Origin: Rhodospirillales bacterium
GTDB taxonomy: Bacteria > Pseudomonadota > Alphaproteobacteria > SP197
Assembly (NCBI GenBank): GCA_014323865.1
Contig: JACONG010000004.1
Coordinates: 27,325 to 91,324, forward strand
DNA: 64,000 nt
Reading direction: 5' to 3'
The first letter of the stretch is position 1; every line of letters begins with the position of its first letter. Both the position numbers and the translations under genes were made by a program. The notes beneath the pieces were generated by a model. It was not told the origin of the DNA. It was given only the letters and a program-made list of their open reading frames with translations, and did no database searches. This document shows, piece after piece, positions 1 to 64,000 of the stretch.

Positions 1-44
1 TCGCGGCTGAAGCGGCATGTTGCCACTATTGGCCGGCTTGCAGA

Positions 45-440
45 TTGTCAGGGCGCGTTCTGATAGGCTCGCTGAACAGCCGGGAGCAGGACGTGTTTTT
101 CGAGGGGAATCAACGGCTTAAGGCACAGGTGTGGATCGACGCCCAAGTCCGGCGCTGCAATCTGCAGGCGCTGCCGTTCTATGTCGTCCGACGTGGCGAT
201 CCGGACGCCGGCATGATCCTCATCAAGCTGATTCGAGGACCAGACAGGGTTCTCATCTTGTCACCGGCACGCGATGAGCAGGGCCGCCCGGCCTGGCAGA
301 GACCGCTGGGTGAGGGGGAAGTGCCTGATTCTGATGGCGAATCCTGGCTGAGCCGGCAGATCGACTACGATCCCGACCTCTGGATCGTCGAAATCGAGGA
401 TGTGGCGGCCGCCTGGTGGCCCGACGAGCCGATTCTCTGA
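45..440 (+). CDS. DUF1491-like conserved alphaproteobacterial protein (true start may be a GTG near 93)
   Basis: ORF 45..440. The pattern RLKAQVWIDAQVRRC...ALPFYVVRRGDPDAGMILIKL resembles DUF1491 family N-termini. Start codon is uncertain. Confidence 0.45.
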   Translation: MSGRVLIGSLNSREQDVFFEGNQRLKAQVWIDAQVRRCNLQALPFYVVRRGDPDAGMILIKLIRGPDRVLILSPARDEQGRPAWQRPLGEGEVPDSDGESWLSRQIDYDPDLWIVEIEDVAAAWWPDEPIL

Positions 441-443
441 ATA

Positions 444-800
444 TCAGTCCCGGTCGCATGGCCGAATCGTATCGATCCAGCCTGCGAGGTCGTGACCGCC
501 ATGGCCGAGCTCTTCGGCGCGGGCCATCAGCGCATCAAGGCTCTCAGGCGTCGACACGTCCGGCCCAGCTCTGGGCCATGACCTGCCTCGGGCCGCCGCG
601 CCGGGCTTCGAGTGTTGCGCCGACCTCGTCGTTGAAGGCTCGGCTTTCGATCGCGACATTCGCGCTACGGGTTGCCAGCGCGTCAGCCTTTCCGGGCTGC
701 GATCCCAGACGGTGACGGCGAAACCGGTGTCGAGCAGGCGGGCGGCGAGCGCACGGCCCATGTTGCCCAGGCTGATGACAGCGACGCGGGCGTCTGGCAT
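444..800 (-). pseudogene. Fragment of an NAD-binding 3-hydroxyisobutyrate/6-phosphogluconate dehydrogenase-family gene, frameshifted and truncated
   Basis: The N-terminus MPDARVAVISLGNMGRALAARLLDTGFAVTVWDRSPERL is a Rossmann GxGxxG dehydrogenase start. The reading then leaves frame; a -1 frame continues as DALATRSANVAIESRAFNDEVGATL... Only about 120 of an expected roughly 290 codons are present. Confidence 0.45.
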
Positions 801-812
801 CGGCCGGGCCCT

Positions 813-1667
813 TCAGCCCGGTGTCAGGTTGAAACCCGTCAACACCATCCCGTCGGGCGTGAACACCATGGTGGCACCAGGCTCGGCCGCCTCCAGGGTG
901 AAGTCGTCGCGTTCGAAGCGCAGGCCGCCCTGGCTGAACACCCAGGTCATGCCGCTGGTATCCGCCAGCGAGGCCCGGGCCGCACTTGTCTGGTCATGTG
1001 CCAGAAAGAGCGGTACGAAGAGCGTGCCCGGCACGTCGATCACCTTGCCGTCGAGCGGCACCGGCAGAATGTCGCCCGAGCGGACCTTGAAGAGCAGCGA
1101 GGTCGCCTCGTCGATCGTGATGGTGCGCGGTTCGACGAAGACTTGGGCGCGCCAGGGAATGCCGTCGGTCACCAGCAGGCTGCCGTCGCCGTTGTCGCTG
1201 AAGCCGAGCGGGCCATTGCCCGCGATCTCGGCGGGATCGCCCAGCAGCGCGGAGACCGGCGAGTCGGGATCGCTGTTCGTATCGGGCACCGCGATCGTGG
1301 CGTTGGTGTCGATATCGAGATCGTCCACTGCGGCTGCCTTGGGCTCGGCGACGTCGGGCTCCGGCGCGGCTTCCTCCGCCGTCCCGGTCGCGAGACCGAT
1401 GATCCAGGGCGAGACCGTGCCGGTCGGGGTGCGGCCCCGGTCGGTCTCGAAGGCTTCGATGGCGGCGCGCGAGCGGCTTCCCATAAGACCGTCGTCGGGC
1501 CCGGGTTCGTACCCCCGGGCCGCGAGATGACTCTGCACGGCGGCGATCTCGTCGGCGGTCTGGGCCAGCGCGGGCGCGCCGAGCACGAGGCCTGTGGCAA
1601 GGAGCAGGGCGGAGAGGAACGAACGTGTCACGGCGGTCACCGAGCGTAGGCTGTGGCGCACCGTCAT
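813..1667 (-). CDS. Secreted protein with a peptidoglycan-binding (PG_binding_1-like) domain
   Basis: Signal-peptide-like N-terminus (MTVRHSLRSVTAVTRSFLSALLLATGLVLGAPALAQT) followed by AAVQSHLAARGYEPGPDDGLMGSRSRAAIEAFE, a typical PG-binding repeat. The start was chosen at the internal Met of ORF 813..1835. Confidence 0.55.
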   Translation of the reverse strand: MTVRHSLRSVTAVTRSFLSALLLATGLVLGAPALAQTADEIAAVQSHLAARGYEPGPDDGLMGSRSRAAIEAFETDRGRTPTGTVSPWIIGLATGTAEEAAPEPDVAEPKAAAVDDLDIDTNATIAVPDTNSDPDSPVSALLGDPAEIAGNGPLGFSDNGDGSLLVTDGIPWRAQVFVEPRTITIDEATSLLFKVRSGDILPVPLDGKVIDVPGTLFVPLFLAHDQTSAARASLADTSGMTWVFSQGGLRFERDDFTLEAAEPGATMVFTPDGMVLTGFNLTPG

Positions 1668-1675
1668 GCCGGAGG

Positions 1676-1975
1676 TCAGGCGGAGGGTCCAGCCTCGGCC
1701 TGCCGTTGCCTCGCTTCCCAGAGGTCGTCGCGGGTCACCGGTATGGCGTCCCGCTCGCGTCCCACCTGCAGGTGAAGCACCGCGTTCGAGCCGTGGCGGA
1801 ACACTCCGGCGGCGGCGGCGAGATAGGGCTCCCACATGCGGCAGAAGCGTTCGTTCATCATCGCGGCGGCCTCGTCGCGATGTTCGGCGAAGCGCTCAGC
1901 CCAGTGCTGCAGGGTCAGCGCGTCGTGCAGGCGCAACACCTCGGCATCGAACATGGCGTCACTTGTCATGAACAA
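1676..1975 (-). pseudogene. C-terminal fragment of a cyclopropane-fatty-acyl-phospholipid synthase-like (Cfa/Mycolic-acid MTase family) gene
   Basis: The 99-aa ORF ends in ...FCRMWEPYLAAAAGVFRHG, matching the conserved C-terminal RMWEYYLAYCEAGF block of Cfa-family SAM methyltransferases. The N-terminal two-thirds is absent. The fragment abuts the low-GC islet. Confidence 0.5.
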
Positions 1976-2041
1976 TGGGCGCTTGTCTTCCTTGCAGAGT
2001 GGAGCTATAACGCTTCTGAGCTACATCAATCGAGGCTAAAA

Positions 2042-3148
2042 ATGGCGACTGAAGTGCGCGACGCTGTTCCTGAAAAGGAGAATGATGATCTTGACTTCAA
2101 AAAAGAAGAAGATGATGAGCTTCACGTCGAATATGACATAGCCAATTATCCATCCGACTACACACTCAGTGTCATTCATGAGATGTGGAAGAATGACGAT
2201 ATTGAAATACCTGAGTTTCAACGCAACTTTGTTTGGACAATTAAGCAGTCATCTCTACTAATCGAATCGTTCCTGAAGGGATTACCAGTCCCTCAGCTAT
2301 TCTTTTACATTGATGATCAGCATAAGAATCTCGTGATTGATGGTCAGCAGAGAGTAATGAGTATTGTCTATTTTCTGGAAGGGTATTTTGGTCCAGAGAA
2401 CCAGACGGGGAGAAGGCAGGTCTTCAGGCTAACAGGATTGGATGAAACAAGCCCTTATCATAGGAAAACGTTCGCTGATCTATCTGAATCTCTGCAGCGC
2501 AAGTTCAAATCTCGGGTTCTACGTGTCGTAAATATTCGTCAAATGAAACCGGAAGGTAAGAACACGAGTATGTTTCATATCTTCGAAAGACTAAACACTG
2601 GTGGCACTCCTCTTCGACCTCAGGAAATTCGTAACTGTGTTTTTTCTGGAGATATTGTTGATCGACTCAAGGAGCTCAATGAGGACAAGAATTGGAGAAA
2701 TGTTATCGGAAAGGCCAACATAGATAAACATCAACGAGATGTTGAGATGGTGTTGCGTGTTTTGGCGCTTGCTGATGGTCACATGAACTATCAAAAGCCA
2801 ATGAAAGAGTTTTTGAACAAGTATATGGATTCTAACAGAAATGGCACGAGTAAAGAGTTTCGGAAACTCCACAAAGATTTCTTGTGTGTTACAGAAATTC
2901 TTGATGAGCATGGCGGTAAACGTGTTTTCCATGTTCACGGCCCAATTAACCGAGCTGCCATGGACTGCATATTTGCTTCGATGTTAATTCATTTGGACAG
3001 AAGAGAGGATTGGAGTAAGCTGTCAAGTCAGATTGAACAGCTATACAAAAATGAAGAATTTCGATCTTGTATTTTCTCTAATACAAGTGACCCAAATATA
3101 GTAAAAAAACGAATGGAAATTGCCTTGGAGTGCATCGGGGCTGAATAA
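2042..3148 (+). CDS. DUF262 (ParB-like, GmrSD N-terminal-type) domain protein
   Basis: The ATG at 2042 sits at the onset of an AT-rich stretch, with GAGG upstream. Motifs FQRNFVW...LIESFLKGLPVPQLFFY...LVIDGQQRV: DGQQR is the hallmark of DUF262. No DUF1524/HNH half is present in this protein. Confidence 0.75.
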   Translation: MATEVRDAVPEKENDDLDFKKEEDDELHVEYDIANYPSDYTLSVIHEMWKNDDIEIPEFQRNFVWTIKQSSLLIESFLKGLPVPQLFFYIDDQHKNLVIDGQQRVMSIVYFLEGYFGPENQTGRRQVFRLTGLDETSPYHRKTFADLSESLQRKFKSRVLRVVNIRQMKPEGKNTSMFHIFERLNTGGTPLRPQEIRNCVFSGDIVDRLKELNEDKNWRNVIGKANIDKHQRDVEMVLRVLALADGHMNYQKPMKEFLNKYMDSNRNGTSKEFRKLHKDFLCVTEILDEHGGKRVFHVHGPINRAAMDCIFASMLIHLDRREDWSKLSSQIEQLYKNEEFRSCIFSNTSDPNIVKKRMEIALECIGAE

Positions 3149-3154
3149 TGTCAT

Positions 3155-3652
3155 ATGAGGAAAAAATTTAGGCTTGCTGATGACTCTCTCCTTCATCTTT
3201 ATGGTCTAATAGATTTGATCGATGATGAGCTTATCAAGCGAAACTACTTGGGGTTCATCTCTGTCTCGGCAGTGACTGCTTGCGAGTTGGCAATAAAGGA
3301 GATCTTTTACGAGTTCGGGGACGATGAGAGCGAATTACTAGGAACGGTCACTCGAAACATATTCCATAAGATAAATGGTCGAATTGCGCCCAATCATTTA
3401 TATAATCATATTTCATGCTTCGGTAAAAAATATGTGGACATATTCAAAGAGAGGCTTCGCTCAACAAATGAGAAGACGCTTCAAGAGTCAGGTGTTAATA
3501 TAATAGAAAGCTATAAATCATTGGTTGACTGCCGAAATCGTTTCGTACATGAAGGTGAAATACTTGACACTATTACCTACGATGAACTAAAGAGATCTTA
3601 TGATTCAGGAAAATCGGTTGTTCACTGCCTTTCGGATTCAATGGTGCGATAG
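3155..3652 (+). CDS. HEPN-like protein (Rx4H motif) partnered with the DUF262 gene
   Basis: 165-aa ORF starting 7 nt after the DUF262 stop, with similar low GC. The C-terminal CRNRFVHEGE fits the HEPN R-x4-6-H motif. The protein is predicted all-alpha. This resembles HEPN families reported next to DUF262 genes. Confidence 0.5.
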   Translation: MRKKFRLADDSLLHLYGLIDLIDDELIKRNYLGFISVSAVTACELAIKEIFYEFGDDESELLGTVTRNIFHKINGRIAPNHLYNHISCFGKKYVDIFKERLRSTNEKTLQESGVNIIESYKSLVDCRNRFVHEGEILDTITYDELKRSYDSGKSVVHCLSDSMVR

Positions 3653-3660
3653 CATTCTGA

Positions 3661-4914
3661 TCAATGGCTCGCCGCCGTCGCCGCCTTGTCGTCGAGCAGG
3701 CGGAAGGAGTTGAAGCGTTCCAGGGAGAAAGCCTTGATCAGGTCGGGCGTCTCGTCCCTGGCGATCAGTTCGGCGTTGGTTTTGCCGCAGACCGGGGTGG
3801 CCTTGAAGCCCCAGGTGCCCCAGCCGGCGTCGAGGTAGTAGTTGCGGACCTCGGACTTGCCCATGATCGGTGAGTAGTCGGGCGTCATGTCGGTCATGCC
3901 GGCCCATTGACGCAGGATCTTGGTTTCGGCGAGGAACGGGAAGAGTTCCAGGGTGCCGACCATCCAGGCTTCCTTCATCTCCAGCGTCGAGCGGGTGTTG
4001 TAGAGCGTGTAGGGATCGCTGCCCCCGCCGATCACCACCTCGCCGCGCGCAGTCTGACTCAAATAGACGTGGTGCTGGGTGCTCGAGATCAGCGGATCAA
4101 GGAAGGGTTTCACGGGCAGGCTGACGCCGGCCTGCAGCGGGAAGGTCTTGATCGGCAGCTTGATGCCGGCCAAACGCGCGATCTCGCCCGACATGCCGGC
4201 GACGCACTGGATCACCTGGCCCGCCTTGATCGTGCCGCGGTTGGTGTGGACCTCGCTGACCTTGCGGCTGCCGTTGTTGCCTGCGAAGCCGAAGCCGGTG
4301 ACCTCGGTCTTCTGGTGGATCTCGACGCCGCGCTGCCAGGCGCCTGAGCCGTAACCCCAGGCGACCGCGTCATGGCGCGCGATCGAGCCCGGGTGATGGA
4401 CCAGCGCGCCCTGGATCGGGAAGCGGGTGTTCTCAGAAAGACCGAGGAAGGGCACCAGCTTGCGCAGTGCCTCCCGGTCGACCAGGTCCGAGGCGATGCC
4501 GAAGTGGCGGCTGACCTCGTTGCGCCAGCGCATCGACCGCACCTGGGCGTCGGTGTGGGCGAGCGTGATCTGGGCGCGTTCGGAGAGCATCAGGTTGAGA
4601 TCGAAGTCGTGCGCCAGGTCGCGGTAGAGCTGGACCGAGGTATCGTAGAAGCGCACGCCGTCGGGCGTCAGGTAGTTCGAGCGGATCACCATGGTGTTCC
4701 GCCCGGTGTTGCCCGAGCCGATGTAGTTCTTCTCCAGCACCGCGACATTCGTGATGTCCCAGTCCTTGGCGAGGTAGTAGGCGGTGGCGAGCCCGTGGCC
4801 GCCACCGCCGACAATGACGACATCGTAAGAGGGCTTGAGCTCGGCCGGTGTCGGCAGGGCGCGGGGCGGGGTGCCGTCCTTGCGGAGGCCCAGCCGAAGC
4901 AGAGAGAACACCAT
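3661..4914 (-). CDS. soxB: Sarcosine oxidase beta subunit (heterotetrameric SoxB, FAD-dependent)
   Basis: 417 aa. N-terminal YDVVIVGGGGHGLATAYYLAK (FAD GxGxxG), internal HHPGSIARHDAVAWGY and overall length are typical of SoxB. No soxD/A/G follows. Confidence 0.8.
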   Translation of the reverse strand: MVFSLLRLGLRKDGTPPRALPTPAELKPSYDVVIVGGGGHGLATAYYLAKDWDITNVAVLEKNYIGSGNTGRNTMVIRSNYLTPDGVRFYDTSVQLYRDLAHDFDLNLMLSERAQITLAHTDAQVRSMRWRNEVSRHFGIASDLVDREALRKLVPFLGLSENTRFPIQGALVHHPGSIARHDAVAWGYGSGAWQRGVEIHQKTEVTGFGFAGNNGSRKVSEVHTNRGTIKAGQVIQCVAGMSGEIARLAGIKLPIKTFPLQAGVSLPVKPFLDPLISSTQHHVYLSQTARGEVVIGGGSDPYTLYNTRSTLEMKEAWMVGTLELFPFLAETKILRQWAGMTDMTPDYSPIMGKSEVRNYYLDAGWGTWGFKATPVCGKTNAELIARDETPDLIKAFSLERFNSFRLLDDKAATAASH

Positions 4915-5045
4915 GCGGTCAAACGTCCGTCACAGGAGAAGATTGAGATAACGCCATCGTGGGCGGTTGGCAATCGGCCCTGATCCCACATCACGTCGGT
5001 GCGGGAACGGTTGCGGTGATTGCCACCGCTGTTACGCTCATTGTG

Positions 5046-8000
5046 ATGACGTCTGGGGAGGCGGTCTTGGCACGACACGATCAGCAACAGGTAGACGAAC
5101 GCATCGACGAGGTGCTGGTCCTGATCGGCGAACGCTTCGCCGGTGACGCCAGCAAGGTGCAGTGTTTTGCCCGCAGCTACTTTGCCGATGTCATCGCCGA
5201 GGACATCGAGGGCGAATCGACCGAGAACCTCTACGGTGCCGTCGCCTCGCTCTGGCAGTTCATGCGCCAGCGCAAGGAAGGAGGACCGAAGGTCCGCGTC
5301 TACAACCCCAATCTCGAGCAGGACGGCTGGCAATCGACCCATACGGCGATCGAGATCGTCAACGACGACATGCCGTTCCTCGTCGATTCCGTGGTCGCCG
5401 CGCTCAACCGCATGGACATCTCCGTCCTGCTCCTGATCCACCCCATCATCAACCTCAACCGCGACGACGCGGGCACCATCGCCACGATCTACAAGCGCGG
5501 TGCGGGCGGCGAGGGCATGACTGCCGAATCGGTGTTGCATGTCGAGATCACGCAACAGCCCGAGGACCCGCGCCACGACGAGATCAAAGCGCGGCTCCAC
5601 GAGGTACTGGGCAATGTGCGGGCCTCGGTCGAGGACTGGCCCGGGATGATTGCCAAGCTCGACGAGCAGATCGCCGCGCTGAAAGACAACCCGCCGCCGA
5701 TTGATGCCGAGGACCTGGCCGAGTGTCTCGATTTCCTGCAGTGGCTCCGGGACAACCACTTCACCTTCCTGGGCCACCGCGAGTACCGCTTCGAACGGCG
5801 TGACGAGAAGGTCTTCGCCCAGATCGTCGACGATGGGAACATGGGCATCCTGCGCGCTGTGACCGATGAGAGCCGGGCGCGCCACGCTGATGCCCTGCCC
5901 GATCACTTCGCTGAGTACATCGACCGCAAGGAGCTCTTCATCATCTCCAAGGCATGGACCCGGTCCGACGTCCACCGCCCGGTCTACATGGACTACATCG
6001 GCGTCCGCCTGTTCGACGACGACGGTACGGTGATCGGCGAGCGCCGCTTCCTGGGACTCCTGACCTCGACCGCCTACAGCGCGGTGCCGTCCCACATCCC
6101 GCTGCTGCGCCGCAAGTTCAAGACGGTGGTCGAGCGCGCCGGCTTCTCGCCCGGCAGCCACAACGACAAGGCGCTCGAGCACATCCTCGACACTTTACCG
6201 CGCGACGAGCTGTTCCAGATGGATACCGACACGCTGGAGCGTATTGCGCACGGCATTCTTCACATGGAGCATCGCCAGCGCATCCGGCTGTTCATGCGTT
6301 CGGACAACTACGGCGAGTTCGTCTCCTGCCTCGTCTTCGTGCCGCGCGATCGCTACACGACCGACCTGCGCGACCGCATCAAGCAGATCCTGATGGAGGA
6401 GCTCGGCGGCGACTCGGTCGACGTCAACACGCAGCTCTCCGACGCGCCCATGGCGCGGGCCCACTACATCGTCCACACGCCGGGTGGTCAGCGCCGGGAC
6501 CGCCGCGTGCGCGACCTGGAGCAGCGCCTGGTCGTGGCCTCGCGCAGCTGGAACGATGACTTCCACGATGCGTTGATGGAAGAATTCGGCGAGGGCCAGG
6601 GCAGCACGCTGTTCCACCGCTTCGCCCATGCGATCCCGGCGAACTACAGGGACCACTTGAGCCCACGGCTGGCGGTCGCCGATGTCGAGCGCATGGAGCG
6701 CACGGTCACCGACGGCATCGCCATGAACCTCTACCGTCGGGTTGATGCCGACGACCACTCGCTGAACTTCAAGGTCTACCATGCCGGAAACCCCGTGCCG
6801 CTGTCGATCATCATGCCGATGCTGGAACACATGGGCCTCGTGGTGATTGAGGAGACGCCCTACGAGGTTGCGCTCAAGGACGAGACGGCGGTCTGGATTC
6901 ACGACTTCCACTGCCACCAGGAGTATGACTGGGAGGTCGATGTCCCGGCGGTACGCAAGCGGTTCCACGACACCTTCCGCCAAGTCTGGGCGGGCGAGAT
7001 CGAGAACGACGATTTCAATGATCTCGTGCTCGCCGGCCTCGACTGGCGCCAGGTCGTGGTGCTGCGCGCCTATGCCAAGTACATGAACCAGGCCAATGTG
7101 CCGTTCAGCCAGAGCTACATCAAGCGCACCTTGGCCGCGAACCCGACCATCGCCAAGCTGCTGATCGATCTCTTCATCGTGCGTTTCGATCCGGACAACC
7201 AGGACGGCATGGCCGAGCGCTCGGATGCGATCCGTGCCGAGATCACCGAGGCGCTCAACCAGGTCGTCTCGCTCGATGAGGATCGCATCCTGCGCCGCTA
7301 TCTCAACCTGATCGAGGCGACGCTCCGCACCAACTTCTTCCAGCTCCGCGAGGACGGCAGGCCCAAGGCCTATGTCTCCTTCAAGTTCGACAGCCAGGCG
7401 ATCGAGGAGCTGCCCGATCCCCGGCCGTGGCGCGAGATCTTCGTCTATTCGTCGCGGGTCGAGGCCGTGCACTTGCGCGGCGGTCCGGTCGCGCGCGGCG
7501 GCATCCGCTGGTCTGACCGGCTGGAGGACTTCCGCACCGAGGTGCTCGGTCTCGTGAAGGCTCAGATGGTCAAGAATGCGGTGATCGTGCCGGTCGGCTC
7601 CAAGGGCGGATTCGTGGTCAAGAAGCCGCCCTTGGAAGGCGGGCGCGAAGCGTTCCAGGCCGAAGGCATCGACTGTTACAAGACCTTCATGTCGGGCATG
7701 CTCGACATCACCGACAACATCGTCGGCGGTGAGATCGTCCAGCGCGAGCGGGTCGTGCGCCACGACGGCGATGATCCCTATCTCGTCGTCGCTGCCGACA
7801 AGGGCACGGCGACCTTCTCGGATATCGCCAACGGCATCGCACGCGACTACGGCCACTGGCTCGATGATGCCTTCGCCTCCGGCGGTTCGGCCGGCTACGA
7901 CCACAAGGCCATGGGCATTACCGCCAAGGGCGCATGGGAAGCGGTCAAGCGTCACTTCCGCGAGATGGGCAAGGACATCCAGAACGAGGACTTCACCGTC

Positions 8001-9887
8001 GTCGGTGTCGGTGACATGGGCGGCGACGTCTTCGGCAACGGCATGCTGCTCTCCGAGCACATCCGGCTGCTCGGAGCCTTCAACCATCTTCACATCTTCT
8101 GTGATCCCGATCCCGATGCTGCGGCGAGTTATGTCGAACGAGCGCGCCTGTTCGAACTGCCGCGCTCGACCTGGATCGACTACAATGCCGATCTCATCAG
8201 CGAGGGTGGCGCGATCTACGAACGCAGCGCCAAGTCGCTAGAGCTCACGCCCCAGATCAAGAAATGCTTCGGCATCAAGGCCGATCACGTCACGCCCAAT
8301 GAGCTGATCAACGCCATGCTCAAGACCGACGTCGAGCTCCTGTGGAACGGCGGCATTGGCACCTACATCAAGGCGTCCGACGAGACCCATGCCGAGGTCG
8401 GCGACCGGGCCAACGACAGCCTGCGCGTCGACGGCAGGCAAGTCGGCGCCAAGGTCTTTGGCGAGGGCGGCAATCTGGGCGCGACCCAGGCCGGCCGGAT
8501 CGAGTTCGCGCTGGCCGGCGGGCGCATCAACACCGACGCGATCGACAATTCCGCGGGCGTCGACTGCTCGGACCACGAGGTCAACATCAAGATCCTGCTG
8601 GGCGATGTGGTCGAGGCCGGCGACATGACGGTCAAGCAGCGCGACCGCCTGCTCGAGGAGATGACCGACGAGGTCAGCGATCTCGTGCTGCGCGACAATT
8701 ATCTGCAGACCCAGGCGCTGACGATCCTGGAGAACAACGCCGACATTCGCGGTGACGAGCAGATCCGCTTCATGCGTGCGGTCGAACAGTCGGGCCTGCT
8801 CGACCGTCGTATCGAGGGCCTGCCCGACGACGAGGAGCTGGCCGACTGGCGCACCCGGGGCCGCCGCTTCACCCGGCCCGAACTTTCGGTGCTGCTGGCC
8901 TACGCCAAGATGGATCTCTATCCGGCGCTGCTCGAGTCCGACCTGCCGGACGATCCTGATCTGCAGGCCGATCTCGTGCGCTACTTCCCGGTCCCGCTGC
9001 AGGAGGGTTTCCGCGACCGGATCATGAACCACCGCCTGCGGCGCGAGATCGCGGCGACTCTCACGACGAACTCCATCGTCAACCGGGCGGGCATCAGCTT
9101 CATCCGCCGCCTGGCCGAGGAGTCCGGTTACGACTTCGCCGATATTGCCCGCTCCTACACGGTGGCTCGCGACGCCTTCGCCCTGCGCGACGTCTGGCTC
9201 GCGATCGAGGCGCTCGACAACCAGGTGCCGACCACCGTGCAGACCGCGATGCTCGAAGAGACCATACTGCTGATCGAGCGCGTGACCGGCTGGATGCTGC
9301 GCCACCGCAGTCAGCCCATGGCGATCGGCGATACCGTCAGCGCCTTCCGGCCTGCCGTCATGGTGTTGCAGGACAGGCTGCCCGAGCTGGTCAGCACGTC
9401 GCGTCGACAATCCATGCAGCGCGCCGCCAAGCGCTACGAGAAGGAAGGCGTGCCCGCCGACATTGCGGCCCAGGTTGCCAGCCTGCGTACGCTGGCCGCG
9501 GTCTGCGACGTGATCGCTACCGCCGAGACGCTCTCGATCGGCGTCATCGACGTCGCCACTGTCTTCTTCGACGTCGGCGAGGAGCTCGGCACCGACTGGC
9601 TGCGCGACATGCTGGTCCGACTCGCCATCGAGGACCGCTGGGACCGCCTGGCCCAGCAGGCCCTGATCGAAGAGAGTTTCCAGCAGCAGCGTTCCATCGC
9701 CGCGGCCGTCCTCCAGGCCAACCGCGAAGGACCGGCCGACAAGGCCACCGCCGCCTGGATCTCAACCAACAAGGCGCGTGTCACGCGCGCTCGCAATGTC
9801 ATCACCGACCTGCAGAGCACCAATACCCCGGTCGACCTCGCCATGGCCTCGGTCGCCAGCCGCGCGCTGCGCGGCCTGGCGGGGTAA
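5046..9887 (+). CDS. gdhB: NAD-specific glutamate dehydrogenase, large (about 1600 aa) GdhB type
   Basis: ORF 4959..9887. It contains RGGIRWSDRLEDFRTEVLGLVKAQMVKNAVIVPVGSKGGFVVKKPP and the downstream catalytic region typical of Bac_GDH large NAD-GDHs. The start is uncertain (Met at 4959, 5046 or later). Confidence 0.85.
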   Translation: MTSGEAVLARHDQQQVDERIDEVLVLIGERFAGDASKVQCFARSYFADVIAEDIEGESTENLYGAVASLWQFMRQRKEGGPKVRVYNPNLEQDGWQSTHTAIEIVNDDMPFLVDSVVAALNRMDISVLLLIHPIINLNRDDAGTIATIYKRGAGGEGMTAESVLHVEITQQPEDPRHDEIKARLHEVLGNVRASVEDWPGMIAKLDEQIAALKDNPPPIDAEDLAECLDFLQWLRDNHFTFLGHREYRFERRDEKVFAQIVDDGNMGILRAVTDESRARHADALPDHFAEYIDRKELFIISKAWTRSDVHRPVYMDYIGVRLFDDDGTVIGERRFLGLLTSTAYSAVPSHIPLLRRKFKTVVERAGFSPGSHNDKALEHILDTLPRDELFQMDTDTLERIAHGILHMEHRQRIRLFMRSDNYGEFVSCLVFVPRDRYTTDLRDRIKQILMEELGGDSVDVNTQLSDAPMARAHYIVHTPGGQRRDRRVRDLEQRLVVASRSWNDDFHDALMEEFGEGQGSTLFHRFAHAIPANYRDHLSPRLAVADVERMERTVTDGIAMNLYRRVDADDHSLNFKVYHAGNPVPLSIIMPMLEHMGLVVIEETPYEVALKDETAVWIHDFHCHQEYDWEVDVPAVRKRFHDTFRQVWAGEIENDDFNDLVLAGLDWRQVVVLRAYAKYMNQANVPFSQSYIKRTLAANPTIAKLLIDLFIVRFDPDNQDGMAERSDAIRAEITEALNQVVSLDEDRILRRYLNLIEATLRTNFFQLREDGRPKAYVSFKFDSQAIEELPDPRPWREIFVYSSRVEAVHLRGGPVARGGIRWSDRLEDFRTEVLGLVKAQMVKNAVIVPVGSKGGFVVKKPPLEGGREAFQAEGIDCYKTFMSGMLDITDNIVGGEIVQRERVVRHDGDDPYLVVAADKGTATFSDIANGIARDYGHWLDDAFASGGSAGYDHKAMGITAKGAWEAVKRHFREMGKDIQNEDFTVVGVGDMGGDVFGNGMLLSEHIRLLGAFNHLHIFCDPDPDAAASYVERARLFELPRSTWIDYNADLISEGGAIYERSAKSLELTPQIKKCFGIKADHVTPNELINAMLKTDVELLWNGGIGTYIKASDETHAEVGDRANDSLRVDGRQVGAKVFGEGGNLGATQAGRIEFALAGGRINTDAIDNSAGVDCSDHEVNIKILLGDVVEAGDMTVKQRDRLLEEMTDEVSDLVLRDNYLQTQALTILENNADIRGDEQIRFMRAVEQSGLLDRRIEGLPDDEELADWRTRGRRFTRPELSVLLAYAKMDLYPALLESDLPDDPDLQADLVRYFPVPLQEGFRDRIMNHRLRREIAATLTTNSIVNRAGISFIRRLAEESGYDFADIARSYTVARDAFALRDVWLAIEALDNQVPTTVQTAMLEETILLIERVTGWMLRHRSQPMAIGDTVSAFRPAVMVLQDRLPELVSTSRRQSMQRAAKRYEKEGVPADIAAQVASLRTLAAVCDVIATAETLSIGVIDVATVFFDVGEELGTDWLRDMLVRLAIEDRWDRLAQQALIEESFQQQRSIAAAVLQANREGPADKATAAWISTNKARVTRARNVITDLQSTNTPVDLAMASVASRALRGLAG

Positions 9888-9900
9888 CGCTTTCGGCTCG

Positions 9901-10451
9901 TCAGAGGGGCTTCAGGTCGATCGGGCCGTCGTGCTCGGCGCAGGTGTGGGTCGCGGACGTGCCGCCCAGGTGCATGAGCAGCACCTTCGCGCCCGTCGCC
10001 GAGGCCTGGGCCTTGACCGTCTCGCAGAGCGTTTCGCCCAACTTGGCGACGTCACCTTCGAGAGGCTTGACAGCGATGCTGACCGCCAGGGCTTTGAGAT
10101 CCATGGTGTCGGAATCCTCGCCGGTTGTTTTGGCAATGGCCTTCATGAAGAGGGCCGGATTGTTCATCAGTGCGGCGCCGACGATGCGTTTGACTTGGCG
10201 CGTGGCCTTGTCGAGTCGATGACGGGATCGGCACTGAGCTCACGCGACGCGGCGATCACCGCCTCAGGGTTCGCGTTGGTCCAGGCCTCCCGACCATCGT
10301 GTGGTCTGGTCTGCACGGTGCCGGCCGGCATGAGCAGGATCTCGCTCGGGACGTTGCCGGCCTCGAGCTCGGTCGCGGCGACGGCCAGGCCCATGTGGTC
10401 GGGCACGGTCCTTGCAAACGCGAGCTGCAGGTCGATCGTTCGTTCGGTCAT
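9901..10451 (-). pseudogene. Two short ORFs (94 aa and 88 aa, TGATG overlap) resembling fragments of Mu-like prophage protein I (protease/scaffold)
   Basis: ORFs 10167..10451 and 9901..10167 on the minus strand total about 180 aa, against about 350 aa for Mu gpI. The motif PAG-x-RPHDGR...AVIAAS is present. Assignment is by pattern only. Confidence 0.35.
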
Positions 10452-10560
10452 CGCGGTCCGGTTCTGTCGCCGGCATTGCGCCGGCCGTCGAGATGGCTGA
10501 CCCTATGACCCGATTACAACCGATGTGACCCGGACAGGTGTCCGGGGGATGAGAGCGAAG

Positions 10561-11238
10561 ATGGCCTACGTCAGGCCGGCGCACAGAGCCGACGCCTTCA
10601 ACTGTCCCTACTGCGGTACTTATGCCGTGATGCACTGGCGCTACCACATTGGGACGGCCCGGGAGGATGGTTGTGAACAAGCTAAGGTGTTTTGGCTCCC
10701 GATCGAGGAGCCTGACTTCGACAATCTCCAGGATCTAGAGACCTCGACCTGCAATCGGTGCAAAGGAATCGCTGTCTGGCACAACGGCGAGATGGTCGAG
10801 CCGCTCGGCGTCTCTGCACCGCCCGCCCATAGGTCGTTGCCGGCTGATTGCCGGGATGACTATGCCGAGGCCCGAGCGATCCTTGAGCGATCGCCGAAGG
10901 GTGCCGCCGCGATGCTTCGTCTGGTGGTGCAGAAGCTCTGTGTGCATCTCGGCGAAGAAGGCAAGAACATCAATCACGACATCGGCGAGCTGGTGAAGAA
11001 GGGTCTGCCCGAAGAGATCCAGATGGCGCTCGATACGGTGCGGGTGGTCGGGAACGATTCCGTCCATCCCGGCCAGATCGATGTACGCGACACGCCGGAG
11101 GTGTGCGCCCGGCTTTTCGAGCTCGTGAACTTCATCGTGCAGCGCATGATACACGAGCCGGCCGAGATCGCGCGGATCTACGGCGCGCTGCCGCCCGACA
11201 AGCGCGCCGGCATCAAGGGCCGAGACGGCAAATCCTGA
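10561..11238 (+). CDS. DUF4145 domain protein (HEPN-like C-terminal domain with N-terminal Cys-rich/zinc-ribbon-like region)
   Basis: ORF 10525..11238 with a start at MAYVRP. CPYCGTY...CNRCKG cysteine pairs, then ...AAAMLRLVVQKLCVHLGEE...ALDTVRVVGNDSVHPGQ, typical of DUF4145. It is on the opposite strand to the prophage fragments and slightly lower in GC. Confidence 0.65.
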   Translation: MAYVRPAHRADAFNCPYCGTYAVMHWRYHIGTAREDGCEQAKVFWLPIEEPDFDNLQDLETSTCNRCKGIAVWHNGEMVEPLGVSAPPAHRSLPADCRDDYAEARAILERSPKGAAAMLRLVVQKLCVHLGEEGKNINHDIGELVKKGLPEEIQMALDTVRVVGNDSVHPGQIDVRDTPEVCARLFELVNFIVQRMIHEPAEIARIYGALPPDKRAGIKGRDGKS

Positions 11239-11386
11239 CCCCCGTCAAAATTGCCCCTAGAGGGCGATGAATACCTCCCCCGGCACCCATACAGCCCGCC
11301 CCTCCGAATCGTTTAAACCCCGTTTAACGCGCAATCCTGGGCGTGTTTGGGTACGCTCCGGTTGCTCCGCGGGCGGTCCGATGCCC

Positions 11387-11959
11387 TCATCTCACGCCGA
11401 GGGGCCGGTGTCCCCCTGTCAAGGACGTGAGGAGCAGGCCCGGCGGTCCGGCGTCGGGCCTTTCTTGCGAACGGCGCCAGGCCAGCGTGCCACGCCGGCG
11501 CTTCTCCAGCTCCCGGGACTTGTCCACCTCGAAGGCCGTCACGCCGCGCCAGCCGTCCGGCGCGACATCCATGACAACCGTGAGGCGGGCGTCCTGGCCG
11601 GGAACGGTCCAGTGCGCGACGTGGTGACGCCGAAGCGTCATCTCGCCGCTGCGTTCCTCCCAGACCCACCATATCTCGTCGGGCTGGCGGATCGTGTCGG
11701 CGATGACACGGATGAACTTCTGGCGTCCGCGCTTGTCGACCTTGTAGGGCCCGCCCGGGAAGAGGCGGAAGAAGGCGTCGGTGATCACGACCGGCTCGCC
11801 GATGACGTCCGTGAAGACGACGGGCTTTCCGGGCGCGGCACCGAACTCTTCCAGGAAGGCACCGACGTACTCGGCGTCGGACAGTCCCGAGGCGGGCATG
11901 ATCCGCGAGGCCGGCACCGGCGGCGGGCCCGATATCGGCGGCGGAGTCAGACCGTCCAT
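11387..11959 (-). pseudogene. MuF-like (phage head morphogenesis) N-terminal fragment
   Basis: 190-aa ORF. It is preceded, in the same frame, by RRIPKGIDPGFAYNVG, which continues from the portal-like frame after a frameshift. It is truncated at 11387. Confidence 0.35.
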
Positions 11960-12419
11960 GTGACGAAGACCGACGTTGTAGGCGAAGCCGGGATCGATGC
12001 CCTTCGGGATGCGCCGGACCTGGCCGGTGCGCCGGTTCTTCCATGCCCATCAACTCGCGGACCTGGCCTTGGCTCACCTTGAAGCCGATCGGAACCAGCT
12101 TCGCCAGAGAGTCGGAGACGCGGACGATGTCGATCGACTCCGCCCGGCTTATACGGATCTTCGGGTAGGCCTTCTGCGGACCACGGTTGAGGTCGATGAT
12201 CGGCCGGACCAGGTCGCGGTTGAGCGTGGCGCAGAGCTGCTTGCAGTCACTGCGCTCGATGTTGGCGCGGACGTCGTTGTGTACGTCGCCCAGAGCACGG
12301 GAGCCGGAGTCACCGACGTCGGTCGTCAGCGTTTGCCCCAGGACAGCCTTCGAGATCAGGCTGTCGATGTAGCCGATGAGCTTCTCGTAGATATCGGCAT
12401 TGGCGCCCGCGCGCCGAAC

Positions 12420-12990
12420 CGTTCGGCATGGACTTCGCCATTGCTGAAGGCGGTCTCAGCCTCACGTTGGGTGGCGGTCAGCTCCCGCTCGAGATCGGCG
12501 GTGTTCTCGACCGGGCGCATGCCGCGCCGTCCACCGCCCCAGCTTGTCTTGAGCATGACCGGATAGCCGACGCCAGCGACCAACGTTGCGGTCTTCGCCA
12601 TGTCTTCGGGCAGGGCGCCGGTCGCCGGCACCGTGGCGACATCCGCTTCGGCAGCCTCCTCGCGCGCGGCGACCTTGCTGCCGGAGCAGGCCCATGGTCT
12701 CCGGCTTCGGTCCGACCCGGATCATGCCCGCGGCGATGACCTCCTCGGCGAAATCGGGGTTCTCAGACAGGAAGCCGTAGACCGGGTGCACCGCATCGGT
12801 TTCGGCGGCGACCCGCAGCATCTCCTCAATGGCAAGGCAGGCCCGCACCGGTCCAAGGCCTTGCCCGACCAGATAGCTCTCGTCGGTCTTGAACCGGTGC
12901 AGGGCCAGCTTGTCCTCGGCCGAATGGACCGCGATTGTCCGGATGCCGAGTTCGTTGGCAGCCCGCATCACGCGGATGGCGATCTCGCCG
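12420..12990 (-). pseudogene. N-terminal fragment of a biotin carboxylase-domain enzyme (pyruvate carboxylase-like), frameshifted and truncated by the prophage remnant
   Basis: Minus-strand frames give IAANRGEIAIRVMRAANELGIRTIAVHSAEDKLALHRFKTDESYLVGQG...VHPVYGFLSENPDFAEEV..GMIRVGPKPETMGLL, then in another frame GYPVMLKTSWGGGRRGMRPV...ELE..ATQREAE.AF.NGEVH.E. These are the classic biotin-carboxylase N-terminal and ATP-grasp blocks. The sequence diverges at about 12420 into phage-like sequence, and a stop lies where the start Met is expected. Confidence 0.6.
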
Positions 12991-13195
12991 CGGTTGGCGG
13001 CGATGAAGGCGTTTTATGGTCACGGTCATAGGCCGGAATCCCCACATATCCGCTGCATTTGCGCGAACTCCAACAGTTTGCCGACTACACCGCGTTGCCC
13101 CCGTGATAGCGTTCTTGCGATATCGGGCCGGCGGTTCCGGTCCGATTCTCGCCCAGCGCCTTCAAACCGTCGTTCTTGTCCCGCAACGAGCGCCC

Positions 13196-14767
13196 ATGAA
13201 TCTTGGCCGTGCCTTTGTGACCGTGAGCGGGCTGACCATCATCAGCCGCATTCTCGGGTTCCTGCGCGACATGCTCTTTGCAGCCGCGCTTGGCGCGGGC
13301 ATTGCGGCCGATGCCTTCCTGGTCGCCTTCAAGCTGCCGAACTTCTTCCGCCGCCTGTTTGCCGAAGGCGCCTTCAATGCGGCCTTTATCCCGATGTTCG
13401 CGGGCAAGCTGGAAGGCGAGGGCAAGGCGGAAGCCAAGCGACTGGCCGACGAAACCATGGCCGTGCTGCTGCTCGTGCTCGTGGTGCTGACGATCCTGTT
13501 CGAGATCGCCATGCCCTGGGTCATGATCGCGCTGGCGCCGGGTTTCGTCGACGAACCCGCCAAGTTCGAACTTGCCATCGAACTCACGCGCATCACCTTC
13601 CCCTACCTGCTGCTGATCTCGCTGGTCTCGCTCTTCGGCTGCATGTTGAACTCGACCGGGCGGTTCGCGGCCTATGCCGCCGCGCCGATCCTGCTGAACC
13701 TCAGCCTGATCGCAGCGGCTCTGATCGCCTACTTCTCCGACACGATCGGTGCCGGACATGCGCTGGCCTGGGGCGTCACGCTGGGCGGTGTCGCCCAGCT
13801 CCTGCTTCTGCTCGCGAACCTCAGCCGCGCAGGTCTGATGCCGCGATTGCTGCTGCCTCGCCTGACCGAGGGCGTGAAGAGCGTGCTCAAGCTGTTCGGC
13901 CCGGCGGCACTGGGTGCTGGCGTCGTCCAGATCAACCTCGTGATCGACCTCTGGGTGGCATCGTTCCTGCCGACCGGCGCGATCTCCTATCTCTACTACG
14001 CCGACCGCGTGAACCAGCTCCCCTTGGGCGTCATCGGCATTGCCGTGGGAACGGTGCTGTTGCCGCTGCTGTCGCGCCAGATCGAGGCGGGCGACGGGGC
14101 CGGTGCCAACGAGAGCCAGAGCCGGGCGGTCGAGCTCGTCATGGTGTTCTGCCTGCCGGCTGCGGTCGCGCTCACGGTGATCGCCGAACCCGTCATCGCT
14201 GTCCTGTTCGAACGCGGTGCCTTCGATGCCGTCGACACTGCCAACAGCGCCGCTGCACTCGTCGCCTTCGCCATCGGACTTCCGGCCTATGTGTTGATCA
14301 AGGTCTTCGCGCCGGTCTTTTTCGCACGCAAGGACACCAAGACGCCGGTCAAGACGGCGATCGTCGGGCTGCTCAGCAACCTCGCGATCATGCTGGCGCT
14401 GATCTGGTCGCTCGGTCATGTCGGCATCGCGCTCGCTACGGCGAGTGCGGCCTGGATCAACGCTGGCCTGCTTTTTGTCATCCTCGTGCGGCGCGGTCAC
14501 TTCATGCCCGACGCGCGCCTCAGGAGGCGCCTGCCGCGCATTTTCTTTGCATCGGCGGCGATGGCGGTCGTCCTGTGTCTGGTCCTGATCGCCGAAGCAC
14601 GCTGGTGGCCGGCGGGTGCCCTGGCCGAGGTTGCCGCGCTCGCGTTGATGATCGCGCTCGGTCTCGGCGCCTACACTCTGGCAGGCCAGGCGATCGGCGC
14701 GTTCCGGCTGGCCGAGGTGCGAGCGATAATGCGGCGCACGCCAAGGGCTTCGAACGACGCGGCCTGA
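13196..14767 (+). CDS. murJ: Lipid II flippase MurJ (MviN)
   Basis: MNLGRAFVTVSGLTIISRILGFLRDMLFAAALGAGIAADAFLVAFKLPNFFRRLFAEGAFNAAFIPMF is a canonical MurJ N-terminus. About 520 aa, with many TM segments. Confidence 0.85.
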   Translation: MNLGRAFVTVSGLTIISRILGFLRDMLFAAALGAGIAADAFLVAFKLPNFFRRLFAEGAFNAAFIPMFAGKLEGEGKAEAKRLADETMAVLLLVLVVLTILFEIAMPWVMIALAPGFVDEPAKFELAIELTRITFPYLLLISLVSLFGCMLNSTGRFAAYAAAPILLNLSLIAAALIAYFSDTIGAGHALAWGVTLGGVAQLLLLLANLSRAGLMPRLLLPRLTEGVKSVLKLFGPAALGAGVVQINLVIDLWVASFLPTGAISYLYYADRVNQLPLGVIGIAVGTVLLPLLSRQIEAGDGAGANESQSRAVELVMVFCLPAAVALTVIAEPVIAVLFERGAFDAVDTANSAAALVAFAIGLPAYVLIKVFAPVFFARKDTKTPVKTAIVGLLSNLAIMLALIWSLGHVGIALATASAAWINAGLLFVILVRRGHFMPDARLRRRLPRIFFASAAMAVVLCLVLIAEARWWPAGALAEVAALALMIALGLGAYTLAGQAIGAFRLAEVRAIMRRTPRASNDAA

Positions 14768-14772
14768 TCGCG

Positions 14773-15192
14773 ATGCTGCGGGAACTCCGGGTCCAGTTTC
14801 TGCCGATCCTGCTGGTGCATGTCCTGCTCGCGATGGTGGTCGTTGTCTCAGGCCTTGTCATTGTCGTCGGAACCGGGGCCGCCGAGGCGGTGCTGACCGC
14901 TCTCTTCACCGTCCTTCTTTCGGTGGTGGGGGTGTTCTTCGTCTGCGCCGCGGTGAGCGCGCATCCCGTGCTGTTCATTCTGTCGAGCTATCGGTCTTCA
15001 CGGCAGCAATGGTCACGGCCTGCCTGTTTGTCGCCGCCGGTCCCGGTCCGGTCCCTGCGTTCAGCATCGCATCAATGTCACCGATGGACAGGGCTTCGCC
15101 GGCGAAGCTCAGCCGGGGTCTGTCGCGTGGCGAGCAGTTCGCGCAGGCGATTGTCCGCCGCGGCCATGCTCAGTCGTCGTCGGGTGCGGTGA
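14773..15192 (+). CDS. Hypothetical small membrane protein (only the N-terminal roughly 75 codons look protein-like)
   Basis: ATG 8 nt after the murJ stop. Two hydrophobic helices (LPILLVHVLLAMVVVVSGLVIVVG; LFTVLLSVVGVFFVCAAVSAHPVLFIL). The tail is low-complexity and overlaps the GST gene, so the real stop is uncertain. Confidence 0.25.
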   Translation: MLRELRVQFLPILLVHVLLAMVVVVSGLVIVVGTGAAEAVLTALFTVLLSVVGVFFVCAAVSAHPVLFILSSYRSSRQQWSRPACLSPPVPVRSLRSASHQCHRWTGLRRRSSAGVCRVASSSRRRLSAAAMLSRRRVR

Positions 15193-15835
15193 AGGTCGCC
15201 GTGGGCGCCACGGTCGTATCCTGCTGCGGCAGCTTGTCGGGGTGATGCCAGCCGGGCAGCAGCGAGAGCCGGCCCATCCATGACAGCATCTTGCGCCAGT
15301 GGGTCAGGTCGAGCCCGGCCTCGTCGGCGATGAAGATGTATCCGACGGCCGAGATGTCGGCGATGGTCGGTCCGTCGGCCGCCAGCCAGTCGCGTTCGGC
15401 GAGGTGGCGGTCGACAAGATCGAAGGCGCTGCGGGCGCGATTCTGCAGGTAGTCCGTGACATCGGGTTCATGCCCGGCAAAGCGCAGGCCGAAACGCGCC
15501 TGGGAGATGCCGGCGGTGAGCTTGTTGCTGGTCCAGGCCATCCACTCCTGAATGCGTCGTGACTCATCGGCGTCGCGGCCGCCGAAGCGTCCCCTGGTGT
15601 CGGCCAGATAGCGCAGGATCACGTCGGACTGGGTGACGACCTTGCCGTCATGCTCCAGCACCGGCACCTCCTGAAAGGTGTTGAGGGCGGTAAAGGCGTC
15701 GGTCCTGGTCCCGCCCGAGAAAATGTCGATCTGTTTCCAGCGGTAGGCCGTGCCGCTCAGCGCCAGGAACAGCGCAACCTTGTAGCAGTTGCCGGACTCA
15801 TGGTGGCCGTGAAGTGTGAAGGCGGGTTCAGGCAT
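15170..15835 (-). CDS. Glutathione S-transferase family protein
   Basis: 221 aa. The N-terminal thioredoxin-like part (LHGHHESGNCYKVALFLAL...VPVLEHDG) plus a C-terminal helical domain is a typical GST. Confidence 0.75.
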   Translation of the reverse strand: MPEPAFTLHGHHESGNCYKVALFLALSGTAYRWKQIDIFSGGTRTDAFTALNTFQEVPVLEHDGKVVTQSDVILRYLADTRGRFGGRDADESRRIQEWMAWTSNKLTAGISQARFGLRFAGHEPDVTDYLQNRARSAFDLVDRHLAERDWLAADGPTIADISAVGYIFIADEAGLDLTHWRKMLSWMGRLSLLPGWHHPDKLPQQDTTVAPTATFTAPDDD

Positions 15836-15844
15836 GTGTTGCTC

Positions 15845-16396
15845 CTATGCGTCGTCGGCTGTTGCACGGGCGCGCGCCCGCAGTCCCAGCCCGATCAGCG
15901 CGAGACCGAAGATGGTAATGCCTGTGGGAAGCCAGGCGGCCTCTGCCCGCGCCGCCTTCAGCCCACCGACCGTCTGGTCGATCGAGACCATGGTGCCCTG
16001 TTCGCTTTCGAACTGCCAGACCAGCATACGGTTCATCTCGTCGTCGGCATCGTCCCAGAGATAGTAAGTTGCCGGCAGTTGCTCGGTGACGCTCGCCCGG
16101 ACCACATCGTAGCCCGGCATGGAGTTGAGATAGAGCACCACCCGTTCGCCGGGATCGAGAGCAATATGAAGCTCCATGGTGTCGTGCTGCAGGAAGCGCA
16201 GCACCGCGCCGCGCCGTTTGTGCACCTCGCGCGCGTCGATCGGTTCGCCCGCGAACGGAACGAGTTCTCCCAGTTCGGGATAGTCGTGACGCCACGGCTC
16301 CCAGGCGAACCAGGCACCGATCCCGGTCAGAATCACGCCGGCCACCAGCGTCGCGGGAAGATGGCGTTGCAGGCTGCTGGCGAACCGTCCGATCAC
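15845..16396 (-). CDS. Membrane protein with one TM helix at each end (DUF3592-like topology)
   Basis: 183 aa. N-terminal TM LPATLVAGVILTGIGAWFAW and C-terminal TM LPTGITIFGLALIGLGL flank a soluble domain. Confidence 0.4.
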   Translation of the reverse strand: MIGRFASSLQRHLPATLVAGVILTGIGAWFAWEPWRHDYPELGELVPFAGEPIDAREVHKRRGAVLRFLQHDTMELHIALDPGERVVLYLNSMPGYDVVRASVTEQLPATYYLWDDADDEMNRMLVWQFESEQGTMVSIDQTVGGLKAARAEAAWLPTGITIFGLALIGLGLRARARATADDA

Positions 16397-16466
16397 GCGG
16401 GCGCCACCCGCGCCCCTCCCCAGCGTCGGGGGGAGGGAACGTCGATTGCAGGAAGGCGCAACATTG

Positions 16467-17831
16467 TCACCCGCGCAGCTTCGGTTCGGCGGCGTCGAGT
16501 GCCGCGGTCAGGGCGTCGATCATCTCGTCGACGTCGCCCCGCGTCATGATGAGCGGCGGAGACATCACCATGGAGTCACCCGTGGCGCGGACAAGCAGGC
16601 CGCGCTGCCAGGCCTCTTCACGCACGACGTAGCCGGCTCTCTTGTCGGTGTCGAAGCCCTGACGCGTGGCCTTGTCTCCGACCACCTCGACCGCAGCCAT
16701 CATGCCGCGGCCGCGCACTTCGCCAACCAGCGGGTGGTCGGCCAGCGCATGCAGGCGCTCCTGGAAGTAGGGACCGATGTCGGACCCCGCATGCTCCACG
16801 ATCCTCTCGCGCTGCAGGATGTTGATGTTCTCGAGCGCCACGGCTGCCGCGACCGGATGGCCGGAATAGGTGAAGCCGGTCTGGCTGTCGCCGCCCATCT
16901 CCTCGAGCACATCGGCCACGCGGTCATGAACCATCAGGCCCGAGATCGGCTGGTAGCCCGAGCTCAGTCCCTTGGCGATGGTCATGAAGTCGGGGTCGAT
17001 CTTGAACTGCTCAGAGGCAAACCAGGTGCCGGTGCGTCCGAAGCCGCAGATCACCTCGTCGGCGATCAGCAGCACGTTGTGCTCGCGGCAGATGCGCTGC
17101 ACCTCGGGCCAGTAGCTCTCCGGCGGCACCAGCACGCCGCCTGCGCCCATGATCGGCTCGCCGATGAAGGCACCGACATTCTCCGCGCCCAGCGCCAGGA
17201 TCATGTTCTCGACCGAACGCGCCGCCTGGATGCCGAACTCCTCGGGGTCCATGTCGCCGCCGAAGCGATACCAGTGCGGACAGTCGGCGTGCACGAAACC
17301 CTGCAGCGGCAGGTCGTAATGCGGGTGCATGGAGCTCAGACCGCACAGGCTCGCGGCCACCATGGTCGCACCATGATAGGCGTTCTTGCGGCTGATGATC
17401 GTCTTCTTGGTTTTCTCGCCCCGGGTGTTCCAGTACCAGCGCACGAGCTTGCAGATCGTGTCGTTGGCGTCCGACCCGGTGTTGCCGAAAAAGACCTGGT
17501 TGAGCCCGTCGGGCGTCACGTCGGCCAGCTTGGCGGCGAGCTCCGTGGTGGGCTGCGTCGTCGTGTGGAAGAAGGTGTTGTAGTAGGGAAGCTCAAGCAT
17601 CTGCTTGTAGGCCACCTCGGCCAGTTCCTTGCGGCCGTAGCCGATGTTGACGCACCACAGGCCTGCCATGCCGTCAAGCACGCGGTGGCCCTCGGTGGTC
17701 CACATGTGGACGCCCTCGGCACGTTCGATGACGCGGACGCCCTTGCCGTTGAGCTCCTTGGCGTCGGTGAAGGGATGCAGATGATGCTGGCGGTCCATGT
17801 CCTGCAGGACCGCGGTCAGGTTCGAGACCAT
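16467..17831 (-). CDS. Class-III (omega) aminotransferase, PLP-dependent
   Basis: 454 aa. Motifs FFGNTGSDANDTICKLVRWY, LLIADEVICGFGRTG and TIAKGLSSGYQPISG (Lys) are diagnostic for the AT-III family. Confidence 0.85.
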   Translation of the reverse strand: MVSNLTAVLQDMDRQHHLHPFTDAKELNGKGVRVIERAEGVHMWTTEGHRVLDGMAGLWCVNIGYGRKELAEVAYKQMLELPYYNTFFHTTTQPTTELAAKLADVTPDGLNQVFFGNTGSDANDTICKLVRWYWNTRGEKTKKTIISRKNAYHGATMVAASLCGLSSMHPHYDLPLQGFVHADCPHWYRFGGDMDPEEFGIQAARSVENMILALGAENVGAFIGEPIMGAGGVLVPPESYWPEVQRICREHNVLLIADEVICGFGRTGTWFASEQFKIDPDFMTIAKGLSSGYQPISGLMVHDRVADVLEEMGGDSQTGFTYSGHPVAAAVALENINILQRERIVEHAGSDIGPYFQERLHALADHPLVGEVRGRGMMAAVEVVGDKATRQGFDTDKRAGYVVREEAWQRGLLVRATGDSMVMSPPLIMTRGDVDEMIDALTAALDAAEPKLRG

Positions 17832-18241
17832 GATGGGGCTCTCCGAAGATAGAGTGTGTCGTGATATGTGAGTGCCGCTCGAACGGCTGGCGGCCCGCCT
17901 CCGGAAACGGGTCGCGGCCTAAGGGTCGAAGTCGATCCGGGCGCATTGCACAAGGAGTTCCTTGTGGCGCGACAGATCGGTGACGTCATGCAGGCGCGGT
18001 GTCATGCGCCGGAGTTTACAGCAGACGGGCAGGACGAATCGAGAGGGTGCTGACAGCCGCGGTGAACCGGTCAGACGTGTTCCTTCGGGCCCACCAGATG
18101 CCGAACTTCGAGCGGGTTCTCACCGCGATGGAAGGCCCGGGCCGCTTCCTGGAGCGTGCGGTCGGCTTCGGTGACACGTTCTTGCTGGCGCAGGTGTCCG
18201 GCGCCTCGGTGTCCTCGAAGACGCGCCAATCGAAGGCACCG

Positions 18242-18650
18242 TCACGGTGGCGTTCCTGGAAGAGGCGTTGAGCGCATCGAGGAGACCTCGGTGTCGGCTT
18301 CGTCCACCCGGCAGATCGACATCGGCCCCAAGCGCACCATATGTGCCCGCGAAGAAGTGGAGCACCTGTGGCTTTTGGACCCGGATGCTGGGGTCGTTCC
18401 GGCTGTATGAGGAACAATGGCTCCCGATCGCCTCGTTGGTCGGTGACGCCATTCCATACTGAGGCGACCACTGATCTGCTCCGGACTCCAGCCTTCACTC
18501 AACTTCGCACCGACCACATGACACAACTCCGGCGCCATCTTTCTCGGAACCGGGGAGGCGTCCCTGCGGCGCTTATCTGCCGGGGCCTGCGCCGACAATG
18601 ACGACACGACAACATGTTTCAGCGGCGGATATGACATGCGGCAGGCCTTT
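18242..18650 (-). pseudogene. IS30-family transposase remnant (N-terminal HTH region only, frames scrambled downstream)
   Basis: A minus-strand frame gives ...RKMAPELCHVVGAKLSEGWSPEQISGRL, the conserved GWSP-QIAGRL block of IS30 transposases. No intact DDE domain was found in any frame. Confidence 0.35.
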
Positions 18651-18746
18651 GGGCGTGGCTTGAAAATGCGAAGAGGTCTGCATAATCTCAGCAGCAGATG
18701 AACCGATGACGTTGACGGACGAAAGTGCAAGTGGAGTGGTGACCAT

Positions 18747-21500
18747 ATGACCGCGGACATACCTCAAGCCTCTTCCGCGGACAAAACGTCCGCCGAAACA
18801 AACAAGACCGACCTCCCTTCTGTCAGCCTCCAAATTGAAATGTCTAAGAGGGTGAACTTCGCCTCGGCACAAAATGATGTTCCTGTTCTCAAGAAGCTGT
18901 TGGTGACCAATAACACCGAAAGCGCGTTGGACAACATAAAAATTACCCTGACCGTGCAGCCAGAGATAATAAAGTCGAAAACCTGGATCATAGATGGATT
19001 GCTCTCGACGGGCAGTATTGAACTCGGTGATCTTTCAACGTCTCTGGACGTTCAAAAATTGAAGGGTCTCAATGAAACCGAAATCGGGCTTTTGACCCTG
19101 ACGGTCTCAACTGACGACGGGCCGCTGGCGTCTGAGACCCTGCGCCTGGAACTGCTGGCCCGCGATCAATGGGGCGGTCTGGATGACATGGACCGGTTAC
19201 TGGCGGCCTTTGTGTCTCCGAACGATCCGGTGGTAGCGGTAATCCTCAAGGAGGCTTCGCTGTTGCTGGAATGCAGCGGGTATGATGGCTCGCTTGAGGG
19301 GTATCAAAACGGTGACCCGCAACGCGCCTGGATGATCGCCGGCGCAATTTGGTCGGCCGTGACCGGTATGGGGCTGACCTATGCCAACCCGCCTGCATCC
19401 TTCGAGGTCGAGGGTCAGAAAATCCGCTCGCCCGAGCGTATTCGCCGCGAAGGGCTTGCCACTTGCCTGGACAGCTCTCTTCTGTTGGCGGCGGCATGGG
19501 AACAGGCCGGGTTGCATCCGGTTATCCTGTTCAGTCACCGCCACGCTTGGGCGGGAGTCTGGATCACCAAGCGGGATTTCGGGCATGTGACCGAGCCCGA
19601 CGTGGTCACCGTGCGCAAGGCAGCGCAGGCCAAAGAGTTCATTCCGGTCGAAACCACACTGTTGACCCAACGCCCAACCGCCGGCTTCGAACAGGCGGTT
19701 GAGGCCGGACGGGCCCGTCTGTCGGAGGACCGAGAACAAGAATTCCTGATGGCTATCGATATCACCCGTGCGCGCTCTGCCCGTATACGCCCGCTGGCCA
19801 GCCATGTGGAGGCTGAGGGCGTTGCGGTCGGGCATGTCGAGGCGACTCCGGCAAAACTACCGGACCCAATCGACTTTGGCCTGCTACCCTCGGAAGTGAT
19901 CGAGCAAGTGCCGGACACTCCCAAAGGGCGGATCGACCGCTGGCAAGCAAAGCTGCTGGACCTGTCGTTGCGCAACCGGCTGTTGAACTTCAAGCCAGGC
20001 AAACAGACAGTGCCCTGCCTGGTGCCCGATGTCGGTACATTGGAAGACGCTTTAGCGGCGGAAAAAGCGTTTCGCGCCTATCCGTTGACGGAGGACGATC
20101 CCTTTCGTGAGCGTCAGCTGTCGCTGGAGGAACGGAACGCGATCATAAGTCGTGTGACCCAGGATGCGTTCAACCGGGGCCAGATCACGGTGCCTCTGGA
20201 TCGCAAGGATACCAACAACCGCTTGCTGGCCCTTTTTCGCAAAGCAAAGAGCGATCTTCAGGAAGGCGGTACCAACACACTTTTTCTGGCGGCAGGGTTC
20301 CTGCGATGGCAACGAGAAGGCGACAAGCGCAGCTACCGCGCCCCGCTTTTACTGATCCCGATCCGGCTGGAACGCAAATCGGCGCGGTCGGATTTTCAAA
20401 TCCTGCATCACGAGGACGAAATTCGGTTCAACTTGACCCTGCTGGAACTTCTCAAGCGTGATTTTGATCTGAACCTGCCGGAGCTTGAGGGCGAATTGCC
20501 CCGCGACGACAGCGGCATCGACCTGCCACGCATCTTTGAACGGATGCGCGCGCAGGTGCGGGATGTGCCGGGGTTTGAAGTTGTGGAAGAGATCGCGATT
20601 TCGACCTTTTCCTTTTCGAAATACCTGATGTGGAAGGATTTGGTCGACCGGACCGATCAGCTGCGAAACAACCGGCTGGTGGCCCATCTGGTCGACAATC
20701 CGGACAAGACCTTCCCCGGCGCGGAAGTGGAGTGGATTCCGGTCGAAGAGATGGACCGCCGTCTTGCGCCCAGGGATTTGGTCACGCCTCTGCCCGCTGA
20801 CAGCTCGCAATTGTCAGCAGTCGTCGCCTCGGCAGAGGGGCGGGATTTCGTATTGATTGGCCCACCCGGCACCGGCAAAAGCCAGACGATTGCCAATATC
20901 ATCTGCCAGTGTCTTGCCCATGGCAAAACGGTGCTGTTCGTGGCCGAGAAAGCCGCGGCTCTGGACGTGGTCCAGCGCAGGCTTGAGGCGCATGGGTTGG
21001 GGGATGCGGTGCTGGAGTTGCATTCCAACAAGGCCGACCGCAAGCGGGTTCTGACCCAGCTTGGCAGGGGATGGGACAGGGCCTCGGCCACCAGCCAACA
21101 GAGCGAACGGGACTGGCTGGATATCACCGGGAAGCTGCGGATCAGGCGCGACCGGCTCAACGCCTATGTGGAGGCGCTTCATGCCAGGGGCGCGCAGGGG
21201 TTTTCGGTCTTTGACGCTATTTCATGGACGGCAGAAGAACCAAAGGGGCTGAGACTGTCCTTTGCGGACAAGGATGCCCATGACCGGCAGAGCTTTGATC
21301 GGTTGCTTGAAATTACGGAAGAGCTTGGCCGTACCCATGCTGCCGTTGGCGGTGATGCGCCACTGGCGTTGGTGGGAGAAGCCAAATGGTCTTATGCTTG
21401 GGAAGAGCAGTTCGTCGAACGGGCCGAGACGCTCAGGGCGTGTCTCGACCGCGCCATGCAGTCTGGCTCGGATCTTGCCGATCGGTTGGCGTTGACCTAG
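18747..21500 (+). CDS. N-terminal part of a giant DUF4011 / SF1 (Upf1-like, AAA_11) helicase protein; ends at an in-frame TAG
   Basis: 917-aa ORF. The DUF4011-like N-terminal region is followed by Walker A VLIGPPGTGKSQTIANII and ...VLFVAEKAAALDVVQRRL. GC is lower at the 5' end. The TAG at 21498-21500 is in the same frame as the next ORF. Confidence 0.7.
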   Translation: MTADIPQASSADKTSAETNKTDLPSVSLQIEMSKRVNFASAQNDVPVLKKLLVTNNTESALDNIKITLTVQPEIIKSKTWIIDGLLSTGSIELGDLSTSLDVQKLKGLNETEIGLLTLTVSTDDGPLASETLRLELLARDQWGGLDDMDRLLAAFVSPNDPVVAVILKEASLLLECSGYDGSLEGYQNGDPQRAWMIAGAIWSAVTGMGLTYANPPASFEVEGQKIRSPERIRREGLATCLDSSLLLAAAWEQAGLHPVILFSHRHAWAGVWITKRDFGHVTEPDVVTVRKAAQAKEFIPVETTLLTQRPTAGFEQAVEAGRARLSEDREQEFLMAIDITRARSARIRPLASHVEAEGVAVGHVEATPAKLPDPIDFGLLPSEVIEQVPDTPKGRIDRWQAKLLDLSLRNRLLNFKPGKQTVPCLVPDVGTLEDALAAEKAFRAYPLTEDDPFRERQLSLEERNAIISRVTQDAFNRGQITVPLDRKDTNNRLLALFRKAKSDLQEGGTNTLFLAAGFLRWQREGDKRSYRAPLLLIPIRLERKSARSDFQILHHEDEIRFNLTLLELLKRDFDLNLPELEGELPRDDSGIDLPRIFERMRAQVRDVPGFEVVEEIAISTFSFSKYLMWKDLVDRTDQLRNNRLVAHLVDNPDKTFPGAEVEWIPVEEMDRRLAPRDLVTPLPADSSQLSAVVASAEGRDFVLIGPPGTGKSQTIANIICQCLAHGKTVLFVAEKAAALDVVQRRLEAHGLGDAVLELHSNKADRKRVLTQLGRGWDRASATSQQSERDWLDITGKLRIRRDRLNAYVEALHARGAQGFSVFDAISWTAEEPKGLRLSFADKDAHDRQSFDRLLEITEELGRTHAAVGGDAPLALVGEAKWSYAWEEQFVERAETLRACLDRAMQSGSDLADRLALT

Positions 21501-21512
21501 GACCCGAGGCTG

Positions 21513-24038
21513 ATGCCCGAACGGCGCAGTATGTTGACCGAACTGTCCCGTCGCATCGCACAGGACGCGGAAGATTTGCGCATGGTGCCGCACTTGCCGG
21601 ATCGTGACATGAACGCCGAAGTGGACCGGTTCGAGACCGCGCTTGTGGCCTTTCAGGGTGCACAGGACCGGTGCCGCGCAACCTATGCCGAGGACGATCT
21701 GAAACGCCTGCCGCTGGATCAGTTGGATGCGGAATGGCGCGCGAGCGAGGCCGCGTTCTGGCCATTTTCGGCTTTGAAAAGGCGGAAAACTCGCAAGCTC
21801 CTTCAGACCTACGCCGAATCGGGGCAAGTCGAGCCGAGCACGGACCTGCCTGCGATAGAAGAGGCACGCAAACAGTTGACGGTACTGGAGAACAGTCCGG
21901 TTGCCGACGCAGCCGGCGTGGACCGGTCGCTGGACAAACTGAAGTTACGGGTCGCACAGGCGATATCCTTGCGCACCACGCTGGCCGGTTTGCAGTCTGA
22001 AACAGACGATACCGTGGCTTTTGGTGCCACCACTGTCGCTGCGTTGGAGGAAGGGCCAGATGGGGCGTTGCATCAGGCGCTGGAGGACTGGCAGGCGGCG
22101 GACAGCGAATTGAATGCGGCAATCACGGAGTTCATAGGGTCAGGCGGCTGCGTGGATACGGACATGTCCCTGGGCGATCTGCTGGCATCCGTGTCCCAGG
22201 CGCTGGCGCAGCGCGCGCGGCTTGCCGGCTGGACCCGCTGGGTTGCCATTCGGAACAAGGCCAAAGCCGCCGGGTTGACGCCTCTGGTCGCCGCGATCGA
22301 GGCGGATCAGTTGAAAGGCGATCCGGTCCTCGAATGCCGTCGTGCCTACGCCCGCTGGTGGTTGCCATTGGCAATGGATGCCTCCGAGCCGCTGCGCCGG
22401 TTCGCCCATTGGGAGCACGATCATATCGTAGCCGCCTTTCGCAGTCTGGATGACAAGGTTGCCGAACACGCCCCGCGCGAAGTGATGCGGCGTATTCATC
22501 ATCCCCTTCCAGCGCGGGATGCTGTGCCCAGAAAATCGGAATTGGGCGTCTTGCGTCATCAGCTGGGTTTGAAACGTCCGTCAATGGCCATACGACCGTT
22601 GCTGGAGAATTTGGGCGAAGCCCTGCCGAAACTGGCGTCTTGTTTTTTGATGTCGCCGTTGTCGATTGCGCAGTATCTTCCGGCCGGGCAGGCCACGTTC
22701 GACGTTGCGATCTTTGACGAGGCCTCGCAGATCACGACCTGGGACGCCATCGGTTCCATCGCGCGGGCGAAACAATCGATCATTGTCGGTGACCCCAAGC
22801 AGTTGCCACCGACCAATTTCTTCGGTCGCAGCGACGAGAGCGAGGATGAAGCCGAGGGCATGATCGCTGACATGCCTTCGATCCTGGATGAGGTGATGAC
22901 CGCCGGTATCCCCACGCGTAGGCTGAATTGGCACTACCGCAGCCGGGATGAGGCGCTGATCGCGTTCTCGAACCATTTCTATTATGGTGGCAAGCTTGTT
23001 ACCTTTCCCGCCCCTGGCACCGGCAGCAAGGCGGTACAGTTCCACAAGATCGATGGCACTTATGCACGCGGGCAAGGGCGCACCAACGCGGAGGAGGCCA
23101 AGGCGATTGTGGCGCAGATCCGCCAGCGTTTGACCGCATGGCTGGACCGGTCCGAGGAGGACCGACCGACGCTGGGCGTGATCACCTTCAACGTGCAGCA
23201 GAAAGACCTTATCCTTGACCTTCTGGACAAGGTGCGGCGCGACTCGCCCGAGCTTGAGTGGTTCTTTGCAGAAGAGCGTGAAGAACCCGTAATCGTGAAA
23301 AACCTGGAGAATATTCAGGGCGATGAGCGTGACGTGATGCTGTTTTCAATTACTTTCGCGCCAGACCTTGCAGGCAAATTGTCGATGAATTTCGGAGCGC
23401 TGAATGCGGATGGCGGCGAAAAGCGTCTGAATGTTGCGGTCACGAGGGCGCGCCGCGAGTTGCACGTGTTCGCCTCGCTGACTCACGATCAGATTGACCT
23501 GAAGCGCACCCGCGCGACCGGGGTGCGTGATCTGAAGACATTTCTGGACTATGCCGAGCGCGGCCCGGACGCTTTGGCTGCGCGCGATGAAGGATCGCTT
23601 GGACCGGCCGAAAGCCCGTTTGAGGAGGCTGTCGCCGAAGCTTTCCGCGCCAAAGGGTGGGAGGTGCGCACTCAGATCGGCGTCTCGGACTTCCGAATTG
23701 ACCTTGGGATTGTCAATCCCGATCGGGCAGGCGCCTATCTGGCCGGGATCGAATGTGACGGGGCCACTTATCACCGCTCTGCCACGGCGCGGGATCGTGA
23801 CAAGGTGCGGCAGGCAGTGCTGGAAGGTCTGGGTTGGACAATCCTGCGCATCTGGTCGACCGACTGGTTCCGCGCCCCGACTGCGGCGGCCGACCGGTTG
23901 CATCAAAGGTTGGTGGCGTTGCTGGAAAAAGACCGCGCGGTGCGTCAGGAAGCCCGGATCGAGGCCTCGGGAAAAGACCCTGGGGAGGAGGCACAGGCCC
24001 TGCCTGTGCCCGAACCGCCACAGCAGGCAGGACAGTGA
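21513..24038 (+). CDS. C-terminal part of the same helicase: AAA_12 helicase C-domain plus DUF3320 / restriction-endonuclease-like (PD-(D/E)xK, Vsr/DUF559-like) domain
   Basis: 841-aa ORF in the same frame as 18747..21500. Motifs FDVAIFDEASQ, IIVGDPKQLPPT, NWHYRSRDEALIAFSN, then C-terminal GWEVRTQIGVSDFRIDLGIVNP...IECDGATYHRSATARDRDKVRQAVLEGLGWTILRIWSTDW, typical of DUF3320. Confidence 0.7.
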   Translation: MPERRSMLTELSRRIAQDAEDLRMVPHLPDRDMNAEVDRFETALVAFQGAQDRCRATYAEDDLKRLPLDQLDAEWRASEAAFWPFSALKRRKTRKLLQTYAESGQVEPSTDLPAIEEARKQLTVLENSPVADAAGVDRSLDKLKLRVAQAISLRTTLAGLQSETDDTVAFGATTVAALEEGPDGALHQALEDWQAADSELNAAITEFIGSGGCVDTDMSLGDLLASVSQALAQRARLAGWTRWVAIRNKAKAAGLTPLVAAIEADQLKGDPVLECRRAYARWWLPLAMDASEPLRRFAHWEHDHIVAAFRSLDDKVAEHAPREVMRRIHHPLPARDAVPRKSELGVLRHQLGLKRPSMAIRPLLENLGEALPKLASCFLMSPLSIAQYLPAGQATFDVAIFDEASQITTWDAIGSIARAKQSIIVGDPKQLPPTNFFGRSDESEDEAEGMIADMPSILDEVMTAGIPTRRLNWHYRSRDEALIAFSNHFYYGGKLVTFPAPGTGSKAVQFHKIDGTYARGQGRTNAEEAKAIVAQIRQRLTAWLDRSEEDRPTLGVITFNVQQKDLILDLLDKVRRDSPELEWFFAEEREEPVIVKNLENIQGDERDVMLFSITFAPDLAGKLSMNFGALNADGGEKRLNVAVTRARRELHVFASLTHDQIDLKRTRATGVRDLKTFLDYAERGPDALAARDEGSLGPAESPFEEAVAEAFRAKGWEVRTQIGVSDFRIDLGIVNPDRAGAYLAGIECDGATYHRSATARDRDKVRQAVLEGLGWTILRIWSTDWFRAPTAAADRLHQRLVALLEKDRAVRQEARIEASGKDPGEEAQALPVPEPPQQAGQ

Positions 24039-24101
24039 CGTAGCAACCAAATGGCATGGAGCGTTCCGGTTGGAAGCTCCATGGCCTGGTCGTTCAGGGC
24101 G

Positions 24102-24536
24102 TCAAACGCCAGCCTCCTGCCGGTGCGTCATGCCGTTCGGGACGGGCACGGTCTTCTCTCTCGCGAGCGCGCGATGGGCCTGGTCGTAGTGTCGCGGAAG
24201 GATGTGCTTGCGTACGATGGCACAGGCATAGGCCAGCACCGAGGCGTCATCAAGAAACCCGGCACCCATCAGAACGTCGGGGACGACATCGGCCGGCATG
24301 ATGAAATAGACCAGGGCGGCGATCAGGATGGCCTTGGCGCTCAGCGGGGTCCTGGGATCGAAGGCGGCGTAGTAGGCCGCCACCAGATCGTCGACAAACG
24401 GCAGCCGTCCAGTGTTGCGGCGCAGCTTGCGCCAAAATCCGTTCTGCACGCGGACCTCATCGGCCTCCCGGTCCTTGCGGCTTTCGGTCCGTTTTCGCAA
24501 CCAGGTGCGGGGGGCGATCATGCTCGTGCCCTTCAT
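24102..24536 (-). CDS. DUF1232 (YkvA-like) membrane protein
   Basis: 144 aa. ...RLPFVDDLVAAYYAAFDPRTPLSAKAILIAALVYFIMPADVVPDVLMGAGFLDDASVL is the characteristic DUF1232 core. Confidence 0.65.
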   Translation of the reverse strand: MKGTSMIAPRTWLRKRTESRKDREADEVRVQNGFWRKLRRNTGRLPFVDDLVAAYYAAFDPRTPLSAKAILIAALVYFIMPADVVPDVLMGAGFLDDASVLAYACAIVRKHILPRHYDQAHRALAREKTVPVPNGMTHRQEAGV

Positions 24537-24829
24537 TTCCTGGCCGCCCGATCCATGAAGCGCGCCATGGCGATGTCGCGTTGCGACAGGCCGTCGACGT
24601 CATGGCTTGTCAGAGTCACCTCGACCCGGCCATAGACGTTGAACCATTCGGGGTGATGGTCGACAACGTCGGCATAGACCGCAACGCGGCCCATGAAAGC
24701 GAACGCGCCCATGAAATCGTCGAACCTGAACGTCTTGCAGATCGCCTCGCGCCCGTCGACCAGCGACCAGCCGTCCAGCGTGGCGAGCGCAGCATCGCGC
24801 GCGTCCTCATCGAGCTTCTGCCCCAACAG
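24533..24829 (-). CDS. phhB: Pterin-4a-carbinolamine dehydratase (PCD/PhhB)
   Basis: The C-terminal 98 aa of ORF 24533..25255: ...ATLDGWSLVDGREAICKTFRFDDFMGAFAFMGRVAVYADVVDHHPEWFNVYGRVEVTLTSHDVDGLSQRDIAMARFMD is a near-canonical PCD. No ATG is present, so a TTG/CTG start near 24826-24829 is assumed. Confidence 0.65.
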   Translation of the reverse strand: MLGQKLDEDARDAALATLDGWSLVDGREAICKTFRFDDFMGAFAFMGRVAVYADVVDHHPEWFNVYGRVEVTLTSHDVDGLSQRDIAMARFMDRAARK

Positions 24830-24904
24830 ACTCTCCCGCGGTTCCGTCGAGGGAGGATGTGGTGCTGGAATATGGCGGGAAAAAGGCACGGGAGCCCCGC
24901 TGCG

Positions 24905-25300
24905 ATGACACGCATGTTCGGAGCACCGCCAAGCGCCGCCGAGTTCGCCGTCATCGCCGAGCAGGCCATCGCGCAGATTCCCGACGGTCTGCGTCGGCAC
25001 GTCAAGGGAATCGCCATCCTGATCGAGGATTTCCCCGAGGCCGAGGTGATGGAGGAGATGGAGATCGACGACTGGTTCGGCCTGCTCGGCCTCTACCAGG
25101 GTATCTCGCTCGATCAGGCCTCGGTTTCCAATGCACCCGAGGACCTCAACCGTATCTACCTCTACAGACGTCCCCTGCTCGATGCCTGGGCGGCCGGAGA
25201 CGACAGCCTCGAAGACCTGATCGCGAACACCATCATCCACGAGATCGGCCACCACTTCGGCCTCTCCGACGACGATATGGATCGCCTCGAGTCCGAGTGA
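24905..25300 (+). CDS. Small putative zinc metallopeptidase (DUF1025-like, HExxH-type)
   Basis: 131 aa, starting at MTRMFGAPPS. Contains ...LIANTIIHEIGHHFGLSDDDMDRLE (HEIGHHFG motif). It converges on phhB. Confidence 0.55.
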   Translation: MTRMFGAPPSAAEFAVIAEQAIAQIPDGLRRHVKGIAILIEDFPEAEVMEEMEIDDWFGLLGLYQGISLDQASVSNAPEDLNRIYLYRRPLLDAWAAGDDSLEDLIANTIIHEIGHHFGLSDDDMDRLESE

Positions 25301-25644
25301 GTGTGTTGACCGCGCCGGCCTCGGCCGGACCGGATCCCGCTTCGCTCAAGCAGGCGCTCGAACACCTGCTCGGTGGCACCTGCCACCATATGTTCGAGGT
25401 CAAGACGACCGACCGCATGACCGTCTGGGGCATGGCGCGCAATCTCTGTCCGGATGCCAACTCTGTCCGGATGCCAAACGGGCGACGCTGGCGGTCCTGG
25501 CAGCCTGCGCGGTGCTCGCCGCGCCGACGCCCCTGATGCAGCCTGATGCAGCCTGAGGTCGTGCCGCCTGGCTGGTCGTCCTGCTGGCTGGGTTCGGCGG
25601 CTGGGCCATCACCCTGGTGCCAACCCTGCTGTAGCGGATCGGCC

Positions 25645-26196
25645 TTATCCGGCCCGCTCGCGCAGCCCGTAGCGCTCGATCTCGCGATAGACCGCACCGT
25701 CGCTGCCGCGGATGCTCTCATAGAGGCTGAAACTCTCGACGCCGAACGGTTGCGACGTCATCAGACCGTTGGCTTCGAGAAAGCGCCCGACGCGATCGGG
25801 CTGCGCGCGGTGCAGACGGGCGAGCGTCACGTGTGGATGATACTTGCGCTCGTCGGCCTTCACGCCCAGGCGCTGCAGGCCAATCTCGATCTTGTCGCGC
25901 AGGCGCTTCAGCGGCTCTCTCGGTGCAAGACCGGTGAACAGAACATGGCTGTCCTTGCGGTTGCCGAAACGGTTGACACCCGCGATGGCGAGCTCGAACC
26001 GCTCGGCCTCGATCTCGGTCAGCACGGCGCAGACATCGTCGGCCAGCGTGCCGTCGAGTTCGCCGAGGTAGCGCAGGGTGACATGCATGTTCTCGGCCGG
26101 CACCCAGCGGGCTCCGGGCACACCACCGCACGTCGCCTCCAGCCTGGTGGCGATCTCAAGCGGCATCGCGATGGCGACGAAAAGCGGTGGCGTCAT
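25645..26196 (-). CDS. thpR: RNA 2',3'-cyclic phosphodiesterase (LigT/ThpR, 2H phosphoesterase)
   Basis: 183 aa. Two H-x-T/S-x motifs (NMHVTLRYLG; YHPHVTLARL) are diagnostic for the 2H family. Confidence 0.75.
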   Translation of the reverse strand: MTPPLFVAIAMPLEIATRLEATCGGVPGARWVPAENMHVTLRYLGELDGTLADDVCAVLTEIEAERFELAIAGVNRFGNRKDSHVLFTGLAPREPLKRLRDKIEIGLQRLGVKADERKYHPHVTLARLHRAQPDRVGRFLEANGLMTSQPFGVESFSLYESIRGSDGAVYREIERYGLRERAG

Positions 26197-26870
26197 GGCT
26201 GGCCCTGGACCCGTTCGAGCAGCGCCACGACGTCCGGGAGGATGCCCTCGACGATCAGGGCCACACCCTCCGCATTGGGGTGAATGCCGTCGGGTTGGTT
26301 GAGCGCGGGCTGAGCAGCGACCCCTTCGAGGAAGAAGGGATAGAGGATGGCATGGTGCGTCTCGGCGAGATCGGGATACATCCCGTCGAAAGCCTCGACA
26401 TAGTCCGGCCCCAGGTTGCGAGGCGCATACATGCCGGCCAGAAGAACAGGGATGCCGCGCTCGCCGAGCGTCACGAGGATGCCGTCGAGATTGGCGCGGC
26501 TCGAGGCCGGATCGATCCCGCGCAGGGCGTCGTTCGCACCCAGCTCCACGATCGCGGCGTCCGCGCCCTCGGCCAGGGCCCAATCGATACGGGCAAGCCC
26601 GCCGGCCGTCGTATCGCCGGACACACCGGCATCGAGCACGACCACGTCGTGGCCGGCCTCACGCAGAGCCTGCTCAAGTTGCGCCGTGAAACCGTCCTCG
26701 GCCTGCAGGCCATAACCCGCGGTCAGGCTGTCTCCCAGAGCGAGGATCCTGATCGGTTCGGCCTGCGCGGTCGTAGCAGGCAGCATCGTCAGGGCCAGCG
26801 TACACACAACCGCCGTAAAGCCTTGCACACTGGCAATCCGCCGTTTCCGCTCCCATGTCCGCTGCGCCAT
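26193..26870 (-). CDS. tesA: SGNH/GDSL arylesterase (TesA-like), secreted
   Basis: Signal peptide followed by ILALGDSLTAGYG (GDS(L) block) and a C-terminal DGIHPNAEG block. It is divergent from the ybbA/ybbP-like pair, as in E. coli tesA-ybbA-ybbP. Confidence 0.75.
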   Translation of the reverse strand: MAQRTWERKRRIASVQGFTAVVCTLALTMLPATTAQAEPIRILALGDSLTAGYGLQAEDGFTAQLEQALREAGHDVVVLDAGVSGDTTAGGLARIDWALAEGADAAIVELGANDALRGIDPASSRANLDGILVTLGERGIPVLLAGMYAPRNLGPDYVEAFDGMYPDLAETHHAILYPFFLEGVAAQPALNQPDGIHPNAEGVALIVEGILPDVVALLERVQGQP

Positions 26871-27546
26871 GTCCGCTCCCATCGTCCGCCTCACCGACAT
26901 TCATCTGAGTCTCACGAGCGCCGCCGGTCCGGTCAACATCCTCCGCGGCGTGAGCCTCGCGGTGGATCGTGGATGCCATATGGCCGTGATCGGCCCGTCC
27001 GGCTCGGGCAAGTCGTCGCTCCTCGCCATTACGGCCGGGCTCGAACGTCCGACCATCGGTTCGGTCGAGATTGCAGGCCAGGACCTCGCCGCACTCGACG
27101 AGGACCAACTGGCCCGCTTCCGGGGAAGCAATATCGGGATCGTCTTCCAGTCGTTCCACCTTGTGCCGACCATGACCGCTATGGAAAACGTGGCGCTGCC
27201 GCTGGAGCTGGCGGGTGGCACCGACGCCCTGAAGCGCGCCGGCATCGCCTTGGGCGAGGTCGGGCTCGGTGATCGTACCGGTCATCTGCCGACCGAGCTT
27301 TCGGGTGGCGAGCAGCAGCGCGTGGCGCTGGCCCGTGCCCTGATCGCGCGACCGCCCCTGCTTCTGGCCGATGAACCGACCGGCAACCTCGACGGCGGCA
27401 CTGGCAACACGATCGTGGCGTTGATGTTCGAGGCGGCGCGGGAAGCGGACGCAACCCTGGTGCTGGTGACCCACAACAGCGACCTGGCCCGGCGCTGCGA
27501 CCGCACCGTCATCATCGAAGACGGCGAACTTCGGGACGCAGCGTGA
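26869..27546 (+). CDS. ybbA: ABC transporter ATP-binding protein (YbbA/LolD-like)
   Basis: Walker A GPSGSGKSS, signature LSGGEQQRVALARAL, Walker B LLLADEPTGNLD. Confidence 0.8.
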   Translation: MSAPIVRLTDIHLSLTSAAGPVNILRGVSLAVDRGCHMAVIGPSGSGKSSLLAITAGLERPTIGSVEIAGQDLAALDEDQLARFRGSNIGIVFQSFHLVPTMTAMENVALPLELAGGTDALKRAGIALGEVGLGDRTGHLPTELSGGEQQRVALARALIARPPLLLADEPTGNLDGGTGNTIVALMFEAAREADATLVLVTHNSDLARRCDRTVIIEDGELRDAA

Positions 27547-30053
27547 CCGGCCTCGTCCCGCGGCTCGCGCGGCGCGATCTTCGGGGAGGCTGGAAGAGCT
27601 TCCGCTTGGCCTTGGTCGGCCTGGCGCTCGGCGTGGCGACCATCGCCAGCGTCGGCAGCTTCGGTGCCGGCCTGGTCGACGGTCTGCGCGAGAACGGCCG
27701 GGTCATTTTGGGTGGCGACATCGCGCTCCAGACCACCATGGTCGAGTTGACCGGGGAGCAGCGGCGCTGGCTCGCCGGCAAGGGTGACCTCTCGGCCACA
27801 GTCGACCTCAACGCCATGGCAACCGCTGCCGACCGCCAGCCCCTGCTGGTCAGCCTGCGCGCGGTCGACGATCTCTGGCCGCTCTACGGCGAACCGGGCC
27901 TGGAGCCCGCCATCACCAGGGACGCGGCGCTGGCGCGCCACGGCGATGCCTTTGGTGCCATCGCCGATCTCGGCTTCCTGGAACGCATGGACCTCGGGAT
28001 CGGCGACCGTTTCTCGCTCGGCGCAATCGACTTCGTGGTCGCGGCCGAACTGATCGCCGAGCCGGACCGGGCGAGCGCACCCTTCCAGCTGGGTCCGCGC
28101 GTCATCGTCTCGGCCGAGGCCCTGGCCGAGACCGGGCTTGCCGGGCCCGGCAGCATGGTGCGCCATCTGACCCGCCTGCGTCTGCCTGAGACCACGACAC
28201 TGTTGGCTTTCTCCGGCGATCTCGCGGCGATCTTCCCGGATGCCGGCTGGCGCGTGCGCAGCCATGAGGATGCCAACCCCCAGCTTCGACGCTTCCTTGA
28301 GGGTCTGCGGATGTTCATCACGCTGGTCGGGCTGGCCGCGCTGCTGGTTGGCGGCATAGGCATCGCCAGCGCGGTCTCGACTTATCTGGAACGCAAGACC
28401 GGCACGGTCGCGATCCTGAAGTCGCTCGGTGCTTCGGCCGGGCTGATCTTTGCGGTCTATCTGTTCGAGGTCGCCGTCATGGCGTCGATCGGTGTTGTTC
28501 TGGGATTGGTCGCCGGCGCAGGCCTGCCGCTTCTGGTGGGAGAACTGGTGCGCGCGGCACTGCCGGTGCCGGTCGAGATCGGGATCTATCCTGTCCCGCT
28601 CCTTCTGGCCTCGGCTTACGGCATGTTGACGGCGATCGTCTTTGCGTTGCTGCCCCTGGCGCGCACCCGCGGCATTACGCCCGCCGCGCTGTTCCGCGAC
28701 CGGATCGCACCATTGGGCACCGCCCGGACGCGCGACATCGTTGTCGTCGCCCTGCTCGTCGCGGTGCTTGCGGGCCTTGCGGTGGGCGCCTCGGACGACC
28801 GTCTGCTCGCCACACTCTTCATCGGTGGAGCCGCGCTCGCGTTCGTGCTCTTCCGTCTCGCTGGCCTTGCCATCATGGCCGCCGCGCGCCTGGCCGGACG
28901 GCCCCGGCGGCTCTCCTGGCGAATGGCGCTGGCCAATCTCTGCCGCACTGGCGCGGCGACGCCGCGGGTGACCGTCGCGTTCGGCATCGGCCTGACCGTG
29001 CTGACCGCCGTGGCCGGCGTGCAGGGCAACCTGCGCCACGAGATCGGCGAGACCCTGCCCCGGGATGCCCCCGCGTTCTTCTTCATCGACATCCAGCCCG
29101 ACCAGATCGAACCGTTCCGCGCGATCGCCGCATCGACCCCCGGCGTCGTCGACGTGCAGTCGGTCCCGAGCCTGCGGGGCCGGATCACGGCCATCGACAG
29201 CGTGCCCGTCGCCGAAGCGGCGATCGCCCCGGACGCACGCTGGTCGGTCGAGGGCGACCGGGGTGTGACCTACACGGCAACGCCGGTCGAGGGGGCCGAA
29301 CTGGTCGCGGGTTCGTGGTGGCCCGAGGATTACAGCGGGCCGCCCTTGCTGTCGTTTGACGCCGAACTCGCCGCGGGCTACGGGCTGGAGATCGGCGATA
29401 CGCTGACCGTCAACATCCTCGGCCGCGAGATCACCGCCGAGATCGCCAACCTGCGGCGGATCGACTGGACGACCATGGGCATCAACTTCACCCTGGTCTA
29501 CGCGCCGGGCTTCCTCGAGAGCGCGCCCCACACGCACATTGCCACGGTCTATGCGGAGCGTACCGCCGAGTCGCCCCTGCGCGGTGCGGTCGCCCGGGCC
29601 TTTCCCAATGTCTCGGCGATCGGCGTGCGCGACGTGCTCGACGATGTGCTGGCCATTCTGGGCAGGATTGACGCAGCCATCGGCGGCATCGCCGCCCTGG
29701 CGCTGGTCGCGGGCGTGGTCGTGCTGGCCGAATCGATTGCCGCCGCCCAGCGTCGGCGGCTCTATGACTCCGTCGTGATGAAGGTCCTGGGCGCGAGCCG
29801 GGGACTGCTCGCCACCGTCTTCACCCTGGAACACCTGCTGCTCGGGTTCGCCACGTCAGCCCTCGCGCTCTGCGCCGGCACCGTGGCGGCCTGGGCGGTC
29901 GTGCGATACGTGCTCTTCACCGCCTGGACGATGCCATGGGGCCCCGTCCTGGCGATCGGTGCGCTCGCGATGACCGTCTCGCTCATCGCAGGCCTGGTTG
30001 CCAGCTGGCGGGCTCTTTCACCGCCTGCGGCCTCGGTTTTGCGTGCAGAATGA
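27543..30053 (+). CDS. ybbP: ABC transporter permease, FtsX-like (YbbP-type, two FtsX domains)
   Basis: 836 aa with multiple TM clusters. It overlaps the ybbA stop, and synteny with the tesA-like gene supports the call. Confidence 0.75.
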   Translation: MTGLVPRLARRDLRGGWKSFRLALVGLALGVATIASVGSFGAGLVDGLRENGRVILGGDIALQTTMVELTGEQRRWLAGKGDLSATVDLNAMATAADRQPLLVSLRAVDDLWPLYGEPGLEPAITRDAALARHGDAFGAIADLGFLERMDLGIGDRFSLGAIDFVVAAELIAEPDRASAPFQLGPRVIVSAEALAETGLAGPGSMVRHLTRLRLPETTTLLAFSGDLAAIFPDAGWRVRSHEDANPQLRRFLEGLRMFITLVGLAALLVGGIGIASAVSTYLERKTGTVAILKSLGASAGLIFAVYLFEVAVMASIGVVLGLVAGAGLPLLVGELVRAALPVPVEIGIYPVPLLLASAYGMLTAIVFALLPLARTRGITPAALFRDRIAPLGTARTRDIVVVALLVAVLAGLAVGASDDRLLATLFIGGAALAFVLFRLAGLAIMAAARLAGRPRRLSWRMALANLCRTGAATPRVTVAFGIGLTVLTAVAGVQGNLRHEIGETLPRDAPAFFFIDIQPDQIEPFRAIAASTPGVVDVQSVPSLRGRITAIDSVPVAEAAIAPDARWSVEGDRGVTYTATPVEGAELVAGSWWPEDYSGPPLLSFDAELAAGYGLEIGDTLTVNILGREITAEIANLRRIDWTTMGINFTLVYAPGFLESAPHTHIATVYAERTAESPLRGAVARAFPNVSAIGVRDVLDDVLAILGRIDAAIGGIAALALVAGVVVLAESIAAAQRRRLYDSVVMKVLGASRGLLATVFTLEHLLLGFATSALALCAGTVAAWAVVRYVLFTAWTMPWGPVLAIGALAMTVSLIAGLVASWRALSPPAASVLRAE

Positions 30054-30178
30054 GCAAGAACCGTCATATTCTGCAGTTCGAATTGCCTTGACGGCGGGCA
30101 ACTCGCCATCCACATAGATACCCGAACTGGTCCGGTCCAAGCTCGGCCAGAAGGCAAAACTAGAGAGGGTTCAGAACA

Positions 30179-30940
30179 ATGGCGTTCGGGAACGTCGATC
30201 CGCGCACGGCAAGCCATACGCAATCCGGTGTCCTTTACGATGAGGGCCTGCGGAGCTATATGCTGCGCGTCTACAACTACATGGGCGTGGGCCTTGCGAT
30301 CACGGGCATCCTGGCCTTCGTGACCGCGCAGCTTTCGGTCGTCACCAACGACGCCGGCCAGATCGTGGGTCTGACCTCGCTCGGCAACATGCTTTATGCG
30401 AGCCCGCTGAAGTGGGTCGTCATGCTGGCACCGCTCGCCATCGTGTTCGCTTTCGCGGCGACCGTGAACAGGATGTCCGCCGTCATGGCCCAGGGTGTCT
30501 TCTGGCTCTTCGCCGGCCTGATGGGCGTGTCGCTCTCGTCGATCCTGATCGTCTTCACCTCCGAGAGTGTGGCGCAGGTGTTCTTCATCACCGCCGCCAC
30601 CTTCGGTGCGATGAGCCTCTTCGGCTACACGACCAGGCGGTCGCTCGCGAACTGGGGTTCGTTCCTGTTCATGGGCCTGATCGGCATCATCATCGCGATG
30701 ATTGTCAACATCTTCATGCAGAGCGAGATGTTGCACTTCGTGATCTCGGTCATCGGCGTGCTCGTGTTCACCGGCCTGACGGCCTACGACACGCAGCGCA
30801 TCAAGGAGAGCTACAGCGTCCACATGTCGGGCGAGATGGCGAGCAAGTCAGCCATACACGGCGCGCTGCGTCTCTATCTCGACTTCATCAACCTCTTCGT
30901 CATGCTGATCCAGCTTCTGGGCGTCGCCCGCGGCGAGTGA
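30179..30940 (+). CDS. Bax inhibitor-1/YccA family membrane protein
   Basis: 253 aa. ...YMLRVYNYMGVGLAITGILAFV... with seven hydrophobic segments; typical of the BI-1 family. Confidence 0.8.
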   Translation: MAFGNVDPRTASHTQSGVLYDEGLRSYMLRVYNYMGVGLAITGILAFVTAQLSVVTNDAGQIVGLTSLGNMLYASPLKWVVMLAPLAIVFAFAATVNRMSAVMAQGVFWLFAGLMGVSLSSILIVFTSESVAQVFFITAATFGAMSLFGYTTRRSLANWGSFLFMGLIGIIIAMIVNIFMQSEMLHFVISVIGVLVFTGLTAYDTQRIKESYSVHMSGEMASKSAIHGALRLYLDFINLFVMLIQLLGVARGE

Positions 30941-31295
30941 TCGCAGACGAAGCATGATCCCGAAGGGCCCGGTGACAACACCGGGTCCTTTGTCTTGTCG
31001 GATCGCCCGCACGCATACGCATCGGAAATTCCTGGCGACGAGGATCGCGGCTGCGACGAAGGCAAGCCGTTGGATCGCCTCCTTGAGGACACCTCTCCAG
31101 CCTTCGAGCAGCCACAGGATGCAGGTTCTGATCGCCATCCGGCCGGCAGGGAACACACGATTGCCGGAGCGCGGCCTGTGCTCGTCGTCATTCCTGTGAT
31201 CGTGCCTGTGATCTCGTGCATGAGACGCTTTCGAAGCCTGACAACACCGCTCGGGTCGGCTACAAGCGCGCCCGTTACGTCGAGTTGGAGTTCCT

Positions 31296-32144
31296 GTGTC
31301 GCATGATTTTCTGCGGATGTCGGCCATGCCCTGGCGCATAGCGGCCGCCGCGCTCGTGGGCTGCGGCGTGACAGCCGCCGGTCTGATCGCCGTGCAGCGC
31401 TCCCTGATCTACCAGAGTGGCCGGGAAGCGCCCGAGATCGAACGCTCGGCCATTCCGGGCTTCCGGGAGGTCACCGTCACGACCGCCGACGGTCTCGATC
31501 TCATTGCCTGGTATCTCGGGGCGTCCGACGGCAAGCCGGTCATCGTCATGTTCCACGGGAACGCCGGTCACATCGGTCATCGCACGGGCAAGCTGGCGGC
31601 CCTGGCCGAGGCCGGTCACGGCCTCTTCCTCATGGAGTATCGGGGCTACGGCGGCAATCCCGGCAAGCCCGACGAAGACGGCCTCTATGCCGACGGACGG
31701 GCCGCACTCGACTGGCTGGCGGCAGAGGGCATCGCGGGTGACGGGATCGTCGTTTACGGCGAATCGCTCGGCACCGGCGTCGCTGTGGCCATGGCGGCCG
31801 AACACGACATTGCCGCCCTGGTTCTGGAGGCTCCCTTCGATTCCCTCGCCAGCGTGGCCGGCCATCATTACTGGTTCGTGCCGTTTGCCGGCCATGCGGT
31901 GTTCGACCGTTATGCCTCCGACGAAAAGATCGCCGGGATCGGTGCACCGGTTCTGATGATGCACGGCACGAAGGATCCGACGATCCCGCTCAAGTTCGCC
32001 GAGGCGCTCCATGAGGCGGCGGTCGAACCCAGGGAGCTCTGGATCGCGCCCGAAGCCGGACACAACGATCTCTACGATCATGGTGCCGCCGAGGTTGTTC
32101 TCGACTTCCTCGGCACCCATGTGGGGAACAACCCCGCAAACTGA
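31296..32144 (+). CDS. Alpha/beta hydrolase (BEM46/lysophospholipase-like)
   Basis: N-terminal TM helix followed by VIVMFHGNAGHIGHR, the nucleophile elbow VVYGESLGTG, and a C-terminal HGTKDPTIP...GHND block. Confidence 0.7.
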   Translation: MSHDFLRMSAMPWRIAAAALVGCGVTAAGLIAVQRSLIYQSGREAPEIERSAIPGFREVTVTTADGLDLIAWYLGASDGKPVIVMFHGNAGHIGHRTGKLAALAEAGHGLFLMEYRGYGGNPGKPDEDGLYADGRAALDWLAAEGIAGDGIVVYGESLGTGVAVAMAAEHDIAALVLEAPFDSLASVAGHHYWFVPFAGHAVFDRYASDEKIAGIGAPVLMMHGTKDPTIPLKFAEALHEAAVEPRELWIAPEAGHNDLYDHGAAEVVLDFLGTHVGNNPAN

Positions 32145-32156
32145 GCCCTGCGTCTC

Positions 32157-33077
32157 GTGCTCCGGACCAGCCTTGCCACACCGCGCCAACGCATCCTCGC
32201 CATTGTCGAGGACCGGCGCTTCACGCGCACGATCACCGTGCTGATCATGATCAACGCGATCCTGCTGGGGCTGGAGACGGTGCCTTCGGTGATGACCCCC
32301 TGGGGTTGGCTGATCGTCGGGCTCGACACCGTGATCCTTGCCATCTTCGTGTTCGAGATTGCGCTGCGCATGATTGCCCACGGCAAGGTCTTCTGGCGCG
32401 ATCCCTGGAGCCTCTTCGACACCGCCGTGGTCGCCGTCGCGCTCGTGCCTTCGGGCGGATCGCTCTCGGTCCTGCGCGCCCTGAGGATCCTGCGTGTGCT
32501 GCGTCTGATCTCCGTCGTGCCGCGCTTGCGGAAGGTGGTCGAGACGCTGATGCGCTCGCTGCCGGGCATGGGCTCGATCGCCCTGTTGCTCGTCATGCTG
32601 TTCTATGTCTTCGCGGTGATGGCCACCAAGCTCTTCGGCCAGAACTTCCCCGAGTGGTTCGGCTCGATCGGTCAGTCGATGTACTCGCTCTTCCAGATCA
32701 TGACGCTGGAGAGCTGGTCGATGGGCATCGTGCGCCCGGTCATGGCGGTTCACCCCATGGCCTGGGCCTTCTTCGTGCCCTTCATCCTGGTCGTCAGCTT
32801 CGCTGTGCTGAACCTCTTCATCGCCGTCGTTGTCGACTCGATGCAGCAGGTTCACCAGGAAGAGCAGGACAGCCTGATCAAGAGCGCCGAGGAGATTGCC
32901 CAGCGCGAGCGCGCCGCCCTGCACGACGACATCCGCACCCTGCGCGAGGAAATCAGCCACTTGCGCGCCGACCTCGACCGCAGGGACGATCGCGCCGCCC
33001 GCTCCAGCGGGTCATACCGGGCAGGACCCGCAAGGCCGCCGATCCGGGTGCCCGGGAGCCCCGAACCTGACGGTTGA
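32157..33077 (+). CDS. Voltage-gated sodium channel, bacterial NaChBac/BacNaV type (single 6TM domain)
   Basis: S4 helix RALRILRVLRLISVVPRLR (Arg every third residue). Pore/selectivity filter LFQIMTLESWSMGI (TLESW is the NaChBac signature). The C-terminal coiled-coil-like tail is rich in E/R. Confidence 0.7.
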   Translation: MLRTSLATPRQRILAIVEDRRFTRTITVLIMINAILLGLETVPSVMTPWGWLIVGLDTVILAIFVFEIALRMIAHGKVFWRDPWSLFDTAVVAVALVPSGGSLSVLRALRILRVLRLISVVPRLRKVVETLMRSLPGMGSIALLLVMLFYVFAVMATKLFGQNFPEWFGSIGQSMYSLFQIMTLESWSMGIVRPVMAVHPMAWAFFVPFILVVSFAVLNLFIAVVVDSMQQVHQEEQDSLIKSAEEIAQRERAALHDDIRTLREEISHLRADLDRRDDRAARSSGSYRAGPARPPIRVPGSPEPDG

Positions 33078-33123
33078 GGTCCCGGCTCGCGCTTCGCTTG
33101 GCCGGGCTGACACGATCCCGGGT

Positions 33124-34008
33124 CTAGGAACCCGCTCGCCACGCGGCCAGCGCCCGGTCGAAGCGGTCGCGGTTTTCGGCCGTGTAGGCGACGTAGTCGA
33201 CATCAAGGTCGGAATGGACCTCCTGAACCATCGACCACATGGCCTCGCGCAAGAGCGAGGCACACATCATCGCACCCAGGCGGCGGCGATCCGCTTCGGT
33301 CACCTCGCGGTCCAGCAGCAGCGCCATCAGCCGGTCGCACGGGCCTGCATCGAGCTGGTTGTTCGAGGCCAGGTTGGCGATGTCGAAGAGCGGCGTGTCG
33401 TAGCCCGCATACTCCCAGTCGACCAGCCACAGGCGGCTGCCGTCGTCGATGAAGTTCGCGGGCAGAAGATCGTTGTGGCAGAGCGCCAGTTCGACCGGCC
33501 CGAGCGCCGTCTCGAGTTCATCGGCGATCGCCATCAGCCCGGGCACATCGTCCTTCAGGCGATGGTCGTCGTCGATCATGCGATGGCCGTAGTCACGCAC
33601 GACATGAAACACCCAGAAGAGCGGTGCCCGGCCACGCAGGTGCCGCGCGCCCTCATCATGCAGCCGGCGCAGCAAATCGGTGATGCGTTCGAGGTTCGCG
33701 TGTTCCCGAACGTCGTCTTCGCCGAAGGTCTTGCCGTCGATCCAGTCCAGAACCAGGGCACCCCTGGCGGTGAATACCACGGCGGGCGCCACGCCGACCG
33801 CCTGGGCCGCGCGGCTGCACGCGGTCTCGTATGTTCGGCGGATGCCATGGACGGGAATGTTCCCGCCGATGCGGACCATGTAGCTCCTGTCGGCATCGTC
33901 GATGCGGAAATTCGTGTTGGTGATGCCGCCCGGGACCGGTTGCGGATCGACCGGCCCGCTCCAGCACGGCAGGGCGGCGGCCTTTGCGGCGGCGTCATCA
34001 ATCGACAT
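33124..34008 (-). CDS. Choline/ethanolamine-kinase-like aminoglycoside-phosphotransferase-fold protein (LicA-like)
   Basis: GGITNTNFRIDD (nucleotide-binding), HNDLLPANFIDD (catalytic HxDxxxxN) and WEYAGYD (Brenner motif-like). Confidence 0.7.
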   Translation of the reverse strand: MSIDDAAAKAAALPCWSGPVDPQPVPGGITNTNFRIDDADRSYMVRIGGNIPVHGIRRTYETACSRAAQAVGVAPAVVFTARGALVLDWIDGKTFGEDDVREHANLERITDLLRRLHDEGARHLRGRAPLFWVFHVVRDYGHRMIDDDHRLKDDVPGLMAIADELETALGPVELALCHNDLLPANFIDDGSRLWLVDWEYAGYDTPLFDIANLASNNQLDAGPCDRLMALLLDREVTEADRRRLGAMMCASLLREAMWSMVQEVHSDLDVDYVAYTAENRDRFDRALAAWRAGS

Positions 34009-34214
34009 GGAGGCGGCTCCCGACGGTTTCAGATGCCCAATCTAGTCCGCCGCCGCAAGCCTTCAAGCGCCCGGGAACTCTGCTATAACAGCCTCGACTT
34101 CTGCGTTGGCGGACATCCATGGCGTTGCTGGCTCCCACGAACGAATGTTAGAAGCAATCTCAAGGCCCATATGGAGAAGGGCCGTCACGAACAACCTTTG
34201 AGGAAGGGCATGTC

Positions 34215-35621
34215 ATGAGTGACGACGTGAAAATGTGGGGTGAGGAGGCGTACTTCGGCATCGGCTACGAGTACGATCCGCAGTTTTTCCTGACCGACAG
34301 GCAGAAAGGGATTCAGAAGGACCTGATCGAGCTGTGCCGCACGACGCTGAGCGTCAACGCGATCGAGTCCGACAAGGGTTACATCTTCCCGCGCAAGAAC
34401 TTCGAGGCGCTGGCATCCAGGGGTCTGCTCGGCCTCTTCGTTCCCGAAGAGCTCGGCGGCATGGGCGAGAACCATGTCTGCATGGCGATGGTCGTCGAGA
34501 CCGTCGCGCGCTACGGCTGCCCGTCGACCGCCATGTGCCTGACCATGCACTACGGCGCCTGCTCGGCGGCGCTGTTCCGCTACCACGACAATCCCGCGAT
34601 CCAGGACATCATGCGCCGGATCGACAGGGACTGCCTGATCGGCACCCTGAGCTACTCCGACCCCGAGACCGGTTCGCACTTCTGGTATCCGATCTCGTCG
34701 GGTGCCGAGGAAACCGAAGACGGCTGGAAGGTCATGAAGAAGGCCTCGTGGACGACCTCGGGCGGCTTCGCCGACTGGTACGTTGTGCAGACCACGAGCC
34801 CCGGCTTCGGCGGTGACTTCTCCGATCTCTCGGTCTGGCTGATCATGGCCGACGAGGTGCAGGCCGATGTGGCCGGCTGGGATGGCATGGGTATGCGCGG
34901 CAACCAGTCCGGCGCGCTTCTGGTCGACAACGTCACCATTCCTAGGAACCGCATGGTCGGTCCGAAGGGCGACGGCGCGGTCTCGAACGACGAGACGGTC
35001 GACCCGTTTTTCCTGATCAACTCGTCCTGCGCCTGGAACGGCATCGGCATGGCGATGATCGATCTCGCCAAGCGCCACACCACCCGCAAGCGCCACGTCG
35101 ACGTCGGTCTTCGGGTTTGTGACTACCCGACCATCCAGGACTATATCGGCGAAGCGATCATCGGCACCAATGCCAGCCGCATGAACGTCTTCGGCATGGC
35201 CAGGGCTCTCGATGAGCTGACCGACAACTGCGACTGGTCGATGCACAGCGATCTGGAGGCTGTGCCGCGTTCGGCGCTGCTGAACCAGCTCTGGCAGATC
35301 AAGTTCCAGGCGGCCAAGCAGGTCCACGAGACCTCCGACAAGATGCTGCACGCCTGCGGCGGCACTGCCTACAAGGCGGGCCTGGGCATGGAGCGCCTGC
35401 TGCGTGACGCCAAGGCCGGCTGGGTCATGGGCCCGACAAACGAGGTGCTGCGCCAGTTCGTCGGCAAACACGCGCTGCTCGGCTTCGACTCGCTCGACTA
35501 CTGGAATACCGCGATCAACCACCGTTCGATCGATAACGAGGTCAGGAAGATGTCGCCCGACGAGAAGCGCGCCCTGGCCGACCGCCTGCTCTCGGAGGCC
35601 ACCGCGACCGCCGCCGAGTAA
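34215..35621 (+). CDS. Acyl-CoA dehydrogenase family protein
   Basis: 468 aa. The ACAD N-terminal, middle and C-terminal signature regions are all present (e.g. GLLGLFVPEELGGMG; the catalytic-base region near ...CGGTAYKAG). Confidence 0.8.
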   Translation: MSDDVKMWGEEAYFGIGYEYDPQFFLTDRQKGIQKDLIELCRTTLSVNAIESDKGYIFPRKNFEALASRGLLGLFVPEELGGMGENHVCMAMVVETVARYGCPSTAMCLTMHYGACSAALFRYHDNPAIQDIMRRIDRDCLIGTLSYSDPETGSHFWYPISSGAEETEDGWKVMKKASWTTSGGFADWYVVQTTSPGFGGDFSDLSVWLIMADEVQADVAGWDGMGMRGNQSGALLVDNVTIPRNRMVGPKGDGAVSNDETVDPFFLINSSCAWNGIGMAMIDLAKRHTTRKRHVDVGLRVCDYPTIQDYIGEAIIGTNASRMNVFGMARALDELTDNCDWSMHSDLEAVPRSALLNQLWQIKFQAAKQVHETSDKMLHACGGTAYKAGLGMERLLRDAKAGWVMGPTNEVLRQFVGKHALLGFDSLDYWNTAINHRSIDNEVRKMSPDEKRALADRLLSEATATAAE

Positions 35622-35630
35622 GGCGTCCGA

Positions 35631-35660
35631 CAGATATTCACAGATATTCACAGATATTCA
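35631..35660. repeat. Perfect 10-bp tandem repeat cagatattca x3
   Basis: Read directly from the sequence. It sits immediately after the ACAD stop, before the terminator hairpin and the IS left end. Confidence 0.9.
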
Positions 35661-35661
35661 G

Positions 35662-35695
35662 GGGCCGGTTCGAAAGGGCCGGCCCTCTTTACTTT
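35662..35695 (+). terminator. Rho-independent terminator candidate downstream of the acyl-CoA dehydrogenase gene
   Basis: GC stem gggccgg / ccggccc with a roughly 10-nt loop, followed by tctttacttt. Confidence 0.45.
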
Positions 35696-35777
35696 GGGGG
35701 ATTATAGGGAATAGTGCCATTTTCTTGTTGTCCCCGGCCCGAACTCGTCATAGGGTAGTGCCAATAGAGGACGAGCG

Positions 35778-36740
35778 ATGAGCAACAAAGCATCGGGCAA
35801 AGCCTACCGCAAGGGCATCAGCCTCAAGAAGCTGGGCAAGATGTTTCCGGACGACGACAAGGCGCGGGAGTGGCTCGAAAAGCAGATATGGCCGGACGGG
35901 CCGCACTGTCCGCATTGCGGGTCGTTCAATGTCCAGTGCGGGATCGCGCACAAGACGATGACGCATCGCTGCCGGGACTGCCCGAACCGGCCGCGTTTCA
36001 GCCTCAAGATGGGGACCATCATGCAGGCGTCGAACCTTGGCTATCGGGATTGGGCCATCGCCATCTACCTTCTGACGACGAACCTCAAGAGCGTGTCGGC
36101 CATGAAGCTGCACCGCGACTTGGAAATCTCCTATACCAGCGCATGGCATTTGGCGCACAGGCTTCGGGAAGCGTTCGCGGGCGACGCCGCCGCGCCCTTC
36201 CACGGCCCCGCCGAGACGGATGAGACCTACATGGGCGGGAAGCGGAAGAATATGAGCAAGGCAAAGCGGGCCGAGCTCAAGGAGGAAGGCGCGGGCCGGG
36301 GAACGGTGGGGAAGACCATCGTGGCCGGCGTGAAGGACCGAGAGACAGGCCAGATTGTCGCCCGTAAGGTTCCGGGAACGGACAAGCCTACGCTGCAAGC
36401 CTTCGTGCGGGAGAATGTCGAGGAAGGCGCGACGTTCTACACCGATGAGCATGGCGCTTACACCGGAATGCCGGAATACGACCACGAGGCCGTGAACCAC
36501 AGCGTCGGGGAATATGTCCGCGACATGGCACACACGAACGGCATTGCGTCGTTCTGGTCGATGCTGAAGCGGGGTTATCAGGGAACCTTCCACCACTTCA
36601 GCGAAAAGCACATGGACCGCTACATCGGGGAGTTTGCGGGGCGGCACAATATCCGCGAGGCGGACACCGAAGACATGATGGCGGCCATTGCCCGGCAGGG
36701 TGTCGGCAAGCGGCGGCGCTACGCGGACTTGATCGCATGA
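35778..36740 (+). CDS. IS1595-family transposase (N-terminal zinc-ribbon plus DDE domain)
   Basis: 320 aa. HCPHCGS...CRDCPNRPRF zinc-ribbon, ISXO2-like core, DDE-type residues; architecture and length match IS1595-family Tnp. Confidence 0.75.
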   Translation: MSNKASGKAYRKGISLKKLGKMFPDDDKAREWLEKQIWPDGPHCPHCGSFNVQCGIAHKTMTHRCRDCPNRPRFSLKMGTIMQASNLGYRDWAIAIYLLTTNLKSVSAMKLHRDLEISYTSAWHLAHRLREAFAGDAAAPFHGPAETDETYMGGKRKNMSKAKRAELKEEGAGRGTVGKTIVAGVKDRETGQIVARKVPGTDKPTLQAFVRENVEEGATFYTDEHGAYTGMPEYDHEAVNHSVGEYVRDMAHTNGIASFWSMLKRGYQGTFHHFSEKHMDRYIGEFAGRHNIREADTEDMMAAIARQGVGKRRRYADLIA

Positions 36741-37591
36741 TGCTGGCAACGGCGGAAACACCCCTGTTTGACGAGCTTGCACCATCCACTACCGTTCTGA
36801 ACGGAGACTGCCGCGAAGCCCTGAAAAGTGTCGCAGAGTCTTCTATTCAGTGTTGTGTCACGTCTCCCCCTTATTGGGGGTTGCGGGACTATGAACACGA
36901 GGCGCAAATCGGATCGGAAGATTCGCCGGTCGAGTATATTGAAAACCTTGTTGAGGTGTTTCAAGAAGTTCGGCGAGTGCTGCGGGATGACGGTCTGGTA
37001 TGGCTTAATCTCGGGGACGGATACGCTCGCAACGGCGGCACGGGTAAGCACGGCCCGAATGCCATAGTTGGCAACACGCGCAAGATGATCCAGCGCCGGA
37101 ATTGCAAGGTTCCGCCAGTCTGGGGCCTTAAGCCGCTCGACCTGATGGGCCTTCCCTGGCGGGTTGCTTTTGCGCTACAGGAAGACGGCTGGTTCTTGCG
37201 CTCGCATATTACATGGGTAAAGACTGCGCCTATGCCGGAGAGTGTTAAAAACCGGCCTACACGCTCGACCGAAGACATTTTTCTGCTGTCAGCTTCCCCC
37301 AAATATTTCTACAACTCGAATGGCGTCCGACAGGATTCCGGCGCTAACCTTCGGAACTGTTGGGTCATCGGCCCTGACGGCAATAGTGCGGGTCATCCGG
37401 CTGCGTTTCCGCGCGAACTTGCGCGGCGGTGCATATTGCTTGGTTCCCGAATCGGGGATACCGTTTTAGACCCTTTTGGAGGATGCGGAACAGCAGGGGT
37501 TGTCGCCAAAAGCTTAAGTCGCGATTCCGTTCTGGTGGAAATCTCGAAAAAGTGGAGCGACGTAATCGAGAGCCAGGTCAATGGCTCGTAA
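36737..37591 (+). CDS. DNA methyltransferase, beta-class amino-MTase (N4-cytosine or N6-adenine), SPPY motif
   Basis: Motif IV CCVTSPPYWGLRDY lies at the N-terminus and motif I VLDPFGGCGTAG at the C-terminus, the beta-class circular permutation. There is an ATGA overlap with the transposase stop. Confidence 0.8.
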   Translation: MMLATAETPLFDELAPSTTVLNGDCREALKSVAESSIQCCVTSPPYWGLRDYEHEAQIGSEDSPVEYIENLVEVFQEVRRVLRDDGLVWLNLGDGYARNGGTGKHGPNAIVGNTRKMIQRRNCKVPPVWGLKPLDLMGLPWRVAFALQEDGWFLRSHITWVKTAPMPESVKNRPTRSTEDIFLLSASPKYFYNSNGVRQDSGANLRNCWVIGPDGNSAGHPAAFPRELARRCILLGSRIGDTVLDPFGGCGTAGVVAKSLSRDSVLVEISKKWSDVIESQVNGS

Positions 37592-38144
37592 GGACGGCTC
37601 GAAGGCGCGCATCCTCAACTACTTTCTGGCCAATCCCGGAAAGGTTCTACAGTCGCAGGACATTCAGGAAGCAAGCGGCGGCGCGGTCGAATGGGCGCGG
37701 CGCTTGCGCGAATTGCGCTCGGCAGGCTGGCGCATTCTCACCACGAATGACCGAGCAGGCTTGAAGCCTGGCGAATACATCCTGGAAGACCCGACACCGC
37801 CGCCGCAATATCGCTTTGAGTGCCCTATATCTAAGCGGCTGCGTGCGGAGGTCTTTGAGCGAAACGGGATGACCTGCCAGATGTGTGGGATCGGTGCTGG
37901 CGATTTGACGGAAGACGGCCGCAAAGCCCGGTTGCATGTCGGCCATATCAAAGACCGCTCACACGGCGGCAGGGACGAATTGTCCAACCTTCGCGCTTTG
38001 TGCAGCGACTGCAATCAGGGGGCGAAGAACCTTGTCCAGGAGCCGCCTAGCTGGACTTGGCTGCTGGGCCAGTTGCGGCGAGCAACACAGGATGACCAGC
38101 GGGCGGCGCTCGACTGGCTCAAACGTAAATTCGGGGAGGACTGA
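37581..38144 (+). CDS. HNH endonuclease, putative restriction endonuclease partner of the MTase
   Basis: 187 aa. CQMCG...HVGHIKDRSHGG...SNLRALCSDCN is an HNH (His-Me finger) motif with zinc-binding cysteines. The N-terminus is winged-helix-like. It overlaps the MTase gene by 11 nt. Confidence 0.75.
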   Translation: MARKDGSKARILNYFLANPGKVLQSQDIQEASGGAVEWARRLRELRSAGWRILTTNDRAGLKPGEYILEDPTPPPQYRFECPISKRLRAEVFERNGMTCQMCGIGAGDLTEDGRKARLHVGHIKDRSHGGRDELSNLRALCSDCNQGAKNLVQEPPSWTWLLGQLRRATQDDQRAALDWLKRKFGED

Positions 38145-38146
38145 CC

Positions 38147-38320
38147 ATGACCATCGAGCGCCGCAAGGTGCGGTTGCGGCCGCACGGCTACCAGCCGACG
38201 AAGGCCGAGCTTGAGGCCGACATGAGCATCCGCCGCGCGGACGACTCGCGCCCGACGCCGGAGGAAGTCGCCCGCGTCGCGCTGGCGCAAGTCAGGATTG
38301 TCGAGGAGTCGCGAGATTAG
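38147..38320 (+). CDS. 57-aa hypothetical ORF, third gene of the R-M operon (function unknown)
   Basis: ATG 3 nt after the HNH stop, with a GGGGAGGA Shine-Dalgarno 7 nt upstream. Translation MTIERRKVRLRPHGYQPTKAELEADMSIRRADDSRPTPEEVARVALAQVRIVEESRD. It ends 10 nt before the right IR. It is absent from the supplied ORF track, which starts at 60 aa. Confidence 0.35.
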   Translation: MTIERRKVRLRPHGYQPTKAELEADMSIRRADDSRPTPEEVARVALAQVRIVEESRD

Positions 38321-38355
38321 CAGCCACCTTGGCACTATTCTCTATAATCTCCTTT

Positions 38356-38386
38356 TTTGCGCGTGACTCATCTTTGCGCGTGACTC
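38356..38386. repeat. 14-bp direct repeat tttgcgcgtgactc x2 separated by 3 nt, flanking the IS right end
   Basis: Read directly from the sequence. Confidence 0.9.
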
Positions 38387-38698
38387 GGCGATCTCCCGGC
38401 TTCACTGCGTCACTGGCCGGGGATGAGCGTCTGTCTGCAAGAAGGGGCCTCAGGATGGCCGCATCCCGGATCGCAATCGGAGCCCCGGATCATATTGCAG
38501 ATGTACCGGGGCCAGCCACGTGCTCGGGCAGAACCATCGCCGAGGCCGTCATCCACGCCGCCCCCGCTGCCCACATGCGCATGATCGGCGAGGCCGAGGC
38601 CGCACGCAGCTGACGGCAGACCCCTTGCGGCCTCGTCGGTTCAATCCTAGAAGTCGCGACGGGACACAACATCTGCTTGCAGGGGACATACGCGGCAC

Positions 38699-39685
38699 AT
38701 GGGAGAGTTACTGAGTCTGGCCGGCGATAACATCCTGTCGCCGCCGATCCTGTTCTTCGCTCTCGGGTTCGTCGCCGCCCTTCTTCGTTCCGATCTCGCC
38801 ATCCCGGAAACCATCGGCAAGACGATCGCGCTCTATCTGATGTTCGCGATCGGCTTCAAGGGCGGGGCATCGCTCGCGACCGAAGGCCTCGATGTTCTCG
38901 CGCTCTGGGCCGCCCTGCTCGGCATCGCCATGAGCTTCGTCATCCCGATCGTCAGCTTCCGCTTGCTGCGCATGGTCTCGCGTCTGACACGTGTCGATGC
39001 GGCTGCGGTCTCTGCCCACTACGGTTCGGTCAGTGTCGTGACCTTCGTGACCGCGGCGAACTTCCTGGATATCGAGAACATTCCCTACGAAGCCTGGATC
39101 ATCGCCGTTCTGGCGTTGATGGAAACACCCGCGATCGTGACCGGCCTGGCATTGGCCCGCGAGCGCGGCAAGCACGGCGGCCAGGCGCTGTTCTCGACCG
39201 AGGTGCTGCGCGAGGTCCTGCTGAACGGCAGCATCGTCATGCTGCTGGGTGCCTTCGCGATCGGCTGGGCGACCGGCGAACAGGGCCTCACCGATGTCGC
39301 GCCCTTCATCGTCGATCCCTTCAAGGGTGTGCTCTGCCTCTTCCTGCTCGACATGGGGCTGGTCGCCGCGCGCCAGCTCCACAAGGCCGAGGGCATGGGT
39401 CCGTCGACGGTCGCCTTCGGTCTCTACATGCCAATCGTCGGCGGCCTGTTTGGGCTGCTGGGCGCCTGGGCCATCGGCCTTTCGCTCGGCGGCACCACGC
39501 TGATCGCTGTGCTGGGTGCCAGCGCCTCCTACATCGCGGTGCCCGCCGCCCTGCGCATGACCCTGCCCCAGGCCAACGCAGCGATCTACCTGACGATGTC
39601 GCTCGGCATCACATTCCCGTTCAACGTCCTGATCGGGATCCCGCTTTACCTTGCTGCGGCGGAGTATCTCTACGGCGTGGTCTGA
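38699..39685 (+). CDS. SbtA-family (DUF897) sodium-dependent bicarbonate-transporter-like permease
   Basis: 328 aa with about 10 TM segments. ...IGKTIALYLMFAIGFKGG... and overall length/topology are typical of SbtA/DUF897. No SbtB-like PII gene is adjacent. Confidence 0.6.
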   Translation: MGELLSLAGDNILSPPILFFALGFVAALLRSDLAIPETIGKTIALYLMFAIGFKGGASLATEGLDVLALWAALLGIAMSFVIPIVSFRLLRMVSRLTRVDAAAVSAHYGSVSVVTFVTAANFLDIENIPYEAWIIAVLALMETPAIVTGLALARERGKHGGQALFSTEVLREVLLNGSIVMLLGAFAIGWATGEQGLTDVAPFIVDPFKGVLCLFLLDMGLVAARQLHKAEGMGPSTVAFGLYMPIVGGLFGLLGAWAIGLSLGGTTLIAVLGASASYIAVPAALRMTLPQANAAIYLTMSLGITFPFNVLIGIPLYLAAAEYLYGVV

Positions 39686-39691
39686 CGCGCG

Positions 39692-42103
39692 TCACGATCG
39701 CGGTCGCTCCTTCTTCGGATCGTAGAACGGGAACGGCACGACCGTTGCGGGGATGCGCTTGAGGTGACCGTCCATCTTGCCGACCTCGACCTCGGTACCG
39801 ACCTCCGCATGGGTCACGTCCATGCGGCAGAGCGCGATGTTCTTCCCGAGGATCGGCGAGATCGTGCCCGATGTGATGACACCGACCTGGGCGCGACCGA
39901 TGCGCACGCAGTCGCCGTGGGCGGCGGGCTCGCCACCCTCGACCTCAAGGCCGACCAGCGTCTTCTGCGGGCTTGCCTTGCGCCGCTCCAGCGCCGCGCG
40001 GCCGATGAAGTCCTCGTCGGTCGACTTGAGCGCCACAGTGAAGCCGATGCCGGCCTCATAGGGGTCGGTCTGGTCGTCGAACTCGTGGCCCGCGAAGATC
40101 AGGCCCGCCTCGATACGCAGCATGTCGAGCGCGTCGAGCCCGAGCGGCACGATTCCGCAAGGCGCACCCGCCTCGAAGACAGCATCCCAGACCTGTTCGG
40201 CATGTCTGGGATGACACCAGACCTCATAGCCCAGCTCACCGGTGTAGCCGGTGCGCGAGACGACCAGAGGGATGCCGTTGTGATCACCGATGCGGCCGAT
40301 GGTCGAACGGAACCAGTCGATCTCGTCGAGCGCCGGGCGTGCGGACGCGGTCCAGACGATATCCTTCAGGACGTCGCGGCTCTTCGGCCCCTGGACCGAG
40401 ATGTTGTGGAGCTGGTCGGTCGAGTTGCGCACCAGGGCACGCAGGCCCCATTCGCGAGCCTTCTGGCGCAGCCATTCGGCACCATGGTCGGAGCCGCCGA
40501 TCCAGCGATAACCGGTCTCCGACAGACGGAACAGCGTGCCGTCGTCGATCATGCCACCGTGCTCGTAACACATGGCGGAATAGACGACCTCGAGATCGCT
40601 GAGGCGCCGGACATTGCGCGTCAGCGTGCGCTGCATCAGCTCGGTCGCATCGGGACCGTTGATCTCGACTTTTCTGAGGGCCGAGAGATCCATCGCGATG
40701 ACACCCTCGCGGGCCGCCCAGTACTCTTCGATCGCACCGTGCCTGGTGTAGCTCGTCGGCAACCAGTAGCCGTTGTAGTCGGTGATGTTGCGGGTCAGTG
40801 CAGAGGTCCGGGAATGGAACCCGGTCTCCTTGGTCGGCTGGGGATCGGAATCGGGCATGGCTCGGAACGCAATCGATGTCTTGAAGACGTTTTCGGGGCG
40901 GTAAACGCGGACCAGGATGTCGGTCGGGTTCCAGCCGTTGGCCGGATCGAGCGCGTCGCCGCAGGCGGAGCTGACACAGACCATATCCTGCATGGCGCGG
41001 CTCAGGACATAGTCTCCCGGGCGTGACCAGGGCTCCTCCAGGTAGATCTGGTTCCGGTCGTCGACCCGGGTATTGTAGAAGTAGTTCATCGCCCGCCAGC
41101 CGGCTCGCGGCCTGATGCCCCAGGAAGCGAGCGCCATGTTGAAGTTGTCCGTGCAGTTCGGATGGCCGGGATAACCGGCCTCGTCGTAGTAGCGCGACGT
41201 GCAGGCGTAGTTGAAAGCGTCGTGCCGACCGACCGTGTCCTGGATGAACTCGATGGACGGCTGCAGCGCACGGTCGAAGAGCTTCGCGTTCAACCCGGGC
41301 TTCGTGTAGAGCGTGCCGGTCAGCGTCCGGGTCGCGGTGGGGTCGAGATCGTACTCCTCGCCCTTGTCGAGCCCCTTCAGCGCAATCGCCTGGTAGTCGG
41401 TGCACTCGCGGCCCGCGACATCGATGATCTGGATGTATTCGCCCTTGTAGACCTCGTAGGCGTGCGCCGTGGCCGGCTTGATCAGATATTCGTAACGCAC
41501 GTCGGCGAGCGGCTCGGGAATGGTCTTCTCGGCCGCGACCCCAGGGTCGATCCGGGTGATGAAGAACTCCAGCCCGGTTGGCGGGTTCTGGTCGGAGACC
41601 TCCATGTCCCCGCCGGGCGCCGCGACCACCATGACGCCGTCCCGCTCGACCGTGAAGCCGGTCTCCTCATGGGCCGGGGTCTCGGCGTTGAAGCGCCTGA
41701 TCGACCGCTCGAACCGGGCCGGCAGGCCCCTGGCCTTCAGCGCCGCGAGCAGGCTCCCGGCATTCTCGCCACCCTGCGCCAGCGTTGTGCGCAGGCCTTC
41801 GGCGGGTCCGTCGCCGGTCTGGCCGAGAATGCCCGGTTCCTCGCGACCGTCAGCGCTCATCGCGACGACCTCGCAGACCTGGCCGCCCTCGCGGTTCACG
41901 ATGCGCACGGTGTCGCCCGCGAAGATCCTGACGACGACCGAACCGCCGCCATCCATGCTGTAGCGTTCGACACCCGGCGGCAGCATCGCAAAGCCCCGGT
42001 TCAGGATCCGGGGACGGCCGCGCACAGGCTCTTCGAGGGGAAGCGTTCCAATCGTCGCCCCAGTCATGGCCCCAGTCATGGCCCCAATCGTCGCCCCAGT
42101 CAT
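39692..42103 (-). CDS. Fusion protein: DUF1989 domain plus glycine-cleavage T-protein/aminomethyltransferase (GcvT) family domain
   Basis: The start is assigned to ATG 42103, with AAGGAGGTG 8 nt upstream. The N-terminal half resembles DUF1989 (urea-carboxylase-associated family). The C-terminal 370 aa has GcvT-fold motifs (ISVQGPKSRDVLKDI..., GYTGELGYEVW..., LGLDALDMLRIEAGL). The N-terminus carries the peptide repeat MTGATIG-AMTG-AMTGATIG, encoded by 12-bp tandem units. Confidence 0.65.
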   Translation of the reverse strand: MTGATIGAMTGAMTGATIGTLPLEEPVRGRPRILNRGFAMLPPGVERYSMDGGGSVVVRIFAGDTVRIVNREGGQVCEVVAMSADGREEPGILGQTGDGPAEGLRTTLAQGGENAGSLLAALKARGLPARFERSIRRFNAETPAHEETGFTVERDGVMVVAAPGGDMEVSDQNPPTGLEFFITRIDPGVAAEKTIPEPLADVRYEYLIKPATAHAYEVYKGEYIQIIDVAGRECTDYQAIALKGLDKGEEYDLDPTATRTLTGTLYTKPGLNAKLFDRALQPSIEFIQDTVGRHDAFNYACTSRYYDEAGYPGHPNCTDNFNMALASWGIRPRAGWRAMNYFYNTRVDDRNQIYLEEPWSRPGDYVLSRAMQDMVCVSSACGDALDPANGWNPTDILVRVYRPENVFKTSIAFRAMPDSDPQPTKETGFHSRTSALTRNITDYNGYWLPTSYTRHGAIEEYWAAREGVIAMDLSALRKVEINGPDATELMQRTLTRNVRRLSDLEVVYSAMCYEHGGMIDDGTLFRLSETGYRWIGGSDHGAEWLRQKAREWGLRALVRNSTDQLHNISVQGPKSRDVLKDIVWTASARPALDEIDWFRSTIGRIGDHNGIPLVVSRTGYTGELGYEVWCHPRHAEQVWDAVFEAGAPCGIVPLGLDALDMLRIEAGLIFAGHEFDDQTDPYEAGIGFTVALKSTDEDFIGRAALERRKASPQKTLVGLEVEGGEPAAHGDCVRIGRAQVGVITSGTISPILGKNIALCRMDVTHAEVGTEVEVGKMDGHLKRIPATVVPFPFYDPKKERPRS

Positions 42104-42572
42104 TACTATAGCCACCTCCTTGGCTGGCCGCACCTTAGAACCGGTCGCTACATCTGACAATCGCGCAACCTGGCCGCAGAACCTGCCCGCCCCGATAAGG
42201 AATCCTGACGGCCCCCCAGAATTTATCGTTTGCCGGTTCCGTCATCATGCGCTATCGCATGGTCCGAAAGCGCCGATTTGATCCTCAGCTTGCGGGCGCT
42301 CCAGAAATACGGCTAAAGCGATGGGCGCGTTGCCCATCACACGGATCGGGCGGCTTTTTGTGCCCGCGATCCGGCCGGATGACCCGCAGGCAGGCCCGGG
42401 ACGGTGCCCCGACGAAACGGAGATGCGCCATGTTCCAGACCCGCCCCGGACCCCTGAGCCTTGCCGATCGTCATGACCTCTCGTTACGACCTCTGCGGTG
42501 TTTGTGCCCGCACGGGCCGCGCGATGGCCATGGGCGATATGGATATGTGTGATCGCGCGGGGAGGGTCTGAC

Positions 42573-43133
42573 ATGCTCCCCATTCAGCTCGATTCGGCGC
42601 GCCTGTCATTCGCCGTGGTGGGCCGTGGTGCCGCCGCCGCGCGCAAGGTCGAAACACTGCGGAACGCGGGAGCCCGCGATCTCACGGTCTATGCCGACCG
42701 CGCCAATGATGCCCTGACCCGCGCGGCCGGTGACGATCTCGTCCGCCACCTTCCGGGCAACGCGGAGTTGGCCCGCGCCCATGTCGCGATCTCGGCCGGT
42801 CTGGCACCTGACGAGGAGGTTGCCCTGGCCGAGCGATGCCGCGCCCTGCGCGTGCTGGTCAACATCGAGGATCGCCCGGAGTACTGCGACTGCCACCTGC
42901 CTGCCGTCGTGCGTCGGGGCGACCTGACCCTCGCGATCTCGACCAACGGAAAGGCACCGGGGCTGTCGGGCCTTCTGCGGCGTCATCTCGAAGCCCTGTT
43001 CGGTCCGGAATGGGGCGGGCGCATCGACGAGGTTGCCGAGGCGCGCAGGCGCTGGCGTGCCCAGGGTGCCGACATGGCTGCTGTCAGGCAGCGGCTGTGC
43101 CGCTTCGTGGAGGAACGGCAATGGCTGACCTGA
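42573..43133 (+). CDS. sirC: Precorrin-2 dehydrogenase / sirohydrochlorin ferrochelatase (siroheme synthase N-terminal domain, SirC/Met8-like)
   Basis: MLPIQLDSARLSFAVVGRGAAAARKVETL (Rossmann), ...VNIEDRPEYCDCHLPAVVRRGDLTLAISTNGKAPGLSGLLRRHLE is a typical CysG N-domain. No uroporphyrinogen methyltransferase domain is attached. Confidence 0.65.
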   Translation: MLPIQLDSARLSFAVVGRGAAAARKVETLRNAGARDLTVYADRANDALTRAAGDDLVRHLPGNAELARAHVAISAGLAPDEEVALAERCRALRVLVNIEDRPEYCDCHLPAVVRRGDLTLAISTNGKAPGLSGLLRRHLEALFGPEWGGRIDEVAEARRRWRAQGADMAAVRQRLCRFVEERQWLT

Positions 43134-43200
43134 ACGGCTGGCACCACCGCCGCAGCCGGTTCGGGTCTGGCCCGCATGGCGCAGCCTTCCATCGCAGCCC

Positions 43201-43251
43201 TGAACCCACTGGACCTTGAACCCACTGGACCTTGAACCCACTGGACAAGAG
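43201..43251. repeat. 17-bp perfect tandem repeat tgaacccactggacctt x3 (last copy variant) upstream of the large oxidoreductase gene
   Basis: Read directly from the sequence. It overlaps the first Met (43232) of the ORF, favouring a start at 43292. Confidence 0.9.
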
Positions 43252-43291
43252 CGCGCGCCGCAGTGGCGAGACCGATGACCTCCGGATCCCG

Positions 43292-46200
43292 ATGACCGAG
43301 CTTTCCCTGGCCCACGGCCTGGCCTTCGACGACCTCTACGACCGCGACGGACTCGTGCGCCTCGACCGGCTTTTCGTCGACGCGCTCAGGGACCGCGACA
43401 CGGCCCTCTTCAATCGCCTGATGACCGGGCGTGCCGATCCGACGGCGCTCGACGACAGGGACCACTCCGATCTGCTGACCGAACTCGGCCCCTTTGTCGA
43501 GGACTTCGTGGCCGGGCTCTTCGGCGTGACGGCGGAGGTCGCCGGGCACCGTGCCGAGCGGGATCGGCTCGATCCGATCTACAAATGCAAGCTGATCTTC
43601 GTGCGCCGTCGGGCCGCCAGGGCCTTCAGGCCCGATGAACTGGCGGCGGCCGACGGCACGGCCCTGCGCCGCGAGGTCGAGTCGCTGATCGGCGGGACGC
43701 TGAATGAACTCTCCTTCGCCCGCGCCGTCATGGCCTGGCTGGAGGACGAGGAGGCCAACGCCGACAGGCTCGACAGCGCGGCCCGCTTCGCCGCCTGGGC
43801 GACGCTCACGGCCGCCGGCCAGGAGCGCTATCGCAAGAGCCCGCTCTTCCATCTGCCGGGCAAGGTCGATCCCGCGAATCTGGTCGCCCTCGATACGGTG
43901 GTCATCGACGGTGTCACCATGCTGCGGGCGCACGATGAGCACCTGCGCCTGCGCGAGGGCTTCGGCCTGACCGACAACGGCATGGATCTGGAGCGCGCGC
44001 TCGACCACGCCAACTACTGCATCTTCTGTCACAACCAGGGCAAGGACAGCTGCTCGAAGGGCCTCAGGGAGAAAGACGGCAACGCCTTCAGGGTCTCGGC
44101 CCACGGCGTCACGCTGGCGGGATGTCCGCTCGACGAGAAGATCGGTGAGATGAACATGCTGAAGGCGCAGGGCCACGGCCTTGCCGCGCTCGCTGTCGCC
44201 ATGGTCGACAACCCGCTCTGCGCCGCCACGGGCCACCGCATCTGCAACGACTGCATGAAGGCGTGCATCTACCAGCGCCAGGATCCGGTCGACATCCCGC
44301 AGATCGAGACCCGCACGCTGAAGGACATTCTGGCGCTGCCCTGGGGCTTCGAGATCTACAGCCTGCTGTCGCGCTGGAATCCGCTGAACCTCGACCGGCC
44401 TCTGCCGCGGCCCGCCACCGGGCGGCGCGTGCTGGTGGTCGGGACGGGGCCGGCCGGCTTCAACCTCTCGCACCATCTGATCAACGACGGCCACACGGTG
44501 GTCGCGGTCGACGGGCTCAGGATCGAGCCGCTCGACCCCGGGATCTCCGGCATCGACATCATGGGCCAGCGCCAGGCCTTTGCCCCGATCCGCGACGTCG
44601 AGGCGCTTTACGAAGCGCTCGACGACCGGGTCATGGCCGGTTTCGGCGGCGTTGCCGAATATGGCATCACCGTGCGCTGGGACAAGAACTTCCTGAAGCT
44701 CATCCGGCTGCAGATCGAACGTCGCCGGAGTTTCCGCATGTACGGCGGCGTACGCTTCGGTGGTACGCTGACGATCGAGGATGCCTTCGGCTACGGTTTC
44801 GATCACATCGCTCACTGTGCCGGTGCCGGACGGCCAACCTGTATCGACATGCCCAACGCCCTCGCCCGTGGTGTGCGCATGGCCTCCGACTTCCTGATGG
44901 CGCTCCAGCTGACCGGTGCGGCGCGCGCGGTCTCGGTCGCCAATCTGCAGCTCCGCCTGCCGGCGGTCGTGATCGGCGGCGGCCTCACGGCGATCGACAC
45001 GGCCACCGAGGCGCTGGCCTACTACCCCGTCCAGGTCGAGAAGTTCCTCAGCCGTTACGAAACGCTCTCCGCCGAAATCGGAGAGGACGCCGTTCGCGCG
45101 GGCTGGAACGCCGAGGAGACGGAAATCGGCGACACGTTCCTCGAACACGCCCGTGCCCTTCGTGTCGAACGTACCGCCGCGCGGAACGGGAATCGCGAAC
45201 CTCGCATTCTCGACCTGCTCGACGGCTGGGGCGGCGTCACCATGGCCTACAGGCGCGATCTCGTCGATGCGCCGAGCTACCGCCTCAACCACGAGGAGGT
45301 CGCGCTCGCCATGGAGGAGGGCATCCGGATTGCGCCGGGCCTGTCGCCCGTGGCGATCGACACCGACACACGCGGCCATACCGAAGCGATCCGCATGACC
45401 GATGGCGCGGGCGCAGAACACGTTCTTCCCGCACGCGCCGTTCTGGTCGCCGCAGGCACGCAGCCGAACACGGTGCTCGCGCGCGAGGATCCCGATCGTC
45501 TCGGCCTCGACGGCAGGTTCTTCCAGGCCCTCGATCTCGACGGCAACCCGGTCTCGCCCGAGCGGCTGGCCAAGCCGGTCGACACGCATGTCCTGATGCA
45601 TCGCGCCGCCGACGGTCGGGCCGTGAGTTTCCACGGCGATCTCCACCCCAGCTTTGCCGGCAACGTCGTGAAGGCCATGGGCGGCACCAGGCGAGCCTAC
45701 CCGGTCATCTCGCAGGTGCTCAGGCGGCTGGGGCCCCACGATGCCGTCTCCGACGACTCCTTCTTCAACCGGCTCGACGGTCGGCTGCTCGCCACCGTTG
45801 TCGCGGTCGAGCGGCTGACGCCGACCATCGTCGAGGTGGTGATCGAGGCACCGGCTGCCGCGCGCGCCTTCCGCCCCGGCCAGTTCTACCGCCTGCAGAA
45901 CCACGAGCGCTTCGCACCCAGGGGAGCCGACGGCACGCTGCTCTCCATGGAACCGCTGGCCATGACCGGCGCGGCGATCCCGGTCGAGGGTGCGCAGGTC
46001 TCCGTGATCGGCCTCGAGATGGGCGGGTCGTCGGACCTCATGGCGCATCTGCATCCCGGCGAACCCGTCATCCTGATGGGTCCCACCGGCACGCCGACCG
46101 TGATTCCGTCGGACGAGACCGTTCTGCTGATCGGCGGCGGCCTCGGCAACGCCGTGCTGTTCTCGATCGGCAAGGCCATGCGCGAGGCAGGCTCCCGCGT

Positions 46201-46810
46201 GCTTTATGCCGCGGGCTACAGGCAGCTTGAGGACCGCTACAAGGTCGGGGAGATCGAGGCCGCATCCGACACGACGATCTGGGCCTGCGACGAGGCACCC
46301 GGCTTCACGCCGGGCCGTCCGGGCGACCATGCCATCGTCGCCAACATCGTCGAGGCCCTTGTGGCCTATCAGGAGGGCCGGCTGGGCGACAGGACGATCG
46401 ACCTCCCGGACGTCGACCGTATCGTCTGCATCGGCTCCGACAGGATGATGGCCGCGGTGAAGTCAGCCCGCTTCGGCGTTCTGAAACCCTGGCTCAAGCC
46501 CGACCACATCGCGATCGGCTCCATCAACAGCCCCATGCAGTGCATGATGAAGGAGATTTGCGCCCAGTGCCTGCAGCCCCGGGTCGACCCCGGGACCGGC
46601 GAACGCCGGCCCCCGGTCTTCTCCTGCTTCAACCAGGATCAGGCGATGGACAAGGTCGACTTCGGCGGGTTGGGCGACCGGCTGGCGCAGAACGGCGTGC
46701 AGGAAAAACTTGCCGCGCTCTGGATCGACCGCACCCTGCGCGGCCTGGCCCTGCGCGACGCCGCGAAGGACGGTGCCTGCGGCGCGAACGGGCTCAGCCA
46801 GAAAAAATGA
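43292..46810 (+). CDS. Large multidomain FAD/NAD(P)H oxidoreductase: GltD-like (glutamate synthase small-subunit-type) region fused to a PyrK/ferredoxin-NADP-reductase-like domain with C-terminal Cys cluster
   Basis: ORF 43232..46810. Cys-rich YCIFCHNQGKDSCSKG; dinucleotide-binding VLVVGTGPAGFNLSHHL... and a second VVIGGGLTAIDTA...; C-terminal FNR-like FRPGQFYRL...VLLIGGGLGNAV... ending in CMMKEICAQC. The start is uncertain (43232 or 43292). Confidence 0.6.
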   Translation: MTELSLAHGLAFDDLYDRDGLVRLDRLFVDALRDRDTALFNRLMTGRADPTALDDRDHSDLLTELGPFVEDFVAGLFGVTAEVAGHRAERDRLDPIYKCKLIFVRRRAARAFRPDELAAADGTALRREVESLIGGTLNELSFARAVMAWLEDEEANADRLDSAARFAAWATLTAAGQERYRKSPLFHLPGKVDPANLVALDTVVIDGVTMLRAHDEHLRLREGFGLTDNGMDLERALDHANYCIFCHNQGKDSCSKGLREKDGNAFRVSAHGVTLAGCPLDEKIGEMNMLKAQGHGLAALAVAMVDNPLCAATGHRICNDCMKACIYQRQDPVDIPQIETRTLKDILALPWGFEIYSLLSRWNPLNLDRPLPRPATGRRVLVVGTGPAGFNLSHHLINDGHTVVAVDGLRIEPLDPGISGIDIMGQRQAFAPIRDVEALYEALDDRVMAGFGGVAEYGITVRWDKNFLKLIRLQIERRRSFRMYGGVRFGGTLTIEDAFGYGFDHIAHCAGAGRPTCIDMPNALARGVRMASDFLMALQLTGAARAVSVANLQLRLPAVVIGGGLTAIDTATEALAYYPVQVEKFLSRYETLSAEIGEDAVRAGWNAEETEIGDTFLEHARALRVERTAARNGNREPRILDLLDGWGGVTMAYRRDLVDAPSYRLNHEEVALAMEEGIRIAPGLSPVAIDTDTRGHTEAIRMTDGAGAEHVLPARAVLVAAGTQPNTVLAREDPDRLGLDGRFFQALDLDGNPVSPERLAKPVDTHVLMHRAADGRAVSFHGDLHPSFAGNVVKAMGGTRRAYPVISQVLRRLGPHDAVSDDSFFNRLDGRLLATVVAVERLTPTIVEVVIEAPAAARAFRPGQFYRLQNHERFAPRGADGTLLSMEPLAMTGAAIPVEGAQVSVIGLEMGGSSDLMAHLHPGEPVILMGPTGTPTVIPSDETVLLIGGGLGNAVLFSIGKAMREAGSRVLYAAGYRQLEDRYKVGEIEAASDTTIWACDEAPGFTPGRPGDHAIVANIVEALVAYQEGRLGDRTIDLPDVDRIVCIGSDRMMAAVKSARFGVLKPWLKPDHIAIGSINSPMQCMMKEICAQCLQPRVDPGTGERRPPVFSCFNQDQAMDKVDFGGLGDRLAQNGVQEKLAALWIDRTLRGLALRDAAKDGACGANGLSQKK

Positions 46811-46891
46811 GCGCTGCAGAGAATATGGCTTGACACCCGCGCCTCGATTGGCCATACGCCCCAGTGTCAAAAACCCAGCGGGGGGTTAACC

Positions 46892-48967
46892 ATGAACAAG
46901 TTGTCAAGCGTTGTTGCAAGTGTGCTCCTGATTGCAGGTGTTTCCGCCTGGGCTCAGGAGAGTACGACCGATCCCGCACCGCGCGTTGAAATCCAGCACG
47001 GTGCAGATGGTCGGGCAGCTACTCGGGAAACCGGTCGGAATGTAACCATCACCTCGCCCGTATATCGTCAGCAAGTCACCAACTTCGGCAGGATCGATAC
47101 CGCCGTCGGTGCTGGCACTCTCGCAGCCCCGCAGGATCTCTCGGCCATGAGAGGCAGCATGACGGGATACGTGAGGATGAACTGGCACGCGGGCGGATTC
47201 GTCGCCGCCGATCGCGATATCATTGGCCATCTTCTGGTCGATGCCGATTTCAGTGCCGGTACGGTCACGACGTTTGCCGGCAATTTTCGTCAGTTCCGAC
47301 GTTCCGGCGATCAGCCTGTGATCGGTGGCTGGAATGACCGTGGCAGGATTTACGGCACCCTTTCGGGTGGCGGAACCATCTCCCGAACGACAATTGCAAG
47401 CAAGCTGCAAGGTATTCTCGATGACGGTGGAGACAGGAACGTCGTCGTCAATGTCGGCATGTCAGGTCAGGTTTACGACAACGACGGTGCAACCCTGGTG
47501 CACGGGGACGTTACGGGACAGTATGACTTAACCAAACGTAACCGCCGCACAGGGGATAGCCGTGGCCCTGGACGGTACATAGAAAACGTGAGCGGTGAGT
47601 TTTTCGCCACCGCGAAGAGAAACGGTCGCGGGCCCGGTCTGGCCCTCGTCGCCGACAGGGGACCTAGGGTAAAGGCAACCATCGACCTGAGCAGGGACAG
47701 GTATCTCAGGCAAATCGGTAACTTCGCTTTGATCGATGCCGCCGTCGAATCTGGCCGTCTTGAAGCCCCGAGGTCTCTCCCGGCCGGGAGGGGCATCCTG
47801 ACGGGTTATATGAGGACGGACTACTTTGCATCGTCGGAAGACGACATCTTGCCTGCCACCAGAAACTATCTCGTTGGCCGTCTCCTGGTGGGCGCCAATT
47901 TCGATGACGGTACGGTCAGGACATTTGCGGGCAATTTCCGCGAGTTTGTCGCCGGCAACCCCAGGGATCAACTGACCAGCCTGGACATTTCCCAAAGTGG
48001 TCTCGACACCAATTCTGACCACTGGCAGCAATACGTTTGGTCGGGCAGAGGTGAGGCGAAGAATGGCTGGAACGGTCGTGGCAGGATCTACGGGACCCTT
48101 TCCGGTGATGGAACCATCACTGCAACCGGGATTGCCAGCACCCTGGATGGCAAACTCAGTGACGGCAGAGTTGGTGACATAACCGTCGATGCCAACATGG
48201 CAGGCGGGGTTTACAGCAACGGCAACAAAATCCTGGTGCACGGAGATGTTACAGGAACCTACACGCCTGCGACCGAGAACAGCCTTAGAGGCAAAAAGAA
48301 GGCCTCAGGCAGAACAAACGTCAGGATCGCCAATGGAGCAGCGCCAGCACCTCTCACTCTCGGTGATGGCGACGGTGAGTTTTTCGCCATCCAGAATTAC
48401 GACGTACTGCGGATTCTGAACGGTCTCAAAATCCCGTCCGGTACAGGTTCGACAATCAGGCCGCTCGCACATATCCGGCAAATCGACAATATGGGTTTCA
48501 TCGATGCCGCTGTCGAGCATGGCCATCTTGAAGTCCCGGTTGCTCTCCCGGAGGGGGAAGGCACATTGACGGGATATGTCAAGGCTGACAATGCTTTCTC
48601 GGATCGCCGTGTCATTGGCAATCTCACGATCGATGCCGATTTCGGTGCAGGTACGGTCACGACATCTGCCCAGAATTTCCGCGACCCTCGCGGCGACGTG
48701 TCGGGAGGATTTCTTACGGGTACCGGAACGATCACGGCAACCGAGATCAACAGCGGCCTGAATGGTAAGATCTTCCTCGGGGCGTTGGGAGACCCCGACC
48801 GGAGGTCTACTACAGTCGACGGGACCATGGCAGGTAACGTGTACGATCACGCCGGGTCGTTGCTGGTACACGGAGACCTGACAGGAAACTTCAGGGAGGG
48901 CCCACGTCGCGGCCCTGATATCGAAGGCGGGGCGTTCTACGCTATCCAGAACGATCCCCAGAACTGA
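46892..48967 (+). CDS. Secreted protein with three tandem roughly 200-aa repeats resembling TbpB/fHbp-type 8-stranded lipoprotein beta-barrel domains
   Basis: Sec signal MNKLSSVVASVLLIAGVSAWAQ. Each repeat contains LTGY(V/M)..., IG(H/R/N)L(L/T)(V/I)DADF.AGTV(T/R)T(F/S)A.NFR, GRGRIYGTLSG.GTI, LVHGD(V/L)TG and a closing GEFFA / GEFFA / GAFYA block. The gene is visibly lower in GC than its flanks. Confidence 0.55.
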   Translation: MNKLSSVVASVLLIAGVSAWAQESTTDPAPRVEIQHGADGRAATRETGRNVTITSPVYRQQVTNFGRIDTAVGAGTLAAPQDLSAMRGSMTGYVRMNWHAGGFVAADRDIIGHLLVDADFSAGTVTTFAGNFRQFRRSGDQPVIGGWNDRGRIYGTLSGGGTISRTTIASKLQGILDDGGDRNVVVNVGMSGQVYDNDGATLVHGDVTGQYDLTKRNRRTGDSRGPGRYIENVSGEFFATAKRNGRGPGLALVADRGPRVKATIDLSRDRYLRQIGNFALIDAAVESGRLEAPRSLPAGRGILTGYMRTDYFASSEDDILPATRNYLVGRLLVGANFDDGTVRTFAGNFREFVAGNPRDQLTSLDISQSGLDTNSDHWQQYVWSGRGEAKNGWNGRGRIYGTLSGDGTITATGIASTLDGKLSDGRVGDITVDANMAGGVYSNGNKILVHGDVTGTYTPATENSLRGKKKASGRTNVRIANGAAPAPLTLGDGDGEFFAIQNYDVLRILNGLKIPSGTGSTIRPLAHIRQIDNMGFIDAAVEHGHLEVPVALPEGEGTLTGYVKADNAFSDRRVIGNLTIDADFGAGTVTTSAQNFRDPRGDVSGGFLTGTGTITATEINSGLNGKIFLGALGDPDRRSTTVDGTMAGNVYDHAGSLLVHGDLTGNFREGPRRGPDIEGGAFYAIQNDPQN

Positions 48968-48981
48968 AGTGCGTTAAGGAC

Positions 48982-49020
48982 GATTTCAGGCGGCATGGCC
49001 GCCTGAAATCCTCTGTGTCT
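48982..49020 (+). terminator. Rho-independent terminator candidate after the repeat-protein gene
   Basis: Perfect 13-bp stem gatttcaggcggc / gccgcctgaaatc with a 3-nt loop, then ctctgtgtct. A second perfect 13-bp hairpin lies at 49057-49094 (gcacccggctggaa / ttccagccgggtgc). Confidence 0.5.
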
Positions 49021-49042
49021 CCCGATTCTGTGTCTCCCGATG
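49013..49042. repeat. 15-bp tandem repeat tctgtgtctcccgat x2
   Basis: Read directly from the sequence. Confidence 0.9.
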
Positions 49043-49099
49043 CAGAGCGGATTGCCGCACCCGGCTGGAATCCCATCAGGTTCCAGCCGGGTGCAGTCC

Positions 49100-49147
49100 G
49101 TTCTGGCCCCCCGATGTTCTGGCCCCCCGATGTTCTGGCCCCCCAAT
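49100..49147. repeat. 16-bp tandem repeat gttctggccccccgat x3 (third copy has one mismatch)
   Basis: Read directly from the sequence. Confidence 0.9.
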
Positions 49148-49417
49148 GTCCTAGTCTGACAGGGATCGCAGAGGCAGGCCGCTGCTGCCCGCGCGCCGCG
49201 ACGCCCGATGAAAAGACGCCTGACGACAAGCCGCCCGTCAGGGAGCCGACTCCCTGTTCGCTTGTAACCGGTGACATGTCGCAATGCTGTGGGTGGTCAC
49301 AAACGTGACGTCTGGATCCAGGTGGATGCGCAGGCTTTTGACATTGTTCCCTCCCCGGAAGCAGCCCGGTCGCATCCGGCGACCGCTGGCATGGCACGCG
49401 AGGGCAGGGGAAGAGTC

Positions 49418-50485
49418 ATGACGAATTCGCTTGCATCGGGATGGACGCGCCGCGGGGCGCTGGCCCTGGCTGCCGGCAGCATGGCTGCGGGCCTGCCGTG
49501 GCCTGCCCGATCCCAGGACATGACCTTCTTCCGTATTGCCACGGGCGGAACCGCCGGCACCTACTATCCCGTCGGCGCGCTGATCGCGAATGTCATCTCC
49601 AACCCGCCGGGCTCGCGCGCTTGCGAGGACGGCGGCAGTTGCGGCGTACCGGGTCTGGTGGCCACCGCACAGTCGTCCGAGGGGTCGGTCGCCAACATCG
49701 AAGCGATCGTATCCGGTCAGGTCGAATCGGGCTTCTGCCAGTCCGATGTCGTGTTCTGGGTCTACAACGGCACCGGCATCTTCGAGGGTGCCGCACCGAA
49801 GCGGAACCTGCGACTGATCGGCAGTCTCTATCCCGAGGTTGTCCAGATCGTCGTGCGCCACGATTCCGGCATCCGGTCGATCCCGGATATGGCCGGCAGG
49901 CGTATCTCGCTCGGTGCCGAGGGCTCGGGAACGCTGGTCGACGCGCGCATCATCCTCGACTACTTCGGGCTCTCCGACAGCGATATCGGGGCGGAGTACG
50001 TCAAGCACGGTCCCTCGGTGACCATGCTGCGCGAGGGCGACCTCGACGGCTTCTTCGTGATCGCGGGTTATCCCACCAATTCGGTGTTCGATCTCGTCCA
50101 GGACGGGATCGCCGAGGTCCTGCCGATCCCGTCCGGGGACGCCCTGCAGATCCTGATCGGCCATCCGTTCTTTTCGCTCTCGGCGATTCCGGAGGGCACC
50201 TATCCCGGCCAGGGTCACGCTTCGACACTGGCGATCGGCGCGCAGTGGATCGTCTCGCCCGATGTGCCCGACGATCTGGTCTATGGCATCGCGGCCGCAC
50301 TGTGGCACGGGAACAGCCGGGCCCTGCTCGATTCCGGTCATCCCGCGGCCCGCCAGCTCAAGCTGGAAAATGCCCTGCTCGGCGCTTCGATCCCGCTCCA
50401 TCCCGGGGCGCGTGCGTACTACGAAGAGGCCGGCCTCGATCTTGCGGACGTGCCGCTGCCGGTCGAAGGCGACGACATCGCCTGA
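49418..50485 (+). CDS. TAXI-family TRAP transporter solute-binding protein
   Basis: Tat/Sec-like signal (TRRGALALAAGSMAAGL), then FRIATGGTAGTYYPVGALIANVI, a TAXI hallmark. No fused permease gene follows in this window. Confidence 0.7.
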   Translation: MTNSLASGWTRRGALALAAGSMAAGLPWPARSQDMTFFRIATGGTAGTYYPVGALIANVISNPPGSRACEDGGSCGVPGLVATAQSSEGSVANIEAIVSGQVESGFCQSDVVFWVYNGTGIFEGAAPKRNLRLIGSLYPEVVQIVVRHDSGIRSIPDMAGRRISLGAEGSGTLVDARIILDYFGLSDSDIGAEYVKHGPSVTMLREGDLDGFFVIAGYPTNSVFDLVQDGIAEVLPIPSGDALQILIGHPFFSLSAIPEGTYPGQGHASTLAIGAQWIVSPDVPDDLVYGIAAALWHGNSRALLDSGHPAARQLKLENALLGASIPLHPGARAYYEEAGLDLADVPLPVEGDDIA

Positions 50486-50599
50486 CACCTGAATTCTCTC
50501 GCCCGCCCGGCACCGTCGCGCGCTTCGGACCGGGGACACCGACACCTGCGCGACGCCCTTCGCCCACGTCTTCGCTCACGTCTTCGCCCGGATCTTCGC

Positions 50600-52219
50600 T
50601 CAGGTCGCGCTCGAGGCCGACCACAACGGGTGCGCATTTGCCGCGGCCATCAGGGTCTTCGTGTAGTCGGTCTGCGGTGCGTCGAAAATGGCGTCACTGG
50701 TGCCGCTCTCGACGACCTTGCCGTCCTTCATGACCATCACGTGGTGGCTCATGGCGCGGACCACGCGCAGGTCGTGGCTGATGAAGAGATAGGCGAGATC
50801 GTGATCCTTCTGGAGCTGGCGCAGCAACGCGACGATCTGGGCCTGCACCGACATGTCGAGCGCACTGGTCGGCTCGTCGAGCACGACGAAACGGGGGCGC
50901 AGCACCATGGCGCGGGCAATGGCGATGCGCTGGCGCTGACCGCCGGAGAACTCGTGCGGATAGCGGTCCATCATGGCGGGTTCCAGCCCGACCTCCTCCA
51001 TCGCTTCGCCCACCAGTGTCCGGCGCCCGGCGTCGTTCCCGCCCATGCCGTGAACCCTCAGCCCTTCGCCGACGATATCCCTGATCGCCATGCGCGGGCT
51101 GAGCGAGCCATAGGGATCCTGGAAGACGACCTGGAGTTCCCGTCGCAGGGGGCGCAGATCGCTGAAATCGAGACCCTGCAGCGGCCGGCCGTCGAACGCG
51201 ATACCCCCGTCGCTCGAAATCAGGCGCAGAATCGCCATGCCGAGCGTTGTCTTGCCGGAGCCCGACTCGCCGACGACGCCGACGGTCTCGCGCGGGCGCA
51301 CGGAGAGGTCGATGCCATCGACCGCCTTCACATGGCCCTGCGTGTGACGCAGCACGCCGCGCCGGATCGGGAACCAGACCCTGAGATCGTCGGTTTCGAC
51401 CAGCGTGCCGCTTCCTTCGGGCACGGGATCGGGCCTGCCGCGTGGCTCCGAGGCGATCAGGTGTCTGGTGTATTCATGCCGCGGGTTTTCGAAGACGGTC
51501 GCGACATCGCCCTGCTCGACAATGAGCCCGTCGTTCATCACGCACACCCGGTCGGCGAAGCGCTGCACGATCGTGAGGTTGTGGGTGATGAAGAGGATCG
51601 CCATGCCCATGCGTGCCTGGAGCGCCTTCAGGAGTTTCAGGATCTGGGCCTGCACGGTGACATCGAGTGCGGTGGTCGGCTCGTCCGCGATCAGCAGATC
51701 GGGTTCGTTGGCGAGCGCCATGGCGATCATCACACGCTGACGCTGGCCGCCCGAGAGTGTGTGCGGATAGTCGCGCAGGCGGTGCCTGAGATTGCCCAGG
51801 CCAACGAGCTCCAGCAGTTCACGCACCCGCTGCCGTGCCTGACCGCGCGCCATGCTCTTGTGCAGGATGAGCGACTCGGCGATCTGCCTCTCGATGCTGT
51901 GGAGCGGATTGAGCGAGGTCATCGGCTCCTGGAAGATCATCGAGACCCGGTTGCCGCGCACGCTGCGCAGCGTCTTCTCGTCCGCACCGATCATCTCATG
52001 GCCGTCGAACGCGATGGACCCCCTCGGGTGGCTTGCCATCGGCTGCGGCAGGAGCTGGAGCACCGAAAGCGCGATTGCCGATTTGCCGGACCCGGACTCA
52101 CCGACGAGCGCCAGCGTCTCGCCTCTTTCGATTCCGAAGCTGACGCCACGCACCGCATCCAGGTGGCGGCCTTCGACGGTGAAGCGAATGGCGAGATCGT
52201 TGACCTCGAGCAGGGTCAT
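50600..52219 (-). CDS. yejF: ABC transporter ATP-binding protein with duplicated ATPase domains (YejF-like)
   Basis: Two Walker A motifs (GESGSGKS x2), two LSGGQRQR signatures and two Walker B motifs. The start MTLLEVNDL overlaps the permease stop (ATGA). Confidence 0.8.
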
Positions 52220-53256
52220 GATGGCATCTTCCTCGGATCGAAAGCGTCGCGCACCGCCTCGCCGATGAAGGTCAGCAGCGAAAGCATCGCGGCCAGAACG
52301 ACAAAGGCCGAAAGGCCGAGCCAGGGCGCCTGGAGATTGTTGCGGCCCTGGTTCAGCAACTCGCCCAGCGACGGCGATCCCGGAGGCATGCCGAGTCCGA
52401 GAAAATCGAGGCCGGTGAGGGTCGTGACGGAGCCGTTGAGGATGAAGGGCAGGAACGTCAGCGTGGAGACCATGGCGTTCGGCAGGACATGACGCACCAT
52501 GATGACACGATCGGTGACGCCGAGCGCGCGGGCGGCCCGGACGTAATCGAAGTTGCGTGTGCGCAGGAACTCCGCACGCACCAGCCCGACCAGTGCGGTC
52601 CATGAGAACAGCACCATCAGGCCCAGAAGCGTCCAGAAGCTCGGTACGATCACGCTGGCGAGGATGATCAGGATGTAGAGCACCGGAATGCCGCTCCAGA
52701 CCTCGAGCGCGCGCTGTGCCAGAAGATCGATCCAGCCGCCATAATAGCCCTGTACGGCACCCGCGGCGATGCCGATGACCGATGCGCAGAAGGTCAGGGC
52801 GAGGCCGAACAGCACCGAGATGCGGAAGCCGTAGATCAGCCGGGCCAGCACATCGCGGCCCTGATCGTCGGTGCCGAGCCAGTTGTCGGCCGACGGCGGT
52901 GACGGCGCGGGTGTCGGCAGATCGTAGTTGATGGTCTGGTAGCTGAACGGGATCGGCGGCCAGACGATCCAGCCGTCTTTCCCGGCGATGAGCTCCTGAA
53001 CGAAGGGGTCGCGATAGTCGGCTTCGGTCTCGAAGTCGCCGTCGAACGCGGTCTCCGGATAGGCGACGAACACCGGGATATGGGGCGCGCCGTCGTACCA
53101 GACGAAGAGCGGCTTGTCGTTGGCGATGATCTCGGCCGGCAGGGTCAGGGCGAACAGGGCGACGAAGACCCGGAACGACCAGTAGCCCCGCCGGTTGCCC
53201 CGGAAGTTGGTCAACCGCCGCCGGTTCATCGGGTCGAGAGTGCGCAACAGGGCCAT
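52216..53256 (-). CDS. yejE: ABC transporter permease (YejE-like, BPD_transp_1 family)
   Basis: 346 aa; six TM segments plus a long periplasmic N-loop typical of YejE/OppC-like permeases. Confidence 0.75.
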   Translation of the reverse strand: MALLRTLDPMNRRRLTNFRGNRRGYWSFRVFVALFALTLPAEIIANDKPLFVWYDGAPHIPVFVAYPETAFDGDFETEADYRDPFVQELIAGKDGWIVWPPIPFSYQTINYDLPTPAPSPPSADNWLGTDDQGRDVLARLIYGFRISVLFGLALTFCASVIGIAAGAVQGYYGGWIDLLAQRALEVWSGIPVLYILIILASVIVPSFWTLLGLMVLFSWTALVGLVRAEFLRTRNFDYVRAARALGVTDRVIMVRHVLPNAMVSTLTFLPFILNGSVTTLTGLDFLGLGMPPGSPSLGELLNQGRNNLQAPWLGLSAFVVLAAMLSLLTFIGEAVRDAFDPRKMPS

Positions 53257-54362
53257 CAGCCGACGTTCCGGCTCTCGAAATCGATCCGCGGATCGACGAC
53301 GACATACATGAGGTCCCCGATGAGGTTCATCAGCAGCCCCAGCAGGGTGAAGACGTAGAGGGTCGCGAACATCACCGGGTAGTCGCGATTGATCGCGGCC
53401 TCGTAGCCCAGCAGCCCCAGGCCATCGAGCGAGAAGATGATCTCGATGAACAGGGCACCGGTGAACAGGATGCCGACGATAGCACCCGGGAAACCGGCGA
53501 TGATGATCAGCATCCCGTTGCGGAAAATGTGGCCGTAGAGCACGCGACGCCCGGTCAGACCCTTGGCGCGGGCGGTGACGACATACTGGCTGCGGATCTG
53601 ATCGAGGAAGGAGTTCTTCGTCAGCATCGTCAGCGTCGCGAAGCCGCCGATTGCCAGCGCCGTCAGGGGCAGTGCCAGGTGCCAGAAGTAGTCACCGATC
53701 TGCTGCCACGTCGTCATGTCGTCGAAGCCCGGTGACGTCAGGCCGCGCAGCGGGAAGATTTTCCAGTAGGAGCCGCCGGCGAACAGCACGACCAGAAGGA
53801 TCGCGAACAGGAAGCCGGGAATGGCGTAGCCCAGGACGATGGCACCGCTGGTCCAGACATCGAACCGGCTGCCGTCCCTTTGCGCCTTGGCGATGCCGAG
53901 CGGGATCGAGACAAGATAGACGATCAGCGTGGTCCAGAGCCCGAGCGATATCGAGACCGGCAGCTTGTCGATCACGAGATCGACCACGGCCTGATCCCGA
54001 AAGGCGCTGTCGCCGAAGTCGAGGGAGAGATAGTTTCCCATCATGAGCAGGAACCGTTCGACCGGCGGCTTGTCGAGGCCGTACATCCGTTCGAGTTCTT
54101 CGACGAACCCGTCGGGCAGGCCCTGCGCGCCGCGATAGAGGCTGCGGCCCTCGCCGCTGGTGTTCGAACCGGAACGGGACGCGAGCTCGGACGTGCTGCC
54201 GCTGACCCGCGCTGTCGCCCCGACATCAGCACCCTGCATCTGCGCCATGATCCGTTCGACCGGACCGCCCGGCACGAACTGGACGATCGCGAAGTTGATC
54301 GTCATGATCGCGAACAGCGTCGGCACGATGAACAGCAGTCGACGGACGATATAGGCGAGCAT
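53256..54362 (-). CDS. yejB: ABC transporter permease (YejB-like)
   Basis: Starts at MLAYIVRRLLFIVPTLFAIMTINFAIVQ, a typical OppB/YejB N-terminus. Contains an EAA-loop-like segment. Confidence 0.75.
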   Translation of the reverse strand: MLAYIVRRLLFIVPTLFAIMTINFAIVQFVPGGPVERIMAQMQGADVGATARVSGSTSELASRSGSNTSGEGRSLYRGAQGLPDGFVEELERMYGLDKPPVERFLLMMGNYLSLDFGDSAFRDQAVVDLVIDKLPVSISLGLWTTLIVYLVSIPLGIAKAQRDGSRFDVWTSGAIVLGYAIPGFLFAILLVVLFAGGSYWKIFPLRGLTSPGFDDMTTWQQIGDYFWHLALPLTALAIGGFATLTMLTKNSFLDQIRSQYVVTARAKGLTGRRVLYGHIFRNGMLIIIAGFPGAIVGILFTGALFIEIIFSLDGLGLLGYEAAINRDYPVMFATLYVFTLLGLLMNLIGDLMYVVVDPRIDFESRNVG

Positions 54363-54399
54363 GATCGAAGAACTCCGGCGCGTATGACGACGAGCCGCT

Positions 54400-56265
54400 C
54401 TAGCCGTCTTCTTCCTCAAGCAGGGCGTCGAGTTCGGCCTGCTCCTCGGCGTCGATCCACCAGGTGAAGAAGACGATGCCGTCGTCGGGGATCGTCTCGG
54501 GATGGGCAAACTTGTCCCAGTAGGCCACGCGGTCATGGCGGCTGTGCCAGTTGGGAACGACATAATGGCCCGCGCGCAGCACGCGGTCGAGCGCCCGCGC
54601 TGCCGTCACCAGCGCGTCCCGGGTGTCGGAGAAGATGAGCGTCTCCACCAGGGCATCGACCGCCGGATCCCTGATGCCGATCAGGTTGCGGCTGCCTTCG
54701 ATCCCGGCGGCCTCGGAAGTCCAGTATTCGCGCTGCTCGTTGCCCGGCGAACGGGACTGCCCGAAACTCGCGACGGCCATGTCGAAGTCGAAGGTCTCCA
54801 GGCGACGCTCGTACTGCGCGGCGTCGACGATGCGGATATCGACGCGCACGCCGAGGCGTTCCAGGTTGCGCGCAAAGGGCTGGACGATGCGCTCGAAGGC
54901 CGGCTGCACGAGGAGGATCTCGAAGGCCATGGCGTCGCCCTCCGGCCCGACCAGGACGCCGTCCTGCACGGTCCAGCCGGCGTCCTCAAGCAGCGCCTTG
55001 GCCTCGCGCAACTGGCTCCGGATGTTGCCGCTGCCGTCTGTGACGGACGGCATGGCGGGCTCGCCGAAGACCTCTGCGGGAAGCCGGTCGCGGAAGGGTT
55101 CGAGCAGCGCCAGTTCTGCCTCGCTCGGCATCCCCACGGCGGCGAGATCGGAGTTCGAGAAGTAGCTCGTGGTGCGAGCGTACTGGCCGTAGAACAGGTT
55201 CCTGTTCGACCATTCGAAGTCGAAGGCATGGCCCAGCGCCCGGCGCACGCGGGGATCGGCGAAGATCGCCCGGCGCGTGTTGAAGACGAAGGCCTGCATG
55301 CCGGTCGGGCGCTGGTGATGAAGTTCTTCCCTGACGATCAGACCGTTGTCGAAATCGGGTCCGTTGTAGGCCGTGGCCCAGCGCTTCGAGTTGTTCTCGA
55401 TGCGGAAGTCGTACTGGTTGGCCTTGAACGCTTCGAGAGCGATGTCGAAGTCGAGATACTCGTCGTAGCGCACGGTGTCGAAATTGTTGAAACCGACGTT
55501 CACAGGGATATCGGCACCCCAGTAGTCCTCGACCCGCTCGTAGGTCACCGACCGTCCGGGATCGACGTCGATCACCCGATAGGGCCCGCTGCCGAGCGGC
55601 GGTTCCAGTGTCGTTTCGTTGAACACGCGGTCGGCCCACCAGTGTTTCGGCAGCACCTGCATCTGGCCCATGATCAGCGGCAGTTCCCGATTGCCCGGGG
55701 CGTCGAAATCGAAGCGCACCCAGCCGCCGCCGCCGTCGGTCGCGCCGACGACATTGGCGTAATAGGCAGCGTAGTAGGGATGGCCCTCGGTGGTCAGGGT
55801 CTCGAAGGTCCAGATCACATCCTCGACCGTGACCGGCATGCCGTCATGCCAGCGCGCTTCCGGGCGCAGCTTGAAGGCGACCCACGAGCGGTCCTCCGGC
55901 ATGAGAATCTCCCCGGCCAGCAGGCCGTATTCGGAAAACGTTTCGTCAGACGCACTCTTCAGAAGGGTATCGTAGACTTGGCCCAGGCCCGGTGCCGCCT
56001 GGCCCTTGAGCGTGAAACCGTTCAGCGTGTCGAAACCGCCGAACGACCACATCCTGACGTCGCCGCCCTTGGGCGCATCGGGGTTGACATAGTCGAAGTG
56101 CGGGAAGTCGGCGGGATACTTGAGGTCGCCATAGATCGAGATGCCGTGGCCCCCCCGGATCTGTTCGTCCCGGATCTGTTCGTCGTATATCTGTTCGTCC
56201 TGTGCGGTCGCAGGCACGACAAGCAGCAGGCCGGCGAAAAGGGCGGTCAGGGCACGCATCGTCAA
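54400..56265 (-). CDS. yejA: ABC transporter substrate-binding protein, family 5 (YejA-like); N-terminus contains the peptide repeat DEQIY-DEQIR-DEQIR
   Basis: 621 aa with signal peptide MRALTALFAGLLLVVPATA. SBP_bac_5-type sequence throughout. The peptide repeat is encoded by a 15-bp tandem repeat at 56156-56200. Confidence 0.75.
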   Translation of the reverse strand: MTMRALTALFAGLLLVVPATAQDEQIYDEQIRDEQIRGGHGISIYGDLKYPADFPHFDYVNPDAPKGGDVRMWSFGGFDTLNGFTLKGQAAPGLGQVYDTLLKSASDETFSEYGLLAGEILMPEDRSWVAFKLRPEARWHDGMPVTVEDVIWTFETLTTEGHPYYAAYYANVVGATDGGGGWVRFDFDAPGNRELPLIMGQMQVLPKHWWADRVFNETTLEPPLGSGPYRVIDVDPGRSVTYERVEDYWGADIPVNVGFNNFDTVRYDEYLDFDIALEAFKANQYDFRIENNSKRWATAYNGPDFDNGLIVREELHHQRPTGMQAFVFNTRRAIFADPRVRRALGHAFDFEWSNRNLFYGQYARTTSYFSNSDLAAVGMPSEAELALLEPFRDRLPAEVFGEPAMPSVTDGSGNIRSQLREAKALLEDAGWTVQDGVLVGPEGDAMAFEILLVQPAFERIVQPFARNLERLGVRVDIRIVDAAQYERRLETFDFDMAVASFGQSRSPGNEQREYWTSEAAGIEGSRNLIGIRDPAVDALVETLIFSDTRDALVTAARALDRVLRAGHYVVPNWHSRHDRVAYWDKFAHPETIPDDGIVFFTWWIDAEEQAELDALLEEEDG

Positions 56266-56516
56266 TTCCTTTGGAAGAGCGGGGAGTTCGGGATCCTATC
56301 GTAGCGATTGCGGCGTTTTGTGCCACCGGCCGGGGCAAAAGATGGCGGAAGCGGTCACAGTCATGTCATCGGTCACGCGACAGCAGAGCCAGAGCCGGCT
56401 CCGGCATCGCGGGATCGCCCACCGGTGCCGCCGATGTCATCTGCCGCATCGCCTGCGACGAACAAGGATCCTGAGGTCAGACATGGCACGCACACCCGCG
56501 CGTCACCACCTTGAGG

Positions 56517-56570
56517 ACCATCGAGCCGGGCACCATCGAGCCAGGGACTATTGAGCCAGGCACCATTCAG
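56517..56570. repeat. 15-bp degenerate tandem repeat accatcgagccgggc, about 3.6 copies
   Basis: Read directly from the sequence, in the yejA / NUDIX divergent intergenic region. Confidence 0.85.
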
Positions 56571-56585
56571 AAGGAACAACCGGGC

Positions 56586-56762
56586 ATGACCGTGTTCACC
56601 ACGCTCCGCCACACCGCGCCTGCCCTCGCCGCTGTCACCGTTCCGGCGCTGCCCGCCGCGGCGTCCGGTGACACCTGCGACAAGGCCTTTGAGGCGTACA
56701 ATGAGGCATACAATGGTTCCGCGGAGCGTCTGAACGACGCCTGCGCCGCACTGACGGAATAG
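56586..56762 (+). CDS. Hypothetical 58-aa secreted peptide
   Basis: MTVFTTLRHTAPALAAVTVPALPAAASGDTCDKAFEAYNEAYNGSAERLNDACAALTE: signal-peptide-like N-terminus, two Cys. AGGAA lies upstream. Weak evidence. Confidence 0.25.
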   Translation: MTVFTTLRHTAPALAAVTVPALPAAASGDTCDKAFEAYNEAYNGSAERLNDACAALTE

Positions 56763-56767
56763 CGCCG

Positions 56768-57316
56768 ATGGTCGATGACAGGGAGCCCAGGGGGCCAATC
56801 AACAGGTCGGTGCCGCCGGGTGACAACAGGGAACGGCTGGTCTGCAACGACTGCGGTTTCATCCTCTACGCCAACCCCAAGGTGGTGGTGGGCAGTGTCG
56901 CGCAGTGGGACGGCAGAATTCTCCTGGGTCGGCGCGCCATCGAGCCGCGCAGCGGTTTCTGGACCCTGCCCGCCGGTTACCTCGAGAACGGCGAGACGAC
57001 CGAGCGGGGCGCCTTGCGCGAGGCGCGCGAGGAGACCGGTGCCGACCTGCGGCTTGATCGCCTGCTCGCCGTTTACAACATCCCGCGCATCGGCCAGGTG
57101 CAGGTGATCTATGCCGCGAGCCTGCTGTCACCGGAGATCGCCGCCCGGCAGGAAACGCTTGAGGTCGGGCTCTTCGCCTGGGACGACGTGCCATGGCAGG
57201 AGCTCGCCTTCCCGTCGGTCCACTGGGCGCTCAACCACTGGCGCGAGGCGCAGGACACCGGCGACATGACCGCCCGCACCAATCCGCCGGGCGACCTGGG
57301 CGAATTTGCCGCTTGA
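56768..57316 (+). CDS. NUDIX hydrolase
   Basis: NUDIX box GFWTLPAGYLENGETTERGALREAREETG. Upstream CNDCGF suggests a small zinc-ribbon. Confidence 0.8.
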   Translation: MVDDREPRGPINRSVPPGDNRERLVCNDCGFILYANPKVVVGSVAQWDGRILLGRRAIEPRSGFWTLPAGYLENGETTERGALREAREETGADLRLDRLLAVYNIPRIGQVQVIYAASLLSPEIAARQETLEVGLFAWDDVPWQELAFPSVHWALNHWREAQDTGDMTARTNPPGDLGEFAA

Positions 57317-57400
57317 CCCTCCTTGTCGTTTCGTGTTGTACTAGGGCTCTGGATAGTCTATATGAGGCGACACTAGAAACGGCAACTTAGGAGTATACCG

Positions 57401-57810
57401 ATGCCAGCACTTCACGATTATCGGCTGTTCATAAGCCATGCTTGGACATATGGCGGAGCATATGACCGCATGATTTCCTTTCTTGATAATGCTAACAACT
57501 TCAAGTACAGCAACTACTCGGTACCCGTCAATAAGGCGTTCGAAGGAATGTCAAAACTCAGCTAGAGGAGCAGCTCAGACGTCAAATCAGGCCGGTTGAA
57601 GTCGTGATAATATTATCTGGCATGTATGTTTCTTACAGTGACTGGATTCAGTTTGAAATCGACTTTGCTGAATATCTCGGCAAACCGATCCTGGGCGTGC
57701 GGCCATGGAGTTCGTCAAGGATCCCCTCAGCGGTAACCCGTGCTGCGGATGAGATTGTGCGCTGGAACACCAGTTCTATCGTTGATGCTATAAGGAGGCT
57801 GGCGCGATGA
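57401..57810 (+). CDS. TIR-like (DUF1863/ThsB-type) domain protein, interrupted by a -1 frame change at an A4 tract (57553-57556)
   Basis: AGGAG lies 8 nt upstream of ATG 57401. Frame A gives MPALHDYRLFISHAWTYGGAYDRMISFLDNANNFKYSNYSVPVNKAFEGMSK..., then a stop. Frame B continues ...TQLEEQLRRQIRPVEVVIILSGMYVSYSDWIQFEIDFAEYLGKPILGVRPW.... Joined, this gives a roughly 135-aa TIR-like fold pattern (FISH...D, hydrophobic core strand VVIILS, S.W..E). The islet has about 43% GC. Confidence 0.55.
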
Positions 57811-58685
57811 CAAAGATCACATATCCAGCCATTTATGAAGCTGCCGATAAAGGGTCGAAGTCGGCACAATCTTGGTACTTAACTCTGGTAAGATTTGAGT
57901 ATTTGTTTCTGATTATCTTGGCCATACTTTCAATGGAGCTGTTTAACTCCGAATTGTATTATTTCGGCTTTGTTATGGTCCTGCTTACATCATTGGCAAT
58001 TTTGTTCTGGATGTGGTTTCGAAAGCCCGAACAAGCATGGTACCGCTGCCGAGCTCTTGCCGAATCAATAAAGACCATAAGCTGGCGATACATGATGCGG
58101 TCAGAGCCATTCGAGGATGCTCAGAGCGTTAGCGTGCCACGATCTGAACTGCGGAATATACTCAAAGGCTTGCTGTACAATAACGAGAACCTCGGAGAAC
58201 ATATTATTCAGCGAGACGATCAGCTCGATCAAGTTACCCATGAAATGGACACTGTACGAGAGTCTGAACTCGAAAGACGCAAGCACATATACTTGGAAGA
58301 GAGAATTAAAGAACAGCGCCTTTGGTATACAAAGAAAGCTTCCAGTAACAAAAAGTCATACAAATGCTGGATGTGTTTTTGTGTGTTGATTTACGTCGCT
58401 GCTTTCTTCCTAATCATCTTGCGCGCTATGTACTGGGATGAAAGCTGGCAAATCTGGCCGTTGGAGCCTCTTATTGTAATCGCATCTGCGATTGTCGGAT
58501 GGATTCAGATCAAGAAGTTCAACGAACTGACCGCAGCCTATACTTTGACTGCACACGAAATTGGATTCCTCCAAGCTGGAATAAGCGAAATTAACAATGA
58601 GAAAGAACTGTCAGATTTTGTGAATGAGGCTGAGCTCGCGTTCTCGAGAGAACATACCCAGTGGAAGGCCCGACAATCTAGCTAG
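57807..58685 (+). CDS. Membrane protein with two tandem SLATT (DUF4231-like, 2TM each) domains
   Basis: 292 aa. ATGA overlap with the TIR-like gene. TM pairs at about residues 28-70 and 205-250, each followed by an amphipathic W..YR..AE.IK....Y-type helix characteristic of SLATT domains. AT-rich codon usage. Confidence 0.55.
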   Translation: MTKITYPAIYEAADKGSKSAQSWYLTLVRFEYLFLIILAILSMELFNSELYYFGFVMVLLTSLAILFWMWFRKPEQAWYRCRALAESIKTISWRYMMRSEPFEDAQSVSVPRSELRNILKGLLYNNENLGEHIIQRDDQLDQVTHEMDTVRESELERRKHIYLEERIKEQRLWYTKKASSNKKSYKCWMCFCVLIYVAAFFLIILRAMYWDESWQIWPLEPLIVIASAIVGWIQIKKFNELTAAYTLTAHEIGFLQAGISEINNEKELSDFVNEAELAFSREHTQWKARQSS

Positions 58686-58697
58686 CGTTGCCGGGCG

Positions 58698-59327
58698 CTA
58701 CTGAACCTCGTCGATCCTGTCGACGATATGAGCGACGATGCCGTAGTCCCTGGCTTCCTCCGGACCCATCCAGTAGTTGCGGTCCGTGTCCTTCGCGACG
58801 CGTTCGATCGGCTGGCCGGTCTCTTCGGCAATGATGCGGTTGAGCCGGTCGCGCATCTTGAGGATTTCCCTGGCCTCGATGTCGATCTCGGTCGCCTTGC
58901 CGCCGATGCCGCCCATCGGCTGGTGCAGCAGAAAGCGCGTGTTGGGCGTGCAGTAGCGGTTGTCCTTCTCGGCCGAGAGATAGATGTGGGCGCCGGCGCT
59001 GGCGACCCATCCCGTGCCGATCGCCTTCACCGGGGCCGAAACGAAGCGGATCGTGTCGTGGATCGCATCACCCGATTCCACGTGGCCGCCGGGCGAGCTG
59101 ATCATCAGCCTGATCGGCTTGTCGCTTTCCTCGCTCATGGCGATCAGCTGGCCGCAGGTCTCGCGTGCGGCCTTCTCGTCGATCTCCCCGAACAACAGGA
59201 TCATGCGCGATTCGAAGAGGATCCTGGCCGCCGGACGGCTCCGGGGCTCCTTCTTCCCGGCCTTTTCGTCCTTGCCGTCGTCATCGTCGTCGTCGTCGGC
59301 AGCGTGGGGCAGGTCGAAATCGATCAT
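58698..59327 (-). CDS. clpP: ATP-dependent Clp protease proteolytic subunit (ClpP paralog) with an Asp-rich N-terminal extension
   Basis: ...RILFESRMILLFGEID...ISSPGGHVESGDAIHDTIRFV...GWVASAGAHIYLSAEK...LHQPMGG is canonical ClpP (Ser-His-Asp). N-terminal MIDFDLPHAADDDDDDDGKDEK. No clpX is adjacent. Confidence 0.75.
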   Translation of the reverse strand: MIDFDLPHAADDDDDDDGKDEKAGKKEPRSRPAARILFESRMILLFGEIDEKAARETCGQLIAMSEESDKPIRLMISSPGGHVESGDAIHDTIRFVSAPVKAIGTGWVASAGAHIYLSAEKDNRYCTPNTRFLLHQPMGGIGGKATEIDIEAREILKMRDRLNRIIAEETGQPIERVAKDTDRNYWMGPEEARDYGIVAHIVDRIDEVQ

Positions 59328-59397
59328 CGGGGTGTCCTGATTGCGGCGAAATCTCAAGGCCCCACATAGGAGCCGCGCCAGCCGAATGCAAGCTGAC

Positions 59398-60039
59398 TCA
59401 GGCGTCCTCAAGCTCCGCAAGCGGCAGGGAGACGCCGATCATGCAGTCGCGGGTGACGATGGAGGCGAGTGCGTCTTCGTCCCACCCCCCGGTGCCGGCG
59501 GGTCGGGCGGGCAGGACCATGTAGCGCATGTCGGCAGTGGAATCGTGGACCCGGATTTCGACGCTGTCGGGCAGATCGGTGCCGAACTCGGCCAGCACCT
59601 TGCGCGGTTCGACCGCGACGCGGGAGCGGTAGGCGCGTGCCTTGTACCAGGCCGGCGGGATGCCCAGGACGTAGCGCGGATAGCAGGAGCACAGCGTGCA
59701 GACGATGACGTTGTGGAGATTGCCGGTGTTCTCGACGACGATGAGTCGCGTCGGGCCGATCTCGAGGCCGAGCTCCCGCACCGCCGCACTGCCGTCGGCC
59801 AACAGACGTTGCTTGTAGGCCGGATCGGTCCAGGCGCGCGCAACGACCCGGGCACCACCGGTCGGCGAGATGGCATCCATGCGCTCGATCGCTCGGCGCT
59901 CGTCCTCGGCGCTGTAGACGCCCTTTTCGACCAGAAGTTCGCGCATGGCGCGGACCAGCAGCATGTGTTCGGTCTGACCGCCGGCGTCGTCGTCGGGCTG
60001 GAATGGGTGAGAATGCGCGTGGTCGCGGGTCTCGCTCAT
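59398..60039 (-). CDS. Nitrile hydratase alpha-subunit-like / thiocyanate hydrolase gamma-like metalloprotein (Co-type VCTLCSCYP motif)
   Basis: 213 aa. The metal-binding VCTLCSCYPRYVLG motif (C-T-L-C-S-C) is diagnostic for the NHase alpha / SCNase gamma family. Confidence 0.7.
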   Translation of the reverse strand: MSETRDHAHSHPFQPDDDAGGQTEHMLLVRAMRELLVEKGVYSAEDERRAIERMDAISPTGGARVVARAWTDPAYKQRLLADGSAAVRELGLEIGPTRLIVVENTGNLHNVIVCTLCSCYPRYVLGIPPAWYKARAYRSRVAVEPRKVLAEFGTDLPDSVEIRVHDSTADMRYMVLPARPAGTGGWDEDALASIVTRDCMIGVSLPLAELEDA

Positions 60040-60326
60040 GACGCCTGCTCCAGCCAGTTCTCGTAGACTTCGACCTCGACCGTGTCGGCCGCGACCTCCG
60101 CGCGCGTGCCCCACAGGTGGCCCATGGTGAAGCGCACCCGGTAGAGCGGCTGGTCGGGCTTGCCGTCGCCGCCATGGCCCAGGGTCTCGGGGTTGCCGAA
60201 TGTGCCGCAGATGCGCTCGACCACGCCGGTGCGGCCCTTGATGTAGTCGGGTGCGCGGTGGTGATGGCGCGGGTAGCGACGGACCACCGTGACCCGATCG
60301 CCGGGCGCGAAGCGCGGCCCGCTCAT
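60036..60326 (-). CDS. Nitrile hydratase beta-subunit C-terminal-half homolog (SCNase alpha-like)
   Basis: 96 aa. GDRVTVVRRYP...GHGGDGKPDQPLYRVRF...LWGTRA aligns with the C-terminal SH3-like half of NHase beta. ATGA overlap with the neighbouring gene. Confidence 0.6.
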   Translation of the reverse strand: MSGPRFAPGDRVTVVRRYPRHHHRAPDYIKGRTGVVERICGTFGNPETLGHGGDGKPDQPLYRVRFTMGHLWGTRAEVAADTVEVEVYENWLEQAS

Positions 60327-60643
60327 GATGCGGTCTCGCGCAGGGCGGCGATGCGCGCGGCGATCTCGTCCTCGGTGACGATGCCTTTCTCGACCATGAC
60401 GGTGCGGATCGATTCGATCCAGCGCTCGTAGTAGCTCATGCGGTCGTAGGCATCGGGCGGCAGGCTTTCGATACCGCGGCGCAGCTCGTCGACACGCATC
60501 GCGCCACGCTGCGGGTCGGCCAGCAGGATGAGCATGGCATCGACCTGCTTTTCCCAGTGGGCCAGCGCATGTTCGTGGCGCTCGATCTCACCGGCCTCGC
60601 GGCCCGCGAGATCGTGATGGGGACGATAGGGTTCTTCAGTCAT
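60323..60643 (-). CDS. Nitrile hydratase beta-subunit N-terminal-half homolog (SCNase beta-like)
   Basis: 106 aa. ...MSYYERWIESIRTVMVEKGIVTEDEI resembles the N-terminal helical half of NHase beta (SYYTHWL...). The order N-half / C-half / alpha mirrors scnB-scnA-scnC. Confidence 0.6.
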   Translation of the reverse strand: MTEEPYRPHHDLAGREAGEIERHEHALAHWEKQVDAMLILLADPQRGAMRVDELRRGIESLPPDAYDRMSYYERWIESIRTVMVEKGIVTEDEIAARIAALRETAS

Positions 60644-60694
60644 GGCAGGATCATGGCCCTTGCTACAGGATGCAGCAAGCAGCGCTTGCGCCGG

Positions 60695-61630
60695 CTATGG
60701 CGCGGGCCGGTCGAGCCCCATGAGCGAGCGGGCGAAGTCGTTGGCGTCGAAGGGCCGAAGGTCTTCGGCACCTTCGCCGACGCCAATGGCGTGGATCGGC
60801 AGGCCGAACCTGTCGGCCAGGCCGACAATGACGCCGCCGCGGGCCGAGCCGTCGAGCTTGGTCACGATCAGCCCGCTGACGTCGCACATGCCCCGGAAGG
60901 CTTCGACCTGGGCGTTGGCGTTCTGGCCCGTGGTGGCGTCGAGCACGAGGATGCGGTCGTGCGGCGCGGTTTCGTCGAGCTTGCCGAGCACACGCACGAT
61001 CTTCTGCAGCTCGGCCATCAGGTCGTCCTTGTTGTGGAGCCGGCCTGCCGTGTCGATCAGCAGGATATCGGCGCCGTCCTCGCGCGCGGTCTCCAGTGCG
61101 CCATAGGCCAGGCCGGCCGCATCGCCGCCCTGCTTGCCCGCGACCACCGTGCAACCCGTGCGGCTGCCCCAGATCCGGAGCTGCTCGATCGCGGCGGCAC
61201 GGAAGGTGTCGCCCGCGGCGAGCACGACCGTCTTGCCGTCGTCGACATGGTGCCTGGCGAGCTTGCCGATCGTTGTCGTCTTGCCCACACCGTTGACGCC
61301 CATGACCAGAACGACATGCGGTTTGTGCGCCGGATCGGGATTGAGCGGAACGGCGAGCGGTTCGAGGATCGTCGCGATGTGTTCGGCAAGGTCGCCGCGC
61401 ACCTCCTCGTCGGTGACTTCCCTGTCGAAGCGCTTGCGCGCGAGCTCCGCCGACAAAGTCGCGGCCGTCGCGACGCCCAGGTCGGCGGCGATCAGCGCCT
61501 CTTCCAGTTCCTCGATCGCCTCGTCATCCAGCTTGCGTTTCGTGAAGATCGAGCCGATCGACTGCGTCAGGCGGTCAGACGAACGGTTGAGGCCCGCCCG
61601 CAGCCTCGAGAACCAGCCACCCTCGCTCAT
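60695..61630 (-). CDS. ftsY: Signal recognition particle receptor FtsY
   Basis: NG domain: VVLVMGVNGVGKTTTIGKLA, DTAGR, TKLDGSARGG. Confidence 0.85.
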   Translation of the reverse strand: MSEGGWFSRLRAGLNRSSDRLTQSIGSIFTKRKLDDEAIEELEEALIAADLGVATAATLSAELARKRFDREVTDEEVRGDLAEHIATILEPLAVPLNPDPAHKPHVVLVMGVNGVGKTTTIGKLARHHVDDGKTVVLAAGDTFRAAAIEQLRIWGSRTGCTVVAGKQGGDAAGLAYGALETAREDGADILLIDTAGRLHNKDDLMAELQKIVRVLGKLDETAPHDRILVLDATTGQNANAQVEAFRGMCDVSGLIVTKLDGSARGGVIVGLADRFGLPIHAIGVGEGAEDLRPFDANDFARSLMGLDRPAP

Positions 61631-62868
61631 CGGGCCGCCTCGGCCAGCAGGGTCGTGCCGTCGCGTCCGGCGATGGTGAGACGGGCGAGCGTGCCGGCGG
61701 CAAGCCCGGTCGGTGTCGTGACCGGTGCGAAGTGTTCGCTGTGGCCGCGCCCCTCCGCTTCGACCAGGACATCGGCACCCTGTCCGATCCTGCCGTCGAG
61801 GAACGCGGCGACCGCACGGTCGCCCGCATCGCGCAGGCGTGCGGCGCGTTCCTTGCGCAGGGCCTTGTCGACCCCGGGCATCCGGGCAGCGGGCGTGCCG
61901 GGCCGTTCCGAATAGGGGAAGACGTGCAGCCACGTCAGGCCGCAGTCGGCGACATGCTGCAGGGTGTTTTCGAACATGGCGTCGGTTTCGGTCGGGAAAC
62001 CGGCGATCAGGTCGGCACCGAAGACGGTTCCCGGCCTCAATGCGCGCACGGTCTCGCAGAACGCCACGGCCTCCGCGGGCCTGTGGCGCCGCTTCATGCG
62101 CTTGAGCACCATGGCATCGCCCGCCTGCAGGCTGAGATGGAGATGCGGCATCAGGCGCTCCTCCTCGGCAATGGCGCGCATCAGGGCCTCGTCGGTCTCG
62201 GCGATGTCCAGGCTGGTGACGCGCAGGCGGGGCAGTCCGGGCACCAGCTTCAGGATGCGGCGCACGAGATCGCCGAGGGTCGGGTTGCCCGGCAGGTCGT
62301 CACCCCATGAGGTGATGTCGACTCCGGTCAGTACGACCTCGCGATAGCCTGCTTCGACCAGGCCCCGGATTTCCTGCACCACCGCGCCGGCGGGCACGCT
62401 GCGGCTCGGCCCGCGGCCATGGGGGATGATGCAGAAGGTGCAGCGATGGTCGCAGCCGTTCTGGACCTGCACGAAGCTGCGCACCCGGTCCTCGAAGCCG
62501 TTCGGCATATGGGCGGCGGTCTCGCGCACCTCGGCGATGTCGTTGACGCTGATCCGCCCGGTCGCCGGTGCGCTCCAGGTCTCGGCCTGGAGCTTCTCGA
62601 TGTTGCCCACCACCCGGTCGAGCTCCGGCAGAGCGGCCCAGGCTGCGGGGTCGATCTGCACCGCGCAGCCGGTCGCCACGATCGTGGCGTCGGGGTGTTC
62701 GCGGCGTGCGCGGCGGATCGCCTGGCGCGCCTGGCGTTCCGCCTCGGCGGTCACGGCACAGGTGTTGACGACGATCGTGTCATGATCGTCGGCGTCTTTC
62801 AGATGGCCGCGGATAACCCCGGTCTCATAGGCGTTGAGGCGGCAGCCGAAGGTCAGGACATCGCCCAT
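61627..62868 (-). CDS. mtaB: Radical-SAM methylthiotransferase MtaB (MiaB-like tRNA-modifying enzyme)
   Basis: N-terminal FGCRLNAYE (MTTase domain); radical SAM CDHRCTFCIIP (CxxxCxxC); TRAM-like C-terminus. dapF-mtaB-ftsY synteny is conserved in alphaproteobacteria. Confidence 0.8.
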   Translation of the reverse strand: MGDVLTFGCRLNAYETGVIRGHLKDADDHDTIVVNTCAVTAEAERQARQAIRRARREHPDATIVATGCAVQIDPAAWAALPELDRVVGNIEKLQAETWSAPATGRISVNDIAEVRETAAHMPNGFEDRVRSFVQVQNGCDHRCTFCIIPHGRGPSRSVPAGAVVQEIRGLVEAGYREVVLTGVDITSWGDDLPGNPTLGDLVRRILKLVPGLPRLRVTSLDIAETDEALMRAIAEEERLMPHLHLSLQAGDAMVLKRMKRRHRPAEAVAFCETVRALRPGTVFGADLIAGFPTETDAMFENTLQHVADCGLTWLHVFPYSERPGTPAARMPGVDKALRKERAARLRDAGDRAVAAFLDGRIGQGADVLVEAEGRGHSEHFAPVTTPTGLAAGTLARLTIAGRDGTTLLAEAAR

Positions 62869-62880
62869 CTCGATTCGTCC

Positions 62881-63708
62881 TCAATCCGCCAGATAGGGTG
62901 CCAGTGTGCCCTCGTAGGCCAGGGTGGCCGGTCCGGCCATCAGGACGTGACCGTCGTCGCGCCACTGCATGGTGAGATCGCCACCGGGCAGCGTGACGGT
63001 GACGGCGCGTTCCGTCAGGCCGCGCCTGACGCCCGCGACGGCAATGGCGCAGGCGGCCGAACCGCAGGCCAGCGTCGCGCCGGCGCTGCGTTCCCAGACC
63101 CGGGCCCGGACGCGGGTCGGGCTTTCGACCGTGCAGAAGCTGATGTTGGCGCGTTCGGGCAGCATCGCGCTGTGCTCCAGCGCAGCGCCGGTGACCGCAA
63201 GATCGACCGCGTCGCAATCGTCGACGAAAAGCACCGCATGGGGATTGCCCATGTTGACGCAGACGGCGGGTTCCGGCGCTTCGGGACCCAGATCGACATG
63301 AAGCGTGTCGTTCTCGGTCGCCAGCGGGATCTCGCGCCAGCCGAGCCTGGCCTTGCCCATGTCGACATCCACCATGCCGGTGCCGTTCATCTGGCTCGGC
63401 AGCACACCCGCCACGGTCTCGACGTCGATGGCGTTGCGCCCGGTCTCGTCCATGACCAGACGGGCGACGCAGCGCGTGGCATTGCCGCAGGCCTCGGCCT
63501 CGCTGCCGTCCGGGTTCCAGATACGCATGAAGACGTCGCCACCGGCACTGGGCTCGATCCGGACAAGCTGATCGCAACCCACGCCCAAGCGTCGGTCCGC
63601 GATCGTGCGGATCGCGCCCGGTGTCAGCGGGATGTCACGGCTCCTGGCATCGACGATGACAAAGTCGTTGCCCAGCCCGTGCATCTTGAGAAAAGCGAGG
63701 CCGTTCAT
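62881..63708 (-). CDS. dapF: Diaminopimelate epimerase
   Basis: MHGLGNDFV... and the two catalytic-Cys regions (ACGNATRCV; LACGSAACA) are diagnostic. Confidence 0.85.
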   Translation of the reverse strand: MNGLAFLKMHGLGNDFVIVDARSRDIPLTPGAIRTIADRRLGVGCDQLVRIEPSAGGDVFMRIWNPDGSEAEACGNATRCVARLVMDETGRNAIDVETVAGVLPSQMNGTGMVDVDMGKARLGWREIPLATENDTLHVDLGPEAPEPAVCVNMGNPHAVLFVDDCDAVDLAVTGAALEHSAMLPERANISFCTVESPTRVRARVWERSAGATLACGSAACAIAVAGVRRGLTERAVTVTLPGGDLTMQWRDDGHVLMAGPATLAYEGTLAPYLAD

Positions 63709-63720
63709 GGCGCGCTGTCC

Positions 63721-63758
63721 CGGATCATCACGGATTATCACGGATCATCACGAATTAT
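63721..63758. repeat. 10-bp tandem repeat cggatcatca, about 3.8 copies (with variants cggattatca / cgaattat), just upstream of dapF
   Basis: Read directly from the sequence. Confidence 0.85.
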
Positions 63759-63900
63759 ATAGGCCCGCACCGTGCAGCCGTCCAACCTGTCAGAACTCGC
63801 AGATGTCGCCAATCTCGGCCCAACGCCGTAACGCGGCATCGTGTCGGTTGCCCCATCCGGACGACCGTGGTCTTGTCCGTGTCCCCACGAAGGGCCCCGT

Positions 63901-64000
63901 CATGACCACGCTCAACCGTCTTCCCATTCTGGAACGCCGCCGCATTCAGGCCGAGGTGATCAAGCCGATCTATGAGTCGCTCAAGACGGAGGTCGGTGAG
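63901..64000 (+). CDS. 5' end of an unidentified CDS running off the window
   Basis: ATG at 63901 followed by an open frame (MTTLNRLPILERRRIQAEVIKPIYESLKTEVGE...). Partial; function unknown. Confidence 0.25.

Follow-up and report, generated by a model that had tools for sequence, protein, structure and literature searches.

The 64,000-nucleotide stretch of Rhodospirillales DNA analysed here (hereafter the window) contains on its forward strand a coding sequence at 46892..48967 (stop codon included), which begins with ATG and encodes a protein of 691 amino acids. The first usable start downstream of the preceding stop is at 46892, and the N-terminus it specifies, MNKLSxVVASVLLIAGVSAWAQ, is retained in the paralogues P0002 and P0003; the JGI gene call P0001, which starts at Met86 and yields 606 aa, is therefore too short. 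The neighbouring genes encode a pyridine-nucleotide oxidoreductase-like protein, a TAXI/NMT1-type binding protein and a peptide ABC transporter. The gene is AT-richer than its neighbours, as an initial annotation of this DNA had observed: GC-content is 0.55–0.60 compared to 0.65–0.70, and GC3 is 0.63 compared to 0.86–0.88. The features of the locus are as follows.

46811..46891, + strand: 5' leader, from the alignment of three paralogous leaders.
46892..46954, + strand: Sec (signal peptidase I type) signal peptide, aa 1–21, MNKLSSVVASVLLIAGVSAWA followed by QE.
46955..47041, + strand: N-terminal linker, aa 22–50, predicted to be disordered (pLDDT <50 for residues 1–51).
47042..47617, + strand: module 1, aa 51–242, predicted helix (55–74) and 8-strand barrel (87–240); AF2 and repeat comparison.
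47669..48397, + strand: module 2, aa 260–502, predicted helix (268–286) and 8-strand barrel; AF2 and repeat comparison.
48449..48952, + strand: module 3, aa 520–687, predicted helix and minimal 8-strand barrel; AF2, Foldseek and grouping by position.
48979..49013, + strand: hairpin 1, perfect 13-bp core (48982–49010) with a 3-nt loop.
49012..49041, + strand: 15-nt tandem duplication, two copies of TCTGTGTCTCCCGAT; repeat scan and paralogue alignment.
49043..49105, + strand: extended hairpin 2, perfect 14-bp upper stem (49057–49094) and lower stem (49043–49051 with 49097–49105).
49100..49149, + strand: period-16 repeats of GTTCTGGCC type, 3.1 copies here and 1–3 in paralogues.
49155..49194, + strand: distal conserved box, CTGACAGGGATCGCAGAGGCAGGCCGCTGCTGCCCGCGC; similarity to paralogous loci stops shortly downstream.

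The open reading frame, the Sec signal and the lack of a lipobox, all reported previously, are upheld. The signal peptide, in which the full-length AF2 prediction places a helix at residues 4–16, consists of a basic n-region and a hydrophobic core, and ends A-W-A ahead of Gln; the protein contains no cysteine whatsoever, and hence no lipobox. In the two-barrel paralogue P0014 the homologous signal peptide ends in the lipobox VSAC (MNKLLNVAAGMFLLAAVSAC); the triple-barrel protein reads VSAW, with Trp20 occupying the site of the lipobox Cys. Upstream of the gene, homology among the paralogues starts approximately 60–75 nt 5' of the start codon. The leader contains a TTGACA-like hexamer (46830–46835), a box conserved across paralogous loci (CGCCTCGATTGGCC, 46840–46853) and a G-rich ribosome-binding site (46880–46885). 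A generic promoter scan detected no canonical sigma-70 site in the leader.

The three repeats share 36–42% pairwise identity (E = 1e-29 to 1e-41). The motif blocks described in the initial annotation are indeed common to them, apart from GRGRIYG, which is absent from repeat 3. The AF2 model of the full-length protein shows three successive units of one helix and one 8-strand barrel, and the model of repeat 3 (pLDDT 86.4, pTM 0.82) comprises one helix and exactly 8 strands; the full-length model thus bears out the earlier expectation of three 8-strand barrels. In both models each barrel is preceded solely by an alpha-helix and a short linker, and the full-length model has no beta-sheet handle. 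The final barrel is the last domain of the protein: module 3 stops 4 residues short of the stop codon.

The modules differ in charge and elaboration. Module 1 is basic (pI 9.1) and varies most among paralogues. Module 2 carries a large insertion in its beta3–beta4 loop (approximately aa 354–395), predicted by AF2 to be partly helical with low confidence, as well as a disordered, basic beta7–beta8 loop (463–482). Module 3 is acidic (pI 4.9), and a grouping of barrels by position assigns it to a C-terminal barrel class common to all paralogues (…DIEGGAFYAIQN). The notion that this C-terminal barrel is the most conserved module was rejected; that module is R2. The mean frequency of the top residue is 0.63 for strands compared to 0.46 for loops, and insertions are largest after residues 51, 82 and 152–155 of repeat 3, in the beta1–2, beta3–4 and beta7–8 loops.

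A Foldseek search of the PDB with both models gave the C-terminal domain of NHBA as the best compact match (6cuj, 5o1r and 2lfu; probability 1.00, TMt 0.45–0.66), and the HpuA barrel (5ee2) was also listed. The E-values, at about 1e-3, were marginal, the TM-scores were modest, and similar scores went to other 8-strand barrels, among them the OprF N-domain, avidins and nitrophorins. The top matches of the full-length model (18–22-strand porins, TonB receptors and GFP-like sensors) have TM-scores of about 0.1 and are meaningless, and matches to 25-phosphosteroid lyase (TM 0.19–0.34, rmsd >8 Å) were rejected. The OprF N-terminal barrel (4rlc) tops the Foldseek list by TM (0.51/0.60), which raises the question of whether the barrels are embedded in the membrane, in the manner of OmpA, OmpX or OprF, rather than soluble. 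However, the E-value of 4rlc is 0.067, as against 1e-3 for NHBA; the profiles link the protein to the soluble TbpB_B_D barrels rather than to OmpA-family proteins; Pfam gives no match to OmpA, OmpX or OmpW; and the C-terminus, …AIQNDPQN, does not provide the terminal aromatic beta-signal. Moreover, we know of no precedent for three tandem membrane barrels connected by soluble helices. We regard a membrane-embedded arrangement as extremely improbable.

The protein itself gives nothing useful against Pfam, NCBIfam or PDB sequences, so the case for homology rests on profiles and predicted structure. With hmmscan at E ≤ 10 the 691-aa protein matched none of TbpB_B_D, FHBP_C and HphA_C, and thus falls below every reporting threshold; it had no match to a haemophilin family either, and a sub-threshold match to HTH_20 was judged to be chance. 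A profile built from the repeats (A3), by comparison, matched 175 proteins among 1.84 billion. These include P0037 (E = 7.8e-15), which passes the gathering cut-off of PF01298 (28.0 versus 26 bits), together with P0112 and P0144 (E = 1.8e-5 and 1.6e-4 for 1.84e9 sequences), in which the very residues matched by A3 score 80 and 117 bits to PF01298. An hhalign comparison of A3 with the P0112/P0144 barrels gave 94.3% at E = 9.5e-8. Among the relatives, 15 of 85 match TbpB_B_D, five of 85 FHBP_C and four of 85 HphA_C; the UniRef label of a Thioclava relative, P0165, is TbpB-barrel-domain containing. Against PDB sequences the repeat profile returned only WD40 matches, which are spurious because they are caused by the GWNGRGRIYGTLSG motif. 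A broad-family profile, contaminated by signal-peptide columns, matched LbpB, NHBA and HpuA in the PDB at E = 0.07–0.4, values that are individually non-significant.

Taken with the models, these profile links substantiate the earlier assignment to TbpB/fHbp-type 8-strand barrels. Remote homology to bona fide PF01298 members is statistically supported at the sequence level; the protein itself stays below the PF01298 gathering threshold. On the predicted structure each repeat is a soluble, up-and-down, 8-stranded barrel, homologous but divergent with respect to TbpB_B_D (TbpBBD), the barrel that TbpB, LbpB, fHbp, NHBA, HpuA and HphA, cargo of type 11 (Slam) secretion systems (T11SS), have in common; we consider this conclusion supported. 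The homology, the module organisation and the absence of both lipid anchor and handles are established, as is the fold in so far as it is read from predicted structure.

Comparison with known barrels shows what is shared and what is peculiar to this protein. Profile comparisons place its barrels as homologues of PF01298 (TbpB_B_D), FHBP_C (PF08794) and HphA_C (PF22829), with block-by-block correspondence to PF01298: LPAGxGTLTGY aligns with LPAGSATYAG, GNLTIDADFGAGTV with GNLRLTANFDGSTL, AGxVY..G..LVHGDVTG with LGEFYGP.AEEVGGVL, and GEFFAIQ with GVFAGKQ. The FYGP.A.E motif of PF01298 here becomes VY(D/N)xGxxLVHGD and, unlike PF01298 proteins, the triple-barrel protein has no handle, an N-terminal helix instead belonging to each module. 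The C-terminal barrel of NHBA (GNA2132) of Neisseria meningitidis is likewise 8-stranded and up-and-down, and NHBA is among the weak sequence-profile matches (E = 0.1–0.3), although identity is merely 14–17%. Both proteins have Arg/Lys-rich segments, which lie in beta7–beta8 loops here but in the N-terminal region of NHBA; NHBA, moreover, is a lipoprotein with a single barrel after a long disordered region, whereas the protein described here has three helix-preceded barrels and no lipid anchor.

The nearest relatives outside the organism are lipoproteins of approximately 200 aa from marine Rhodobacterales, with E-values down to 1e-34 against the repeat profile (for example Planktotalea WP_348494264, Thioclava WP_152845176 and WP_078545374, and Paenirhodobacter WP_428337549). 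The match spans both barrel and N-terminal helix, at 25–44% identity to the repeats; these proteins, annotated as hypothetical, have a single module and a lipobox, in contrast to the three modules and missing lipobox seen here. A lipobox Cys, at about position 17–24, is present in almost every single-domain relative.

Proteins with two to three barrels per polypeptide, predicted to be T11SS cargo, have been described as multi-TbpBBD 'Sphingomonas surface proteins' and 'Psychrobacter surface proteins' (Grossman et al. 2025, PMC12282271). Those proteins repeat a handle–barrel pair, have long disordered loops and are encoded beside cluster 1 T11SS OMP genes (PMC12282271); the repeat unit in the present protein is a handle-free helix and barrel, no T11SS OMP is encoded nearby, and the family is found in one Rhodospirillales lineage. 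Lipidated and soluble forms occur both among multi-TbpBBD cargo (PMC12282271) and here, and the Pro/Thr/Glu-rich N-terminal linker of P0014 resembles the Sphingomonas type. The earlier remark that three barrels without handles are unusual thus holds only in part, multi-barrel T11SS cargo being known in the form of handle–barrel pairs (PMC12282271).

The likeness to TbpB-type proteins had suggested a haemophore or ligand-capture protein, more specifically a Slam/T11SS-dependent protein that captures haem, iron or a host protein in the manner of HphA/haemophilin or TbpB and is induced on iron limitation. The homology of the barrel to those of TbpB_B_D, FHBP_C and HphA_C type is in keeping with such a role, and soluble haemophilin-like proteins form the largest known class of T11SS cargo (PMC12282271). 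With the Slam/T11SS surface lipoproteins TbpB, LbpB, fHbp and HpuA, however, the protein shares only the terminal barrel, and not the lipobox, the handle or a nearby DUF560 gene; with the haemophilin/HphA-type haemophores it shares a lipobox-free Sec signal and C-terminal barrel, but neither the haem-binding handle or clamp nor the accompanying locus of TonB receptor, T11SS OMP, haem genes and iron regulation. Haem and transferrin binding resides in the handle or clamp domain, as set out in two sources (PMC12282271; bioRxiv 10.1101/2023.03.29.534853), and the model has no such domain. Nor is there any invariant His, Tyr-ligand or Cys besides the structural strand residues. A search for Fur, Irr-ICE, RirA-IRO and Mur boxes (consensus sequences from general knowledge) found nothing that exceeded shuffled sequence. 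Pfam-annotated gene calls include no DUF560 (PF04575) or TonB-dependent receptor gene within approximately 10 kb of four paralogous loci, where haem oxygenase is likewise absent, and no DUF560/T11SS OMP or TonB-receptor gene at approximately 1–59 kb of the window, the roughly 60 kb with gene calls. Of the features looked for on the strength of the initial annotation, neither a Fur box nor, at these loci and among the window gene calls, a Slam-like translocator appeared; a haemophore or a role in capturing iron or a host protein now seems highly improbable.

Downstream of the gene, the two perfect hairpins and two tandem-repeat blocks noted previously are present (48979–49149). Hairpin 1 (CAGGCGGC-ATG-GCCGCCTG) is invariant at four paralogous loci and is a candidate transcription terminator or mRNA-stabilising stem; it is followed by no clear U-tract, and a scan for U-tract terminators made no call. 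The adjoining 15-nt duplication is locus-specific, since the other paralogues carry the unit once. Hairpin 2 has two fully compensatory pairs among four sequences, and the single changes seen in L005 and L006 produce G.U pairs on the sense strand only; the fold z-score is -5.5. Both hairpins would function in the RNA of the sense strand, either as terminators or by protecting the mRNA 3' end. Identity across the 3' UTR is 0.78, which is only modestly higher than the 0.70 at third codon positions. Hairpin arms and the 16-mer repeat have no other occurrence within the 64-kb window, so within these 64 kb they are not a dispersed REP-like element. The sole Rfam match, to mir-191 (22 bits versus a cut-off of 54), is attributed to chance.

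Hairpins, repeats and low GC-content had together been taken as marks of horizontal acquisition. Comparison of the paralogous loci does not favour this: the 3' UTR cassette is kept, like the leader, at all four loci of the same organism, low GC3 is common to the whole paralogue family, and tblastn against plasmids and phages revealed no relative and no donor. The unit of duplication is a cassette of an approximately 75-nt leader, the coding sequence and the structured 3' UTR of approximately 200 nt. It belongs to a multigene family that evolves fast and is restricted to a single uncultured Rhodospirillales organism, with at least 21 family gene calls in MAG GDA49 / JGI 3300017829; the copies number a dozen or more, many family members are short fragments, and all close relatives come from this organism. 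Paralogous loci were retrieved by exact-protein look-up, in which P0002 was not on record. Collections of genome and metagenome contigs yielded no related locus, and an exact 24-nt hairpin probe no match among metagenome contigs; these collections are evidently without this organism.

If the family is expanding within a decaying genome, then the gene may be no more than an evolutionary leftover: one of a set of recently expanded, weakly constrained duplicates, intact but without specific function. A crude pairwise NG86 estimate gave dS = 0.49 and dN/dS = 0.67, and dN/dS is roughly even over strands, helices and loops (0.65 for strands versus 0.72 for loops). Loop-specific positive selection is therefore unsupported on this crude estimate, and a general relaxation of constraint is possible. 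One full-length paralogue is a pseudogene with two frameshifts and one stop; this, the numerous short fragments and the atypical GC3 also fit a leftover. Yet at a dS of approximately 0.5, neutral evolution should have brought many stops and frameshifts into approximately 2 kb, and the window gene, P0002 and P0003 all retain intact reading frames of 680–730 codons. These three also keep the signal peptide, strand motifs, glycine turns and module order, and the leader, the ribosome-binding site and the stems of the 3' UTR have likewise been kept. We consider a leftover without function improbable.

The reading that we prefer, to which we assign a probability of roughly 0.55, is that the product, exported by Sec and not lipidated, is an envelope protein or a secreted one, with three tandem helix+barrel modules. 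It is an architectural variant within a known barrel superfamily and is probably a soluble binding scaffold. Its presumed ancestor is a small lipoprotein of one helix and one barrel, like those widespread in marine Rhodobacterales; the module would have tripled before the paralogues diverged, and the lipobox Cys may have been lost later in this branch, VSAC to VSAW being a single base change. Each barrel would be a rigid scaffold, with the variable, insertion-prone beta1–2, beta3–4 and beta7–8 loops at one end as the putative binding face, so that the protein would bind its ligand, extracellular or in the envelope, multivalently. That ligand may be polyanionic or host-derived, since the beta7–8 loops of modules 1 and 2 are basic. 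The C-terminal barrel, distinct and conserved, may direct the protein through the outer membrane, as an analogy with soluble T11SS cargo suggests.

The destination of the protein deserves separate consideration. The periplasm is the default destination of a plain Sec signal, and it is possible, if on balance unlikely, that the protein simply resides there: having crossed by Sec and been cleaved by signal peptidase I, it would be a soluble multi-barrel binding or chaperone-like protein, removed from the surface pathway by loss of its lipobox and in no need of a translocon. The plain signal, the total lack of cysteine and the missing DUF560 OMP near all four loci accord with this. On the other hand, marine T11SS OMPs are rarely encoded beside their cargo (PMC12282271), for which reason the lack of a neighbouring OMP gene is weak evidence; where the function of a homologous barrel is known, the protein lies on the surface or is secreted, soluble Sec-type cargo included (PMC12282271); and a high dN/dS together with lineage-specific expansion is seen more typically in exposed proteins than in housekeeping proteins of the periplasm. 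Both soluble Sec-type T11SS cargo and multi-barrel cargo exist (PMC12282271). Export of the scaffold past the periplasm is nevertheless unsupported, neither the four loci nor the window gene calls providing a DUF560/T11SS OMP or TonB-receptor gene.

A broader proposal, speculative and rather unlikely as a whole, is that this protein and its dozen or more paralogues constitute a class of multi-barrel cargo that descends from TbpB-type surface lipoproteins but has neither handle nor lipid, and that a possibly host-associated, uncultured Rhodospirillales deploys as a quickly diversifying set of binding proteins, secreted or on the surface. Each copy would sit on a self-contained expression cassette, the conserved 3' UTR of which, with two covarying stem-loops and variable period-16 repeats, would govern recombination between copies, mRNA stability or termination.

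Most of what is known of the TbpB-type barrel comes from animal pathogens, in whose vaccine antigens and iron-piracy proteins it is accompanied by a handle, a lipid anchor and a Slam/T11SS translocon. Here it is reused as a repeatable helix+barrel module, tripled, stripped of lipid anchor and handle, and amplified in an environmental alphaproteobacterium, in a branch whose barrels Pfam and NCBIfam models, as they stand, wholly overlook. The shared, structured 3' UTR cassette offers a concrete, testable example of non-coding DNA moving together with a family of bacterial paralogues. If these proteins are exported, then the barrel alone would serve as the functional unit and bind by means of its loops, and the range of T11SS-type cargo would extend past the reach of neighbourhood-based searches.

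An open reading frame is present at 46892–48967 (+) and encodes a product of 691 aa. Position 46892 is the earliest start codon downstream of the preceding stop, and the N-terminus, MNKLSSVVASVLLIAGVSAWA followed by QE, is kept in both full-length homologues. The JGI call for this gene (Ga0189853_1000014; 10001–11821 in L002, a record of the window region) starts at Met86, comprises 606 aa and misses the signal peptide and half of module 1 (window 46892–47146). Because the paralogues keep this N-terminus, the call is truncated and the true gene is the 691-aa frame. With Lys in its n-region, then a hydrophobic core and A-W-A, the N-terminus resembles a substrate of signal peptidase I. The whole protein has no cysteine, which excludes lipidation; the initial annotation had proposed a Sec signal lacking a lipobox, and the A-W-A cleavage site and zero cysteines agree with this.

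Repeat modules of the window protein
aa 51–242: repeat 1 (R1)
aa 260–502: repeat 2 (R2)
aa 520–687: repeat 3 (R3)

The three tandem repeats first noted from the sequence alone are real: pairwise identity is 36–42% (E = 1e-29 to 1e-41). Sequence searches of Pfam, NCBIfam and the PDB gave no match for the protein. An AlphaFold2 model of repeat 3, for which the input was an alignment of 18 single repeat units (A3), is confident (pLDDT 86.4, pTM 0.82) and shows exactly eight strands after an N-terminal helix. The full-length model, of lower confidence (pLDDT 68.9), comprises three modules of identical type, with helices at 55–74, 268–286 and 524–542 and eight strands after each (three eight-stranded barrels had been expected); repeat 2 carries two large low-confidence loop insertions, and the modules are joined by disordered linkers only, with no beta-sheet handle domain between them. 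In Foldseek searches of the PDB, both models find their best compact and consistent match in the barrel at the C-terminus of Neisseria NHBA (6cuj, 5o1r and 2lfu; prob 1.00, TMt 0.45–0.66); generic eight-stranded barrels (nitrophorins, avidins, the OprF N-domain) reach similar scores, and the HpuA barrel is among the matches.

With A3 as the profile, an exhaustive search of 1.84 billion proteins yielded 175 at E <= 1e-3, and the repeat is linked to PF01298 (TbpB_B_D) along three independent lines. P0037, a 184-aa lipoprotein matched by A3 at 7.8e-15, lies above the PF01298 gathering threshold (28.0 vs 26 bits). The TbpB-like lipoprotein P0112, of classic bilobed form, and the five-barrel lipoprotein P0144 score 80 and 117 bits with PF01298 and are matched directly by A3 over the same residues (1.8e-5 and 1.6e-4, respectively). 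An hhalign comparison of A3 with the P0112/P0144 barrels gave 94.3% probability (E = 9.5e-8) over strands 1–5. Among 85 relatives, TbpB_B_D matches 15, FHBP_C five and HphA_C four, mostly just below threshold, and one Thioclava relative bears a UniRef TbpB-barrel label. The motif blocks of the repeat and of PF01298 barrels pair one to one; the TbpB/fHbp-like fold, originally assigned from motifs alone, was therefore right.

Nearly all relatives outside this organism are proteins of ~200 aa with a lipobox Cys at about position 17–24, a linker and the same helix-plus-barrel module; those named are all Rhodobacterales (Planktotalea, Thioclava, Paenirhodobacter). Multi-barrel relatives all come from one organism, represented by the MAG "Rhodospirillales bacterium" GDA49 and JGI sample 3300017829, which have identical proteins in common; this paralogue family numbers no fewer than 21 gene calls, with adjacent fragments among them. 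Outside the window, P0014 (GDA49_06785, 505 aa) has two barrels and a homologous signal peptide whose end is a lipobox (…AAVSAC); the N-terminal linker behind it, rich in Pro, Thr and Glu, recalls the architecture of the "Sphingomonas surface protein" cargo of type 11 secretion (T11SS). The window protein reads …AGVSAW at this point, and Cys to Trp is one base change; in other paralogues the lipobox-Cys position is occupied by Q, H or N. By pairwise identity, barrels cluster by position rather than by protein (R1–R1 48–57%, R2–R2 62–78%, R3 against all C-terminal barrels 50–68%), which means that triplication is older than the divergence of the paralogues and that C-terminal barrels form a class of their own.

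The gene had been read as possibly acquired horizontally. It is indeed AT-richer than its neighbours (GC 0.55–0.60 vs 0.65–0.70), and the contrast is sharper at synonymous third positions (0.63 vs 0.86–0.88); however, GC3 is likewise low (0.57 vs 0.73–0.82) in the paralogue P0003, whose locus is unrelated. Low GC3 is thus a trait of the family, not the sign of an island at the window locus. No relative was found in plasmid and phage collections. P0003 adjoins a stretch (L001 10223–12665) with an HTH/Peptidase_M78 regulator, a Phage_tail_S fragment and several small ORFs, a context unlike that of the window locus, and its site may be the border of a prophage remnant.

The downstream hairpins and tandem repeats, also offered as marks of acquisition, are all present.

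Elements downstream of the gene
48979–49013: hairpin 1, perfect 13-bp core
49057–49094: hairpin 2, perfect 14-nt arms
Tandem-repeat blocks: 15 nt x 2 and 16 nt x 3.1
3' UTR cassette: window 48968–49194; L001 10041–10215; L005 1046–1215; L006 7432–7625

They belong to a ~200-nt module that follows the stop codon at all four paralogous loci compared (window, L001, L005 and L006), so that junk or an insertion scar is rejected. It contains, in order, hairpin 1 (invariant), a TCTCCCGATGCAGAG box, extended hairpin 2, GTTCTGGCC repeats (period 16, one to three copies across loci) and a CAGGGATCGCA box; identity is 0.78 within the module and drops abruptly to ~0.44 past its end. The region folds with z = -5.5 and has no Rfam family. 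Pairing in hairpin 2 is preserved by two fully compensatory changes, and single changes give G.U pairs on the sense strand only. With paralogue dS at 0.49 and third-position identity at 0.70, UTR conservation is only modestly above the neutral level, and the structural argument therefore rests on covariation in four sequences. Paralogues also share a leader of ~60–75 nt including a conserved box and ribosome-binding site, and we conclude that the family spread within the genome as a leader/coding sequence/3' UTR cassette. Between this cassette and the downstream TAXI/NMT1-type binding-protein gene (~49418–50485) lies a third, imperfect tandem repeat (49200–49242; period 15, 2.5 copies, 78% matches), overlapping a terminator-like minus-strand hairpin with a T-run (49242–49219).

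Between the window gene and P0003 dN/dS is 0.67 (R1 0.72, R2 0.61, R3 0.54), roughly even over strands, helices and loops. Three copies retain intact ORFs of ~700 codons at dS ~0.5, and in them strands, glycine turns and signal peptides are conserved, which requires selection against truncation. The family is functional, but weakly constrained or diversifying. A further paralogue of full length (L006 5404–7431; JGI Ga0189853_1000005), which has three barrels and shares the signal peptide, carries two frameshifts (~5742, ~6000) and an in-frame stop. Gene calling splits it into two short genes, P0008 and P0031; either the copy is a pseudogene or the assembly is wrong here.

Elsewhere in the window, JGI Pfam calls show a high density of defence-type genes (~10560–11960, 18747–24038, 37147–38144, 57807–58685): respectively DUF4145 with PBECR2, a pair of large helicase-like genes (DUF4011/AAA_11/AAA_12) with MTES_1575, N6_N4 methyltransferase with HNH, and a SLATT-domain protein. 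GmrSD_N lies near 2042–3148. Very short calls with pieces of large-enzyme domains occur at ~444–1969 (L004 12946–14471; CMAS 97 aa, NAD_binding_2 118 aa) and just outside the window (Oxidored_FMN 126 aa, MTTB 111 aa), which suggests gene remnants and, possibly, genome decay.

Capture of haem or another ligand had been suggested as a possible function, and nothing supports a haem or iron role. In haemophilin, HphA and TbpB the handle domain is the ligand-binding site (PMC12282271), and the window protein has none; no His or Cys is invariant, and no iron-regulator box, Fur included, scores above chance. No TonB-dependent receptor, haem gene or Slam-like DUF560 outer-membrane protein was found across ~60 kb of the window, nor at any of four loci within ~10 kb. 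The beta1-2, beta3-4 and beta7-8 loops, variable and prone to insertion, are found together at a single end of each barrel; beta7-8 loops are Arg/Lys-rich in modules 1 and 2, and the pI of modules 1, 2 and 3 is 9.1, 6.2 and 4.9, respectively. On these structural clues, the protein most likely serves as a soluble scaffold for multivalent binding, located either in the envelope or extracellularly; soluble T11SS cargo offers an analogy for possible export past the periplasm.

Soluble and multi-barrel T11SS cargo are both already described. The window family differs from described cargo in its handle-less helix-plus-barrel repeat unit, in loss of the lipid anchor from the window protein, in its confinement to, and strong expansion within, one Rhodospirillales lineage, and in the structured 3' UTR cassette that its paralogues share. 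The window protein is a new architecture within a known barrel superfamily, not a novel kind of system, and a useful outlier for specialists in T11SS or surface lipoproteins.

What the first reader, a model, noticed from the sequence alone, without database searches (positions are those of the whole stretch)
57320..58695. AT-rich islet encoding a TIR-like protein coupled to a tandem-SLATT membrane protein: a candidate uncharacterised defence / abortive-infection module
Between the 3' ends of the NUDIX gene and clpP lies a roughly 1.37 kb block that is far AT-richer than its flanks (about 43% by eye, against 65-70%). It carries two genes with ATGA translational coupling. The first (57401) reads as a DUF1863/ThsB-style TIR-like domain (FISHAW..., hydrophobic VVIILSG strand, S.W..E). 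The second is a 292-aa protein built from two SLATT-like 2TM modules, each followed by the amphipathic W..YR..AE.IK helix. TIR/SLOG/SMODS plus SLATT pairings have been predicted bioinformatically as conflict systems with nucleotide-signal generators and membrane effectors. A compact TIR plus double-SLATT pair with no SIR2/SLOG partner would be a Thoeris-like variant that is, to my knowledge, not experimentally characterised. The TIR-like ORF is split by a -1 frame change exactly at an A4 homopolymer (57553-57556). This could be a sequencing error, a phase-variable or programmed frameshift, or an inactivating mutation in a toxic system.
Basis: partly seen in the sequence, partly recalled or inferred. 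Interest (0 to 1): 0.8.

Follow-up and report, generated by a model that had tools for sequence, protein, structure and literature searches.

The report
Frameshifted type VII Thoeris defence cassette
This is a small, horizontally acquired two-gene anti-phage system of an already described kind (type VII Thoeris: a TIR enzyme that makes cyclic ADP-ribose plus a SLATT membrane-killing protein), whose TIR gene is broken here by a single missing base, so it is a correctly read but ordinary finding.

Summary
A 1,381-bp AT-rich insert (57317-58697; 46% GC against 64%) sits between the stop codons of a NUDIX gene and clpP. In the nearest relative those two stops are 4 nt apart. The insert carries two genes with an ATGA overlap. 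The first is a ThsB-type TIR, split by a one-base deletion at the A4 tract 57553-57556. The second is an intact 292-aa SLATT_3+SLATT_1 protein with four predicted TM helices.

The claim that the pair is uncharacterised is out of date. Yirmiya et al. (bioRxiv, Dec 2025) named TIR+SLATT operons type VII Thoeris (ThsB/ThsH). They showed phage defence and signalling through canonical cADPR. The repaired TIR is 38% identical (E 4e-30) to their validated Pseudohongiella ThsB. The SLATT protein is 36% identical over its full length (E 3e-56) to the effector encoded next to a 90%-identical relative of that ThsB, and has the same tandem-SLATT architecture.

All homologous loci checked have an unbroken thsB, and one has A5 where the window has A4. 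There is no conserved slip site and no stimulatory RNA structure, so programmed frameshifting is unlikely. Whether the deletion is real or an error in the metagenome-assembled genome (MAG) cannot be decided without reads.

Verdict: new member of a known kind; low to moderate interest.

The parts
57317..58697 (.). AT-rich inserted cassette (1,381 bp) between the NUDIX stop (57314-57316) and the clpP stop (58698-58700, minus strand)
   Evidence: GC is 0.46 against 0.641 for the rest of the window. The closest relative, L005, has the same convergent NUDIX and clpP genes with only 4 nt between their stops and no insert. No flanking direct or inverted repeats were found.
57389..57393 (+). Shine-Dalgarno-like AGGAG, 7 nt upstream of the thsB ATG
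   Evidence: Read directly from the sequence. No sigma-70 consensus promoter was found in 57317-57400.
57401..57565 (+). thsB 5' segment (residues 1-52 of the TIR protein, then 2 out-of-frame codons and TAG)
   Evidence: ORF list. It contains the FISHAW strand. A custom TIR HMM hits this ORF at 4.3e-19.
57553..57556 (+). A4 tract, the site of the one-base deletion that splits thsB
   Evidence: The DNA alignment shows a single-column gap here relative to four homologues. L085 reads CAAAAACTCA where the window reads CAAAACTCA. It is the only run of 4 or more A or T in thsB.
57556..57810 (+). thsB 3' segment in the -1 frame (residues 53-136, including the invariant Glu86 in WIQFEID), ending at TGA
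   Evidence: The translation of this frame continues the homologue alignment without a gap. The TIR HMM hits it at 1.7e-41. Glu86 is invariant in 37 sequences.
57792..57798 (+). Shine-Dalgarno AAGGAGG for thsH, inside the 3' end of thsB
   Evidence: Read directly from the sequence.
57807..58685 (+). thsH: an intact 292-aa SLATT_3+SLATT_1 membrane effector, whose ATG overlaps the thsB TGA (ATGA)
   Evidence: Pfam and NCBIfam hits. Four TM segments. AF2 model with pLDDT 87.2 and pTM 0.81, all-helical. It is 100% identical to MBC6439004.1 from a Rhodospirillales MAG. It is 36% identical, E 3e-56, over its full length to the effector in L001.

Best explanation
The insert is a horizontally acquired type VII Thoeris anti-phage cassette, thsB-thsH.

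How an intact system works (taken from Yirmiya et al. 2025, not shown here):
1. The small TIR protein ThsB is activated by phage infection. It converts NAD+ into canonical (N1-linked) cyclic ADP-ribose.
2. cADPR binds the cytoplasmic part of the four-TM tandem-SLATT protein ThsH.
3. ThsH then assembles into a membrane-breaching oligomer and stops growth of the infected cell (abortive infection).

In this window thsB has lost one A from an A5 run, leaving A4 at 57553-57556, while thsH is intact. As assembled, the cassette cannot make its signal and should be silent. No second lesion is present, so the deletion is either very recent or an assembly or sequencing error in the MAG.

Shown here: the domain identities, the homology to a validated system, the operon structure, the insertion site, and the single-base nature of the lesion. 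Inferred from the literature: the cADPR signal, the membrane-disruption mechanism and phage defence.
For: **Domains**
- ThsB_TIR 2.5e-13; SLATT_3 4.6e-36 plus SLATT_1 2.5e-33.
- PADLOC ThsB 3.7e-14; NCBIfam SLATT models.
- The repaired TIR folds confidently (pLDDT 81). It matches EcThsB 8wcf (TMq 0.70), B. cereus TIR 8fz9 (0.70) and MTH538.

**Link to validated systems**
- The repaired ThsB is 38% identical, E 4e-30, to the Pseudohongiella nitratireducens type VII ThsB TIR domain listed in Table S1 of 10.64898/2025.12.03.692087.
- A 90%-identical relative of that TIR (P0241) sits just upstream of a 294-aa SLATT_3+SLATT_1 gene and overlaps it. That protein is 36% identical to the window's ThsH over residues 7-290, E 3e-56.
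- The paper reports defence and cADPR-specific toxicity for three type VII systems with unrelated TIR clusters.

**Conserved pairing**
- The same ThsB-ThsH pair occurs in Azospirillum rugosum, Halomonas chromatireducens and metagenomic loci.
- 21 of 21 metagenomic loci carrying this ThsB clade have it directly upstream of thsH.

**Horizontal acquisition**
- There is a GC contrast and an empty site in L005.
- The same module is 44% GC in a 70% GC Azospirillum genome.

**Single lesion**
- The protein alignment is gapless across the site.
- The repaired ThsB departs from consensus at 0 of 38 highly conserved columns.
- Glu86 is invariant.
Against: - thsB is not an open reading frame as assembled, so function in this organism is not shown.
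- Identity to the validated proteins is only 36-38%. Neither the signal molecule nor defence has been tested for this subclade (136-aa ThsB).
- The window's ThsH departs from consensus at 11 of 110 highly conserved columns, the most of the 36 aligned sequences. Most of the changes are conservative. This could mean relaxed constraint, or only that it belongs to a divergent lineage.
- The type VII description rests on a preprint.
- About a third of ThsH-like loci with room on both sides have no recognisable ThsB next to them. The effector family is therefore not used only by type VII Thoeris.
Confidence: 0.85

Rival explanations
1. The cassette is fully intact in the organism. The missing A is a consensus or assembly error in the metagenome-assembled genome, and the system is an active type VII Thoeris. 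This is a sub-case of the best explanation and differs only in the status of the lesion.
For: - The window comes from a MAG.
- The lesion lies in a homopolymer, the only run of 4 or more A or T in thsB.
- There is no other defect in either gene.
- A homologue has A5 at exactly this place.
Against: - An A4/A5 run is short for a homopolymer error in short-read assemblies.
- The sequencing technology is unknown and no reads are available.
- ThsH is the most consensus-deviating sequence in its alignment.
Confidence: 0.4
2. The deletion is real and the cassette is a decaying remnant. thsB was inactivated, perhaps under selection against autoimmunity, and thsH persists because it is harmless without its signal.
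For: - The frame is broken as assembled.
- ThsH shows 11 departures at 110 conserved columns, against a median of 3 in other sequences.
- Decay of a partner gene is seen elsewhere. In L086 a TIR of this clade is followed by a truncated gene carrying SLATT_1 only.
Against: - There is only one lesion.
- Both Shine-Dalgarno sites, the ATGA coupling and every invariant residue are kept.
- Most ThsH departures are conservative. They are expected for the most divergent member of its set (50% identity to the others, against 56% among them).
Confidence: 0.4
3. The frame change is functional: either a programmed -1 ribosomal slip on A_AAA or phase variation that tunes or switches expression of a potentially toxic system.
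For: A -1 slip of tRNA-Lys from AAA (57554-57556) to AAA (57553-55) would re-pair perfectly and give exactly the homologue-like protein (sequence). Defence systems are sometimes phase-variable (general knowledge).
Against: - All homologous thsB genes examined have a single open frame: 5 by DNA and 21 of 21 metagenomic loci by tblastn.
- The A run is not conserved. Azospirillum reads ACAACAATT and Halomonas AGCGTCGCG.
- No stable RNA structure lies downstream (z +0.35).
- Four A's are too few for efficient transcriptional slippage or for repeat-mediated phase variation (general knowledge).
Confidence: 0.03
4. The pair is not a cADPR-signalling Thoeris. For example, this ThsB subclade might make a different nucleotide signal, or the TIR might act as an NAD+-depleting effector while the SLATT protein has an unrelated membrane role.
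For: - Identity to the validated proteins is only 36-38%.
- Thoeris TIRs make several different ADPR isomers.
- ThsH-like genes also occur next to PLD, TPR-S-trypsin or CAP12-type TIR genes.
Against: - Three type VII systems with TIRs from three different clusters all produced cADPR.
- Full-length collinear homology and the same operon layout as in L001.
- Tight translational coupling.
Confidence: 0.07

Closest known systems
Type VII Thoeris (ThsB + ThsH) of Pseudohongiella nitratireducens SCS-111, validated in Yirmiya et al., bioRxiv 10.64898/2025.12.03.692087
   Same: - A short ThsB_TIR protein (about 140 aa, FISHAW N-terminal strand, WIQ.EI catalytic motif) lies directly upstream of an effector of about 290 aa with SLATT_3+SLATT_1 and four TM helices, and overlaps it.
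- ThsB is 38% identical, E 4e-30.
- ThsH is 36% identical, E 3e-56, to the effector next to a 90%-identical TIR relative.
   Different: - It belongs to a distinct subclade: 136 aa against 143-144 aa, lacking the 6-residue insert after residue 32.
- thsB is frameshifted here.
- The host is a GC-rich Rhodospirillales MAG.
- The effector comparison used a close relative (L001), not the validated gene itself.
Type VII Thoeris of the Alteromonadales scaffold and of Bacillus licheniformis SCCB 37 (same paper)
   Same: Same system logic and the same SLATT-annotated effector class. cADPR is the signal.
   Different: Their TIRs belong to other sequence clusters (Table S1). The PDB relative of the Alteromonadales-type TIR (8fz9) matches the window's TIR only weakly by sequence (E 0.069), though it matches by fold (TMq 0.70).
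Type I and type II Thoeris (ThsB with SIR2-SLOG ThsA, or with Macro-TM ThsC)
   Same: A ThsB-family TIR acts as infection sensor and signal generator, and a separate effector is activated by an ADPR-derived signal.
   Different: The effector here is a SLATT protein. It has no SIR2, SLOG or Macro domain. Type VII signals through canonical cADPR rather than 3'cADPR or His-ADPR.
CBASS systems with 2TM/SLATT effectors (Burroughs et al. 2015 prediction; CBASS literature cited)
   Same: A SLATT membrane effector is thought to be activated by a nucleotide second messenger and to breach the membrane.
   Different: The cassette has no CD-NTase/SMODS cyclase. The signal generator is a TIR.

Membership tests
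Type VII Thoeris (ThsB/ThsH) | A ThsB-type TIR domain protein as signal generator | tested here: met
   After repair of one base: Pfam PF08937 at 2.5e-13 and PADLOC ThsB at 3.7e-14. The AF2 model matches EcThsB 8wcf with TMq 0.70.
Type VII Thoeris (ThsB/ThsH) | Catalytic glutamate of the TIR conserved | tested here: met
   Glu86 in WIQFEID is invariant in 37 aligned sequences, including relatives of the validated ThsB. That it is the catalytic residue is inferred from the family motif, not from a residue-level structural superposition.
Type VII Thoeris (ThsB/ThsH) | An adjacent, co-transcribed SLATT-domain membrane effector (ThsH) | tested here: met
   A 292-aa SLATT_3+SLATT_1 protein whose ATG overlaps the thsB stop. 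It has four TM segments.
Type VII Thoeris (ThsB/ThsH) | Sequence homology of both proteins to an experimentally validated type VII system | tested here: met
   ThsB is 38% identical, E 4e-30, to the Pseudohongiella TIR domain. ThsH is 36% identical, E 3e-56, to the effector beside a 90%-identical TIR relative.
Type VII Thoeris (ThsB/ThsH) | Both genes intact | tested here: not met
   thsB is split by a one-base deletion at 57553-57556. thsH is intact. The locus is therefore a type VII locus, but as assembled it is not a functional one.
Type VII Thoeris (ThsB/ThsH) | Phage-dependent production of canonical cADPR, cADPR-specific effector toxicity, and phage defence | not testable with these tools
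   These are experimental properties, reported for other members in 10.64898/2025.12.03.692087.
Type I / II Thoeris | SIR2-SLOG (ThsA) or Macro-TM (ThsC) effector next to thsB | tested here: not met
   The insert holds only two genes. The effector has SLATT domains only. The flanking genes are NUDIX and ClpP, and these are also adjacent in the relative without the insert.
CBASS with SLATT effector | CD-NTase/SMODS nucleotidyltransferase in the operon | tested here: not met
   There is no such gene in the 1.38-kb insert.

The most novel reading that the evidence does not exclude
The deletion is real, yet the locus is not dead. One version is that rare -1 slippage on A_AAA supplies a trickle of full-length ThsB, keeping a toxic system at a safe level. 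The other is that the intact ThsH survives as an orphan cADPR receptor that answers signals made elsewhere, for example by phage or by neighbouring cells. Either would be a new regulatory mode for a Thoeris system.
Probability: 0.04. Interest if true: 0.6.

Novelty: new member of a known kind. Interest (0 to 1): 0.25.

Why it matters
The locus adds one more natural example of type VII Thoeris, in an uncultured GC-rich Rhodospirillales genome. It shows that the cassette can move as a bare 1.4-kb two-gene unit, dropped precisely between two convergent stop codons with no integrase or repeats. The same AT-rich pair sits in a 70% GC Azospirillum genome.

The 136-aa ThsB subclade, with 561 relatives found, has not itself been tested. 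A repaired copy would be a reasonable extra test of whether cADPR signalling holds across the family.

For annotation, many proteins of this family are still labelled 'DUF4231 domain-containing protein' in public records and could be renamed ThsH. The finding opens no new question.

Tried and rejected
- **Exact look-up of the source contig.** The window's ThsH and P0001 were not on record in the gene index. The source was identified only through the cluster name and accession MBC6439004.1.
- **Insertion mechanism.** No meaningful direct or inverted repeats flank the insert. No upstream motif is shared with five homologous loci. No integrase lies nearby. How the cassette inserted remains unexplained.
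- **Promoter and terminator scan.** Nothing convincing was found upstream of thsB or downstream of thsH.
- **Programmed frameshift.** No conserved slippery site and no downstream structure. Rejected.
- **Phage carriage.** A scan of viral contigs with the ThsH alignment found no relative.
- **Solved structure for ThsH.** No sequence match and no Foldseek match in the PDB (best E 0.19, TM 0.26 or lower).
- **PADLOC (2023) on ThsH.** No model matches, because the library predates type VII.
- **Internal duplication of ThsH.** Direct alignment of the two halves is not significant.
- **Assembly error rate.** A first GC3-based gene list was made, but no search for other frameshifted genes in the window was carried out. 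The error rate of this assembly is therefore unassessed.
- **First tblastn survey.** It suggested that 44 of 65 ThsH-like loci lack a TIR. This partly reflected the use of a single TIR clade as query. A broader HMM found an adjacent ThsB in 42 of 80 loci, and 23 loci with room on both sides have none.

Full report
**1. What is in the sequence**

The window is GC-rich (64%), but between about 57300 and 58700 the GC content falls to 0.40-0.50 in 200-nt windows. The block 57317-58697 is 46.0% GC against 64.1% for the rest.

Its left edge is the TGA of a NUDIX hydrolase gene (56768-57316, plus strand; Pfam NUDIX and Zn_ribbon_Nudix). Its right edge is the stop codon of a ClpP-family gene on the minus strand (58698-59420; CLP_protease 7e-60).

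The block contains two plus-strand genes:
- The first starts at ATG 57401, behind an AGGAG motif. It runs 54 codons to TAG 57563-57565. The reading then continues one frame over, down to TGA 57808-57810.
- The second, 57807-58685, encodes 292 aa. Its ATG overlaps that TGA as ATGA, and an AAGGAGG motif lies 8 nt upstream.

**2. Domain identities**

Inserting one A into the A4 tract gives a 136-aa protein.
- It hits Pfam ThsB_TIR (PF08937) at 2.5e-13 over residues 10-106.
- It hits the PADLOC ThsB model PDLC00418 at 3.7e-14.
- An AlphaFold2 model built with 36 homologues is confident (pLDDT 81, pTM 0.77) and has the alternating strand-helix layout of a TIR.
- Foldseek places it with EcThsB (8wcf, TMq 0.70), a Bacillus cereus TIR protein (8fz9, 0.70), MTH538 (1eiw) and the related N-deoxyribosyltransferase-like folds.
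- By sequence the only clear PDB match is MTH538 (1.1e-7).

The 292-aa protein is a tandem SLATT protein.
- Pfam gives SLATT_3 (residues 7-159, 4.6e-36), SLATT_1 (residues 162-286, 2.5e-33) and DUF4231.
- NCBIfam gives NF033610 (5e-44) and NF033634 (4.7e-34).
- Hydropathy gives four membrane segments in two hairpins with short loops: 22-46, 48-73, 184-211 and 215-235.
- The AF2 model is all-helical and confident (pLDDT 87.2, pTM 0.81).
- No solved structure resembles it.

**3. Frameshift**

The repaired protein aligns without a gap across the junction to fifteen homologues of 135-136 aa at 61-73% identity. The window reads EGMSKTQLEEQL; P0121 reads DKMNKAQLEEQI and P0125 reads ENLTKTQLQEEL.

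At the DNA level the window has a single-column gap relative to its homologues. One homologue, L085, reads CAAAAACTCA exactly where the window reads CAAAACTCA. The lesion is therefore the loss of one A from an A5 run.

Nothing else is wrong with thsB:
- All 17 invariant columns of a 37-sequence alignment are kept, including Glu86 in the WIQFEID motif.
- The window sequence departs from consensus at none of the 38 columns that are at least 85% conserved.

Nothing supports a programmed event:
- The A run is not conserved in Azospirillum or Halomonas.
- All 21 metagenomic loci with this ThsB clade have a single unbroken TIR reading frame.
- The RNA downstream folds no better than shuffled sequence (z +0.35).
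- Four A's are too few for efficient transcriptional slippage or repeat-mediated phase variation (general knowledge).

A -1 slip of tRNA-Lys on A_AAA would yield the correct protein, so trace read-through cannot be excluded.

The source is a metagenome-assembled genome. ThsH is 100% identical to MBC6439004.1, 'MAG: DUF4231 domain-containing protein [Rhodospirillales bacterium]', on a contig of 253,105 bp. Without reads I cannot tell a real, recent deletion from a consensus error.

**4. Horizontal acquisition and insertion site**

A scan of one genome per species with the NUDIX protein found L005 as the closest relative. L005 is a Rhodospirillaceae MAG with NUDIX 71% and ClpP 83% identical. There the same two genes converge with only 4 nt between their stop codons, and there is no TIR or SLATT gene. 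The 1,381 bp in the window are therefore an insertion placed exactly between two stop codons.

I found no flanking repeats, no integrase, and no upstream motif shared with other loci. How it inserted is unexplained.

The module is AT-rich elsewhere too: 44% GC in a 70% GC stretch of Azospirillum rugosum. In Halomonas chromatireducens it lies beside an integrase, an AlpA gene and two further TIR genes.

**5. What is already known**

[quoted passage not shown] The paper reports the following:
- It defines TIR plus SLATT-effector operons as type VII Thoeris, with effector ThsH.
- Three such systems defend against phage: an Alteromonadales scaffold, Pseudohongiella nitratireducens SCS-111 and Bacillus licheniformis SCCB 37.
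- Their TIRs make canonical cADPR only upon infection.
- Added cADPR, but not 2'cADPR or 3'cADPR, arrests growth of cells carrying the system.
- AF3 models ThsH as a membrane-spanning oligomer with positively charged pockets between protomers.
- Types VII and VIII together occur in about 2% of genomes.

A later preprint (10.64898/2026.04.20.719644) uses type VII Thoeris as a cADPR biosensor. Iyer, Burroughs and Aravind had already noted conserved TIR-SLATT neighbourhoods in phages of Firmicutes (PMC9503650).

**6. Direct comparison with a validated member**

Table S1 of the paper gives the TIR domain sequence of the validated Pseudohongiella ThsB. The repaired window protein is 38% identical to it over 133 residues, E 4e-30. 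They share the FISHAW strand, the SVP motif, MY..YS.WIQ.EID, KPIL.V.PW and V.WN.

A database search with that sequence found P0241, which is 90% identical. In locus L001, P0241 is followed by an overlapping 294-aa gene annotated SLATT_3, SLATT_1 and DUF4231. That protein aligns with the window's ThsH over residues 7-290 at 36% identity, E 3e-56.

The tandem-SLATT architecture is thus the ordinary ThsH architecture. All 120 listed homologues of the 922 found share it. The locus meets every testable membership criterion for type VII Thoeris except that thsB is not intact.

**7. Breadth of the pairing**

- The same ThsB clade and ThsH are adjacent in Azospirillum, Halomonas and L085.
- Among 80 metagenomic ThsH-like loci, a broad TIR HMM finds a ThsB next to thsH in 42: 29 upstream, 10 downstream and 3 in another orientation.
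- 23 loci with room on both sides have none. Some of these carry PLD-like, TPR-S-trypsin or CAP12-type TIR genes instead.
- Several different ThsB clades pair with the same effector family, as the paper also reports.

**8. Weak signals**

The window's ThsH departs from consensus at 11 of 110 highly conserved columns. That is the most in its 36-sequence alignment, where the median is 3 and the next highest is 8. Most changes are conservative (I/L, L/F, V/A), and the protein is also the most divergent in the set (50% against 56% mean identity). This is compatible with relaxed constraint after loss of thsB, or with simple divergence. I do not lean on it.

**9. Verdict**

The system has since been described and tested.

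This is a new member of a known kind: a type VII Thoeris cassette of an untested ThsB subclade, inserted as a bare two-gene unit in a Rhodospirillales MAG. It carries a one-base deletion in thsB whose reality cannot be judged here. Interest is low to moderate.

Noticed in passing
window 1950-3650: A second AT-rich islet (1-kb GC 0.40-0.48) carries two plus-strand genes. The first, about 2018-3148 (376 aa), hits Pfam GmrSD_N/DUF262 at 6.6e-29 and over its full length the PADLOC models NsnA (4.2e-67) and PD-T4-2_A (5.5e-53). The second, 3155-3652 (165 aa), hits HEPN_RiboL-PSP at 1.8e-15 and has no PADLOC hit. It looks like another small acquired defence pair.
   Followed up: partly
L086 6001-8901 (ENA ERZ25073596 NODE_437): A ThsB of the window's clade (P0122) is followed, after a 390-nt gap, by a 144-aa gene carrying SLATT_1 only. 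This is apparently a truncated thsH. Then come a second ThsB_TIR gene, a 190-aa ORF and a TPR-S protein. It is a composite TIR island showing decay of the effector rather than of the TIR.
   Followed up: no
L004 5299-12262 (Halomonas chromatireducens CP014226.1): The thsB-thsH pair lies just downstream of a phage-type integrase and an AlpA gene. It is followed by two TIR_2-domain genes and later a Fic gene, which together form a mobile defence island.
   Followed up: no
L120, L128, L130 (upstream PLD-like 539 aa); L156-L158 (downstream TPR-S + trypsin 547 aa); L138 (downstream CAP12-PCTIR TIR): Some SLATT_3+SLATT_1 (ThsH-like) genes have no ThsB-type TIR beside them. They sit next to other defence-type genes, so the effector family may serve systems other than type VII Thoeris.
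   Followed up: partly
window 58698-59420 (minus strand): The longest ORF of the ClpP-family gene (TTG start) codes an N-terminal extension of about 60 residues before the Clp protease domain. The extension includes a run of seven aspartates (AADDDDDDDGKDEK). The true start codon was not determined.
   Followed up: no
window 59398-60643 (minus strand): Three consecutive ORFs downstream of clpP (238, 96 and 106 aa) looked by eye like nitrile-hydratase-type subunits. No profile search was run on them.
   Followed up: no
window 57807-58685: Public records label many proteins of this family 'DUF4231 domain-containing protein', and one JGI record calls a homologue 'archaellum biogenesis protein FlaJ'. 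These names predate the ThsH designation.
   Followed up: no
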